Shown here one piece after another: positions 1-64,000 of a DNA stretch of 64,000 nucleotides. The notes under the pieces were generated by a model. It was given only the letters and a program-made list of their open reading frames with translations. It did no database searches and was not told the origin of the DNA. This stretch comes from Octopus vulgaris (Eukaryota), in contig OX597821.1 in the NCBI GenBank assembly GCA_951406725.2, positions 68,138,001-68,202,000 on the forward strand, written 5' to 3'. Within the stretch, counting starts at the first letter, position 1. Every line of letters starts with the position of its first letter. A program made the position numbers and the translations under genes.

Positions 1-251
1 ATATATCTTCAGGTGTAAAGAGGTTGAATGTAGTTTCGTCTTTAAGTTGAAGGTTTCCGAAAAAATTTCTAATGTTGATGCTTCATATTTTGCTGGTAGT
101 TTACCGGCGTAAATTATACATACATATATGTGTGTGTGGAGAGAGAGATAGAGAGAGGGGGGAGAGGAAGAGAGGGAGAGAGAGATGATTCCATCATTTG
201 CTTTATGTCCCCAAGCGATGGGCAATCATGAATATGACAGTTGTGACTCAC

Positions 252-596
252 CAGCAGGAATGCTGCTAGGCAATGTTGGCAATGAGGTTTCTGGTAACTC
301 TACAAGTGCGCGGTGTTGGCGTATGAATATGTGTCTATACGCATGTGCATGTGTGTGTGTACCTTTGTGTGAATGTATATGAAATCTGGCTGTGTATGAG
401 AGAGAAAGTGGCATAGGAAAAGTGTGTGTGTGTATGTGTGTGTGTGTGCTTACATATGGTGGGTGCACTTTTTTATTGGCAGTGGTTTTAATGCAACAAG
501 TGGTTGAATATGAGTTGAGCATGGTAGCAGCGGCGCGGGCAATGATGATGATGGCGGTAGTGGTGGACGTGGGATGGTGCAATGGCGCTAGTGGCG

Positions 597-652
<56 letters not shown>

Positions 653-1023
653 GGCGGTGGCGGTGGTGGTGGTGCTGGTGCTGGTGCTGCTGCTGCTGGC
701 GGTGGCGGCTTTAAAGGTTTCACTAGTGGTAGTGATAGCTTTGAGGATGGTGTTAACGATGGTGGCGATGCAGTCAGTGGTCGTTGTGGTTGCGCTTCTG
801 AAAGAAGTTGAAAGACCAGTGATTGGCGATGTCGGTGATGGCGGAGGTGGTGGAGGCGGCGGCGGTGGTGGGTGGTGGTGGTGGTGATGGTAATGATGGT
901 GGTTGTTGTTGTAATGTTGGTGTTGGAGGAGGTGGTTGTTATGGAGGTGGTGGTGGTGGCTTTTTGGGTTGAAATGATATAGTAGAAAATTACTGATAGT
1001 GAAAGTAATAGTAGAGAACGCAT
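252..1023 (-). CDS. Possible first coding exon of a secreted/membrane protein (signal peptide + T/H/P-rich low-complexity region)
   Basis: ORF 226-1023 starts MRSLLLLSLSVIFYYIISTQKA (hydrophobic, signal-like). A strong donor CTG|GTGAGT lies at 252/251, phase 1. The frame runs through triplet and CA repeats, so it may be open by chance. Confidence 0.3.
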
Positions 1024-1071
1024 AGGATGTATCAGTCTCCAGATTAGTAGTAGTATTAGTATTAGTAGTAT

Positions 1072-1126
<55 letters not shown>

Positions 1127-1439
1127 TGTTGTTGTTGTTGTTGATGATGATATGGTGGTATTGGTGGTACTGGCGGTTTGGTGGTGTAGTGGTGGTGGTG
1201 GTGGTTGTGGTGGTGGGTGGCGGTATTTTGCTGATAGTTCTGTTTGTACTGGTATAGTAGTGATTATAGTGAAAGGCAATACTATTTCCTTGTGACCATC
1301 CCACCTTATTTTTAAGCAAATGAACTTAGGTTGACAATCACCAATATATCTTTTGCTTTAGAAAGGAGAGTTAGAATGTGGTTTAACTACTGCTTGTAGC
1401 GTGAGAAAAAACAAGGTAGAGACTCATTGACTTGCTAAA

Positions 1440-1960
1440 TACACTTTTCTACTCTAGGTACAAGCCCCGGAATTTTGGGGAAGGAGCCAGTCGATTAGAT
1501 CGAGCCCAGTGCGAAACTGGTATTTATTTAATCGACCACGAAAAGATGAAAGGCAAAGTCGACCTCGGCGGAATTTGAACTCAGAACGTAGCGGCAGACG
1601 AAATACCGCTAAGCATTTCGTTCGGCGTGCTAACGATTCTGCCAGCTTGCCACCTTTTTAAAAGGCTGAAAGGCAAAGTCGACCTCGACGGAATTTGAAC
1701 TCAGAACGTAAAGACAGACGAAATACCTATTTCTTTACTACCCACAAGGGGCTAAACACAGAGAGGACAAACAAGGACAGATAAATGGATTAAGTCGATT
1801 ATATCGACACCAATGTGTAACTGGTACTTATTTAATCGACTCCGAAAGGATGAAAGGCAAAATCGACCACGGCGGAATTTGAACTCAGAACGTAGCGGCA
1901 GAGGAAATACTACTAAGCATTTCGTCCAGCGCGCTAACGTTTCTGCCAGCTCCCCGTCTT
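1440..1960 (-). mobile_element. Cluster/multimer of the dominant SINE-like repeat (family A)
   Basis: Reverse complement of GAGCTGGCAGAAACGTTAGC...GAGTTCAAATTCCGCCGAGGTCGACTTTGCCTTTCATCCTTTCGGGGTCGAT, repeated three times. Confidence 0.85.
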
Positions 1961-2089
1961 TGACTTGCAGAATATTGCCTTCTCATAACGGGAATCGAAT
2001 TCAAGATGTGTGGATGGAAACTAAAAATCCTAATAAATTGACAATGATAGTGTTGTTTTTGCAGCTGTTTTTGATATTGATATTTATGA

Positions 2090-2625
2090 AGGTGATAATG
2101 TTTATCTATGTAGCCTCGATTATCACTGGTTCATTCATGACTGACACGGGATGACTAGATTGTGAACCATGTCACGCTTATCATGGAATGATCTGAGATA
2201 GCGCGGATCGGCGATCAGTCGAAGATTTTGTTTGTTGCGCAAAAACGTTCCCCAGCGACCTCCCACAATGCTTAGCTTTCCAGACTACATTGACTATCGT
2301 GTGTGCTTATATGAACATGCTGCGACGCCGGGTATTTTTTTATATAGATTTACGTACACTTACCCGTCATTGAACAGAAAAAGTACGAAGGTGATTGATG
2401 TTGACGAGTGTTATTCTCTACAGAAAACGGTAGAAATGATCAAGAAAATGTGTGACGGTGGAAACACCTCTGCTCTGAGCCCCGAGTTCGGTATCAATGA
2501 ATCTAATATTCATTCAATTCATAAACTGTGGGGAGATGATTTATTCATCACTGATTAATTTTCACTGGGTTTTTTTGTTTGTTTGCTTTTAGCCAAACTC
2601 TGTGATAAACGAGTATAGATGTAGT
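2090..2625 (+). mobile_element. Decayed Tigger/pogo-like remnant with HTH-psq fragment; related copy at about 3765-4050
   Basis: LQKTVEMIKKMCDGGNTSALSPEFGINESNIHSIHK resembles a CENP-B/Tigger N-terminal HTH. Blocks CAGCGACC..CCACAATGCT and AAACGAGTATAG are shared with 3765-4050. Confidence 0.5.
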
Positions 2626-2906
2626 GTGTTATTGTTGTTGGTTGGGGTTTATATCTAGGGACCTGATGTGAGTTGTTACAGTAACAGTTTTGACAATGTT
2701 GTTGTTGTGATGGTGGTGCCAGTTTTCGAAATTACTATTACTGCCTCACGAAACTTTGAGTTTTGAACACGTCTGTGTCAATATTTCTAACATCAAAGAT
2801 ATATATATATATAGGAAAAATATACAGGATAGGAAAAATTATAGACATTTTTTTTTCTACCCGTGGCCTAAAATGCAGAAATTAGTCAACAGACTATATA
2901 TTATTC

Positions 2907-3080
2907 ATATAAAATTAGTGTACACTTAAACACATAAGAGATGCCTTGACAGGACACCTAACATACACGAAGGACTAGTCAAATCCCTTCGAAATTACCC
3001 CTAACCGTGGTTTGGATTTGACTGGTCCTTCTAGTATGCTAGGTGTCCTCTTATATGTTTAAATTACACTAATTTCATAT
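2907..3080. repeat. Fold-back inverted repeat abutting (TA)n
   Basis: 2907-2986 (AAATTAGTGTA...AGTCAAATCC) is the imperfect reverse complement of 3014-3080. Confidence 0.75.
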
Positions 3081-3140
3081 ATATATATATATACATATAT
3101 AAATACATATATATATATAAATGTATATATATATATATAA

Positions 3141-3215
<75 letters not shown>

Positions 3216-3403
3216 CGTGTGTGTGCGTGCGTGTGTGTGTGTGTGTTATGTACAACCCCTCGAAACCTTTCTAGAGTTTGGCAGACTCGATAAAATGTCG
3301 GACAAAATACTTTCGCTATTTAGTTACGTTTTCTTACGTTCTAAGTTCAAGTCTTGTCAAGGTAATTTTTATCTTTTATCCTTCTGTGCTGGATAAAAGA
3401 GTA

Positions 3404-3618
3404 CAGTAATCATTCACCATATCGCAGTTCACCTATTGCGCATTCAGGACATCGTGGTTCACGCATCATGCACCCAATACATCGCAGAGTTTTCTGGTTA
3501 TGTAAATTTATATCGCGGTTTTCTGCGGCCGATAGATATTTATATATATTTTTTAGATTTTAATTATTTCTGTGGGAGGTTTTGGAACGTAACACCCGCG
3601 ATAGTCGAGGGAATACTG
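3404..3618. mobile_element. Tigger/pogo-type MITE
   Basis: TA|CAGTAATC..ATATCGC ... GCGATAGTCGAGGGAATACTG|TA: imperfect TIRs starting CAGT with TA flanks. Confidence 0.65.
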
Positions 3619-4861
3619 TATACCAGTCAAACAATATACTTACGTCAATCTAAATTGTTAATAACATTTTTAGAAATTTCCAAAGTTGGCTCAAGGCCAG
3701 AATTTTGTAGTGAGAGCGTTAATCGATTACATAGACTCCAGTATTTCATTAGTTCATCTCGTGTCAAATCTGATTCATTCATCACTGATACGTTATTTGT
3801 GTATCGTGTTACGCTTGTCACAAACTGGTTTGTCATAACACGCGTCAGCAATCAAGTATTCTGCTTACACTACAAAACCGCACCGCAGCGACCATCCACA
3901 ATGCTCAAGACAACTTTGGATTTCGGAACAAAGCCCATTTTTTCCATATGTTCTATTATTCATTATCGCTGACACCACTGATTCATTTAACACGGTGTTG
4001 TAGTTTTTTTTAAGCAAACACATGTGGCAAACGAGTATAGGCGTACTGTATTTGATCGACCCCGGAAGAATGAAAAGCAAAGTTGACCTCTGTGGAATTT
4101 GAACTCAGAACGTAAAGAAACGTATCTAGCACAAATCATTTTGTCCTTCGCTCAAACGATCCAGCTAAAATGTCCACATAACTTTAGAAAAGCTTCGAGG
4201 TAGGAACTAACAGACGTTATTGACAGGAATGTAGAAAGAAGCGTATTCAAAGACCCTGGGTTTGGTAACGCAGCATTTCTCTAATAACAATGATTTTCAC
4301 TTTTGGCAGAAGGCCATAAATATTAACTGGATAAATGTGTTGCCGGCATCGATCGCAGTATTTGACTTATAGCTAATTTATCAACCCCCAGAGAGATGAA
4401 TGGCTAAATCGACCCCGTCTGTATTTGCTCCTCACACACATACGCATTCAGGCTTACAGACTCACTAACATGTTTCTATATGCAGCTATGTACGAGAGCT
4501 TATGCGATGTGTGTATTTAAGTGCGTGTGTATTTGTTAATGTGTTGATTTCTTTTGAGTTATTAACTTGAATGTATTACAGAAAGGAAAAATGGATGCGT
4601 GGCATTAAGTAATGCCTTTCGTGAAAGGGCATTAGCGATGCATTTAGCGGAACTGCTTTCACCAACAAATCAAAAGCAACGCATTAGGTTAGTATAGCAA
4701 TGAGTACAACATACTCAGGAAGTCGGTATGTAGGGAAATCATTTATAAGAGATACAGTATAATACGGAATCCGATGTTAGAGGGTATATAGTATAAAGAA
4801 GTTAGTATATGAAGCAGTTATTATTATACAAAGGAGTCAATTAGTTAATTGTAATTACATT

Positions 4862-5372
4862 AAGGTGGCGAGCTGGCAGAAACGTTAGCACGCCGAGCGA
4901 AATGCTTAGCAGTATTTCGTCTGCCGTTACGTTCTGAGTTCAAATTCCGCCGAGGTTGACTTTGCCTTTCATCCTTTCGGGGTCGATTAAATAAGTACCA
5001 GTTACACACTGGGATCGATACAATCGACTTAATCCGTTTGTCTGTCTTTGTTTGTCCTCTCTGTGTTTAGCCCCTTGTGGGTAGTAAAGAAATAGGTATT
5101 TCGTCTGTCTTTACGTTCTGTGTTCAAATTCCGCCGAGGTCGACTTTGCTTTTCATCCTTTCGGGGTCGATTAAATACGTACCAGTTATGCACTGGGGTC
5201 AATGTAATCGACTTAATCCGTTTGTCTGTCCTTGTTTGTCCTCTCTGTGTTTAACCCCTTGTGGGTAGTAAAGAAATAGGTATTTCGTCTGTCTTTACGT
5301 TCTGAGTTCAAATTCCGCCGAGGTCGACTTTGCCTTTCATCCTTTCGGGGTCGATCTAATTGACTGGCCCCC
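4862..5372 (+). mobile_element. Family A SINE with head plus tandem internal units (184-bp period)
   Basis: TATTTCGTCTG recurs at 4913, 5097 and 5281; B-box-like GAGTTCAAATTCC in each unit. Confidence 0.9.
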
Positions 5373-5462
5373 AACTCTTCTCCACCTTGTCTCTTTCTTT
5401 ATAATCCTTTCTAGTTTACGCTCTCTTTCTGTCCTGTCTAAACCTCTCACTTCTCGCTCCCT

Positions 5463-5503
<41 letters not shown>

Positions 5504-5574
5504 CCTCTCTCTACCTTTCTCTCCTCTCCACCTACTGTTTATCTATCTGCTATCTCTGTTCTCTCTCTCTCTTG

Positions 5575-5623
<49 letters not shown>

Positions 5624-6462
5624 CCTCTTTTCTGCTTCTTGCCTTCATCTTCTCTATTTCTTTTCCCGCCCTTCATCCTTTCCGCCTTTCTATTTGTTTC
5701 TCTCTACATTACAATCTTAATCTCTCCTTCCCAAACACATCACATTTTCTCACGTTTTATTTTTTTTTTATTTTATGCCCCTCTTCCCAAAGTGACCCCT
5801 ATCTCTTTCGCGAAGTGTTGCCCCTTCTCTTTCTATCTCTTAGTTTCTCTCTTCTATATGCCTTCATCATCACTCGCTTTCTCCCTTTTTCTATTAGTTC
5901 GTTAATATTTTACGCCCTCTTCACGCACTCTCTGTTTCTCTTTCTCTCTCTCTCTACCTTTCTCTCGATCTAGCCATCTGTCAATCTATCTATTTTCCCT
6001 TCAATCTTCATTATTCCCTCAAGCATTATTAAACGTTTTCATGAAAGAGAAAGTACAAAACAACAACAACAACAACAGAGAAAATAAAATCAAAATAAAA
6101 AGAAGCAGTGTAGTTGTTAAGTTCAATGAAGACATAAAGACATGTTACATTGCGTTTATCAGTTCAAGTTTGGCTTCCAGTTAATCTTCCATGTTGTCCG
6201 CTGACGTGGCGTGGTTGATTAAATTGATATGATTAGTAGTCAGGACGATACGGAACGAAACGACGCGAGGCGAATACGGTGACTACGTCATCGAAGATCT
6301 AACGGAACAGAGCTGAGAGTAGAAACACAGAAAGATGCCTACAAACTGTGCCTTGAGAAGAAAGCAGTCTTTGATGAATCATTTCACCGTGTGTAATATA
6401 ACAACAGTAATAGCGAAAGCGATGAAAAACAATCGAAAAGAAGGATGCACTTCCATAGAACA

Positions 6463-6494
<32 letters not shown>

Positions 6495-6754
6495 CAAAAG
6501 ACTCAAATGTATTTCTCTTTTCTTAAAGACTAAAGAAATAAGAAGAATGAATATAAGGATTGCAGAGAAATACTGTGAGAATGTATGAAAACAAAAATAA
6601 ACACAAATCACGGGGCCAAAAAATAAAAAAAAAAAGATGTTGGACTAATGATTTATGAAAGAAAGACGAGAAAAAGTGAAACATATAATGTGAAGATTGG
6701 ATGGGGGTGGACGAACGAGGAAGAGGAGGTGGTGAAGAAGGACAAGAAGGGAGA

Positions 6755-6888
6755 GACGATGATGATGATAATGATGATGATGATGGTGGTGGTGGTGGTG
6801 GTGGTGGTGATGTCGACAATGCAATGATGGCGATGATAAACATTGTAAAGAAGTAGAAAAATGAGTAGTAGTAATAGCAGCAGCAGCC

Positions 6889-6980
<92 letters not shown>

Positions 6981-6981
6981 G

Positions 6982-7033
<52 letters not shown>

Positions 7034-7156
7034 GTGGAGCAGGAGGAGGAGGAGGAGGAGGAAAATAACACTAGAGGCGGCAGTGAAGGCAGAAGTAGTA
7101 GTAGCGGCAACAGCAACAGCAGCAGCAGTAGGAGTAGCAGCAGCAGCAGCAGCAAC

Positions 7157-7204
<48 letters not shown>

Positions 7205-7205
7205 T
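6755..7205. repeat. Compound trinucleotide microsatellite (GAT/GGT/CAG/TAG/GAG)
   Basis: Direct reading. Confidence 0.95.
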
Positions 7206-7466
7206 ACATTTTTCCGGTAGTAAAAACAACGAAAGATTAACACAGGAGAGAAGAGCAAGCGAATGCATATAATAGCTTGTGCACACACACACACACACAC
7301 GTACATGCATATGTCTACAATACAAAAATACATACAAACATCCAAATATATATACGTTCATACATATATGCAAAAATCAGTAAAACTTTCCAGAAGTTTA
7401 TGATTAAGTATATATGAGCGTATCTAGATATGCAACTATATGCGTGAGAATACAAACAAAACAAAT

Positions 7467-7564
7467 CATACATACATACATACATACATACATACATACA
7501 TACATACATACATACATACATACATACATACATACTTACGCATATACATACATACACACATAAA

Positions 7565-7598
<34 letters not shown>

Positions 7599-7882
7599 CA
7601 TACATACATACACACATAAATACATACATACATACATATATACATACATACATACATACATACATACATACATACATACATACATACATACATACATACA
7701 TACATACATTCAAATGTACCCTGTTGCCGATGTTGAAATTCCAATGAACGAACCTTGGATCTAGGTTAGAAAACGGCTCTTTCTCTATTGGCAACAAACC
7801 TTTAAATAAAAAGGAATAATGACATACATACATACATACATACATACATACATACATACATACATACATACATACATACATA
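7467..7882. repeat. (CATA)n tracts interrupted by a ~110-bp insert at 7709-7821
   Basis: Direct reading. Confidence 0.95.
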
Positions 7883-8126
7883 GGATAAACTGGGATTTTT
7901 AGAAAGAGAAATCGTCTGGCTAATTTGTACATTACACGTGCAATCTGTGAGTGGAACAGTAAAAATATACAAGACTTTTCTCAAGTTCCAAATAGGAATT
8001 TGTCTGCGTTAACTACATCTCAAAGATGGAGACTTGTATCTTCGTTGGAAATCGATTCCCATGTGAGTGGAAGATTTATAATTAAAAATTAGACGATACA
8101 TACATACATACATACATACATACATA

Positions 8127-11100
8127 AAACTTAGATAAAACTTAGATATGTTTCGACCAGAGATTGGTCTAGGCCATGTCTAACTTAATAGCACCACCTG
8201 ATAGGATTATTCGAATCCTGTTTAAGTCAAGTTCTGTTCAAGTAGTGAGTTCTTGTTGGGTGAGTTGTATCCAGTTTTGTTCAAGTAGTGAGTTCTTGTT
8301 GGGTGAGTTGTATCCAATTATGGGTGGCTTGTCTGGTATTCTTTGAAGGAATCTATCCAGACTGTTTGAAGTTGATGGGATCCTTTTCCTCTTTGATCTC
8401 CCTCGGGACAATGTTAAATAGGGCAGGGCCTGTTGAGGAAAAGAAATTATGTTGCAGTGTACATGTATGTTGTGATCTTGAATTTGGCAGGGGACGTATA
8501 GCCCGTGGTCCAAGTCTCGGATGAACCTTGAAGCTAATGTTTAGGTCGTTTGGGCAAAGTTGGCGGTATATTTTCCACATCGTACAAATGATGTACCGCT
8601 CACGGCGACGCTGGAGGGAGTAAAGTTTCAAGGCTTTAAGGCGATCCCAATAGTCGAGAGCAGCCATGCCTTCAATTTGTTTAGTGAGAGCCCTCTGGGG
8701 TGACTCAATTCTGGAGATGTTTTGTCTTGTGTGAGGAGACCACAGTGGGCAGCAGTATTCAAGGTGTGGCCGTACAAAGGATGAAAAAAGTGGTATGATG
8801 ACACCTTGTTCTCTGGACCGGAAAGTTCTTAAGATCCAGGAACTCATCCTACGAGCTGTATCGACCTTCTTGTTGATGTGTGCACTCCAACTGAGATCGT
8901 CATCAACAATTACACCCAGGTCTCTGATATTGTTAGAGGCTGTGAGCGGTTCCCCTGAAGGAAGAGAGTATGGTTGTTTTAGTGAGGAATTTCTTCCAAA
9001 ATGCATCAGCTCAAATTTTCCCTCATTCAGTTGCATTTTGTTTCTGTCTGCCCATTGACTCACAGCATATAGGTCAGACTGGAGTTGAGTTCGGTCTGCT
9101 TCTTCATTGACGATTTGCTGGAGCTTAGTGTCATCAGCGAATATTTTCACTTTGCAGTGATGTACGACACTGGAAAGGTCGTTTACATAAATTATGAAGA
9201 GTAGCGGACCCAAAACAGTTCCCTGGGGAACACCGCTGGTGACTTTTGCTGGGTTTGAGTGGACTCCATCAACTACAACATGTTGTGTTCTATTCGCTAG
9301 GAAATACTGAATCCAGTGTAGAACTTTTCCACGGATTCCAACATTTGCCAATTTTGAGAGTAGGATGTTATGGTCTACCCTGTCGAACGCTTTACTGAAG
9401 TCAAGGTATATGACGTCAGAGTTCGAACCTGTTCCCAAGGCTTTGAGTACATCTTCAATGTGGTGTAAGAGCTGTGTTAGACAGTCCCTGCCACAGCGAA
9501 AGCCATGCTGATTTGAATTTAGGAGTTTGTGGGTCTCCAGGAAGTCAGCTATCCTTGATCTTAACACTCTTTCAAACACTTTAATGATGTGGGAGGTGAG
9601 TGAGATTGGGCGATAGTTGACTGCGAGGGATCTGTTTCCCTGTTTGAAAACCGGGATGACCGACTGGGATAGAAACTTTTTCGGTATATAACCTGCGTCT
9701 AACGAGTTTCTCCAGAGGTTGGTCAGAGGGACTGCAAGTTGATATCTACATTCCTTCAGGAGACTGGCGGGAAATCTATCAGGGCCTACAGCAGAGTAAT
9801 GTTTGACCTCATTTATTGCTGCTACGATGTCGATGGCAGTGAAGGTTATGTCTGCGATTTTGTGTTGGGAGACAGCTTCGTTCGTTTCCCTCATATCAAT
9901 ATCAGTGGGAACACTGAAGACAGAGCAATATTGTTTCTGCAGTATTTCTGCCATTTCTTTAGCATCGTGTTGGGGAATGCCGTTTTCATCAATCAATGGC
10001 CCAATAGGTGAGACAGTGGTTCTATGCTTATTTGCATAAGAATAGAACACTTTTGGGTTCTGTTTGATGTTTTTGATTACCCATTGTTCCTCCACAGCTC
10101 TTTGATTTTCAATGGAGGTTTTCATGTTAGTCTGCAGATGAAGTTTTTCCAGCTCTAGTCTTTTCATTGTTGTTGAATGTGGGTGTTGCGTGTGGGAATA
10201 TTTTAATTGGTTGATTTTTTTGTTGAGTCTTTTGATGCGCCTGATGAGTGTTTTTTTCTTTTTAGGGAGCCGGTTTCTGTTTGTGTTAGTAGATTTCTTG
10301 GGGGCGTGTTTAGAGCATGTGTCGGTGACAATGGTTTCAAAGTGATGCCACGCGGTCTCAATATGAGGGGAATTGAGAGTAAAAGACCAGTCGATGGAAG
10401 ACAGATCCTTTCTGATTGTTCCCCAGTCCGCTTTGTGGAAATTTATGTTGTCAAATGGGTGCCATGGAGTGGGATTGGCTAGTTTGGTTTTTATACGTCG
10501 GGAATTAAGATTGCAGAGTACCATGTCGTGGTCTGAGAGGAGAGTTTTTTCGACTGAAATGCTGTGAACGTAGCTAGAGTGATTGGTCAGTACCAGATCC
10601 AAGATCGTTTTATTCTGTCTCGTTGGTTCAAGCACTAGCTGAGTCAGGAAATACTCATCCATCAGATTAAAGAGCAGTTCTGCTGCTGCCCTATCTGATG
10701 TAGAGCACTTGCCTAACTTCGGAGTATTTGTGGGCCAGTTCACATGAGGGAGGTTAAAATCACCCATCACTATTATGTTTCCGGAGTGGTACTTCCGAAG
10801 GAAGGACTTGACTTTGCTAAGGCACTCTTCAAAGTACTTTAGAGGTGCCTGGGGAGGCCTGTAAAGACCAACAATGGTTATGTCCTTGGCTTTGTTGTAT
10901 ACTGATACTGATTCACAGTAGCCATTGGAAATTGTGTCCTTGGCATCAAGTGAAAAGGAGTCATGGATAAAGATGGCTGTCCCTCCCTTATTTCGGTCTG
11001 TGCGATCCACACGAACAATGGTGAAATCTTTTATTTTCACCTCTGCGTCCATATGGGTGTTGTTCAGGTGAGTCTCGGTAAGGATAAAGAAAGGGAAGCA

Positions 11101-13009
11101 ATGTGCCATTTCGGCAAGCCAACTCTCTATATATGGGATCTTCCATTTTTGGGCAATAATTGATGGGTTGATGCCACGTACATTTAACAGGAATGTCGAG
11201 GTAAGGGAAGTTGGTAATGGGTGAGTGGTCCTTGTGATTTGCATAGATGGTTGGTGATGGCTCGCTGGATCTCCTGGCTTAGGTCGGCCTTCATATTTTC
11301 CAGGTATGTCAGTAAAAAAGTTACTTGTTTGGTTTGCCACTTGGTCAGAGGATACATATTTCAAGTTGGCGTTATTTGGTGTTTTTTCCTGGTTCTGTCT
11401 ACGTAGTTTGATTGTAGGAGGGGAAACGTGGTTGTATTTTGTTCTTGTTGTTGTCCTAGATTTCCTCTGTTCCTGTTCATATCTATTCTGTGATCGTTTT
11501 GTGCCCTTCAGATGGTGGTTGTTGCATTCTGGGTTCAGGCACATCCTTTGTGAGACAGAAGTTTGGCACAGTTTAGGATGGAATAAGGTGCATCCATTGC
11601 CTCTTATGCATCCGTATTTAGGGTCAGAACCATAGATTCTGTATTTAGGACAGTATTTGGGGTGGAGGTGGGGGCAATTTTTTCCTGTTATACCGTATGG
11701 ACAGGTGCCCATAGCAAGTCTACGACATAAGGTCGGGTGGGGAAAAGCACAGCGTCCATTTTTGTTTGTGCCGCTGGGGCCAAATCTACAAGTGCCTTTA
11801 GAATAGTAACGGCAGGGGGTTTTATTTGGTTGTAGTAGTGGTTTTTCTATTTTGGCAGTAGTAGTAGTGGTGGTGGTGGTGGTGGTGGTGTTAGAAGCAG
11901 CTTGTTGATTTTGTGATGGTGGGTTCTGGCTTGCCAGTATGTGGTCAAATCTGCAGCTGCCTTGAGAGTAGTAGTGGCAGATAGTTTTACGCGGATGTAG
12001 TACTGATTTTCCTATTGTGGCAGTAGTGGGGAGTTTTTGCAGCATTGGAACTTGACTAGTGGTAGTATTAGAGTGTTGTTGTTGTTGTTTTTGTTGCTGT
12101 AGCGAAGGTGAGACTTGACTTGGTTCATCAGGTGCTGTTGTCAATGGAAGTAGGTCAGTTGATTGTTGCTGTTGAAGTGACCACTGACCTGTTGGAATTT
12201 GGTCATTTGTTGTACTGGATTCGTTGGCAAGAATGGCTTTTAGTGTAGCCATGTGCGCGTGAAAAATAGGGAATATCCTAACAATTTCTTTTAATTTATT
12301 TTCTATCTGTTTTACAGATCTGTGAAAGGATTTTTTCGTTAAATCCTCAGTTATTTTGCTATAAACATTAGCTTCGTTGTGATGGATGAACCAAGCATTA
12401 ATCATTGCAGTAATTTCATTTTCAACCCAGCGGCGTTTTTGAAAATTATTGGCCATATTCAGTGGGGTAGTGTTGTGTAATATATATATGTATGTATGTG
12501 TATGTATGTGTACACCAGTTATTGATGGCTTGATGTAAAATAGTGAACACACTGTTGAAAAGATTGTATCGATATACTCGGTAAATAGTGAATACACCGT
12601 TGGAAAGTTTGTGTCGATATACTCGGAAATTCGTGGCTTGTGTGTGTGAGAGTTCAGTGTAATTAGTACAATCTAATTAGTACAATCGGGATGAGCGGTG
12701 TGTTTGATACAGACCAAGAAAAAAGAATTGTACTCACGGGACTAGTTTTAGAACTAGTCTTGGGTTTAGTATTTAGTTTTGGGTTGTTCCTCTTTCTTCA
12801 GGTTGTATAAAGATTTGTATAAATTTATCCTCCGATGGTAGTAAAAGAGTAGTATAGTAGGATTGTAGAGTTCAAAAGTCTTGAGATTAAAGACAAGGAG
12901 AGATTATGTTAGCTTGAGTTGAGTTGAGTTAAATTGAGTTGAAAAATGCTTCTTTGGTTAGTTACTGACGGGAGCTATAAAAAGTACGTCTTGTCACGAC
13001 GACTGCCTG
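8127..13009 (-). mobile_element. Near full-length CR1-group non-LTR retrotransposon inserted in (CATA)n
   Basis: Both flanks are (CATA)n (8096-8126, 13010-13074). The 3' tail is an 11-bp tandem (CTAAGTTTTAT)2 preceded by a stem-loop. About 550 bp of 5' UTR; APE-RT ORF inside. Confidence 0.95.
8353..12456 (-). CDS. Fused ORF1-ORF2 polyprotein: Myb/SANT-like domain, 4 CCCH zinc fingers, AP endonuclease, reverse transcriptase
   Basis: APE motifs LNVRG, LTETHL, GLYRPP, MGDFN, LDLVLTN, SDH. RT motifs YRPISLTS, QHGFR, YLDFSKAFD, GVPQGTVLGP, FADD. CR1-type C-terminus RPHLEYC and SLQRRR. Likely start is ATG 12456 (MANNF). Confidence 0.93.
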   Translation of the reverse strand: MANNFQKRRWVENEITAMINAWFIHHNEANVYSKITEDLTKKSFHRSVKQIENKLKEIVRIFPIFHAHMATLKAILANESSTTNDQIPTGQWSLQQQQSTDLLPLTTAPDEPSQVSPSLQQQKQQQQHSNTTTSQVPMLQKLPTTATIGKSVLHPRKTICHYYSQGSCRFDHILASQNPPSQNQQAASNTTTTTTTTTTTAKIEKPLLQPNKTPCRYYSKGTCRFGPSGTNKNGRCAFPHPTLCRRLAMGTCPYGITGKNCPHLHPKYCPKYRIYGSDPKYGCIRGNGCTLFHPKLCQTSVSQRMCLNPECNNHHLKGTKRSQNRYEQEQRKSRTTTRTKYNHVSPPTIKLRRQNQEKTPNNANLKYVSSDQVANQTSNFFTDIPGKYEGRPKPGDPASHHQPSMQITRTTHPLPTSLTSTFLLNVRGINPSIIAQKWKIPYIESWLAEMAHCFPFFILTETHLNNTHMDAEVKIKDFTIVRVDRTDRNKGGTAIFIHDSFSLDAKDTISNGYCESVSVYNKAKDITIVGLYRPPQAPLKYFEECLSKVKSFLRKYHSGNIIVMGDFNLPHVNWPTNTPKLGKCSTSDRAAAELLFNLMDEYFLTQLVLEPTRQNKTILDLVLTNHSSYVHSISVEKTLLSDHDMVLCNLNSRRIKTKLANPTPWHPFDNINFHKADWGTIRKDLSSIDWSFTLNSPHIETAWHHFETIVTDTCSKHAPKKSTNTNRNRLPKKKKTLIRRIKRLNKKINQLKYSHTQHPHSTTMKRLELEKLHLQTNMKTSIENQRAVEEQWVIKNIKQNPKVFYSYANKHRTTVSPIGPLIDENGIPQHDAKEMAEILQKQYCSVFSVPTDIDMRETNEAVSQHKIADITFTAIDIVAAINEVKHYSAVGPDRFPASLLKECRYQLAVPLTNLWRNSLDAGYIPKKFLSQSVIPVFKQGNRSLAVNYRPISLTSHIIKVFERVLRSRIADFLETHKLLNSNQHGFRCGRDCLTQLLHHIEDVLKALGTGSNSDVIYLDFSKAFDRVDHNILLSKLANVGIRGKVLHWIQYFLANRTQHVVVDGVHSNPAKVTSGVPQGTVLGPLLFIIYVNDLSSVVHHCKVKIFADDTKLQQIVNEEADRTQLQSDLYAVSQWADRNKMQLNEGKFELMHFGRNSSLKQPYSLPSGEPLTASNNIRDLGVIVDDDLSWSAHINKKVDTARRMSSWILRTFRSREQGVIIPLFSSFVRPHLEYCCPLWSPHTRQNISRIESPQRALTKQIEGMAALDYWDRLKALKLYSLQRRRERYIICTMWKIYRQLCPNDLNISFKVHPRLGPRAIRPLPNSRSQHTCTLQHNFFSSTGPALFNIVPREIKEEKDPINFKQSG

Positions 13010-13044
13010 ACATACATACATACATACATACATACATACATACA

Positions 13045-13076
<32 letters not shown>

Positions 13077-13489
13077 AGAGCAAACGCTGCGAAATCTTCT
13101 GCTTCTCTGCCTATACTATGAATTCACAATTATACCAATGATAATTAGTGCGCTTGGTTTTGTGATTAAAAGCCTAAGTGACAATCAGGAAAGGTTGCGG
13201 TTTTCAGAGAGAGAAATCAATCAGCTAACAAGCACATTACAAATATAATAAGTAAGCGAAGCAGTAAAAATATGCAAGACTTTAGTCAAGTTCGAAATGT
13301 GATATTGTTTTGTATTTTCTTTTTCGTTGTTGTTTTGTTTTGGCCTTTTTCTTATCTACATTCCAACGATTGGGTATTGTTTCTTTGTTAATAACCAGCT
13401 CGTTCTTTATTGGAAGATTTCAAATAATTAAACGTAGAAGAGAACATACATGTTTTTGGATTCTTTATGTGAGTTCGTGCGTTGAAGCA

Positions 13490-13699
13490 TATTCTGTTGT
13501 GTCTGGGGAGAGTCATTTTCTTCTTGTGCCTTATAATTTAACACACTCACCGGTAAAATTTCCATAAGACTATTGAAAATAAGACGGAACGAAAATTTTA
13601 GGAAAATAAAAATATGAAATAAGTAGAAATTTTACCGGTGAGTGTGTTAAATTATACGGCACAAAAAGAAAATGACTCTCCCCAGAAACAACAGAATAT
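13490..13699. repeat. Fold-back element, ~73-bp arms
   Basis: 13490-13562 is the reverse complement of 13626-13699 (TATTCTGTTGT...GGTAAAATTTC). Confidence 0.85.
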
Positions 13700-15234
13700 A
13701 CATGCATAGATACATATGTAAAAAACAATCACGCGCACACAAACACACACAAACAAACCCAGAAGCACGTAAGTACTAATAAGAGACGTTCACTATGAAA
13801 CTAAGTGCAGTAAGTATGCACCACTATGTATGCACCACTAACTCAACAACATATTTACAAACCTCGAGAGTTTCAGACCGTCTTGCCGGCTTGTTAGCGA
13901 CCAGCTTGAAATGCATGAAGAAAAACTGAAATAAAACCTAAACATAGCGTACATAACGCATGCAGTCACAAACACAAAAGGCACACACACACATACACAC
14001 ACACAAATACTGACGCACACAGAAATGCACACATACACACACAAACACGCACGCACACACATATATGTGTGTGCTTGTGTGCTCAGATATGTATATAAAC
14101 ATAGATACGTACATACATAACTATGAACATACATATACATGTGTGTTTTTAGAATGTGCGTGCGCGTGTGTTTCGTGCGTGTGTGAGTGTGTTGTGTGTG
14201 CTCGCGCGAATGTGTGTGTCTGTGTGTGTGTGTAGCTGTATAGCATTTAATTAAGTTATTCAAGTTTTCACCCCACTAAACGTTTTCTCAAGTAAAAATG
14301 TCTTCTGGAGTAAATTAAGCCCTACGGTTCCATTTTGCATATTAAGGAATTAATATGAACTCTCCTGGCGTAAATCAACGACGAGGGTTCCGCATCTTCT
14401 TGCTGAACAATTTCTGCAGATGTTTTGGTTATAGGGATTAAATGTGTTTGGTGTACATTAGCTCATTTTCATCATCATATCGATATTACCGGTACAAATG
14501 CATGGATTGTCATGTCAGATGCTGAAAGTAATCGCAGAACAACTTAAGCAACTTTGCTCCAAAACACAGCGTATCCTCAGCTCCAGGAATTGAAACTAAG
14601 ATCTTGTGATCCTGAGTGAAACGCCCTCATCACATAAGCACTCGCCCTCACAAAGTATTACAATGTATAATGAAACACATCGGCAATGATTGAGTAATTA
14701 TCCATCGAATTTTTTCATTGGTTTATCAGTTAGGAATAGTGAATGGATGTCAATGTATGTTTAAACGGTCCAATGACAACTGAGATTTTTTTGTAAATAT
14801 TTTGATGTAGACTTATACAAAAATCAAGCTGAACCTATTTTGTGTGGATCGCCATATGCACTTATTCTTAACTAAAACAAGAGTGCAAATGAATTTTATT
14901 TAAGAGGGAGATCTTATTCATTGGTTTGAAGAATATGTAATACAGTCTGACCGACTGGAAATTTTGTGCACCTCTTAATATATAAACAATTCAACATATT
15001 AAATATTTGAATTCTATGCATATTTTTTCATATAATTCCTTTATTTCGAAGACGAATTTTTTATCCCACCGAATATTATACAGAGTTTATTATCGCCCTT
15101 GTAACACCACTTGTGGAGGAACCGTTCGTATATGATACAATTATATGTCGAAAGATATAATAGGAAATGTGAGCATGCGTGTGAGTAAACGCACACATGC
15201 ACACATATATGTATGCATGTGTGTGTGTATTCTT

Positions 15235-15460
15235 TTACTCTTTTACTGGTTTCAGTCATTTGACTGCGGCCATTCTGGGGCACCGCCCTGAAGAGTTTTG
15301 GTCGAACAAATCGACCTCAGGGCTTTTTTAAAGCCTAGCACTTATTCTATCACTCACTTTTGCCGCACCGCCTGGTTTCAAGGACGTAAACCTACCAACG
15401 CCGGTTGTTAAGCGGTGATGAGAAGAAAAACACAGACACAAAGACACACAGAGTCTCACT
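15235..15460 (-). mobile_element. 3' part of family B SINE
   Basis: Reverse complement of ...GGCCGCAGTCAAATGACTGAAAC..GTAAAAGAGTAAAAG, as seen at 18000-18063. Confidence 0.75.
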
Positions 15461-15480
15461 CACACACACACACATATTAT

Positions 15481-16144
15481 ACTGGGTGTCCCAAAATTCA
15501 CTTATGGGTTTCAAGTTTTAATCACTTCCTTAACTTTACAAATAAATGCATGATATTTTGATATAATATACAATATAAAGGACATAATGGAAATGAATAT
15601 GCACAAGTCAAATTTTCCAACACTCCTACATAGCATACGAAAAATGACATCGCTTAAATGGCAGCCATTTTCGGTTTCGCACGCCCGTGTTCTTTCCAAA
15701 ACGTGCACCATAACACTCTCAAGAGTTTCAGACCCACTTCTCTGATTTCTCTATTGATGTTCTCATTCAGTTGCATCAGGGTTTCCAGTTTGTTGACGTA
15801 AACCCCCTCTCTCAGGTATCCATGATTGAGATCTTTTTACGCCCGGCCATTCAAAGTAGACTTCACACATAGTTCCAGCCGGATGGAGCAACGTCTCATA
15901 ACGCAAGAGAAACAAGGCTGTTGCTACGGCAGTGCTTTGGAGAGAGAATAATCTCCCGCTATGGTAATGTCAACTGGCCTTCACGTACCCCCGACTTGAT
16001 TAGCCCGGATTTTTTCTTGTGGGTGTACCTGAAAGAGAGGGTTTATGACAACAAAGCGGAGACTCTGGTGCAACTGAAGAACATCAAAAGAGAAATCTGA
16101 GAAGTGAGGTCTGAAAAAGATAACTGTCTCTTCCGACACCCTGT
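15481..16144. mobile_element. DD41D (rosa-type) Tc1/mariner remnant made of two inverted transposase C-terminal pieces
   Basis: Plus 15873-16100 reads FQPDGATSH...WPSRTPDLISPDFFLWVYLKERVY, with 41 residues between the two Asp. Minus 15640-15820 reads YLREGVYVNK...ENGCHLSDVIF. Ends CTGGGTGTC and GACACCCTG. Confidence 0.8.
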
Positions 16145-16344
16145 CCATCTTTTGGCTGGCTTTTCAAATTATAAGATTTGTAGATCAATGTTTTCACTTA
16201 CTCTTCTTGTAAAATTTTCTCTGCTGGTTCAACTTCCAAAATGTTGCCTTCTTTTGGTAACATTTCTTGGTATTTCTTTAATTCTTTTTTCTCTGTAGTA
16301 AGTTGCCGGGTTCGACCTCCGGCTGCCATAGCAAAGTTTTTCTT

Positions 16345-16569
16345 GGATCTTTTCGGTTTGAACGGCAGTTTTTAACATAATTTCTAGGTAACTAAAAAAT
16401 TATAAACTTCGTATACTGGTAGAATGTGTTTATAAAACATCTTTTTCTCTTGGCCAAATATCTTACAAACTATAGAATTTTCTCAATAAAGCCAAGAGAA
16501 AAAGATGTTTAAAATTTTTTAGTTACCTAGAAATTATGTTAAAAACTGCCGTTCAAACCGAAATGATCC
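16345..16569. mobile_element. MITE with long TIRs and 8-bp TSD (Merlin-like)
   Basis: GGATCTTTTCGGTTTGAACGGCAG ... CTGCCGTTCAAACCGAAATGATCC; TTTTTCTT at 16337-16344 and 16570-16577. GG termini with an 8-bp TSD fit Merlin. Confidence 0.8.
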
Positions 16570-17358
16570 TTTTTCTTTTCTGTTTCGCCGTTTTGTACAC
16601 TGGGTGCGTCAACAATTCTTGTCAATACTATGCTTTCTTTTACTGGATCCTTTTTATTTTTCTTGGGTGAACTTGCTGGAGTTCCAACTGAGAGTCTTGG
16701 GTACTCTACCCAAGATTCAATATCAGACATGGTGGCAGTTACGTAGACAACAATTTCACTAGGCTTATCGCCGCACAGCATATTTTTTTTTAGAACAAAT
16801 AGTAATTATTCCCCACAACGGGGGAATAAATAACAAATGTTTCCAAGAAGCAATAAAAAATCTTAAAAATAAACAGCTAATTCAACGAGAAGTTTAACAC
16901 ATTGTAACAATCTCACCTTATGAAAAAAAAAACAAGCAAACAACGCAAGTAGAAGTGGAAAACATTTGTGAAGTAAAACATTTTTGCGAATGAAAATGAA
17001 ATCAAAATCTTTCGTAAAAATAAAATAAAATGTGAATTCAAATCTCGGGTTAAACCTGGTTAACCATATAAGACAAGTTGGATTACTGATAATTAAAAAT
17101 AGGAAATAATTAAAGTGAGGTGAAAGCATATATGCAGAATGTTAATGGGAACAGTTCAAACTTCACTGATATTTGTGATTTACAATTTACAATGATCGTT
17201 ATCTTACAACTTATATATAGAAGGTTAATAGGTTCGAACTCAACGCCAAGTTCGTGAATTACTAAGATGCCAAAATATAAAAAATTATAAAGAATTTTAC
17301 ACTTAAACTTTAAGATGACTAAATCTAACTATACATATAAACATGCATACATACATAC

Positions 17359-17405
<47 letters not shown>

Positions 17406-17406
<1 letters not shown>

Positions 17407-17632
17407 TTTATTTTAAGCAGCAGAAAATTCAACAAAATCTGTTACTCTGAGTTTCTCGTTGCCGTTCATCAGACAGTTTTTGCTAGCAAAAACTGTCTGA
17501 TGAACGGCAACGAGAAACTCAGAGTAACAGATTTTGTTGAATTTTCTACTGCTTAAAATAAAGCATATTACTCTACCACTGGTATTTGAGTACTCTTTTT
17601 TCCACCTTGTTTCACATTTATGTGTTTACTCC

Positions 17633-17634
<2 letters not shown>
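17406..17634 (+). mobile_element. Penelope-type fold-back cassette: near-perfect 158-bp palindrome + 70-bp tail, within (TA)n
   Basis: Palindrome 17406-17563 centred on GCTAGC; each arm carries a hammerhead motif. Confidence 0.85.
17493..17530 (+). ncRNA. Minimal type I hammerhead ribozyme (mirror copy on minus at 17439-17476)
   Basis: CTGT-CTGATGA-ACGGCAACGA-GAAAC-TCAGA-GTA-ACAG: stem I CTGT/ACAG, intact core, stem III ACTC/GAGT; A-A mismatch at the base of stem II. Confidence 0.75.
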
Positions 17635-17691
<57 letters not shown>

Positions 17692-17693
<2 letters not shown>

Positions 17694-18063
17694 TTCCGGG
17701 TTCAGTCCCACTGCGTGGCATCTTGGGCAAGTGTCTTCTGCTGTAGCCCCGGGCCGACCAATGCCTTGTGAGTGGATTTGGTAGACGGAAACTGAAAGAA
17801 GCCCGTCGTATATATGTATATATATATATGTGTGTGTGTTTGTGTGTCTGTTTGTCCCCCTAGCATTGCTTGACAACCGATGCTGGTGCGTTTATGTCCC
17901 CGTTACTTAGCGGTTCGGCAAAAAGAGACCGATAGAATAAGTACTGGGCTTACAAAAAGAATAAGTCCCGGGGTCGAGTTGCTCGATTAAAGGCGGTGCT
18001 CCAGCATGGCCGCAGTCAAATGACTGAAACAAGTAAAAGAGTAAAAGAGTAAAAGAGTAAAGA
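17692..18063 (+). mobile_element. Family B SINE (tRNA/CORE-like), 5' truncated
   Basis: GGTTCAGTCCC B-box remnant, CORE-like CTTGGGCAAGTGTCTT, (GTAAAAGA)n tail; other copies at 27910-28075 (-) and 26805-26900. Confidence 0.8.
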
Positions 18064-18130
18064 GTATATATATATATATATACATACATACATATACACA
18101 TATATGTATACATTTATATGTATGTATATA

Positions 18131-18171
<41 letters not shown>

Positions 18172-18359
18172 GGGGGTGGAGGGAGGGGTGCTCATGCACG
18201 TATTCATATCTATATGTTCACACACACACAAACATACACGAACTTATCTTTATGTATATATATATATATATATATTCATGTATGATCGGGATGTGGGTAT
18301 ATAGATAGATAGATAAATTTATTTGTGTGTGCGTGTGTGTGTGTGTGTGTGTGTAAATA

Positions 18360-18712
18360 TATAAAAATTAAAAAGTAAAAGAGTTAAAAGGAAGAGCAAG
18401 TACGGTTAGGCAGCTTTTTAATCGTTACAAATGTTTCGATACATACAGATCCTCGTATGTACAGGATTTAAAGTTATGTTCAAATTAAATTTATTTTACG
18501 ATTTACCTGTATAAGAAAATCTATATGTATCTCCTCGGGTGATACTCAGTTGCTGTCTCCGTAAGTAAATTTAGATTTCCATGCTACAACATCCATGGCT
18601 TTTTCTTTGATACGAGGATCTGTAAGTATCGAAACATTTACAGGGATTAAAAAAGCTGCCAAAACCTGTACTTACTCTTCCTTTTGACATTTTACTTTTT
18701 ACTTTATATTTT
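18360..18712. repeat. Fold-back cassette with decayed long-stem-II hammerhead on minus strand
   Basis: Arms about 18360-18458 and 18611-18712; minus reads CCGAGGA-GATACATATAGAT...ATCTGTATGTATC-GAAAC-ATTT-GTA. Confidence 0.65.
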
Positions 18713-18840
18713 CATACACGAGGAATACTTAAGACTAGAATTGGTAGCATACCATAAGAATACTACCGGCTATTCGGGAATTCTAAGGGTGAAGAACGAG
18801 CTCGATTTGTAATCTCATACGTTCTTAACAGAACACACCT

Positions 18841-18886
<46 letters not shown>

Positions 18887-18891
18887 TATAT

Positions 18892-19007
18892 AGCGTAGGC
18901 TCGAAACGTAAAAGGCTTTTTCTATTCCTGAGCGTTATACTAATACATCTGTTTGTTTTGTTCACCACCTGTCTTCGTCTTTTGTTTTTTTCGTAAACTC
19001 TCCCTAC

Positions 19008-19008
<1 letters not shown>
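18892..19008 (+). mobile_element. 5'-truncated 3' end of Penelope-like family P1
   Basis: AGCGTAGGCTCGAAACGTAAAAG...CACCTGTCTTCGTCTTTTG, matching 41534-41648; lies between (TA)n and (TG)n. Confidence 0.8.
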
Positions 19009-19058
<50 letters not shown>

Positions 19059-19723
19059 TGTGTATGTGTATGTATGTATGTATGTATGTATGTATGTATG
19101 TATGTATGTATGTATGTATGTATGTATGTATGTATGTATGTATGTATGTATGTATGTATGTATATACGTATGTATGTATTATGTGTACATGTGTTTCTGA
19201 ATGCGTTTGTATATTTCTGTGTGTTCGTTTGTGTGTTTCTTGAAATATAACAAACTGTTAATGCTTGGCTATAATATATTTGCATGTGTGCATGCAAATT
19301 CGTGTGCAGCAGTCAGGTTGCGTTTGCGCCTGCATGCAATACTTACGAAAGTGTTGCATGCACACGCATGCAACCCCACTTGAATAACAAAATGAAAAGT
19401 AGTAAACGAATGCAAAGCAAGCAGACGATATTGTTAACGCCTAAAAGCTACTGATTTCTGACCGCTCTTAGCCTACTAACAAGAAGACTCCTACGTTGCT
19501 GTTAGCCCTACTGCTGAGGAAACCTCCAAAAATCATGTCCAAATGGCACCGTAACCTTTAAAAAAGAAAGGACACATTGTAAAACATTTTGTCACATACA
19601 CTGTATTTCCAAAAGTAATCGGATGATCATGACTGGAAGGTTCTTAAGTATAAATCCGCTTCTTCTTAGCGTAAAGACGAAAGTTTGGAGATCGTTGTTG
19701 TCCGGTGGTTTGTCTCGTGCATA

Positions 19724-19795
<72 letters not shown>

Positions 19796-21049
19796 TACAT
19801 ACACACACTCAGAGTTACAGGGTCACACAATATATATTATATATAGTATGTATTATATATAATATATGTGAGTCTGTGTGTGTATGTGTGTATATATATA
19901 TAAATGCATGTAGAGTATTGCGTTAAGAAAAACATGTATCGGGATTTTTTTTTCACGTAATTGTTTTTCAGTCCACTCTTTACGTTAATATTTACAGTTT
20001 TATCTACTTTGTGTTCCACTTAAAAACAAAATCCTAGTTATTTCATATATCTCAAGGCTTTTAAAATTAATTCTTATTCTTATGCTACAAACACGTACTG
20101 TTCCTGGTAAGGGAGATAACCGTTTCCTCATAACATTTGGTGGGATTAGTAGTTCGAGTCTGAAATCAAGGAATAAAGATGCAGGAAATATACATATTTA
20201 ATGCTTTTCTTTGCTTACCCAATACTAAAATCTTTGAAATTTCTAGTTTTTTGGCAATCATGTATAGCGCCATTTCCTTCTTATTAGAATTCGTAAACAA
20301 GACAAAATCCACGCTAAATAAATTAAACTAATTTTAGAATTATGCGAAGCGAAACATTTCTTATCAGTGGAAAATAATCAGAGCTTGGAAGACATTGAAA
20401 CAATATATGTTTTCAATTCGTTTTTCTCAGTTTTTCGTTTTTTACTTCTGAGAACGTTACTCTAAATATAGTAACCAATAATACAGTTTCAGGTTTCTTT
20501 CACACGGTTTCGCGAGCAATAGGATAAGGTGTTATTGCAGATCAAAGCATGAATGAACATTACTTCATAATTTATATTTTATAGATGATCAAGCTAAAGG
20601 GACAATAGGAATCTGTGAAAATGCTTCAAAACTCAAACAGTGAATAATTGAACACGACAACCTTTCTATTACACACTCACACACACACCTGTGTGTGTGT
20701 GTGTGTGCTATTATATCTATTTTACATCTTTAAAATTGAGCAAGTGGTCGGTTGAAATAAATCTGAACCCCAATCAACAGGAAAAAAATAATTACACAAA
20801 CATTCATACGCACACATGCATTCTTACACGCATACATACGTTCATACACACACATATATAAGTAGAATAGAAAAAACACCAATACACTAACACATTCATT
20901 TAAAATGTAAGTGTGTATATGTGTGTATATATGTATTTATATATGTGTATAAATGTGTGTGTTTGTGTGGTTGTGTATGTATGTATGTATATATATATAT
21001 ATATAACCACACATATACAACACACATACATACAAATACATATGTGTAG

Positions 21050-21105
<56 letters not shown>

Positions 21106-21720
21106 CTATATATATATAATAAATAAATAAAATATATGCATATATACATACATATATGTACATACTTACATCTACATGTATATATACATGCATATATATA
21201 TATATGAGTACAGGAAACGACAAATAAACGTAGAATACAACGAGAGACGAGAACATAAAATCAAACAAGGAAACGGACTTTTTTTAAACAACGAAAAAAC
21301 AGAGTACAGGACAAACAATACAAGGAAAATTCCCCTTCATCAGCTGTCCCTGGTTCGACTCAAAGTGTGTTTCGAAGGTAAGGACAGAATACAGTTGAAG
21401 CAATCCTTCCTGCAAAAGGAATTAAATAAAATTCTTGTGCAGAGGGGTAAAACAAGTGACAAAAACAGGACTTAAAAGCAATACAAATGAAGAAAAAACA
21501 ATACAAATGAAGAAAAAAACAATACAAAGGAAGAAAAAACAGTACAATAAAGAAACAGGACAGGAAACAGACAATAAGGGCTTTTTTTGCCTGGACGGTG
21601 GAAAAATTAGTTAGAACGCATGTGAGAAATCGGCTAACGAAGGACAGAAGTCGATCTATACTTGTTGAAGGACGAAGCTGAAAGTTTTTGCAACCCTCTG
21701 GTCAGGAGAAGGAGGAGGAG

Positions 21721-21758
<38 letters not shown>

Positions 21759-21899
21759 GAAACCAGAAAGGGTGAAAAATAAGAAGGAGAGAGACAAGTA
21801 CAGAGAAAGACAGACAGGCAGGGAGGAAAGGTCAAAGAGTGCGCGTCGTGATGATTCAAATAAAAACTTGGAGAAGAGAAATAACGCGTGCGTTCGGTC

Positions 21900-22175
21900 T
21901 AATTAGGGTTCAGTAAAATAATTTACTTTACCACACACCGATCTTTTAGAAATAGTAGCCAAAAAATCTTAGCTATTTCTTATAGTAGAAGAAATAGCTA
22001 AGACTTTTTGGCTACCATTTCTAAAAGTTCGGTGTGTGGTAAAGTAAATTATTTTACTGAACCCTAATTATATAACTTAATGTTTTAAATATACCGTAAA
22101 TGGTCTTTTTACATACTGAACACTACTTGGTAAAATTAATTAATAATTAATTAATTTTACCCTTTTATTATTGAT

Positions 22176-22176
<1 letters not shown>
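21900..22176 (+). repeat. Palindrome (~82-bp arms) + tail ending in (TA)n
   Basis: TAATTAGGGTTCAG at 21900 pairs with CTGAACCCTAATTA ending at 22070; short central loop. Confidence 0.85.
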
Positions 22177-22234
<58 letters not shown>

Positions 22235-22299
22235 AATAAAATAAGACAACAAAGCCAAGGTTGTGTGGAGTTTTCAGGACATTTATAAAGAGAAAGTTA

Positions 22300-22347
22300 G
22301 TCTTACTGCAGTTTCTAGAATATTAAGGATGTCCCTTCATCAGAGAC
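22300..22347 (-). ncRNA. Type I hammerhead motif
   Basis: GTCT-CTGATGA-AGGGACAT..ATATTCTA-GAAAC-TGCA-GTA-AGAC; palindromic stem III; weak stem II. Confidence 0.7.
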
Positions 22348-23855
22348 AATGTGAAATGGTTAAATAGAGGGAAATATTAGAGTTCAGTATAGGAATTATT
22401 TTGGAAAAGGAAGCAAATAAGGAGTATATAGGGAAATAGGAGAATGAATGTAGAAATAAAAATAAAAATGTATAAAGATGTTATAGTTTCAGTTCCATTA
22501 TCCAAGAAAAGTGGTGCGTAGAAGAGGTAAAAATGCTTCTTGTTCGCGGTATGTAAATTCCAATAGGAGTTCATATTTTGTCGTTACAAATGGAAAATGT
22601 GGAGACGAAAATTCCATGTGCTGTTCATTCAAAGGAGTCTTGTGGTGTGAATGAATATTTGAGAATGTAGTGGTAATATTAAGTGGATGGAGAAGGGAGA
22701 AGAGATGTGTATGTTAAATTGAAGTGAGAGGGGTCAAAGGAAAAGGTGAGAAACGAAGAAGGACAGAAAGAGTAAGAGAAACTAAAAACAAGATGAAAAA
22801 AGAAAAGTGTGAGAAAATATGAAAAAGATAGTGTTGGTGGTCGAGATATTAAGAGGGGGTGGAAAATGAGTAGGGGAGGGGTATGAAGAGACAAGAATTA
22901 AGTAATGAATATGTGTGAGGTGGGGTGATGTGTTAGAATAGTGTTAGGGGATGGGTACAGAAAAAGGTGTAGGCGCTGGTGTTCTAAAGTGAGTAGTAAG
23001 CCACAAAACGGAAGGGAAGAATGGTAAAGATGGTCAAGTTTCTATAAATAGACTTAAGTGTTTAGTCTACTGGCTAATGTGATAGTGTGGATGAAGAAAT
23101 CAGAGAGAAAGAAAGAAGTGTATATTGATATACGCACGCACACGTGTGCATATGTGTGTGAGTATGCATTATTATATAGGCTTGCGTGTTTGTGTATTTT
23201 AACCTGTATGCATGCATATATATACACATACACATATCCATTCTCACCATTCTAACATATCACCTCACCATTCTAACATATCACCCCACCTCACACACCT
23301 CACACATATTCATTACTTTCATTCATATCTCTTCCTACCCTCCCCTACTCCTCTCCCATCCCCATCTTAATATTTTGACCACCACTAACACACCTTTTTC
23401 ATTTTTCTTACACTTTTTCATTTTTTTCTTCTTGCTTTCATTTTCACTCCATCTTACTTTTCTTCTTCGTTTTTCACATTATCCTTTGACTTCTCTCTTC
23501 ATTTTAACATACACATCTCTTCTCCCCTCTCTATCCACTTAATACTACCACTTCAATCTGAGATATTCATTCCCACCACAAGACTCCTTTGAATGAACAG
23601 TACATGGAATCTACGTCTGCACACTTTCCATTTGTGATGACAAAATATGAACTCCTATTAAAATTTACATACCATGGACAGGAAGCATTTATTCCACTTC
23701 TACACACTACCTTGCTGCAACTATAACTTCTTGATACATTTATAATTTTAATTTTACATTCATTCTATTTCCTATATACTCCTTATTTGATTCCTTTTCA
23801 AAAATAATTCCAATATTGAACTCTAATATTTCCCTCTATTTAACCATCTCACATC

Positions 23856-23903
23856 GTCTTTGATGAATGGAAATCCCTGATATCCCAGAAACAGATGTAA
23901 GAC
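23856..23903 (+). ncRNA. Type I hammerhead motif (C3U, decayed)
   Basis: GTCT-TTGATGA-ATGG..CCCA-GAAAC-AGAT-GTA-AGAC. Confidence 0.6.
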
Positions 23904-24109
23904 TAACTTTCTCTTTATAAATATCCTGAAAACTCCACTCAGCCTTGGCTTTGTTGACTTATTTTATTTAACATATACATGCTCATACAAGACCTGCATT
24001 AGACTCCTCACTCGTATCATTATCGAACCGAGAGTTTAACTACGGTCCTTCCATAGCACTTACATAACGTTACCTGCCACCTTGGTTCTTCTGGATAGGA
24101 ATACAACTC

Positions 24110-24140
<31 letters not shown>

Positions 24141-24253
24141 CGTGTCTCTGTGTGTATATATGCATGTAAATGTGTATGTATACATGTATGTATGTATATA
24201 TGCATGTATGTATATATGCATGCATGTATCCACACATACACAACGCGCCCCCC

Positions 24254-24311
<58 letters not shown>

Positions 24312-24324
24312 CTGACAGACAGAC

Positions 24325-24393
<69 letters not shown>

Positions 24394-24454
24394 TGCATAT
24401 ATACATATAGGTATATATATTGTATATTTATATACATGTGTGCATATACATATG

Positions 24455-24506
<52 letters not shown>

Positions 24507-25269
24507 GTATGTATTTATATATTTGTATGCACATTGTCTCTCTGAACACACATACGAATGTACCGAAGCGTGGTGGCGGTCGTGTTGCTTAAGCTAAATA
24601 TTGGTGTGTAGACGACCACTGATGATATTTCTTATCTGCTAAAATCTCGAAGGAGTTAAGAGGGATAAAGATTAAAGTGGTGAAAGCCATGTTTAAGAAG
24701 GAGAAAGCTCTGTGAGAGACAAGTTGATAAAATGTCGACTAATGGCCTTTCCATTTCAAACTTTCAATACCCATGATACAGGGAATTATATGTTTCTAAG
24801 CAAATACAGTTGTGTTGGGAAAGAGAGCAGGTGAGAAGAAGAAGAGAAGATGTAGTCAAGATTATATGTGCTATGTTCGTTTGTGTATTTTCTTAAGTAA
24901 CGCCTTTTACTTTAGACTAATGTTTTACAAACATATGTCTATGCGATTTTGAATTCATTATTTCTGCGTGTGTGTGTGTTTGTGAGTATGCATGTGTGTG
25001 TGTTTGTGTGCGCGTGTGTGTGTTCGTGAGTATGCATATGAGTGTGTGTGTGTATGTGGGTCTATGAGTTGTGTTGTATATGCTTGTATAATGAGAGAGA
25101 TTGTGTGATTTGGGTAGTGTTTGTAGTAATGTGTTAGAACTTAAATGTTAGAGCGTTTAACAACACCTCATTCTTAAGTATACACACACACACACTTACA
25201 CATATACATATATATATGTAAATATGTATGCATGTATATATGTATGTATAGATATAAATATATTATACA

Positions 25270-25352
<83 letters not shown>

Positions 25353-26149
25353 ATATGTATGTATAGATATAAATATATATTATATATATATATATATAAA
25401 TGTATATATGTATGTATAGATATAAATATATATTATATATAAATATATATACATATATATATATGTGTGTGTGTGTGTGCGTGTGTGTGTGTGTGTGTGT
25501 ATAATGTAAGTATATATTTTATATGATATATGAGTGTGTGTGTGTTTGTGTGCGATATGTGAGTGTATATGTGGAAGTAGATAAGCAATAATACTTTATG
25601 TGCATATCCGTAAACATGCACGTGAGTGCACCAAAGTAAGCATTTCATTTGGATGCATATTGCATACGCATATATTGACGTACGACCAATACACACACAT
25701 TTAGACATACAGACATACAAATTCACTCACAAACACACACACACACGCATACACACGCATACACGGACCTCCACACGCTCAGAGACCTCCCTTACCCACC
25801 CCCATACACACATAGATTTAGCTCTCATACGCATTGAATATCATGTGATGAGCATGCATGTGTTAAATCGTGCAGAGATATTGAAAGATATGCGAAGATA
25901 TAAGGAGCAGAAATATCAGATAAACCACTTTATATATAAACAAGGTACCCGCTCCTTTTATATAAACACGCTCTAATACGTTTATAAATTTGAATAAACA
26001 TGTTACTTATATTCATATTTACATTATTGTAAATGCATGCCTGAAGTTTTTCATTTCTTCCGAACTGTATGTAGCCTAACTAGCTGTTCAACGAAATGCA
26101 TAACCAGCGAAATCTTTATACAAAGGTGCGGGCATGGTTGCGTGGGAAG

Positions 26150-26800
26150 AAGTTGGCAGAAACGTTAGCATGCCGGGCGAAATGCTTAGCGGTATTTCGT
26201 CTGTCGTTACGTTTTGAGTTCAAATTTCGCTGAGATCGACTTTGCCTTTCATCCTTTCGGGGTCGATTAAATGAGTACCAGTTACGCACTGGGGTCGATG
26301 TAATCGACTTAATCCATTTTCTCTGTCCTTGTTTCTCCTCACTGTGTGTAGCCCCTTGTGGGCAGTAAAGAAATGGGTATTTCGTTTGCTATTACGTTCT
26401 GAGTTTAAATTCCGCCGAGGTCGACTTTGTCTTTCATCCTTTCGGGGTCGATAAATTGAGTACCAGTTACGCACTGGAGTCGATGTAATCGGCTTAATCC
26501 GTTTGTCTGTCTTTGTTTGTCCTCTCTATGTGTAGCCCCTAGTGGGCAGTAAAAAACTAAAAAACGTTAGCAAGAGCTGGCAGAAACGTTAGCACGCCGG
26601 GCGAAATGCGTAGCAGTATTTCGTCTGCTGTTACGTTCTGAGTTCAAATTCCACCGAGGTCGACTTTGCCTTTCATCCTTTCAGGGTCGATAAGTTAAGT
26701 ACCACTTACGCACTGGGTTCAATGTAGTTGACTTAATCCGTTTGTCTGTCCTTGTTTGTCCCGTCTCTGTTTAGCCCCTTGTGGGCAATGAAGAAATAAG
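26150..26800 (+). mobile_element. Family A SINE tandem cluster
   Basis: Three units of the 4862-5372 sequence. Confidence 0.88.
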
Positions 26801-26893
26801 AAGTTGATTTCTCAACCACACTATTTTGAGTTCCATTGCACAACATCGCACATTGGGCAGGTATTTTCTATTATAGCCTCGGGCTGATCAAAG

Positions 26894-26924
<31 letters not shown>

Positions 26925-26982
26925 AGAAAATGGAGATACGTCAATTAATAAGTATATTTATTAACTTCCAAAAGAAGGTGAT

Positions 26983-27062
26983 CTCTAACAGCTGTTTCGA
27001 TTCTTACTTTAAAGAATATAATTGTAATAAATCATTTTATAAAGCAGAATCTCGTCAGAGGC
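26983..27062 (-). ncRNA. Type I hammerhead motif near (TA)n
   Basis: CT-CTGACGA-GATTCT.CTTTA...TAAAGT.AGAATC-GAAAC-AGCT-GTT-AG; palindromic stem III. Confidence 0.7.
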
Positions 27063-27195
27063 AGAAAAAAATAGATACACCAGTATGTTATTAGTTGTTA
27101 AATGACCGGGACGCAAACACACCAACATCGGTTGTCAAGCGATGGAGGTGGGGACAAACACAGATACAAACAACAAACACACACACACACACACA

Positions 27196-27233
<38 letters not shown>

Positions 27234-27239
<6 letters not shown>

Positions 27240-27865
27240 CATAAAAGTATCGTGTACATTAGAACACATTAAGAGGCTTCCAAATGGGAAAGCCTTGTGC
27301 TAGAAAGAGCAGTAGAAAACTCAAACCACTAATTATGGATAAATACTCGAAAGGATTGAAAATTAAAAACGTTTACCATCTAATTTATGTTTAATTTACT
27401 ATGTAATTTATGTTTAAATATTTTTTGATAGATTTCTTCGAAATTTTACCGGCATCCTCTCTGTCGCCGGAAATAAACTGCATCGACGCGGTTGTTTTGA
27501 AAAATTAGGATATACAGGCAACTAGTTTACATGCGAATCTAGTTGTGTGTATATTTGAAATCTGAAGGCTCCCTACTGACGAAAACTAGCCTTAGTAAAT
27601 ATTTTTTTACTGGAATGAGTTGGAAACTATGATCTAGGAACTAAATTAGATGGTAAACGTTTTTAATTTTCAATCCTTTCGAGAATTTATCCATAATTAG
27701 TGGTTTGAGTTTTCTAGTGCTCTTTCTAGCACAAGGTTTTCCTATTTGGAAGCTTCTTAATGTTTTCTAATGTACACGATACTTTTATGTGAATAATATA
27801 TAGTTTATTATATAGGCCACTGGTAATAATAATTTCTATAATTCTTATTACCCTAATATTATTTA

Positions 27866-27870
<5 letters not shown>
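27234..27870 (+). mobile_element. Penelope-type fold-back cassette (154-bp arms, spacer with decayed hammerhead, tail) between (TA)n tracts
   Basis: 27234-27387 is the reverse complement of 27642-27795; CCTA-CTGACGA...GAAAC-TATGATC-TAGG at 27572-27638. Confidence 0.8.
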
Positions 27871-27911
<41 letters not shown>

Positions 27912-29072
27912 GACGGGCTTCTTTCGGTTTTCGTCTACCAAATCCACTCACAATGCTTTGGTCGGCCCTATGCTATAGTAGAAGGCGCTTGCCCAAGTTG
28001 CCATGAAGTGGAACTGAACCCGGAACCATGTAGTTGGGAAGCAAGTTTCTTACCACACAGCCACTACTGCGCCTATTTAATAACCCATATGTAAAATTCT
28101 ATGCAGTAATTATATGCGAATTTTTTTTATAAATATGTAATTGTATGATTAATAAATTACCTATATTCATACGCAGAAATACGCATTTATATGCTACGGG
28201 TGAAAGGAAAAACGAAAGAAAGAGGCACACAATACATTTGATAGAGTTATATATGTAACTCGAATCAAAGTTTGATTCAGCCGTATGCTACTTGAAGTTT
28301 CGTCCACTCCTTACAGGAACCTACCACGTGGAATTCAGGTAGTCGAATGGAGGGGTGCACGAGGTCCAAGATTGCTACTGAAAAACTGAGCTACTGTTTG
28401 TCAAGGAAGGTAACATGGAGTTATTAGAGATGGAATTGAAATTTTCAGTGACATTGAATCTATTAAAATCTATTAAATTTCTTAGATCACGTAGCTGGAT
28501 ACGAAGGTCGTGGCGATGTGCTTAACCCTAAGCAGTCGGGTAAGAGCCTCCGACGACCATTAATCAAATGCGAAATCACTGGTGATCTGGCTATGCCCCG
28601 GATGCTTAGGGTGCATGCCTCCGTTGTCAGTCATAAGATAAGTACTTTATCGTGGCTATGAGTTGTTTTGACTTATTTTTAGCAATACTGGTCCTAACTA
28701 GTAACCTTAGTCACTTTATACATACATACATACATACATACATACATACATACATACATACATACATACATACATACATACATACATACATGTTGTTTTT
28801 GTCCTGTTATTATTATTATTGTTTTTTGTATTTATATTCGTATTACATTTTGTTTTTTTGTATTTATATTCGTGTGGCATCGTCCGTTTTTCTGTCCCTG
28901 TTTCGTATACATTCGATCCTTTTCCCAAGAAATCTAATGCTCGTAGCTTAGTTTTTCCTTGGGGCTGGCCGGATCGGAGCGATCTCAAGATTAATCAGCC
29001 GAAATTGCGAGGATGATCCGGTTCTTGACTGAAGATTAGAGGCTTCGAATGTTTTGCGTTCTTGTCCCATGT

Positions 29073-29127
<55 letters not shown>

Positions 29128-29154
29128 GTATGTATGTATATGTATGTGTATGTA

Positions 29155-29206
<52 letters not shown>

Positions 29207-30020
29207 AAACTACACCTCTGATCTTTGTACTGTATTATGCTGGTAAGTTACTCTTTTTCAATAACAAAAACGACCTTCTTTTGTTTATAAAGTAGAACGT
29301 GGATATTAATGGAAATCCTACTCCCACCTCATATTGTTATATCTTACTTCTGTAATGACCCTCAACCTGTACAGTGCTAAAAAAAAAGGTGATGGTAATC
29401 CGATGATCAACACTCATATCAACATCTCTGGACATGGTCTTCTTAACGCATTCTACGACACATATCCAGTGCTTCCAGCAAATCTTCTTCAGAAAGCATA
29501 TGTTGCAATTTTCGTTTCTTTTGGGAAGCAGAGTTATGTCAATATCCTCTGTACGTTCCTCTGGATGAACTTGTGCGTTTACGCAATTTATTATATGCTA
29601 AGGTTTCAGAACATTGCATTCTAACGATATTGTCAACTGAAATGGAAGACAAAGTTGATTACTTCAGACTTCATCCAAGTTTCTATCTCCTTTTAATGCA
29701 GTTTATTAGAAAAGTAAAGCAGAATGATATTTATTTTTTATTATTCCAATTTTAATTTCTCGTAGATTCTCAAGATTCTATCCAAAATGTTTCTGAGTGA
29801 AAAAAGGGAGTAATATATGTAAATACAATAACAGAGATAAAGAAATAGGGAGAAAATAAATATAGAGAAAAAAAAAAGAAATATAAAATAAGATAGAATG
29901 TAACAGAGGAAAACAAAATGTTTATTTTACGAAATCTCTTTTCTGGAACAAAAGTAGTGAAGTGAGGGAAGATGAGAGAAAGAAGGAGAAAGAAATTAGC
30001 AGAGATGTGTGTATGTGTGT

Positions 30021-30111
<91 letters not shown>

Positions 30112-30261
30112 CGTGTGTGGATAAGTGACAAAGGAAGAGACAAAATTTATATAAAAAGATAAGAGAGAAAGATGAAGTATTTCTCCGTTTCCATAATTTT
30201 TCATGAGTGTACATAATGTATGAAATATATGTAAGTATGTATGAACTTAAATATCTACCAA

Positions 30262-31219
30262 TCTCCTAGACACACTTTCCAGCAACTCACAGATACAGAA
30301 AAATACTTAATAGGCGTTCTGTGAAATTATCATATAGCTGCTACTCCAGTATGAACTGTATCATTACACGTAGTCAATACCAAGAGCCTGAATCCTGTTG
30401 CAACTGCCGCGACCCAGGATCCTGTCTACTTGACAAACCTTGTATGACTAAATCTATCATATATGAAACAGATGTTACTGCAACCCTGAATAATAATACA
30501 AATGATAAGGAGACCTATATTGGATTATGTGAAAGTGAATTTAAAAATCGCTTGGCCAATCACATAGCCTCCTTCCAACATAGGGACAAAAGTAAAGCTA
30601 CGAAGGTGGTTAGCTACGTATGGACTTTGAAAGATAACGAAATTCCGCATGTGATTAAATGGAAAGTAATTGAAAAATCCATACCTTATGTGAATACACT
30701 GAATAAATGTAGACTTTGGCTAAAGAGCACAAATCGTGTTCAGACCTAAGGCCCTTAGATCTCTATTGAACTCTAGGTCAGAAATTTTCAACGGTTGTAT
30801 GTGTATGTATAGATATATTTTGTAGAATTAAAAAATTCTGCGTATGCCTGACTGATAGCTTTTCATTTAAGGTCTAAGGAGAATAGCTCTTTTACCATTT
30901 TATTTTTTAATTTTACTTTTAATTTTACATTTTAGTTTCTGTTTTTCCGTTTTCCGTTTTTCGTTTTCCGTTGTTTACTGTCTACATTTTCTATATGCTA
31001 CTTTCTCAGTTCTTTTCGCGTTTCTTCTACTATTCAATTTCTTTAGTTTGTTATAATATGTGGTTTGCACCTGAAGAATATGTTTGAGTTTTCTCAACAT
31101 ATGAAACTACTAGTAGCGCTTTAATACATGTACTGTGACCTTTAAATAAATATTATTTATCTCTCACCAAATGGAGCACTTTTTTGTTGAATTTTTTATC
31201 ACGGTTCAGTACACTATGT

Positions 31220-31222
<3 letters not shown>
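30262..31222 (+). mobile_element. Penelope-like element 3' fragment (Neptune-type GIY-YIG endonuclease remnant + 3' UTR)
   Basis: HFPATHRYRKILNRRSVKLSYSC, CNCR..C....C, SIIYE...YIGLCESEFKNRLANH, KWKVI, CRL; ends at (TG/TA)n. Confidence 0.9.
31067..31119 (+). ncRNA. Type I hammerhead downstream of GIY-YIG ORF
   Basis: GCAC-CTGAAGA-ATATGTT(T)GAG/CTCAACATAT-GAAAC-TACTA-GTA-GCGC. Confidence 0.8.
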
Positions 31223-31271
<49 letters not shown>

Positions 31272-31275
<4 letters not shown>

Positions 31276-31550
31276 GAGACCCCCTTCAGTCATGAATGAC
31301 CATGGGATTGCACCTACAAAGTTACCTTCCGAGGCACAAGTCCGGGCAAGTTTATTTCTAAGGGAAAAGCAAGGCCGATACAGTTTGGTACCAGTGATGT
31401 CGCAACTCATTTCTAAAGCTGAGTTAACTGAAACAACATGAAATAAAGTGTCTTGCTCAAGAACACAACACGAACCCCGGGCCGGGAATCGAACTCACAA
31501 CCTCACGATCGTAATCGCGACGCTCTAACCACTGAGCTATGCGCCTCCAC
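31272..31550 (-). mobile_element. tRNA-derived SINE (family C); other copies at about 14500-14655, 36705-36980, 47700-47775 and 50855-50962
   Basis: Head GTGGAGGCGCATAGCTCAGTGGTTAGAGCG...GAGTTCGATTCC (A and B boxes), then CORE-like TTCTTGAGCAAGACACTTT. Confidence 0.85.
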
Positions 31551-31582
<32 letters not shown>

Positions 31583-31596
31583 TATATCTTCATCTG

Positions 31597-31984
<388 letters not shown>

Positions 31985-32862
31985 CACGCGCGGATACATA
32001 CATTCGTAAATTTACGTTTGTCCCCATAATTATCGCTACCCTTATTTAGCTATATTACTAATAATCTATGAGGAAACCTCTAAAAGCTGTTTTTTAATTT
32101 TTTCAAAGCAAAGGTAACTTCCGCTTACAGTAAACTGTAAGCGGAAGAATATAAACATACAACAGCTTCCTGAAATGTCTTACGTAACTTTAGATTTAGT
32201 GAATGCAACAAGTTACTTCCATTTAAATTCCTGCAGTGTAACTTTGTTCCATTGTTAAAAATCAGCTCCTTCTTTACAAAGTGCACTGAAAGAGAGATTA
32301 TTGCAATTATGATTAAAATTAACGATTAAAGTTAAGTGTCTTTTTTTTAAAGTTTATTTAAGGATTAACTATAAATTTTCCATTATATTTGTATGCGTTG
32401 ATTTTATTTTTAAAACAATTTTTGTGGGTATTTCTTAATTTCCCTACGGTAAATATTTTTAGTTCAAATTCCGAAGTTATTTTCCTTCTTAAGCAAAAGT
32501 CGAATACAGATTATAATTCTGTAGTCAATCAGCTTTGTATATCTGACATCATAAATATCGTCATAGTTTAAATAGCTTACAGAGAGCATACATACGCAAT
32601 ATTATATGTAGAGAGAGAAGATTGATAGTTTCATATCTCATATTCAGCGGATCGATAATCGTTTAAGTTTTTTTTTTTATTGAAGCATAGTTTTGTGTAT
32701 ATGTGTGTGTGGCGGGAGGGGGTGTCAGTGCTGCAAAATACTTTCTCGGAATATAGTTTCTATATTATTATAAATATATTATGTTTAAATTCCGCCGAAT
32801 CGGATTAATGTAATCAGTTGCCTCTCTTCCGAAATTGCTGGCCATGTGCCAAAGTTTGAAAC

Positions 32863-32909
<47 letters not shown>

Positions 32910-32923
32910 TTATTATTATTATT

Positions 32924-33480
32924 GAGTGAGAGAGCAGTTCATGCCATCAAAGTGACACTGGGGTAAAATATACGAAGCCCAATATACCCATCATGACTAC
33001 CCGTCTGATAAAGGTACACCAGGCACATGCATCACAACCATATGTGCGCGACATGGTGATCTCATATCAAGATAAACAGCACATGACCTTGCAGGTGGGG
33101 CCCAGTTAGAATTTTCTTCAGGTTGAGTAGCCCATCCCGCTCAAACGGTCCCTGAATAAGGGTTGTTTAAGGATGTTGAAAGAACCACCTATGTTTCCAG
33201 AGGTGAATTATTCAAACTCCAAATAATCCCTCTCAACACATGGCCATGATGCTTCCCCACTACTTCTGCTCGTGATCAGAGATGCACATATCGTCAGCCA
33301 CTAAGGGACATGCTCAACTGGTTAAGGTCAAACAACTGACAAGCAAATCTGTGGTATTGAGCAGAATATTTGCTGTAGCCCATCTTTTATACCAAGACAA
33401 AACAATGTACATGATAACACTTCCAATCAGTTGAGATCAGAAGCCATGAGAGCCACTGCCTGGTACTGCATCAGGGCATT
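32924..33480 (-). mobile_element. ~555-bp non-coding element embedded in (TAA)n
   Basis: Complex sequence with sharp boundaries to (ATT)n on both sides; no ORF; strand is inferred. Confidence 0.6.
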
Positions 33481-33491
33481 TATTATTATTA

Positions 33492-33544
<53 letters not shown>

Positions 33545-33545
33545 T

Positions 33546-34135
33546 AAGGCGGCTAGCTGGCAGTACCGTTAGCACGTTGGACGAAATGCTTAGCGGTATT
33601 TTTCCTATTGCTATATTCTGAGTTAAAATTCCGCCGAGATCGACTTTGCCTTTCATCCTGAGCACTGGGGTCGATGTAATCAACTCATCCCCACTTTCCC
33701 ACAAGCTGTTCTTGTGGAAAAACTTTGAAATAAGAATTATTATTAAGGCGGCGAGCTGGCAGAAACGTTAGCACACCGGGCAAAATGCTTAGTAGTATTT
33801 CGTCTGCCGCTACGTTCTGAGTTCAAATTCTGCCGAGGTCGACTTTGCCTTTCATCCTTTCGGGGTCGATTAAATAAGTACCAGTTTCGCACTGGAGTCG
33901 ATATAATCGACTTAATCCGTTTGTCTGTCCTTGTTTGTCCTCTCTGTGTTTATCCCCTTGTGGGTAGTAAAGAAATAGGTATTCCGTCAGCTGTTACATT
34001 TTGAGTTCAAATTCCGCCGAGGTTGACTTTGCCTTTCATCCTTTCGGGAGCGATGAAATGAGTGCACTGGGGTCAATGTAATCGACTAGCCCCCTTTCCC
34101 CAAAAAAATGTTATGGCCTTGTGCCTAGAGTAGAA
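33546..34135 (+). mobile_element. Family A SINE cluster
   Basis: Same sequence as 4862-5372. Confidence 0.88.
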
Positions 34136-34159
34136 ATAATAATAATTATTATTATTATT

Positions 34160-35130
34160 TTCTCCTTATCACAGATTTTGTTGGAACTCCTGGAGTCTTC
34201 ATACATAGCTGGCTTACTACCTGCAGCCTACGGTACTATGTTATTAGTTCTTTTCAGCTATCTAATACTTCCCTGATTATCATAGCCATGCCAAGGAGGC
34301 AAACCTTTTGTAACTGTTCTACTGGGCACTCTATTCCAATTTCCTGTATATTCCTCTTGATGCCTTCTGATACTGTTCTCAAGGACCCAACAATAATTGG
34401 CACTATCTTCATCTTTATTTTCTATAGCTGGGCTATTTCGTACATAAGAGGGTTGTATCTATTTTTTCGCCTTCTTTCTTGACTATTCGTGGGTTAAATG
34501 GACATGCAACGTCAACTATATAGCAAATGTGGTGTGCCTTATCCATCACCACTGGGTCCGGTCTTTTATGTTCTAGCATCTGATTTGTTTGAATTGGGAA
34601 ATCCCAGAGGATTTTGCTAGTTTCCGACTCTGCCACTCTCTGCGGTTTGTTCTCATACCTCTCTCGAGCCCCCACTTTTTGCACAGTTTTCAATGTAGTA
34701 TCGCCACAACTTGTAGTGGTTTGGGGCAAGTGTAGGGCATTCGTTTGTGATATGAGCCACGGTTTCATCCACACTATTGCAGATGCTGCACAGCGGAGAC
34801 ACCTGCTCATTCCTCAGGTTGACCCTCCAATTCGTGCTCTGAGCTTGGTCCAGTGCTGCCAGTATAGTGCTCTCGTTCTCTTTTCTTAAGGTTCCTTTCA
34901 TCAGCCATTCCCATCTATTTTTACCAGCAACTTCTGTTGTGGCTACATGGAATTGATTGTGTAGTCCCTCCTTGCAAAATTCTTCTTCATGTCCTTCTTG
35001 CACTTCTTTTGTTTTTCCTTTTTTCTCTGCTCTCAATTCTCCCTCGTTCCTAACTGTCACTAGCAAGGTTTCCTTACTTTGGGCTAGGGATCTCATTAAG
35101 CTCTCGATGTCCGATCAGTCTCCTTCCTCC
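34160..35130 (-). mobile_element. R4/Dong-clade non-LTR 3' fragment (CCHC knuckle + restriction-like endonuclease), frameshifted
   Basis: WLMKGTLRKENESTILAALDQ, CSIC...ETVAHITNEC, ILWDFPIQT...RPD...IVDVACP...KE.EKI; (TAA)n on both sides. Confidence 0.88.
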
Positions 35131-35226
35131 ATTATTATTATTATTATTCTATGTTTGACTTTTGCTTTACATTTGTACATGTTGGCTCCAATTCTCACCC
35201 AGAGACCTCATGAGACAAGAAGTTAG

Positions 35227-35652
35227 AAGTTCATCCCAGAATTGAAGTGGTTTCATGGCAAATAATTCATCAAGGTATCTGTTTACGTCATCCAAGGAAT
35301 TGAAATTTTTGCCATTAAGACTATTCTGCAGAGACTTGAATAAGTGGAAATCCGAAGGAGCAATATCAGGTGAATATAGAAGGTAGAGTAACACATCCCA
35401 GCCGAGCTGCAGCAATTTTTGTCTGGTTCCCAAAGCATCAAGTGCCGAAAATGAACTTTTTCATCTTCCATTTTAAAGGGTTAGAGAATTAACACAGATT
35501 ATAGGAACATAACCTTCTTCCATGAAAAATAGCTTAAACTGTGCTCTAAATGGAGGTGTAGTCAAATCCTATTTTATGGACTCAACCATATTCTAAAATA
35601 AATCGAAAGTTAAGCTACTATAAATCGGCACGTACTTTCCGGACAACCCAAT
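35227..35652 (-). mobile_element. Internally deleted mariner
   Basis: TIR TATTGGGTTGTCCGGAAAGT; N-terminus MEDEKVHFRHLMLWE joined directly to C-terminus TRQKLLQLGWDVL..YSPDIAPSDFHLF. Confidence 0.85.
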
Positions 35653-36128
35653 ATATCTTTTATCGACCTGATTCAGATTCATGTATACAAAGCAATCAAG
35701 GTTTCAGAAATTATAATTAATAAGGCGGTGCTCTAGCATGGCCGCAGTAAAATGACTGAAACAAATAAAAGAATAAAAGAATACAAGAATAAGTCCTTGA
35801 TTATTTCAAGGTCGGATAAATTATAATTTATAAGTCTTTAACTGTTTCGTATTGATGAGACTCAAACGAGTCAACAAAGATATATAAGAAATTTATGAAC
35901 TCAATAGTTGAGGGGGAAAAGAAATTAAATAAATGCATAAAGCCGATATGATAAATTCGATTTCATGAAACTAAAATTTACGTCATTATCGAAAAAAGAA
36001 AAGCAAAGAATTTTGCAAGACGTTTCTCCACGTTGTAATGATAAACAACGACCGACTAAATAAGAGATTGCAAAGATATACACATATATATGTACATGAG
36101 AGTTTCGGCACCCCCACACATATACATT

Positions 36129-36187
<59 letters not shown>

Positions 36188-36195
36188 GGGAGAGT

Positions 36196-36237
<42 letters not shown>

Positions 36238-36474
36238 AGGTCACTTTTGAGTGCTACTGGTAACATGTAACCCATTACAACCTGTTGCATGGTCGGGTCG
36301 TTGGCGACTAAACCGGCAACCCCACCAAGATTGCTTGGTGAGGAGGGTGTTTATTGGACACCCTGCGGGATGAAAAACAAAACCCGTCAAAGGGCGGAGG
36401 AACCCTTGAGAGTCAACGGCCATCCAATAAATGGATATATATATATATATATATATATATAAATTTATACATAC

Positions 36475-36544
<70 letters not shown>

Positions 36545-36980
36545 GAAATGAAGAAAATGCTGACAAAATGATTTAAGTAAGGGAGAGTGTATTTAATTAG
36601 GTGAAAGTTCTTTTTACCGGTTGTGCATTTGTTATGCTTATCAAAAGATATTTTTTTAAGAGAGATAGAGTTCCTTTCTGATAGATTTTTTTCTCTTATC
36701 TATATGATGGACTCTCCCGTCGTTAGACGACGTATGAGGGTTCGACAATTTCTTACGGAACAACTACACAGATGATTTGTTTATAGCGATCAAATGTTTG
36801 TGTAGACGTAAGTTTACTCCCTCCATCAGATCGGCATTATCTGTACAGGCGCAACTGGGTGGCACATGTCAAAATGAAGTTCTTTGCTCAAGAACACAAC
36901 GTAACGCCCGGTCTTGGAATCGAACCGACGATCTCGCAATCGTGTGTGCAATGCCCTAAGCACTAAGTCATGCGCCTTCA

Positions 36981-37074
<94 letters not shown>

Positions 37075-37757
37075 CATATATCTAAATATATATATATGAA
37101 TATACATACACACATACATGCATATATATAAAGATATATATATATATAACGCACACACATATATTTATAAACAAAATCGAACACACATACAAAAGGTGTG
37201 TGTGTTGCTAGTTCGTGGGTGGCTGCGCTTTAGGCGTAAGGGAATATATTCTCAATCCGCCAGGTGTTAAAAACACCTGAAAGCAAGTCATAGGCCTTAA
37301 GACAACTCACATCAGGATCCTTCCCAGAGCGACGTTTCGTCATTGTGGTGACTTTTCAATGCCGTGTACCGAACAGGGTCCGCTGCAAACCATTCCGCCT
37401 ACTGTGACCATATGCTAAATGGTTTAAAAACAATTTGCTGACATAGACCAACGTTTCATGGCACCGAAAAAATTCAAATATGAATTAGAGGCAGCTCGTG
37501 GTATATAAATAAAATCTAACACATATGCACAAGGTGTATGAAAACAGATAGATTTTGGCACCAGAGAGGACAACCAGCCGCAGAAAACAAGTCGCATTCA
37601 ACGTTTGACTGTATAATAAATGTGAACATTAAAAATGAACTATAACTAGAAGACCTATTACTATCTCCCTTTGTGTGGGTGTTGTGTGTGTGTGTATATA
37701 TGTGTGTGTGCGTGCGCGAGCGTGCGTGTGTGCGCGTGTGTGTATATGTGTCTGTGT

Positions 37758-37815
<58 letters not shown>

Positions 37816-37830
37816 TATAGATAGATAGAC

Positions 37831-37902
<72 letters not shown>

Positions 37903-37903
37903 G

Positions 37904-37968
<65 letters not shown>

Positions 37969-39244
37969 AGTTGCAAATATATAAATATAGACACACACGT
38001 GCTCACACACGCTCATACACACATACGTATACACACGCACACTCACACACACATGTCAGATTTTTTTAGCTCTTATATCTACTATGAGTTTGAGAATCAT
38101 CCGTCTGATGTTTTATCAACGAAAGATATTTCAAGACCATTTAAAAATATTTCTTCATTTATATACCATGTGACGACTGCCTCTCCTGCAAGAAATTTGA
38201 AGTAATGGAAAAGTAATCAACTTTAAAAATAATATTATATTAGATTTACTCTACGAGACGAGACGTACTTAGACTTTAGTAATTTGTTTATAGCAGTGTT
38301 TGCAAACAACACAGCATATTTATGTGTGGGTGTGTGTGTCTGTATACGTGTGTCTGCGTATGTTTATCCCTGTATGTGTACGGTTATGTGAGTTTATGTG
38401 TATCATAATATAGCAATGAAATATAGCACTTAAATTCCAGAAAACATCTTGTTACTTAGCTAACACATAGAGGATTATAAATCACCGTAGTTTCTTGCCT
38501 GAGATAGAAAAGCAAAGAATACATTATGAAAATAAAATTAGAGAAACCAATAGTTTATTTACAAATCAAGAGACAGAATCTGTAACAGGAAAACATTTAG
38601 AACAAAAACAAAATATACTCATAGAATAAAGCAACATCTTTTTTTTATTCCTATGTTGAAATTAATATATTAAATGCTAAATATAAATACGCCGACGCTG
38701 GCCAAGGATTGTGGTAGGGGTTATGTCACTGAATTGTATAATCGAGTGCAATCATCTCTTTTATTACTCAGGCTCGAATCCTATTAATATCTGTATTTTT
38801 TTCTGGTGAAATGCCCTGCTCAATGAAATAATGTGCTAGTTAAGTGCTGGGGACCCAACTCCAAAATTCAAAGATTTCGGTACAGATTGTTTCGTGGTAT
38901 CACCATACAGCTTTATACATTCTGTGTTCAAATCCCATCGAGGCAAATTTGGCTTCAGCGGCATTTGAATAGAATAATGTATTAGTCAAAATACTATGTT
39001 ACTGCAATCGACTAATATTCTCATCTCAAATATAGCTAAATCTGCATCTAAATTAAAAATAAAAAATAAATAAAAAAAATATAGAATTACAGTAATTATA
39101 AAGTATTAAGTTACAAAATAATTATGATTTTTATCTGTTAAAGATTATCGAGGCAGGTGTCAACATTCAGTTCCAACGTCTTCGAAAAGTAGTTTTATGA
39201 TATATAGCCTGAGTATAGTTAAAAGACGATTTGAAGGGGAATTA

Positions 39245-40018
39245 ACAAACATTGGGCTAAATTTGACAGTGTGCATAAAAGCAGAAGAGAACGCAATATC
39301 CCATCCATATCAGATCATGGTTCGGGGATAAATGTTTGCTCAAAGTAGCTGCACTCACTTTCTACCACAGCCCCAAGTCAACTCTGGTACCTGACGTATG
39401 CGTTCCTCACTGTATCCCAAGGAAGATCTTTTACCTCCTTGATGTTAGCCACCAGTTCGGCCTTGGTGTTGCAGGTAGAGCGGCTGGTATCTTCCCAATC
39501 GCGACCCACAAATAATAATCCATGGAATTACAGTCGGGGGAATTAGAAGACTAGAAACTGGAGCCGGTGAACTCATAGAAACCTTAACCCTCAGATAATC
39601 ACTGAACCGAATCCTGCTACCACACATATGGCCTTCAAGTAGCAACTCATTCAAGCCAGGGATTGACTATAGTCTTCAGCAGTTTCAAATAGCCATCAGA
39701 ATTGAGCCAAAGGCTCAGTTCAAAGATGTGGAGGTGAAGTGCAGCGAGCAGACACAGACAGGAGACTGCTGTGTCTCTTCCTTCTGGCCACGGCTTCGTA
39801 GTCTCCGTTGCAGAAGTACATGTCACGTCTTACACTCTTTACAGAGTTCACAGAGTATTGAACAGTAGTCATGATATCGGTATTTTGATACTATATGTGT
39901 ATCATCAATGATACACGTATTTATGCTCTCCAACGCCGTTGACTGATCAACATTACATCAAGCTGTTTCTGAATAAAAGGAGACATAAAAGCCGTCAAAT
40001 TTAGTCCGAACACCCTGT
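39245..40018 (-). mobile_element. Decayed maT/DD37D-like transposon
   Basis: TIR CAGGGTGTTCGGACTAAATTTGAC with partner GGGCTAAATTTGAC near 39254; remnant NSPDCNSMDYYLW..NTKAELVANIKEV. Confidence 0.65.
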
Positions 40019-40582
40019 AAATAAAATACTCCTAAATATAAAATTAGTGCTTCCGGTGATGAGACAGTGTTTCCGATCATAACTTGTGGATAATAATGAT
40101 TTATCGATGGGGGTGACTGCAGATAGCGATGACGTTTTGATAGATAGGTTTATTGACTGAGGGAGCGCTTGCTGTTCGTGATGACTAGTTGAAGGTGATT
40201 GATTATAATAATGTTGACATAGAGAGAGAGATGACTCGTTGACAGGGGTATTTTTTTCATAGGGATATTGATGTCTTCTTCAGTGTTATGACTTTCTATA
40301 TTAACGGCATTCGAGATGAGTTTAACTTAATGACAGATACATTATCGATAGTGACATCTTCATTGTGAAGTTGAAATAATGTCGTGCGTATGTGTGCATA
40401 TCTGTGTGTAATGGATCTGTAGAATGAAATATTTTTAAGATGACAGGAGAAATAATTGATATCGGTGCTCCAGCATGGATGCCGAGAAACCGTGAATGAT
40501 AGCGGGAATCGAATAAATCGCATTTGAAGCTATCGAGAAACTCAGAGTTCTGAATGTAAGTGCTCGATTCCTTTTTAATTTG

Positions 40583-41648
<1,066 letters not shown>

Positions 41649-41708
41649 TATATATATATACAGATACACACATACGCACATACACACACACACACACGCA
41701 CATACACA

Positions 41709-41741
<33 letters not shown>

Positions 41742-42255
41742 GATGTGTTCTCTCTGCGGTGAATTTACTTCAAAAGAGGAGAGCATCTCTTCTAGGTTAA
41801 ATTCTGTTACGTTGAAGAATATGTACATTTAAGCTTTGTCTCTTAATCTTTTCATGTCTACATAGAATAAAATTCTTAAAGTTTCGGGGTTTTTTCATCT
41901 TTCTTCTGCAAAAGACAGAGACATATGCACAGAGAGACAGACAGAACATTAACGTATCTCAAGGAAAATCTTTATATTGTAGGTATTAAAGCAAAGCAGT
42001 TACATGTTTTACGGAAATGTGAGATGATTATAACAAATGACAAGATATGAAAAAAAGTTAACAAACAATAGTTACCTTGTTACTAGTTTCGGTTGTAATG
42101 CTTAATCGCATAACCAGATGGAGTAACACTTATGTTTAGGTATTTAGAGATAAGCAAGAAAACAATGTAGCTAAACATACGTACATATCATACATACATA
42201 TATGCAGACAGACTGAGATATAGACAGGCAAATTGGGAAACAAATAGAGAAACAT

Positions 42256-42345
<90 letters not shown>

Positions 42346-42350
42346 TGATT

Positions 42351-42427
<77 letters not shown>

Positions 42428-42879
42428 GGACAATGGAGGAAATCGTAAGAAGAATGGGAACAGTAGGAAGAATCGTAAGTAAATTAAATTATACGCCATA
42501 GGATACATAGAATGAATATGACAAAATCGCGTAGCAAATTAACTGGAATTGAATTAAGTAATAAATACCTGTAGAGTTTGAGTCTCCATCTCTGGTTATG
42601 TTCTTAATGTTCAGTCGAGAGCGCTTAAACGTTGAAACACAATCACCTCACGTGGTGTGTTTTTCTTTCTCTCATCGATAGCTTGGCATATCAGGAGTAC
42701 AGACTCGCAAATGCAACACATATTTTTCTATCTTCAGTCGCTTTGTTTACATAAATGTAACTCTCAGAGTTTGGCACTAAATTCTATAGAAAATCTGTGG
42801 AGGTAACTTAAAAGTGATATATGATATGATTTTGTGCCAAACATGGCTTGAGACCATTGTAGCGTAAGAGAGGACAAAG

Positions 42880-43100
42880 AAGGAAAACAATAGACCGAAC
42901 ACATTGATTGACAAAATGCTTAAAGGACTGGATATATCATAGACCAGAAGAAAACAAGACTATGGTAATAAATTCCAGAGAACAGAAGTTCGAAGAAAGA
43001 AGCTTTTAGAATAAATGGATTGATGACTAACAGGAAGCCCAACAAAGAAACGATTCGCCAGGGAAGAGATGCGTGTGATACGCTTAAAGGTCAAGGCCAG
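42880..43100 (-). mobile_element. Old Jockey-group/CR1-like LINE C-terminal remnant
   Basis: YSKSFFLRTSVLWNLLP matches the SFF.RT..LWN.LP motif. Confidence 0.55.
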
Positions 43101-43561
43101 AAATTTCGTCAAAGCAATGACCATGGAAATACTTATGGAAAAAACACAAAGACCACACATACATGTGTACATTATATATCTGTGTGTGTGTATATATACA
43201 TATATATATATACTACTTACTACCTACAATCCTTCTTATTCTCATACTACTTGCATTCTTTCTTATTCTCCCTTCTCTTTCTTCTTTTCCTCCTCTCCTT
43301 CTTCTTCTTCTTCGACTTCTTCTCCTCCTCCCTCTCCTCTTCCCTCTCCTCCTCCCTCTCCTCCTCCCTCTTCTTCTTCTACTTCTTCTTCCCTACCAGG
43401 AATTCACAAGGACCTCGAACAGTAACACAAGAGTAAACAAGAGAGACAGAGACAGGTAGAAACAAGAGAAATGCCACTTGTATTTGAACACTATGCAAGT
43501 ATTCTTTAAAAAAAAACTTTTCTTTTAATTTTTCCAAAATTTAATTGTTTTTCCATACTTA

Positions 43562-43597
43562 CAGTTGAAAACGTCTCAGTGACTGAAACCGGTACTG
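43562..43597 (+). ncRNA. Decayed minimal hammerhead
   Basis: CAG-TTGAAAA-CGTC TCAGT GACT-GAAAC-CG-GTA-CTG, followed by (TA)n. Confidence 0.5.
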
Positions 43598-43624
43598 AAA
43601 TGTTTTTTTTATAAATATACATAG

Positions 43625-43673
<49 letters not shown>

Positions 43674-43844
43674 TTATATATATATATATAATAATTAGAG
43701 ACAAAACCACTATTTTGTAAATCAAACAAGGAAAGACTTGTTGTTTTGTCTCTAATTAATATTATATAATATTTTACTATAAAATTGGATTCAATCCTAA
43801 ATCTGATTTTTCCCTGTAAATTTGGATTTGTTCCCTAATATTTT

Positions 43845-43882
<38 letters not shown>

Positions 43883-43900
43883 CATACATACATACATACA

Positions 43901-43932
<32 letters not shown>

Positions 43933-43955
43933 CAGACAGACAGATAGGCAGACAA

Positions 43956-44031
<76 letters not shown>

Positions 44032-44297
44032 ATAGAAAAATGCTTCATGTTAATCTTCTATCCTTTGGTTCTTAACTTTCATTCTTATAATCTGACCTTT
44101 AAGACAGAATGGTAATTTATCGTCAACCTGGCCCTTTTCCTTCATTTTCTGTCACTTACCCGTTTATATAAACTCTATGGATACTATGAAATTCCTGATG
44201 TATATCTAGTAACAGGAACATCTTAACTAATGATATATCAAGTAGCCACCATCCTTGAGCGTGCTTTGCATAGCATTTAACAAGTTTGTATACTTGA

Positions 44298-44919
<622 letters not shown>

Positions 44920-44984
44920 ATATATATATATATATACATATGTGTGTGTGGGTGCGTGTATGTGTATGTATGTATGTATGTATG

Positions 44985-45027
<43 letters not shown>

Positions 45028-45193
45028 AAATTGGGTGTATATATATACATATATATATATGTATATATATATATATGTATATATATATATAAATAGATAT
45101 AGATATACATATATATATATATATATATACATATCTATATATATATATACATATCTCTCTCTCTATATATATACACATATATATATGTATGTT

Positions 45194-45232
<39 letters not shown>

Positions 45233-45249
45233 GTATATACACATATATA

Positions 45250-45286
<37 letters not shown>

Positions 45287-47080
45287 GTATCTGAATGGTT
45301 TTGCATATCTGAACATCAAACACGACAGCTCCTCAATATAAAGTAATCTACCCAAGTAGACGACAGGTAGATTTGAACTCATCATGTAAAGAGCCGAAAC
45401 AAATACTGCAAGACATCCGGTCCGTCGTTCTTACAGTTCCATTAGTCTACTGTCATTGGAGTGATACTGTTGTAGCGGTAGCTAGATAGTTGAATGAAGT
45501 CCCTTGCAAGAAAGATTATAGAGTAACCTCCCTTTTCTAAGTTTCTCGAAGCATCCGTATCATGAGACATGATTCTTAATTATTTAAGTAGCTTAGCGTT
45601 TCTCTTGGAAGTTTCTAGAATGTCTAGCGTTCCATTAATAAAAACAGCTAGCTAACCCTGCTCTTCGCTTCTTAGTTATTAGACTCAGAACTATTCACGT
45701 CATTGCTATGTCCGTCTATTTCTCTTCGCCACATGATTGAAAACCACCACTTAGCTGTTATTTCCATATTTCCTATCTCTGAACTTTCTTGCATAGATTA
45801 CTTCATTCAACTAGATTCTAAATATTGATTCTATGTATCATCATCGACCAGAAAATAAAATATCTTTTTTATGTAGTAAATATATACATCTTGAGTTCAT
45901 TCTTCATCTCTTTATGAACTATTGTAATAACACGCAACCACATCAACACCTTGTACTGACTATATATTACCACTACACTGTCCTTATCGACCTAAAAAAA
46001 ATAGCACAAAGTTCGCCTCGATAGGATTCGAACTTAGGGTGCCGATAATCAGAACTTATACTACTGGGCAATATATCTCTCTAACTCTGCCAATTCGCCA
46101 CTTACGACTGAAAATTTACAACTTTTACCCAACAACGAAGCTCATAGTTCACACTTATTTTTTATTCTATTTTAATTCAATTTACTATCATATGATTATA
46201 TCATGCGACTCAATCTATCTATCTGTATACATAATACTTAATTTACTTAACTATCCGACGATAATTTTCACTTTCATCTTTCTCTAAATCTCTACCTATC
46301 AATCAGTCTCTCTATCTAACTGGTTATTTGTCGGTCATTCTGCTATCTAAGTATCTGCTTCTCTATCACTGTGTCTAAATATCTATTCATCCTTGCAACT
46401 TCATCTGCCAAACGGTTAAGTATTAAAACCTAAACCAACAACAAAGCATCTATTGTCAGTTATATTAATTTGATACGTTTTTGTGCTTCTAGTATTATCT
46501 CCTCTCACATTGCTGCAAGCCACATACAACTGCTAAATACCCATAAGATATACATACATAAAAATGTAGAAGAGATAATAAAAATATGTATGCTTATATA
46601 CGAGCGTTTGTCCATAAATTGTATATGAAATTCCCAAGAACAAACACGCTGATATTTAGAGAATGAAACAAGATATATGAAATATAAATTGTTTCTGTAC
46701 CCCCACGTTCTTTCCCCCTCACTCCTGCTAATAAATAGGTGCAACATTCTACTGATATCGAAAAGCAGTATTATATATACACCAAAGAAATAACATTGTA
46801 CCCTCTTCCTCATGAAACAAACAGAAGGAAAACATTAACAAAAGTGATTGTTGAACATACGTGATATAAATGGCGAGTGTGCGGTGTTGAAGAGATAAAA
46901 TAAATATAAGAAAACCGTGAGGGAATAATCAGTCACAGAGAGAGAGAGAGAGTCTAGTCAAATATTTTTGGAAGCGATTAGTAGTTCTCGTTAGTATATT
47001 TCGGAAGATATCACAGTCTGCTTATGTGAATAGACTGACCTATGTATGTATAGCTATCTTCGATATATATATATACATAC

Positions 47081-47182
<102 letters not shown>

Positions 47183-47276
47183 CATATATACATATATATA
47201 CATTTATATGTATATATGTGTGTATGTATATATATGTATATATGTATGTATGCATGTATATATACATATATACATA

Positions 47277-47317
<41 letters not shown>

Positions 47318-47350
47318 GTGTGTATATATATATATCTTGTATGAATAGAT

Positions 47351-47412
<62 letters not shown>

Positions 47413-48259
47413 TGTATGGGGAATTAACGATAAACGTCTGTACAAATAACAATTTTGGCAAAAGTAGCAATGTGTGAAATAATGTATTCTCTACACTTGT
47501 GCGGTATATGTGCAAAATCGGTGCGCGCTGGAGAATATAACGCTTTGTGGTATTAAGTTCCCTATCTTTATATTCTGAGTTCAATTTACGGCCAAAGTTG
47601 TCTTAGTTTTTATCCTTCCGAGACCAATAATACCTGTATCAATCAGCTGTTGGTGTTGATTTAATTGACTCTGTTCTTTCTACTAAAATATATACTCTTA
47701 GAAAATCACGTCGCTGGGAATCGAACTCACGACCTTACTCGCGCATGTCGAAGATCCTAACTATTTAACCTACACAGCCTGTGTGTTAAATACATCGGGA
47801 CAATCGCAGACTGGTCGGTTCGTCGGTGTTATTGCTTAGCTTCAGATAAACCTTGATCATACCTTTCATCTAAGGTATTCTACGCGTGACAACAGTGTGC
47901 AGGGAGCCGAAGACTAAATTGCTCAACATGTCATTTTAAAGACAAATGGGTGTGCATGAGAAAGACTTGCTGATATTTCTAGCAAATTGTATGACCATGT
48001 TGAAGATCGTTCTTTTTGTTGTCTACTGAGATGTTGTATAATAGATATCTAAGATAATCTGTATCGATATCCATTTAAGATGATTCATTATTATAATTAT
48101 ACAGTAAGGACCAAAACGGCGAACTGGCAGAATCGTTAGCACACCTGACATAATACTTAGCGGCATTTCGTCCATCTTTACGTTCTGAGTTCAAAATCCG
48201 CAGAGGTCGACTTTGCTTTTCATCCTTTCGGGGTCAATAAAATAAGTACACATTGTGCA

Positions 48260-48789
48260 TTCATCATCATCATTGTTCGACCGTGGTCGAGACAATGGAA
48301 TTTAGCATGCTACGCCAGACTACACGGTCCATCATGGCATTACGGAGGTCCTGTTGCTGGATGCCTGTATCCTCTGGAGATTACATCAGGGTAGGAGAGT
48401 GTGCGCCCTCTGGTATTGCGAGTAGATGGCTTCCAGAGGAGAAGAGTAGAAATTACTTCTTTTTCAGCTCTACAACAATGTCCAGCAAACTGGACTCTCC
48501 TACCTTTCACAAGAGATGACACAGGTGGTAGTTTCCCATATATTTGCATTTTGGTTGGATGGCGCTTCCACGAGAGATTTTGAGCTCTCATAAGGAGGCG
48601 AGTGTAGGTTCCATCCAACCGCCTCTCAAGCTTCTTTGATAGCGTCCAGGTTTCTGAGCCATATAGTAGAATTGGTTCGACTGTGACTTTGAAGATTTCA
48701 AGTTTGAAGTCTCTACTTAGATTTGATGACCAGATCTTATGCATGTCATTACAGGCTGACCAGGCCATACCCTTTCTAGTTAGAAAGTC
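48260..48789 (-). mobile_element. 5'-truncated RTE-clade LINE with (GAT)n tail and 13-bp TSD, nested in a family A SINE
   Basis: VEPILLYGSETWTL..RLDGTYTRLLMRA..FAGHCCR; TACACATTGTGCA at 48247-48259 and 48790-48802. Confidence 0.92.
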
Positions 48790-49284
48790 TACACATTGTG
48801 CACTGGGGACGAACTAATCGACTAGCCCCTTCCCCCTAAATTTCGGGCCTTGTGCCTAAAAGTATTATTATACAATAAGAATAGTAATATAAGAAAACAA
48901 GCTGAATCAAACGCAACGACAACCAGGGAAGCGAGGACATTAGCAACGTCTACTAAAAAAAAACAATTCATAGACGAAGTCTTCAACTACTTCATTCTCC
49001 GAATGAAAGACAAGGAGTTAATTAATACCTTTAATTAATTATTTTTATGTTTACCTTTTTCTTATTTCAGTTATCGAACTATGCCACGCTGAGAAACCGC
49101 CTTGAAGGATTTAGTCGAACAGATCGATACCGGTCCTTATTTTGATAAATTCTAATACTTATTCTATCGAACTCATGTGCCGAATACCGCAAACCACGAC
49201 GACGCAAACAAACCAACTTTGACTGTAAAGCGATGGTAAGGGACAAGCACATTCACACACACACACACATGTATATATATATAT

Positions 49285-49815
49285 GCGTAACGGCAGACGA
49301 AATACCGCTAAGTATTTTTCCCGGTTGCTAACGATACATCCAGTTATTTACTTACTAATAAACCTTTCTATTCTAGGCACAATGCCTGAAATTTTGGTGG
49401 GAGGGGCTAGTAGATTACATCAAGCCCAGTACTTGACTGGTACTTAATTTATCGTCCCCGGAAAGATGAAGTGCAAAGTCAACCTCGGCGGAATTTGAAC
49501 TCAGAATGTGCAGACGGGCGAAACACCGCTAAGCATTTCGTCCAGTGTGTTAACAATTCGGCCAGCTAGCTACCTTTTATTTGCTAATAATGACAACGTG
49601 ATTGAACAGTGAGCTGGCAGAATCGTTAGCACGGCGTACAAAATGCTAAGCAGCATTTCGTCTATCGTTAGGTTTTGGGTTCACATTCTGCCGAGGTCGA
49701 CTTTGCCTTTCATCCTTCCGGGTTCGATATAATAAGAATCATTTGAACAGTGAGGTCAATGTAATCGACTCACCCCCTCCTCTGACCTTGCTGGCTTTGT
49801 GCCAAAATTTTAAAT
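49285..49815. mobile_element. Family A SINE copies, head-to-head
   Basis: Minus copy about 49360-49575, plus copy about 49610-49810. Confidence 0.8.
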
Positions 49816-49844
49816 CCGTTATTAGCAAATAATCTCTTATATAT

Positions 49845-50200
49845 CAGCAAGTCATCAGTTTCCGTAAGTCATCACCATCACGTCACGTGTATCAAGTCAT
49901 CGCTATCAACAAATCACTTGTGTCAGCAAGTCATTATTTCTACAAGTCGGCAGTTTCAACCCGTCATCACTTTCCACAAGTCATCACAATTCATAACCAT
50001 CAACAAGTCATCACTTTCAACAAGTGATCACAAACAATAACCATCAACAGGTTATCACTTTCAACAAGTGATCACAATCAATAACTATCAACAAGTCATC
50101 ACTTTCAACAAGCCTTCACTATCAGCATATCATCATTAACAAGCCATCTCTAAGAATAAACCATCAATATCAGTAAGCCATCATTATCAGCAAGTCATCA
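49845..50200. repeat. Degenerate minisatellite (CAAGTCATCAC-like core)
   Basis: More than a dozen variants of CAAGTCATCAC / TAACCATCAAC. Confidence 0.7.
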
Positions 50201-50304
50201 ACTAGTTAGCACTAACAGCAACTCGTGTATGAAATAGCCATCTCTGTACAATAAGAACATTAGGATCAATTAATCATCAATATCATGTCACCTGCAGCAG
50301 CTAC

Positions 50305-50336
<32 letters not shown>

Positions 50337-51639
50337 AGGAGGTGGTGGTGGTATGGCGGAGATCGTCGTCGTCGTAGTGGTAATGGTGGCGGTTACTGTC
50401 TTCTTCTTCTTCTTCTTCTTCTTCTTCTTCTTCTTCTTCTTCTTCTTCTTCTTCTTCTTCTTCTTCTTCTTCTTCTTTTTCTTCCAATCAGGACTCACGC
50501 CATTAGCCACAAAGAATAATCTCTAATTCGAGCCTACTCTAAGCTACTAAGAATGTGTGCGGCAACTTGAAGATCCACCCACCACACGTGATAGACTGGC
50601 GGTTGCACGGGTGCGAAAGCTACGTTGTTATCCTCATTCCGTAAACTGTGGCTTTTAACGGGTGGAGAGCCGAACCTTCCTGGGGTACAGAGGATTCGCA
50701 ATCTAGACTAGGGTCTGAAAGTTTACCACACCATAGTGGGTAACACCATGGTTGCTCTGCTTTGTGGTAGAAGTAGGAATAAAGAGTTGAAGAAAGTTGT
50801 GATGAAAGAGTACAGTGGGGTTCACCATCCTCCCCCGCCAGAGTCACGTAGAGTTTAGGTGTTTTTGCTCAACAAACACTCACAATGCCCGGTCTGGGTA
50901 TCGAAACCGCATTCTTACGACCTCGAGTCCGCTGCCCTAACCACTAGGCCATTGCGCCTCCACGGTGTTTGTTGTTGTTGTTGTTGTGATTGTTGTTATA
51001 GTAGTAAGAGGAGGAGTTGGGGATTGGGAGGAGAGGGAATGTTGGGAAGGAGGTAGTAGAATTCATTTTTTTTTTCGTTTTGTTCTATTTCGTGTTAGCC
51101 TTCTTTTTCTTCTTTCTTCTCGGTTTTCTACCCAGTCACCGCCTCATCCCCACCTCAACCCCATGACAAAATCTTCACAGCATCGGTATTTCTTTGCGGT
51201 ATTTCTTCCGGCTCTTTTTCTCTTTTTTTTTTACGTTCTGAGTTCAAATCCCGCCGAGATCAACTATACGTTCTTATATCCTTATGAGGTCGATAATGTA
51301 AAGTGCCAGACAGGATCGATAATATCGCCGTCCCATCCCCTCAAAACAGCTGGCGTTGTGCCTATATTAGAAGCTATCATCATCATTATCATCATTATCA
51401 TCATCATCATTATTATCATTAACAAGGTGGTGAGCTGGCAGAACCGTGAGCCAGCCGTACAAAATGCTTAACAGCATTTCTTTCGGTTTCAAGTTCTGAG
51501 TTCAAATTCCGTCCAGGTTGTCTTTGCCTTTCATCCTTTCTGGGTCAATAAAGTAAGTACCAGTTGATCACTGGCGTCGATATAATTGACTTTTCCATCC
51601 CTTAAAATTTCAGGTCTAATGCATGGATCATTTATCTAA

Positions 51640-52165
51640 TCTCTTCCGGAGAACATTCAGCCTGGAGCCTATGGATAACTTCCAGAAACCTTTGACCAGG
51701 CAAGTATTTCTACTAGGAAGCTCTACCGGTTCGAGATAAGCTCTACAGTTACAGACTGCTCCGTCCGAAATGAGTGCAGGGCGACGAAACTGCTCTGAAT
51801 GCACACGTCCAATGTCCAGGCATTGCTGACTTGTGTGTCTTTGTCAAACAGCTGTTGATGCGTATAGGACGGATCTGGTTATCATCCTCGTCCATCGTGA
51901 AGATCGCTCCACCACCATCTTTTGGCTGGAAAGGGAAGGCAGTTTTCCTCTGTCTGGTGGCTATGATGAAGAAGGTAGTGTGGTGGACGAGGTTGGAAGG
52001 ACTGAAGGCAGATACCTTCCACGTCAGCCAAGCCCACATCGACTTTTTCAAATTCCACTTGAAAAGAAAAGTGAGGGAGGAGAAGGAAGTTTTCCCCACA
52101 CCCACCACAAATAGTTTTGTTGCAAGGTGGGTGAATGTAGTGAGGATGGACCACGTGAATGGGCT
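51640..52165 (+). mobile_element. L1/Tx1-type ORF2 C-terminal remnant
   Basis: ALPVRDKLY, GDETALNAHVQCP (decayed zf-RVT), LVAMMKKVVWWTR, FVARW. Confidence 0.7.
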
Positions 52166-52679
52166 CACTCCTCTGGCTTACTAGCGTATCTGCGCATGCG
52201 CTTGTAAGCCCTGGGAGTTGAGAAGGAGAGAGGCATCTGCTGAGGTGTCCCTGACGGTCCGAGGTTACTAGGATGTGTGTGGGGTTCTTCTGTTGACCCT
52301 GAGAATTTCTGGAGAATTTTATTGTAAATAATATTTCTTGGGGCTCTTGTAGAATATAAGATGGTACTTTTCTGCGGGTCGACAATGTTAGTTTCAATCT
52401 TAATCTCTTTCAGTCTTCTAGGTAGCATTTAGTATTAATATTATTATTATCATTATTTTTCTTTCACCTTTTTCTCCATTGTCTTCATTTTTTTCTGATT
52501 TTTCTGCTATCACTCTTTCCCTTTTTTCTTAATCTTCCAACCCTTTTCTCAGTATTTTTTTTTGTTCATTTTTCATTTCCTTTCCTATATGTTAACCTTT
52601 ATTATCGTTACTTTCTTCCTTTTGCATCTCACTATATTTTGTTTTTCCACTTCCTTCATTTTCATTCCCTTCCTATCAA

Positions 52680-52738
<59 letters not shown>

Positions 52739-53758
52739 GTCTTGTCTGTCTCTCTGCCTCTCCCCACCTCTCTCTCTTTCTCTTCTTACTCCCTCGCTGT
52801 TTTACTCTTTCTCTAACTGTACCTTCTTGCTATTTCTTTTTCCAACCTATTTTTCAGAAATATTTTTTCCCTTCAACAGTTCCTCATTCATCACTCACCT
52901 TACAACCAAACACTCTATATCTATCCCTTCCACATTCGTTTCTTCACTTCTCTTGGATTTTTCTCCTCATCCTCACCAAAAGCACTCCCTTTCAGCTCAC
53001 TTTTATCTTAACCCATTTCTCAATTGCATATTTTTCTTCTCTATTTTCCTTCTTTAATTTTTCTCTTCTACCTTAATACTATTCATCCTTCTAACAATTT
53101 AACATTTTATTTCTTTCATTTTATATTTTCATTCCCTAATTCTGTAGCTGTCTTTTTTTTATACTCTCACATTTTTATTACCAATTTTTCAATATCCTTT
53201 CCCTTTTCATCCTTCTTCATCATCCTTTTTTTCCCTCCTAAATCCACTTGCAATATCTATATTCTTCCGCCATATTGGAGGAAGGAAAGCAAAAACAAAA
53301 AAAATAGCAAAATAACGTTTCTTATACACAACTGACATTTGGAAGATTTTTTTTTTATCCCCATCACAGGTATTGTCGTCCATGATTTTTTTTTTTTTTC
53401 ACCGATGCTGTTTTACCCTCCTTGTTTGTATAGCACCTACAGATAAGTAAAGCTAGAAACCAACAGAACACGAATAGACACTAATAAACGCAGGCATACA
53501 CACACTTTCGGCACACGCACACATAAAGGCGCGTGTTTATACACAAACATAAATATATACAACACACACACGCACACCCCAATACATAGTAACATACACA
53601 TTTGCGGGTGGTTATTCGTGCATATAGATGCGCATTAAAGAGACTTGCACTTACAAAGTTACTAATACCAATATGTGTGTGTGTGTGTGTTTGTGAGCGT
53701 ATATGTGCAGCGCGTGTGTGTATTACGTATGCATATAAATGTGTATATATATGTATAT

Positions 53759-53818
<60 letters not shown>

Positions 53819-53836
53819 ATGTATGCATGTATGTAT

Positions 53837-53870
<34 letters not shown>

Positions 53871-54304
53871 ATATACACACGCGTACTTACATTACGAAAG
53901 CCACTGACACGTACGCACATACGAGCGCTCATATACACACATAGACATGCATTTATGCAATTGCATCTGCACGTGGTTTATATAAATATGCGTAAGTAAC
54001 TAAGGTTTATTAAACAAATAAGCTGGGAAATAAATCTAAAAGTGAAGGCCGTTTAGAAAAAGTATATATATATACACAAACGCATAGATACACACATAGA
54101 TACACGCTTATATATAGACGGAGAGAGGGATTCAAATCCTGCTGTTAATCTTAGAGTAGTCAATTCTATGGAAGTCACACTAAACCTTGAGTATTGATTA
54201 TTTCAAGCACTTTGGGAAACAAAATTCGTAACTCAAATACATTACAGAAGGATCTTGTATCACGCTAGTATTCAAGTATCTCGCTTAAGTTATAAGCAAA
54301 GAAA

Positions 54305-54354
<50 letters not shown>

Positions 54355-54356
<2 letters not shown>

Positions 54357-55050
54357 TCCGATAAAGAGATCTTGGATAAGGCAACCTCCTACAAGAATGG
54401 AGCCCCGAACTAGTTTCAAACTTAAAATCAACGACACCTACTAGAAACTTCTGAGTGGCTCAATGTAGCGCTCGCTTTTCACAGTACAGCTATCTTTCAA
54501 ACAAATGTTTAAAAAAAGCGAGAAAAAATGAGGCTCTTGTCATTATCAAAAGCAGTCTCCATGAATATTTTGAGACGGTCATTGTCTTTTCAACTTCTTA
54601 GGCTCTATAGTATAGACGTAGCACCATTTCATGTACTGAGCCTTCATTTCTTGATCATAAACACATGACTACGATTCTTTCCCTGTCACTGTATCGGGGT
54701 AAAAGAAAACGCGTCGCTAATGGCTTCAAACATTTCCGCCATCTCTCCTTCAAATAGGGTGCCAATTTCCCAGGAGCCCATTCTACACACACATTCCAAT
54801 ACCAGAAGTTTACTACCATCTTCTGTAAAACAATGTGGTTTCAGTCAAGTTGTGTAGCAAGTTCATAAGAGTTTGCTCGTCAGTCAGTGTGAATGAATTT
54901 GTCTACTTGTTAGCAATACGTGTCTGTGAATACAAGATGACAATGTTCTTTTTGTCTCCTTTGAACTTCTCCATTCGTCTGTGCTCATAGTTCTTGTCAA
55001 TGGTGCAGCCCAGTAAACGACCTGTAAGCCTTTGCCAATGATGGCACGTT
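54355..55050 (-). mobile_element. Highly decayed mariner transposase
   Basis: Frameshifted remnants WAPGKL, VTGKES and YDQEMKAQYMKW, matching WVP..L / VTGDESW / YDPETK.QS..W. Confidence 0.55.
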
Positions 55051-55197
55051 TTTTTCTATTTCGAACCCACTGTTTGCCCGCTATGAAAAACAAACAGAAG
55101 AGTTACTTGAGAGGAAAAATTACTCTACCAACACGTGTAATTGGAAAGGCCTATGTTTGTTATTAAAGCTGCATTATAGTCATCGTATATGTATGTA

Positions 55198-55338
<141 letters not shown>

Positions 55339-55511
55339 GAGATAGATATGACAAAAGAAGGAAAATGCACAAAATTTATGTATTTTCAATGTATTTTATA
55401 AGATAGAAAATTATTATAGTGTACCGGTTTCGCATTTTGCTAATCATGACTGAGGAATTGGTGAAAATATTGCAATTTTAGGAAATTTGAGTTCATGTTT
55501 GTATGAAAGTT

Positions 55512-55553
<42 letters not shown>

Positions 55554-55562
55554 CCATATATA

Positions 55563-55690
55563 TAAAGTTGAAATTTACAGAAAAACAAAAGACGAAGGCA
55601 AGTGTATGAACAACAAGCAGGAGTATTAGTTTGACGCTCGGGAAAGTGAGAAAGTCTTTTACGTTTCGAGCCCTCGCTCTTCAAAAGAAA
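55563..55690 (-). mobile_element. Penelope-like family P1 3' end with decayed hammerhead
   Basis: Reverse complement of 41522-41648. Confidence 0.8.
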
Positions 55691-55692
55691 TA

Positions 55693-55892
55693 ATATGCTG
55701 GCTTTGGGTAAAAGAAACTACAGGAGGATTAGTTAATTATAATATTATTCAACAAACTCCACTATCGCATTCACACACATACTGTAACGGTACTTCAGTC
55801 TTTGAAAGCCCTGTAAAAGAACTCGGATGGTTGGGCCTCCAGCTAGGACTTTCGCGATACCCTTAAAACCAGAAACTTTTCAGTAGCCCACG
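55693..55892 (-). mobile_element. Mariner-derived MITE (same family as 62143-62355)
   Basis: Shared internal sequence and TIR. Confidence 0.7.
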
Positions 55893-55950
<58 letters not shown>

Positions 55951-55951
55951 C

Positions 55952-56076
<125 letters not shown>

Positions 56077-56526
56077 CAGGTTTCTATTAGAGTATGTATG
56101 TGAGAGAGTGCGCTTGAAAAAGTTTATTATATTACGTTATTTATTCTACTTGGTATATTTTGAGACATAATTATTTCTTTCTGTTTGCTGCCTTGCCTTT
56201 TACCACTACCTTCAGCAAGTTCCATCATCTTCTTTTTCCTCGTCTTCATCATCATCATCATCATATTCATCACTACCATTACCATCATCATCATCAGCAG
56301 CAGCATTATCATCATTAATTGTTGTTGTTGTTGTTGTTGTTCTTATTGTAATCTTCTTACATATCAATTGTGTGTATTTTTCTACATGCATTTTTTCTTA
56401 CCTTTTGCGTTAAGCTATTTTTACGTAACCAAACAAGGAAATAATTCTAAATAATATATATGAATATGTGTGTTTGTGCCCGTGCGCACATTCATATACA
56501 TAGATATAGTATTAAACATATGCATT

Positions 56527-56589
<63 letters not shown>

Positions 56590-56596
56590 TGTATGT

Positions 56597-56641
<45 letters not shown>

Positions 56642-57110
56642 GACGGAGGAGAGAGAAAGAGAGCGAGAGAGACAGACAAAAAGATAGACAGACAAATAGA
56701 TAAATAGGCGGATATATATATACATCTATATATTTATATATACATATACATATACGTACGTATATATGTGTATGTATGTACTTATGCATACGTATATAAA
56801 AAATATGATTTTATATGAATATGTAATAAATAAGGGCCAAGCTAAAAACTCATCTTCCCACACATTCAAATACTTTTAGATCTTAGATCCACATATATAA
56901 GTGTGTATGTATCTATAAAAGTGTATATGTGAGAGGATATACGTATGCGTATGTGTATCTAGACACAGATAGATAGATAAATATATAAAATATTTAAATG
57001 TACCTATACATGTAAAGATAGATGTTTATATATATATGTATATATATATGTGTATATATATTTATATACATACATATTTATGTATGTATGTATGTATGTA
57101 TGTATGTATG

Positions 57111-57142
<32 letters not shown>

Positions 57143-57865
57143 GAGAGAGTGTGGGAGTTATATAGTTCAATAACCCTGCTTATAGAAATATAAACAAGGA
57201 ATGTGTTCTAATTTATTAATATTAACGGAATATTTGTTTAATAAAACATATTTAGTATTTTCTCTTGATTTCTGTTTGACTCATGTTATGCTTCTACCTT
57301 TGTTTTTCTGTATGCATTATGTATGTTTTTATTACAAATCTGCGTTTTAAAATGTTATTGGCAATTTACTTTCATTTTCTTTTTTTATTAGGACTTTTGT
57401 TGTCATTATTATTGTGAAGGTGGGTGTTTGATTATTGCTTGTGGATCTAAATCTGTGATATCCTGTATATTTACTGTACATATAAAGCGCATTGTATGGT
57501 AACATGCAACACAAAATGCATCATACACCATATAAAGACATAATTACAGAGACACTGTAAAATGTGTTTGTTGTGCATATATACATTTACATATATATAT
57601 ATATATATGTGCATATATAGATTTACATATATATTTACTTTCATTTTCTTATTATTATTATCAAAGAATGTATATTATTATCAAAGAATGTATATATGCA
57701 TTGTAATTTTTTGTACCTAATATTTTAATGAACTTTTTAATATTTTCCCAAGATTTTTCCTTGTAAACTGTTTTTAACATGTTCTTATTATTATCAAAGA
57801 ATGTATATATGTATTGTAATATTTTGTGACAACCAATACCTAACACAACAAAGCTTTTACATGCT

Positions 57866-57907
57866 ACTTTTGACAATCTTTTTGTAAAGAAGTGAAACCG
57901 ATCAAGT
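57866..57907 (+). ncRNA. Decayed minimal hammerhead
   Basis: ACTT-TTGACAA-TCTTT..AAAGA-AGT-GAAAC-CG-ATC-AAGT, about 90 bp before (TA)n. Confidence 0.45.
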
Positions 57908-57993
57908 GAATAAATATCTTTTAAAATTGCATTTTCAAACCTTCTTTCATATATAATTCCACTCATGCGGAACCTTACAACTTCACTTTTTTT

Positions 57994-58068
<75 letters not shown>

Positions 58069-58215
58069 GAGTAGTTGAGTGAATTATCTTATTATGGATA
58101 ATTCGGTTAACCGATACCAGGGTAGCAAATTCACGTCAGAGAAACACGGTTGAAGCTACATGCCTAGGGCAGAGATCACGTGCTATCGTGTGGAAATTTG
58201 TGTGTTTTTTTAAAT

Positions 58216-58282
<67 letters not shown>

Positions 58283-58283
<1 letters not shown>

Positions 58284-58746
58284 TAGCCGTAGTACCCGAC
58301 GTTGCACGGGTCTTAATAAATTACCATTCAAATGCCGAAAGATGAGGCGTTTCACCTGAGAAAATTTTTCAGCCCTACCTCGGCTACCGCGTTCGCGCAA
58401 TGCTCTTCTGATTTCAATACTTTACTCTTCAGCCCAGCGCAGATTAGAACCATACACTTACGAATGAGGCCATAGAATGAAGCACACATATAAACGTATA
58501 GGAAGAGAATGAGTTGAACAATTTCAGCGTTTCCTAAGGAGGTTAATGGTCAACAGTTGGAATGTCGACCTCAAGAGGTTCATGCAACACGTGGCCGCCA
58601 TGCGTATTGTAAATTGGTATCCTTTCCGTTGAATTGGTCACTTTTAATGTTATGAATAAACATACTTGTGATAATCGACCGTATAGAAGGCAGCAGAAAT
58701 GTCCTCAAATATGCGATACCTAACCTGCCTTTCCGCTGGTCCGTTT

Positions 58747-58760
<14 letters not shown>
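58283..58760 (-). mobile_element. Non-autonomous Helitron-like element
   Basis: 3' hairpin ACCCG TGCAACGT CGGGT followed 7 nt later by CTAG|T; 5' end merges into (TA)n. Confidence 0.7.
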
Positions 58761-58789
<29 letters not shown>

Positions 58790-58792
<3 letters not shown>

Positions 58793-59242
58793 TGTACCCC
58801 CGCTTATTTGCGGAACTAATAATTGTTCGCAGAAGCCATTGCATATTCGCGGAATCGTAAACATCGTCCGCGTTTTATATGACATTTTTCGTGGCAATAT
58901 ACATTTTTTCAGTTTTAAGGCTAAACTATTAATAATGATATACCGTATTTGCCAGTTTACTTGACGCCCCTTCGCAGCGAATAGATTAGAATATTCTGAT
59001 TAGAATAGCCACACATCACGTCGCTTGATTTTTTTTAGATACAAGTACACTGTATCTCGTATCTCTTATTCCTGCTTTCAATCAATGCTTGCCAATTAGT
59101 TAAGCGACTACCAGCGCACTTTTTTAAAATCATCACTGCATTTGATCATTCACAATGTTTATTTCAACAGGATAATTTTTAAGGTCGTGAGCCAATACAG
59201 TCTCATTGAAATTAGGTTACTTTCTGGTCTCTCTCTGTCTCT

Positions 59243-59297
<55 letters not shown>

Positions 59298-61150
59298 GTA
59301 TTATCATAGTATAGATTACTGTATCTTGTGGTAATACAAACTAAATTCAAAACCATGATTATTTTTAATCCCTGCTTAATCTCCCATTGGTTGTATGCGC
59401 ATATTAGACGCAAAGAAGACTTTTTTCTTGTTTTTTTTTTTGTTTTTTGAAAAATTGCTTCCAGTAGCTATCTCCAGTATTTTGTTGAGTGCTGTGTTTT
59501 TTGTGGCGCGTTATTAAAGCCCTAAGATGCCGCCCAAACGCCCTACACCTTCTAAGACTTCTGGCAGTGAACTTAAGCACCAGAAAGAGGTTATGACGCT
59601 CCATGAGCAGGCGCAACTGCTGGATGTGTTCCGGGAAGGTAAAAGTTATGCTGCAGTCGGTCGCTGTTATGTTGTCAACGAAAGCACCATACGCTACATA
59701 AAGAAGAATGAGGTGGAGATCAGAACTACCGTAGCAGTAAGTTTCTGTGAATGTGCCAAAAAGATAACGATAGTGAGAAATAAGCACATTGTCAGGATGG
59801 AATCTGCCTTGAAATTGATGATCAGTGACTGCGAGAAGAAAAACATCCCCTTGGGCGGTAACATCATCTGCGAGAAAGCGCAGAAATTATGCCAGCAGAT
59901 CGACAGAGGAGGCGGAGCAGGGGGCACCGAAGAACTGCAACCTAGATCATCGACAGCACCGGGGCCCGAAGATTTTCAAACCAGTAAGGGATGGTTTGAT
60001 TGTTTCTAGAATTGATTTAAAATAAAGTGTGTTTCTCTACATGGAGAAACAGCATCAGCCGACAAAAAAGCTGCCGAGAAGTACCTCAAGACCTTCAGTT
60101 AGATCACCAAGGACAAGGGATACAAGCCGGAACAGGCTTTCAGTATCGACGAGACTGGCTTGTTCTAGAAGAAGATGCCTTCCAGAGCGTACATCATGAA
60201 GGACGAAGCTAGATCCCCAACATTTAAGGCACAGATGTACAGAATGATACTAATTATATGTGAAAATTCTGTCGGCTTCATGATGAAACCAGGACTTATC
60301 TACAAGTCCGCGAACCTGGGGGCCTTCAAACCTAAGAATAAAAATTTGCTGCTTGTCCACCTGATGCACAACACCAAGGCCTGGATTACCAAAAGTCTAA
60401 CTTTGAATTGGTCCCAACAGTGCTTCAGCCCTCAAGCCAAGGAATACCTCCCAAATGTTTGCATGGAATTTAAGATGTTGATAATTATGGATAACGCTGG
60501 TGGTCACTTTTTGGATTTGAATCACGAGGGAGTTCAAGTCGAGTTCCTCCCTGCCAACACCACTCGCCTCATCCAGCTTATGGATCAAGGCGTGATAGAT
60601 ACTTTCAAAGCACTTTACACTCGAAACTCTCTCCAACACCTTGTGGACACAATGGAATCGGACGAGAATTTCAAGTTAAAGGAGTACTGGCGTAACTTCA
60701 CGATTGCAACGTGCCTGTCAGTCATCCACGCTGCTCCTAAAGACATGAAAAAAGAAACCCCCCATCTCTTGCTGAAAGAAGATGTGCCCATATATGTCCA
60801 GGACTACGAGCGTTTCTCACCTGAAGATATTCAGCACAAGGCTGTCGACAATGTGGTGAAACTGGTGAAACATATGAAGAATGTGGTGAAACACCTGACG
60901 AAGAGGCGTCACCTGAAGAGGTTTAAGTTTTCTTTGCTGTGCAGTCATTACGTTCATTATTCTCATCATCATTGTCTTAAATCAATATCATTCAATATTG
61001 GTGAATAACAGTACATTTTGCTTTAATTTTCATTAGATTATCATTAAATACTATATATATGATATTTTACGTTATATTTTGACATTTATAGGCATTTTAA
61101 CGAACCACGTCCAATATTCGCGGTTTTTCACTAATACCGGGGGACTACTG
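58790..61150 (+). mobile_element. Tigger/pogo DNA transposon, near full length
   Basis: Ends CAGTGTACCCCCG and CGGGGGACTACTG; internal transposase pseudogene. Confidence 0.88.
59527..60900 (+). pseudogene. TIGD1/Tigger-like transposase pseudogene
   Basis: HTH-psq (VNESTIRYIKK), FQTSKGWF, SLHGETASAD, DETGLF, MDNAGGH, FLPANTT.LIQLMDQGVI; in-frame stops near 60007 and 60166. Confidence 0.9.
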
Positions 61151-61229
61151 TCTATATATGTACACTTATATATATGTGTGTGTTTGTGTGTGTGTGAGTA
61201 TACTTATATATATATATATATATACATAC

Positions 61230-61285
<56 letters not shown>

Positions 61286-61293
61286 GTATATAC

Positions 61294-61327
<34 letters not shown>

Positions 61328-62142
61328 CATACACTGTATATAATACAGTTAAGAGAATTAACTGTCTATGTCAGTGAAATCAGACAATTTTTTTTAAACT
61401 CACTTAATTTTAAGCTTATCAGTTTTAATATCTGTTAAAAGTGCATAATTTTTTAATTTTTTTTATAATTTAATAATTTTTAAAATTTATAATTATTTTA
61501 TAGTTTTATTTTCATTTATGCTAGATCCCTCTTATCTGTCCACGACAGCTTTTTCTCAATTTCATTACAATCATTTTCTCTACCTCCATTCCCAGAATGG
61601 AGCAATAGTTTAACTGCTCTTAAAGAACGCATTTAGTTAAGCAGTGCAAGAGATACCTCCTGAAATGCTTCAAAATGTGTTTCGCAACGCTAAGGATAAA
61701 TTTGAAATTTTCAGGGTTACAGACGGAGCACATGTTGAAAATTTTCAATAAAGTTTTGACGTAAGATCTAGAAATATATTTGTTTTAGTATCATTATTAA
61801 GTGATAAACATAAAGTTTTTTCAGCTTTTTTTAAAGAAAAATTGCCCGATTTCATTGAAATAGTTCATTCTGGGATAACCTCTATTATTTTCATATAGTA
61901 TCTTAAATTTACTCATGTAAAACATCATTTATGTTTGCAAATGGTTTGGTGTTAAAGAATGCTTCAATCATGAATGAGTGATGCCTTCCATATCTGGACG
62001 GTTCTTTCGTCTAAAACTATTCGTTAACATGGATGGCTGTTATGAGACTAAATATATATTTAATGTACAAATAATATATACACATACACACAACACACAT
62101 ATATATACGTATATACGCGCAAACATATATTTTATATACATA

Positions 62143-62355
62143 CGAGGGAATGCTGAAAATTCCTGGCTTTAAGGGTATCATGAAAGACCTGGATGTAGGC
62201 CCATTCTACCGAGTTCTTTTACAGGGCTTAGAAAACTGAAGGACCGCTGCAATAAGTGAATGAATCTGAGAGGGGAATATGTTGAGTAAAATCATAATTA
62301 ACAGATCCTCTGTATTTTCTTTTAACCAAAACCAGGAACTTTTCAGCACCCCTCA
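62143..62355 (+). mobile_element. Mariner-derived MITE
   Basis: TA|CGAGGGAATGCTGAAAATTCCTGG ... CCAGGAACTTTTCAGCACCCCTCA|TA. Confidence 0.85.
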
Positions 62356-62471
62356 TACACACACACATACACGTATACATGCATGCATACATACATACAT
62401 GCATGCATGCATGCATGCATGCACGCATGCATACATGCATACATACATACATACATACATACATACATACA

Positions 62472-62505
<34 letters not shown>

Positions 62506-62972
62506 CATACATACATACATGCATACATGCACGCATGCATACATACATACATACATACATACATACATACATACATACATACATACATACATACATACAT
62601 ACATACATACATACATACATACATACATACATACATACATACATACATACATACATACATGCATGCATGCATGCACGCATGCATACATGCATACATACAT
62701 ACATGCATACATACATACATATATACATACATACATACATACATGCATGCATGCACGCATGCATACATGCATATATACATACATACATACATACATACAT
62801 ACATACATACATACATACATACGTATGTACATACATACATACATACATGCATGCACGCATACATACATACATACATACATACATACATACATAAATACAT
62901 ACATACATACATACATACATACATACATACATACATACATACATACATACATACATACATACATACGTACAT
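62356..62972. repeat. (CATA)n/(CATG)n compound microsatellite
   Basis: Direct reading. Confidence 0.95.
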
Positions 62973-63605
62973 TTGTTTATCTAAAAAACCAGAAGTGGTC
63001 TCTTGGATACATTAATCTTCTAGTTTGAAACACTTTGCATTTGTTTGGTAATTTCTAGAAAGAAGAAGACTCACTCAGACAGGCACAGCGGGAGAAGTGC
63101 AATAAAGGAGCAAGAAAGAGAAAACAGATGGACAGGGGAGGGGAGAGAGGGGGACGGATAAAGAGAGAGTGAGAGAGATTGTGAGACGGACAAACAAGTC
63201 TCAAACGGCAAGCATTACAGAAAGAAGTGATGTACGGATAAGAAGAGGATAGCTGAGTGATAAAGACATGTGACTCCATTAACAATATCACACACTCACC
63301 ATCACGACGACTACCATTATCCACAAACCAGCCATTCTTTTGTTATACCATTATAACAATATAAAGTAACCCCATTTCGAGATACAAAACTGCCATCACA
63401 TCTTTCAACCATCGTCTCATATTTTTTTATTCAATGACATTTTTAACTTGTTCTTCTGTTTTATTTTATTTTATTTTTGTCGGGTGGTTGTTGTCATCAT
63501 TAGCGATATTTTTGTTTATGTTGTTGTTGACGTCGTTGGTGTTGTTGGCGTTGACGCTGTAAATATCCTTATTTTTGTTGCTGTCATTAATTAAGTCTCA
63601 TATTG

Positions 63606-63797
63606 AAGGCAACGTGCTGGCAGAGTCGTTAGCACGCCGGGCACAATGCTTAGCGGCATTTAGTCTGTCTTTACGTTCTGAGTTCAAATTCCACCGAGGT
63701 CGATTTTGCCATTCATCCTTCAAAGCTGAATACTGGGGTCGATGTAATCGACTTAATCTCTTCCCCCAAAATTTGAGGCCATGTACCACCAGTAGAA
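63606..63797 (+). mobile_element. Family A SINE
   Basis: Same head and body as 4862. Confidence 0.8.
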
Positions 63798-63814
63798 ATT
63801 ATTATTATTATTAT

Positions 63815-63846
<32 letters not shown>

Positions 63847-64000
63847 TTTATGATTATTATTATTATTATTATTATGGTTTGGATCAGGTCCGGTCTTATT
63901 CCTAGTAGGATTTGTGTGGGTAGTAGGTTATTACCAGTAACTTTAGGTATCCACAAGTTATCAGCAGTCTTTGAAGTGCTTAGAACCCTCCTAATAATCT

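What the first reader, a model, noticed from the sequence alone, without database searches (positions are those of the whole stretch)
11184..11330. Hidden ORF1/ORF2 junction: UUUUUUA slippery heptamer with an overlapping helical ORF1 tail in the +1 frame
Seen: the minus strand reads AAC TTTTTTA CTG (heptamer 11319-11313). The +1 frame from here reads FLLTYLENMKADLSQEIQRAITNHLCKSQGPLTHYQLPLPRHSC and stops at 11186-11184, where the APE domain starts. This peptide looks like an amphipathic helix, whereas the annotated frame is linker-like. The heptamer phase is right for a -1 shift from that frame into the RT frame. Known: U UUU UUA is the HIV-1 -1 frameshift site. Inference: the family expresses ORF1-ORF2 by ribosomal frameshifting, and this copy is fused by one extra base (mutation or homopolymer error), or else slippage yields the short product.
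Basis: partly seen in the sequence, partly recalled or inferred. Interest (0 to 1): 0.8.

Follow-up and report, generated by a model that had tools for sequence, protein, structure and literature searches.

The report
LINE family with HIV-type frameshift site
A large family of animal jumping genes (LINE retrotransposons) keeps the same seven-letter slippery site that HIV uses, at the exact point where its second gene's reading frame opens, so the copying enzyme is likely made by ribosomes slipping back one base; the copy in this window has its two genes fused by a small deletion.

Summary
Observation confirmed; interpretation largely supported. The window holds a full-length APE/RT LINE whose single long ORF hides an ORF1/ORF2 junction. 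Sibling copies in 4 of 4 laid runs are two letters longer at the heptamer (about 88-97% of depth). The '+1 peptide' is therefore the true ORF1 tail, and this copy is fused by a 2-nt loss, not a 1-nt gain. In 7 of 7 related loci (the six ORF2s recovered are about 36% identical to the window's), U UUU UUA sits at the same F-L in -1 phase and nowhere else in 22,621 nt. The -1 frame is stop-free from the heptamer on (0/427 codons, against 42/490 upstream). Three of six complete junctions have no AUG before the endonuclease. Among 144 ORF1 proteins, 124 keep F-L in the tail. Best reading: programmed -1 ribosomal frameshifting (about 85%), giving an ORF1-ORF2 fusion without ORF1's terminal helix. 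Against: no conserved RNA stimulator found, and no product was observed. A -1 shift is already stated for Dictyostelium TRE5-A/TRE3-A, and this scan noted a slippery junction in a different LINE. Ten literature searches did not find this family's site.

The parts
8127..13009 (-). Full-length APE/RT non-LTR retrotransposon copy (ends approximate), between (ATAC)n microsatellites
   Evidence: many sibling copies
11320..12456 (-). ORF1 up to the junction: first ATG at 12456, Myb/SANT-like N-terminus (below Pfam cut-off), CCCH fingers, low-complexity linker
11505..11981 (-). Cluster of CCCH-type zinc fingers that marks this ORF1 family (2,682 clusters at E<=0.001)
11313..11319 (-). U UUU UUA slippery heptamer, in -1 phase relative to the ORF1 tail frame; siblings are two letters longer at its 5' edge
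11184..11318 (-). True ORF1 C-terminal tail: conserved helix starting at F-L, then stop 11186-11184; out of frame with ORF1 in this copy
   Evidence: helix predicted in relative P0010
11182..11319 (-). ORF2 (-1) frame under the tail: stop-free linker running into the APE L-L-N motif, whose codons carry the ORF1 stop
11242..11244 (-). Only in-frame ORF2 ATG between heptamer and APE in this copy (basis of the reinitiation rival; absent in L001-L003)
10519..11085 (-). APE endonuclease domain (Pfam-matched part)
   Evidence: PF14529 E 1.6e-16, PF03372 E 5.1e-08
8908..9621 (-). Reverse transcriptase domain
   Evidence: PF00078 E 4.3e-31
8268..8365 (-). Second frame break of this copy near 8365/8363: the conserved ORF2 C-terminus continues in another frame
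   Evidence: 4 of 6 homologs give a second tblastn piece there

Best explanation
This LINE family overlaps ORF1 and ORF2 and keeps a U UUU UUA site where the ORF2 frame opens, so ORF2 is likely made by programmed -1 ribosomal frameshifting, and the window copy is fused there by a two-letter loss. Shown: ORF1 (CCCH fingers, linker, then a helix starting at F-L) ends on the first codons of the endonuclease. The -1 frame opens just before the heptamer and stays open. The heptamer is invariant. Inferred: most ribosomes finish ORF1p with its helix, while a minority slip at UUU-UUA and make a fusion that keeps the fingers, drops the helix and adds APE and RT. This would set a high ORF1p to enzyme ratio. 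More speculative: the helix assembles ORF1p on the RNA, and the stimulus for the shift is not a fixed 3' hairpin (it could be linear sequence, a protein such as ORF1p itself, or basal slipperiness). The window's fused ORF is close to the predicted transframe protein but is a damaged or mis-assembled copy.
For: Siblings are 2 nt longer in 4 of 4 runs laid; share of depth 0.95, 0.885, 0.96, 0.97 (counting the A>G row at 11318 as the same form). Heptamer in -1 phase in 7 of 7 loci, invariant 8/8, expected 0.002-0.047 per locus from codon usage. It is found nowhere else in the loci, and 0/32 other F-L pairs use TTT TTA. -1 frame stops: 42/490 codons upstream, 0/427 in the overlap; control +1 frame 20/490 and 30/427. 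No AUG in the -1 frame before the ORF1 stop in L001-L003. F-L in 124/144 ORF1 tails (shuffles: mean 34, max 50); the residue before it is E/Q/K/M/W (codons that cannot end in U) in 1/124 against 22% in the linker. 106/143 ORF1s end in C/Y/F/S, as a stop lying on the APE x-L-N codons in the -1 frame requires (background 18%). Helices without F-L mostly have K-N just upstream (F-L only 85, K-N only 11, both 13, neither 4, of 113), which would fit a swap to A AAA AAC. Substitutions in the overlap favour the helix frame: 5 of 6 shown family variants are silent there, 0 of 6 in the RT frame (same trend).
Against: No conserved 3' stimulator: window z -0.2 to +1.2; no consensus pairs; with a composition-aware shuffle only L007 stands out (3/400; window 182/400); no Rfam match. 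An in-frame ORF2 AUG exists in the window and in L005-L007, in the last three next to the ORF1 stop. The seven loci are about four or five lineages, all found with one finger pattern. S/D/N/H/P before the helix could be helix N-capping. The K-N pattern was found after the fact, lies mostly in one 20-tip clade, and its DNA was not seen. No transframe peptide, ribosome footprint or RNA read was observed.
Confidence: 0.85

Rival explanations
1. ORF2 is made by reinitiation or internal initiation near the ORF1 stop or at an AUG in the overlap, as in SART1 or L1; the F-L is kept only as the start of the helix.
For: ORF2-frame ATG at 11244 in the window; Met in the -1 frame in L005-L007, one or two codons before the ORF1 stop. 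Reviews give reinitiation as the mechanism for SART1 and L1 (PMC2881922 passages; PMC3894237 part 2).
Against: No AUG in 3 of 6 complete junctions. It explains neither the fixed codons T TTT TTA nor a -1 frame kept stop-free for 56-80 codons from the heptamer. Starting at the stop would cut into APE motif I (inference). The UAA-AUG seen in the window, L001 and L002 has its AUG in the ORF1 frame, not the ORF2 frame.
Confidence: 0.08
2. The frame change happens at the RNA level: RNA polymerase slips on the U run, or a splice joins ORF1 to ORF2.
For: A run of six or seven T is present in all 8 junctions. Splicing was not tested.
Against: The run is short and the following A is invariant. Slipped RNAs would be copied back as one-letter-longer siblings; no such row is among the 12 indel rows shown (6 not shown; contigs drop rare variants).
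Confidence: 0.04
3. The family is natively one fused ORF, and the short ORF1p arises by +1/-2 slippage; or the whole pattern is chance.
For: The window copy has one 1,439-codon open frame. Two database gene models join fingers to APE (P0145, P0168).
Against: Siblings and 6 of 6 complete loci are unfused. None of 153 ORF1 hits exceeds 608 aa. The window copy has a second frame break.
Confidence: 0.03

Closest known systems
Retroviral gag-pol -1 frameshift, HIV-1 U_UUU_UUA (PMC5009743, passages read)
   Same: Same heptamer and X_XXY_YYZ phase; structural ORF first, polymerase in the -1 frame; the tail of the first ORF is left out of the fusion.
   Different: A non-LTR element with APE endonuclease and CCCH fingers, no protease or integrase seen; no 3' stem-loop or pseudoknot found.
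Dictyostelium TRE5-A / TRE3-A (PMC5911963, figure-legend passage)
   Same: APE-type non-LTR elements said to require a -1 frameshift for ORF2.
   Different: Amoebal, tRNA-gene-targeted, with a C-terminal zinc finger in ORF2; the passage seen gives no slippery site. This family occurs in animals (named members are ctenophores) and has a CCCH ORF1 and an invariant heptamer.
SART1 stop-start coupling and L1 reinitiation (PMC3894237 parts 1-2 of 3; PMC2881922 passages)
   Same: Same problem: a little ORF2p from a two-ORF RNA.
   Different: Those make a separate ORF2p after the ORF1 stop; here the frames overlap by 45-80 codons and point to a fusion.
Drosophila HeT-A gag frameshift (PMC5009743 passage)
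   Same: A non-LTR element that needs a frameshift.
   Different: Within gag only; HeT-A has no RT.
Semliki Forest virus, cardiovirus and arterivirus frameshifts (PMC5009743 passages)
   Same: Precedents for shifts stimulated without a 3' RNA structure, or by a protein in trans.
   Different: Viral; nothing here shows which, if any, applies.

Membership tests
APE-type non-LTR retrotransposon (LINE) | APE endonuclease followed by RT | tested here: met
   also L001
APE-type non-LTR retrotransposon (LINE) | Upstream ORF1 with nucleic-acid-binding motifs | tested here: met
   zf-CCCH 20.0 bits against cut-off 20.5; invariant Cys/His columns
APE-type non-LTR retrotransposon (LINE) | No LTRs; simple-repeat 3' end; dispersed copies | tested here: met
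   only microsatellite shared by the two ends; 304-660 contigs per run laid
Canonical -1 PRF cassette | X XXY YYZ heptamer in phase with the upstream ORF | tested here: met
Canonical -1 PRF cassette | [quoted passage not shown] | tested here: met
   0/427 stops against 42/490 upstream
Canonical -1 PRF cassette | Site conserved at nucleotide level beyond protein need | tested here: met
Canonical -1 PRF cassette | Stimulatory stem-loop or pseudoknot 5-9 nt downstream | tested here: not met
   a crude pseudoknot scan scored L001-L003 above shuffles (0-1 of 30) but not the other five
Canonical -1 PRF cassette | Transframe product made | not testable with these tools
   needs a reporter assay, ribosome profiling or mass spectrometry
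TRE5/TRE3 | C-terminal zinc finger in ORF2 | tested here: inconclusive
   Pfam found none; the window C-terminus is frame-broken
TRE5/TRE3 | Insertion beside tRNA genes | not tested
   no tRNA scan run; the flanks are microsatellite
SART1-type stop-start coupling | ORF1 stop overlapping the ORF2 AUG (UAAUG) | tested here: not met
   junction sequences
Named LINE clade (Proto2 or CR1/L2 group; recalled lead only) | RT phylogeny against Repbase references | not testable with these tools
   no reference set available; PMC4120745 (ORF1 types of the Jockey group) has 0 occurrences of CCCH or frameshift

The most novel reading that the evidence does not exclude
A very large animal LINE lineage with an undescribed PHD/Myb-CCCH-helix ORF1 uses retrovirus-style -1 frameshifting as its ancestral way to make ORF2. 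It has swapped U UUU UUA for A AAA AAC in one clade and does so without a 3' RNA structure, possibly with ORF1p's own CCCH fingers acting as a trans stimulator that ties enzyme synthesis to ORF1p level.
Probability: 0.2. Interest if true: 0.9.

Novelty: new variant of a known kind. Interest (0 to 1): 0.74.

Why it matters
How LINEs translate ORF2 is called an open question in a review that lists stop-start coupling, reinitiation and IRESs (PMC3894237, parts 1-2 of 3 read). Here a seven-base site, invariant across elements whose ORF2s are only about 36% identical, gives a one-experiment test. If it holds, a major animal LINE lineage makes an ORF1-ORF2 fusion like Gag-Pol. Database ORF2 models of the family would then start at the wrong place, and thousands of natural slippery cassettes without an obvious hairpin would be available for finding new frameshift stimulators.

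Tried and rejected
No whole genome is held and the window has no second copy. 4 of 24 listed runs were laid; all are contigs, so no raw reads, and no RNA holder was listed. Whether the window's shorter form is a true mutant copy or an assembly error cannot be told: 3-12% of depth is unaccounted for. Viral and prokaryotic collections gave no relatives; the single hit L008 is unrelated, so DNA for the K-N clade was not obtained. The search for longer, fused homologs found none at E<=0.001, which is weak evidence. A 3' stem looked enriched under whole-region shuffles but not under block shuffles, except L007: rejected as conserved. The hydrophobic moment barely separates the frames by maximum (0.45 against 0.38), more so over the first 25 residues (0.32 against 0.12). 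ORF2 start positions in databases were viewed but are caller-dependent and were not counted. The Atlas gave only 'hypothetical protein' clusters. Ten paper searches found no description of this site; Repbase Reports and subscription papers are outside the library, and no supplements were opened.

Full report
Observation. The minus strand carries one 1,439-codon open frame at 12672-8353. It has a weak Myb/SANT-like start, CCCH fingers, APE and RT and lies between (ATAC)n tracts: a full-length LINE of about 4.9 kb. The heptamer is at 11319-11313, the alternative-frame peptide and its stop at 11186-11184 are as described, and the phase is right for a -1 shift into the RT frame. Nineteen slippery-type heptamers occur in this ORF, so the single copy alone proves nothing.

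Sibling copies. No genome is held, so I laid contigs of 4 of 24 listed runs, three organism codes, on 10950-11750. All four show two letters put in at 11318. A further row (A>G at 11318) with loose ends carrying two more A is, by my reading, the same longer form aligned without a gap. Together they make 0.95, 0.885, 0.96 and 0.97 of the depth at that place. In that form ORF1 runs straight into the helical peptide, the heptamer keeps its phase, and a stop precedes it in the -1 frame (inferred). The window copy is therefore fused by a two-letter loss. It has a second frame break near 8365/8363, so it is damaged or mis-assembled; contigs cannot say which. Of the 40 variant rows shown (171 hidden), six lie in the overlap: five are silent in the helix frame and none in the RT frame (the 11318 row was left out).

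The protein family. P0002 (57% identical over the fingers) ends in the same tail followed by a stop. A profile found 2,682 clusters at E<=0.001, and I examined the best 150 plus three earlier hits; none is over 608 aa. After dropping 9 with tails under 70 aa, 124 of 144 have F-L in the tail (shuffles: mean 34, maximum 50), a median 78 residues before the stop. The residue before F is one whose codon cannot end in U in 1 of 124, against 22% in the linker; helix capping could contribute. With the fused P0145 also dropped, 106 of 143 end in C, Y, F or S, which is what a stop lying on the APE x-L-N codons in the -1 frame forces. AlphaFold2 models the tail of P0010 as a helix at 364-393 with pLDDT near 88. 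Named members are from the ctenophores Mnemiopsis leidyi and Bolinopsis microptera.

DNA of distant relatives. A metagenome scan gave 13 pattern matches, 7 confirmed. All 7 have T TTT TTA at the F-L in -1 phase, and the heptamer is invariant in 8 of 8 aligned junctions. The six complete ORF2s are 43-97% identical to each other and about 36% to the window, so they represent four or five lineages plus the window. Codon usage predicts the exact heptamer with probability 0.002-0.047 per locus. It occurs nowhere else in 22,621 nt, and 0 of 32 other F-L pairs use those codons. The -1 frame has 42 stops in 490 codons upstream and 0 in 427 in the overlap, its last stop lying 3-21 codons before the heptamer; the +1 frame shows no such drop. 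L001-L003 have no AUG in the -1 frame before the ORF1 stop; L005-L007 and the window do. Substitutions favour the ORF1 frame over the helix, and the indels seen are multiples of three: the -1 frame is kept open as a linker.

A possible second site. Of 113 tails with a well-placed helix (30 dropped), 85 have F-L only, 11 K-N only, 13 both and 4 neither. The K-N forms lie mostly in one clade. This would fit a swap to A AAA AAC, one of the most shift-prone heptamers (PMC5009743), and it suggests the Phe is not needed for the helix. The pattern was found after the fact and no DNA was seen.

What is missing. No conserved 3' structure was found. A crude pseudoknot scan favoured only the close trio L001-L003. 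Structure-free and protein-stimulated shifts have precedent (PMC5009743), but nothing here identifies the stimulus. No translation product was observed.

Mechanism. Shown: overlap, site, phase, conservation, fusion by deletion in this copy. Inferred (about 85%): programmed -1 frameshifting yields a minor fusion of the ORF1 fingers to APE-RT without the helix. Rivals: reinitiation (8%), RNA-level slippage or splicing (4%), native fusion or chance (3%).

Comparison and novelty. It works like retroviral gag-pol frameshifting but fails the 3' stimulator test of the canonical cassette. A -1 shift is stated for TRE5-A and TRE3-A (PMC5911963, passage) and for HeT-A gag (PMC5009743, passages; first 300,000 of 449,034 characters held). 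Reviews of LINE ORF2 translation give reinitiation and stop-start coupling (PMC2881922, passages; PMC3894237, parts 1-2 of 3). I also saw passages of PMC4120745, PMC10294476, PMC1965478 and PMC5006619 without a description of this site. Ten searches found none, but Repbase Reports and subscription papers were not searchable. The clade name is untested; Proto2 or the CR1/L2 group is a recalled lead only. Verdict: real, new variant of a known kind, interest 0.74.

Noticed in passing
window 8365-8268 (-): Second frame break near the ORF2 C-terminus, in the same direction as the junction one; the conserved tail continues in the other frame.
   Followed up: yes
window 12435-12274 (-): ORF1 begins with a Myb/SANT-like region (below Pfam cut-off), whereas some relatives have a PHD-like finger and P0041 a weak MBT/chromo-like hit: N-terminal module swapping.
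   Followed up: partly
window 8096-8126 and 13010-13074: The element is flanked by (ATAC)n on both sides, with more ATAC arrays at 7500-7882; possible microsatellite targeting.
   Followed up: no
window 8230-8316, 12538-12630, 11775-11862/11940-12027: Tandem duplications of 43 nt (ORF2 end) and 45 nt (5' UTR), and a duplicated CCCH finger.
   Followed up: no
L007:278-352: A 12-bp long-range stem from +7 to +81 after the heptamer beats block shuffles (3/400) in this locus only.
   Followed up: partly
P0266 (cluster of P0166): An ORF2 of this family is filed under a Gammaproteobacteria MAG, probably host contamination.
   Followed up: no
P0145, P0168: Eukaryotic gene models that join the fingers directly to APE; may be fused copies or models bridging the frameshift with a false intron.
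   Followed up: no
window 226-1357 (-): Long open frames here are simple-repeat translations with only low-complexity Pfam hits.
   Followed up: yes

Follow-up and report, generated by a model that had tools for sequence, protein, structure and literature searches.

The window, which is the whole 64,000-nucleotide stretch of octopus DNA that was analyzed, contains a LINE copy whose family (family A) is almost certainly a two-ORF CR1-like element with a Myb/SANT-like domain and CCCH zinc fingers in ORF1. Comparison with related ORF1 proteins places the novelty in the replacement of a PHD finger by the Myb domain and not in the CCCH array. A slippery heptamer at the ORF1/ORF2 junction probably allows a programmed -1 frameshift that yields an ORF1-ORF2 fusion. 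The features are listed below.

8125..13009, minus strand: near-full-length copy of the CR1-like LINE (family A), about 4.9 kb, with ends common to other genomic copies
13010..13074, no strand: (CATA)n flank at the 5' side, with (CATA)n again at 8096-8126; unusual for the family
12457..13009, minus strand: 5' UTR with short internal repeats; many copies begin at 13009 or a few bases from it
12223..12438, minus strand: Myb/SANT-like (trihelix-type) domain, ORF1 residues ~7-78, pI 9.9, from PF13837 and the predicted fold
11863..12222, minus strand: linker rich in Q, T, and S that includes a partial duplicate of the finger-1 region (duplicate, 11940-12027; truncated finger, 11953-11979)
11737..11814, minus strand: CCCH finger 1 (C-x7-C-x12-C-x3-H), a weak zf-CCCH match
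11512..11727, minus strand: triple CCCH module, fingers 2 to 4, common to a large PHD-CCCH LINE ORF1 group
11662..11727, minus strand: CCCH finger 2 (C-x7-C-x8-C-x3-H)
11578..11652, minus strand: CCCH finger 3 (C-x13-C-x5-C-x3-H)
11512..11568, minus strand: CCCH finger 4 (C-x8-C-x4-C-x3-H)
11313..11322, minus strand: ORF1/ORF2 junction; in the family, an in-frame T TTT TTA heptamer just past a -1-frame stop; the window copy is 2 nt short
11183..11318, minus strand: family ORF1/ORF2 overlap, 44 ORF1 codons encoding Phe-Leu and an amphipathic helix; the ORF1 end coordinate is approximate
10519..11196, minus strand: apurinic-type endonuclease (APE) domain of ORF2 (PF14529, E 1.6e-16; PF03372), start motif at 11196
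8908..9621, minus strand: reverse transcriptase (RT) domain of ORF2 (PF00078, E 4.3e-31)
8353..8365, minus strand: another loss of 2 nt specific to this copy, near 8363; the 2 bases are there in 35 of 36 aligned copies
8125..8146, minus strand: 3' tail of two 11-bp repeats, without poly-A

In unbroken copies of family A, an ORF of about 424 aa overlaps one of about 1002 aa. The window copy reads as a single 1367-aa frame, which is peculiar to that copy: at the junction (about 11318-11320), 35 of the 38 aligned other copies have 2 nt more, and the 2 extra nt behind 11318 are seen in contigs of two of four public runs. Its frame ends at 8353, about 40 residues short of other copies. A single-ORF element is ruled out by the two-ORF copies together with the junction loss specific to the window copy, and the Myb-CCCH module is the ORF1 of a two-ORF LINE family, not the N terminus of a one-ORF element. 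The preliminary description, which spoke of a LINE N terminus, was thus right about the domains but not about the single ORF.

As DNA queries, the 5' part and the 3' end of family A returned 272 and 1846 first-look candidates, respectively, which are not copy numbers. ORF2 encodes an APE endonuclease followed by the RT, in agreement with the APE-type LINE described before; ORF1 is separate and upstream, many copies are 5' truncated, and the 3' end consists of short tandem 11-bp repeats rather than poly-A, all of which is as found in the CR1 group (Jockey superfamily). We take the element to be CR1-like from its RT motifs and tail type, a label that covers the CR1 clade proper as well as L2, Daphne, Crack, and Kiri. 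Within the group, poly-A is given as unique to Zenon in the accessible part of PMC13343379.

The isolated 79-aa N terminus of ORF1 matches PF13837 with 28.5 bits (E 2e-6), above the curated cutoff of 27, although scores in longer contexts fall below it (25.7 bits for 330 aa and 21.6 bits for the full length). Older family A copies score 31 to 43 bits, and the profile matches all 15 of the 15 aligned rows at E<=0.1. The W..EE..LI..W motif begins at window position 12429, and the helix-3 motif lies at 12283-12321 (minus-strand frame). With the 15-row alignment, which included four host Myb rows, AlphaFold placed helices at residues 12-25, 31-41, and 48-78 with a pLDDT of 89, whereas the single-sequence model had a pLDDT of 63 and gave no Myb match in Foldseek. 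A three-helix Myb/trihelix fold is accordingly predicted for the ORF1 N-terminal domain from the alignment-based model and not from the single sequence, and the Myb/SANT-like assignment of the preliminary description is upheld to that extent. The nearest folds are those of GT-1, the DNAJC2 SANT domain, the RAD Myb domain, and Zeste, with TM of 0.56 to 0.62 and Z of 7.8 to 8.2 against GT-1, SANT, and RAD, where a VIA Z of 8.2 is middling for helical domains and Foldseek E values are 0.3 or worse.

The domain thus resembles PF13837 domains (GT-1 trihelix and Zeste) in profile match and predicted fold but differs from them in its shorter first loop and in a helix 3 without Trp, a residue present in three of the four host-like rows. 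Harbinger ORF1 and MSANTD proteins are also counted among the PF13837 Myb/SANT-like domains. The Myb domain is under purifying selection, with dN of 0.08 to 0.10 versus dS of 0.48 to 0.65 when young copies of family A are compared with old ones (for the second such pair, the APE row was dropped for its broken frame). A search for the Myb donor identified none, the four aligned host-like rows being 10 to 22% identical. A PDB sequence search gave nothing below E 0.19, and a word-index search with residues 1-330 among proteins of 752 to 2394 aa gave no match in 2951 candidates. The top ESM Atlas matches, zf-CCCH clusters (0.88) and a PF13837 cluster (0.90), serve as leads only.

The four CCCH fingers were all found in the minus-strand frame with the spacings first described and at the coordinates listed above. 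Their zf-CCCH Pfam scores are weak (17 to 20 bits; cutoff, 20.5). Shuffling residues 1-330 20000 times never gave four CCCH patterns, the maximum being 2. The truncated finger is a partial duplication of the finger-1 region: the linker duplicate is 88 bp long and 77% identical to 11775-11862. Of 39 copies selected by DNA similarity, 29 have the duplicate, and none of 18 copies of the older subfamily does.

The triple-CCCH module recurs widely, in 1508 clusters at E<=0.001, and in six of seven metagenomic loci its relatives precede an APE ORF2. Among 75 Pfam-scanned CCCH relatives, Myb was matched in none and PHD-type domains in 11, and a PHD-like pattern is present in 83 of 152 relatives. By these comparisons, the CCCH array is standard equipment in a large group of LINE ORF1 proteins, where it usually follows a PHD finger. 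Of the earlier idea of a captured module with RNA-binding fingers, therefore, the Myb part stands as new, while the capture of CCCH fingers does not. At least six LINE families in the octopus genome carry a Myb domain where relatives have a PHD finger, so the domain does recur in other genomic copies, both within family A and beyond it. The PHD-CCCH group (L200-L206) shares with these families the finger module, the C-terminal Phe-Leu helix, and the -1 overlap with ORF2; it differs in having a helical domain and PHD in place of Myb, and in having three fingers, not four, two, or one. No homology was detectable between the Myb domain and the helical N-domain of PHD-type ORF1s (hhalign probability, 4%).

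A Pfam search of the 424-aa ORF1 at E<=0.01 returned only Myb_DNA-bind_4 and zf-CCCH families, the remaining sequence being low-complexity and unlikely to hold even a divergent RRM; the domains of ORF1 types I to IV (RRM, CCHC knuckle, Tnp22, PHD or esterase) were not among the profile matches. In the accessible part of the survey of CR1/L2-lineage ORF1 types I to V by Metcalfe and Casane (2014; PMC4120745), the nearest types are CR1 subgroup 2 (type V, with only PHD identified) and type III, which are alike in having an APE-RT ORF2 with a modular, exchangeable ORF1 and an N-terminal chromatin-type module. The words Myb, SANT, trihelix, MADF, and CCCH do not occur in that text or in its Table 1, consistent with the earlier statement that Myb is foreign to the usual ORF1 types of the CR1 group. 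Literature titles and abstract openings contained no Myb or CCCH ORF1 in CR1-type LINEs, though Repbase Reports, Dfam, subscription papers, and the supplements of PMC4120745 and PMC13343379 may describe these families.

The Myb-domain families sit on two ORF2 lineages. In an ORF2 tree that is unrooted, has long branches, and includes L204 and L206, whose N termini were not seen, families A, B, and E join the PHD-type L200/L201, and families C and D join L205/L204/L206 (100/100); family F, with no unbroken piece, is absent. Constraining the Myb families as one group was rejected (p-AU 1e-5), and the split between A/B/E and C/D was kept in three of three leave-out trees. In the Myb alignment, from which L147 was excluded for a stop codon, the 11 LINE rows are separated by one branch from the four host-like rows (support, 80/84). 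The same Myb domain on two ORF2 lineages held apart by the tree points to exchange of 5' modules, and we infer a single Myb capture followed by 5' exchange between lineages. Transfer of whole ORF1s between lineages is proposed in the accessible part of PMC4120745.

At the junction, a heptamer of the form X XXY YYZ lies in the ORF1 frame, 1 to 28 nt past the last -1-frame stop, and ORF2 is open from there in the -1 frame (41 copies examined). The sequence is T TTT TTA in 5/5 young and 3/5 old copies of family A, 5/5 of family B, 5/5 of family E, and 4/5 of family D, T TTT TTG in 8/8 of family C, and G TTT TTG in one of two family F copies. Four of six metagenomic loci have T TTT TTA and the other two (L201 and L202) have G GAT TTT; counted by lineage, an in-frame slippery heptamer at the ORF2 opening is found in four of four outside lineages. 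The ORF2 proteins of the heptamer-bearing lineages are just 30 to 45% identical. According to the accessible part of PMC5009743, U_UUU_UUA is the HIV shift site and G_GAU_UUU that of pea enation mosaic virus, and the LINE junctions share with the HIV-1 gag-pol -1 frameshift the in-phase heptamer and a pol-type ORF in the -1 frame. They may differ from it in lacking a conserved 3' stimulator: folding for local hairpins found no conserved stem-loop, and of 12 junctions, only those of family E and L206 had z < -2 (70-nt window), most being near 0 or positive. When long-range pairing was scored in six copies, the element's 3' end came 4th to 38th among ~305 windows, with no standout (one family C copy and L205 were unscored).

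The frames of >=250 aa from 10 elements contain 60 Phe-Leu dipeptides; eight are encoded by T TTT TTR, and all eight are junctions (0 of the 52 others), against a codon-usage expectation of 0.016 to 0.078 per lineage. The ORF2 frame opens 23 to 143 codons ahead of the ORF1 stop, and the -1 frame is open across the overlap for 91 codons in L200 and 143 in L204 (chance, 0.028 and 0.015), open-frame chances for short overlaps being unremarkable (0.18 to 0.54); the codon and open-frame figures exclude L201. No AUG precedes the first endonuclease motif in family E, L200, or L201, the first Met of family E lying 200 codons past the site, and in L205 and L206 the first Met falls within that motif. 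The conserved in-phase heptamer, its absence from other Phe-Leu pairs, and the AUG-less lineages together make a programmed -1 frameshift likely. Elsewhere an AUG does lie upstream of the endonuclease, 25 (A), 30 (B), 22 (C), 2 (D), and 104 (L204) codons past the site, and family A thus does not itself need a frameshift.

These AUGs, along with the failure to find a conserved stimulator, favor separate synthesis of ORF2 by reinitiation or non-AUG initiation, and the accessible parts of PMC5009743 and PMC3894237 describe, for L1, initiation that needs no AUG and, for SART1, coupling through UAAUG. The Myb-CCCH protein would then be a free ORF1p only, and Phe-Leu would be kept for the C-terminal helix (in 130 aligned ORF1 C termini, F is kept in 118 and L in 112). 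However, constraint on the protein leaves unexplained the codon choice at eight of eight junctions, G GAT TTT in L201/L202, and the early opening of the ORF2 frame, and we consider separate synthesis improbable. An in-frame product could also arise if a polymerase slipped on the T6 run while the element is transcribed or reverse transcribed. T-run length variants do occur in families A, B, C, D, and E (5/10 family E copies vary in length, 2 of them chosen for long frames), and joined copies such as L236, L238, and L246 join at the heptamer site; but every lineage keeps the heptamer in register with the codons of ORF1, G GAT TTT has just four T, and homopolymer variants may be assembly errors, and we give this account very little credence.

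Ribosomal frameshifting, the reading that we prefer at these junctions, has parallels among non-LTR elements. Dictyostelium TRE5-A uses a frameshift. The accessible part of PMC3159450 contains no TRE5-A frameshift; that of PMC5009743 includes HeT-A gag as a non-LTR case and names no ORF1/ORF2 frameshift for a CR1-type LINE. Literature titles and abstract openings described no slippery ORF1/ORF2 site in CR1-type LINEs, though Repbase Reports, Dfam, and subscription papers may.

Regarding insertion, the Myb domain had been proposed as a targeting module for (CATA)n, which lies on both sides of the window copy. It is found in 0/39 of the 5' flanks and 1/35 of the 3' flanks of other family A copies, and (CATA)n targeting is rejected as unsupported. 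A broader version, in which the domain finds (CATA)n or another microsatellite in the sequence-specific manner of R2-type Myb domains, could draw on (TA)n, present in 26/52 family A 5' flanks versus 7/37 for two RTE-like families (Fisher p 0.004; background, 5 to 7%), with copies taken as best-scoring rather than random matches and with noisy RTE control boundaries. The 3' flanks of families B (7/10) and E (9/10) are also mostly (TA)n, with boundaries partly unreliable in that survey and unreliable for B, E, C, and D in the first one. However, half of the family A 5' flanks lack (TA)n, the RTE-like controls without Myb also adjoin simple repeats (15/37 versus 30/52 for any simple repeat, p 0.13), and 3' repeats can grow from the tail, which makes sequence-specific targeting highly improbable. 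Target-site duplications are not resolvable inside microsatellite flanks. The loose (TA)n bias is real, but the endonuclease could account for it as well as the Myb domain could.

R2-type site-specific non-LTR elements have N-terminal zinc fingers and a Myb domain, and family A is like them in that its RT is preceded by zinc fingers and a Myb-class domain. It is unlike them in its APE rather than restriction-like endonuclease, its CCCH fingers, its two ORFs, and its dispersed insertion sites, whose varied flanks contain no fixed target sequence, and the tie to R2-type Myb domains first suggested finds no support.

The Myb domain would bind DNA, in keeping with its charge: the pI of 11 LINE rows is 7.0 to 9.7 and exceeds 9 in 7 of them. 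The domain may instead have no part in steering insertion and act as a histone-tail reader or host-protein binder standing in for PHD, or as a regulator that binds the 5' promoter of its own element. Binding to histone tails is known for SANT domains, the best VIA match is a SANT domain with several further matches to remodeller subunits, the domain occupies the PHD-finger position of relatives, and insertion is not site-specific. Since most LINE rows are basic, and the Pfam family and the top Foldseek matches (GT-1 and Zeste on DNA) are DNA-binding domains, we regard a nonsteering role as somewhat unlikely. Such a role is compatible with the frameshift.

The explanation toward which we lean slightly combines an ORF1 in which Myb stands for PHD, CCCH fingers that would bind the element's own RNA, and a ribosome that likely slips back one base at T TTT TTA to produce the ORF1-ORF2 fusion. 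In the window copy, the loss of 2 nt at the slip site joins the ORFs, so that its frame comes close to the fusion protein that is predicted. Fusion would put Myb on one chain with the endonuclease and RT, where it may serve as a loose tether to AT-rich DNA or chromatin and not as a site-specific guide; tethering by the domain could equally well prove right or wrong. More doubtful is the wider proposal of an invertebrate LINE group with a Gag-Pol-like fusion made by an HIV-type -1 frameshift, in which an octopus PHD-to-Myb cassette moved to a second, distant ORF2 lineage and biases at least six families to (TA)n, so that ORF1 would supply an APE-type LINE with an exchangeable targeting head.

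LINE activity in octopus is already of interest, the element in the accessible part of PMC9115989 being an RTE element and not family A, and the translation of LINE ORF2 is called an open question in that of PMC3894237. The Myb-CCCH ORF1 adds an ORF1 type not found in the searchable literature, in families with many young two-ORF copies. The same in-phase heptamer in divergent lineages, three of them without an upstream AUG, offers a sharp and cheap test of how ORF2 is translated. If the fusion is made, shuffling of ORF1 domains would alter the integration protein itself, and the swap from PHD to Myb would be a natural experiment on target choice.

In frame from the Met at 12456, the LINE of the window encodes the Myb-like motifs and all four CCCH spacings exactly as the preliminary description gave them, and in 20,000 shuffles the four CCCH patterns never occurred together.

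Features of the window
13009 to 8125, minus strand: LINE, 4.9 kb
12456, minus strand: Met at the start of the ORF1 frame
59518-61008, plus strand: broken pogo/Tigger-like DNA transposon with CENP-B_N, HTH_Tnp_Tc5, and DDE_1 matches in two separate frames

PF13837 matches the isolated 79-aa N-terminus at 28.5 bits (cut-off, 27), a score that drops under the cut-off once the domain sits in longer sequence context, and matches to CCCH finger profiles are weak. A structure model from the single sequence was poor. From a 15-row alignment (11 LINE and 4 host-like Myb rows), the Myb domain is predicted to form three helices (pLDDT 89), with the GT-1 trihelix, DNAJC2 SANT, RAD Myb, and Zeste domains as nearest solved folds (TM 0.56-0.62; for GT-1, DNAJC2, and RAD, Z 7.8-8.2). 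Inclusion of the host rows may have biased this fold toward Myb. Relatives of a sister family's Myb domain are named Octopus vulgaris (87-92% identity) and, in one case, O. bimaculoides (60%), which makes an octopus the probable source of the 2.8-Gb genome. P0175, a predicted host protein (O. bimaculoides LOC106870161 by source name), has a Myb domain like that of family C at its N-terminus and DUF4600 at its C-terminus; either a LINE 5' end was exonised or domesticated here, or the gene model is an artefact. Five other strong PF13837 matches (L150, L151, L152, L153, and L154) have no LINE ORF2 close by and probably represent either Myb/SANT-domain genes of the host or remnants of Harbinger elements.

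The module does head a LINE protein, as proposed, but the family has two ORFs, and the window's joined frame is atypical, resulting from a 2-nt loss. The long joined frame is absent from all 39 other copies fetched, in which no frame exceeds 1028 aa. Unbroken copies have an ORF1 of 424 aa and an overlapping APE-RT ORF2 of 1002 aa, counted from the first Met; both ORFs are whole in 3 of the 39. At about 11318-11320 the window copy lacks 2 nt present in 35 of 38 aligned copies, and near 8363 it lacks another 2 nt (present in 35/36). Extra bases at 11318 are seen in contigs of two of four public runs. The truncated finger is present but represents a partial duplication; 29 of the 39 fetched copies carry it, against none of 18 older ones.

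The ORF2 frame is -1 relative to ORF1 and opens 1-28 nt upstream of a slippery heptamer that falls in frame on the Phe-Leu codons of ORF1. In a survey of 41 copies, the heptamer is T TTT TTA in families A, B, E, and D and T TTT TTG in C; the site is missing from two old copies of A and from single copies of D and F, whose frames are changed or broken, and a second F copy has G TTT TTG. All six metagenomic loci that reach the junction (four lineages) have T TTT TTA or G GAT TTT; U_UUU_UUA and G_GAU_UUU are viral shift sites (PMC5009743, available text). Phe is kept in 118 and Leu in 112 of 130 ORF1 C-termini aligned, those of the query and of 129 of the 152 relatives. Ten elements have 60 Phe-Leu dipeptides in their long frames; T TTT TTR encodes 8 of these, every one at a junction. 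An AUG precedes the first endonuclease motif in families A, B, C, and D and in L204. In L205 and L206 the first AUG lies within that motif, and family E and the metagenomic loci L200 and L201 lack any AUG upstream of it. Counting against frameshifting, no conserved local RNA structure was found at the junctions, pairing with the element's 3' end gave no standout, and the T run is prone to indels. Since the window's 2-nt loss gives nearly the predicted transframe protein, the preliminary description in effect described the fusion product.

Searches with the domain and the fetched copies show that the Myb domain is common to families A-F of this genome. Family A has four fingers; B and E have two copies of the last finger, with ORF2 62-65% identical to that of A; C, D, and F have one finger, and the ORF2 of C and D is 37-39% identical to A. 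Copies with both ORFs unbroken exist in B, E, and C. Between young and old A copies, dN is 0.08-0.10 and dS 0.48-0.65 in the Myb domain, which indicates purifying selection; dS is only 0.13-0.18 in APE and RT, so the 5' part is more diverged, the pattern expected from 5'-end exchange. A 3' UTR core of ~35 nt (window about 8150-8200, minus strand, and the 3' ends of L231 and L242) is near-identical across A, B, and E despite a 35-38% difference in their ORF2 proteins, and is likely an RT recognition element. A short dispersed repeat at 15249-15275 (minus), 18004-18030 (plus), and 35736-35762 (plus) has a 3' part similar to the 3' ends of families C and D and is possibly a SINE borrowing their machinery. 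A composite repeat of several kb, consisting of an old family A copy with RTE-like inserts (L180, L181, L183-L187, L278-L289, L299, and L300), lies on many contigs, small ones too, and could be read as segmental or subtelomeric amplification.

A large group of LINE ORF1 proteins usually has the triple CCCH module as its core, and the novelty lies in Myb replacing the helical-plus-PHD head. Clustered at 50%, the relatives of the finger array number 1508, and the best 150 matched stretches all begin at residue 148 or later. Among 75 scanned, none has a Myb match and 11 have a PHD-type match; 83 of 152 show a PHD-like pattern. A helical-plus-PHD profile is matched by 77 of 84 relatives with a long N-terminus, a partly circular count, as the profile was made from 57 of them. 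Genes of this group lie on seven metagenomic loci, six with an overlapping APE ORF2 downstream; the seventh contig stops inside the fingers. No relationship between the Myb domain and the helical-plus-PHD head was detectable. In an unrooted, long-branched ORF2 tree of 13 rows, with family F left out, A/B/E group with the PHD-type L200 and L201, and C/D with L205, L204, and L206. A constraint uniting the Myb families is rejected (p-AU 1e-5), and the split persists in three leave-out trees. LINE Myb rows separate from host-like rows with modest support (80/84). The simplest reading of these sequences would be a single capture of Myb and then transfer between lineages, with the N-termini of L204 and L206 outside the data.

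The suggested targeting of (CATA)n is not borne out: (CATA)n flanks other copies at 0 of 39 5' ends and 1 of 35 3' ends and is peculiar to the window copy. Family A shows a loose preference for (TA)n. In 26 of 52 copies, a run of at least (TA)4 is found no more than 24 nt from the 5' junction; two RTE-like families have 7 of 37 (p 0.004), and among random positions the rate is 5-7%. Counting simple repeats of any kind gives 30/52 versus 15/37 (p 0.13). These comparisons use best-scoring copies, and the control boundaries are noisy. The endonuclease on its own could produce this bias. At L247 and L133 (G000:C1:216564700-216570000), an RTE-like element's 3' tail is followed immediately by the start of a family A copy, and nesting of LINEs in another's microsatellite tail may be common in this genome.

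The Myb-CCCH ORF1 is a real feature, its newness being judged against the articles cited here. The available text of PMC4120745 gives RRM, CCHC, Tnp22, PHD, and esterase kinds, with no Myb or CCCH ORF1, and proposes ORF1 transfer between lineages; that of PMC13343379, PMC5203782, PMC11203168, PMC12988792, and PMC9115989 makes no mention of the architecture. Routes to LINE ORF2 in the portions available of PMC5009743, PMC3894237, and PMC1965478 are reinitiation, stop-start coupling, IRES, and 2A, a slippery junction not being among them, and "frameshift" was not found in that of PMC3159450.

With the ORFs laid out as observed, the majority of ribosomes would stop at the ORF1 end, yielding a Myb-linker-CCCH-helix protein that would coat the RNA; we infer RNA binding from the class of the fingers. 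The remaining minority, slipping at the heptamer, would make a Myb-CCCH-APE-RT chain, whose Myb head could tether the complex to AT-rich DNA or chromatin, a part that the PHD finger may play in relatives. The (CATA)n targeting idea does not merit testing; the ORF1 type and the frameshift do.
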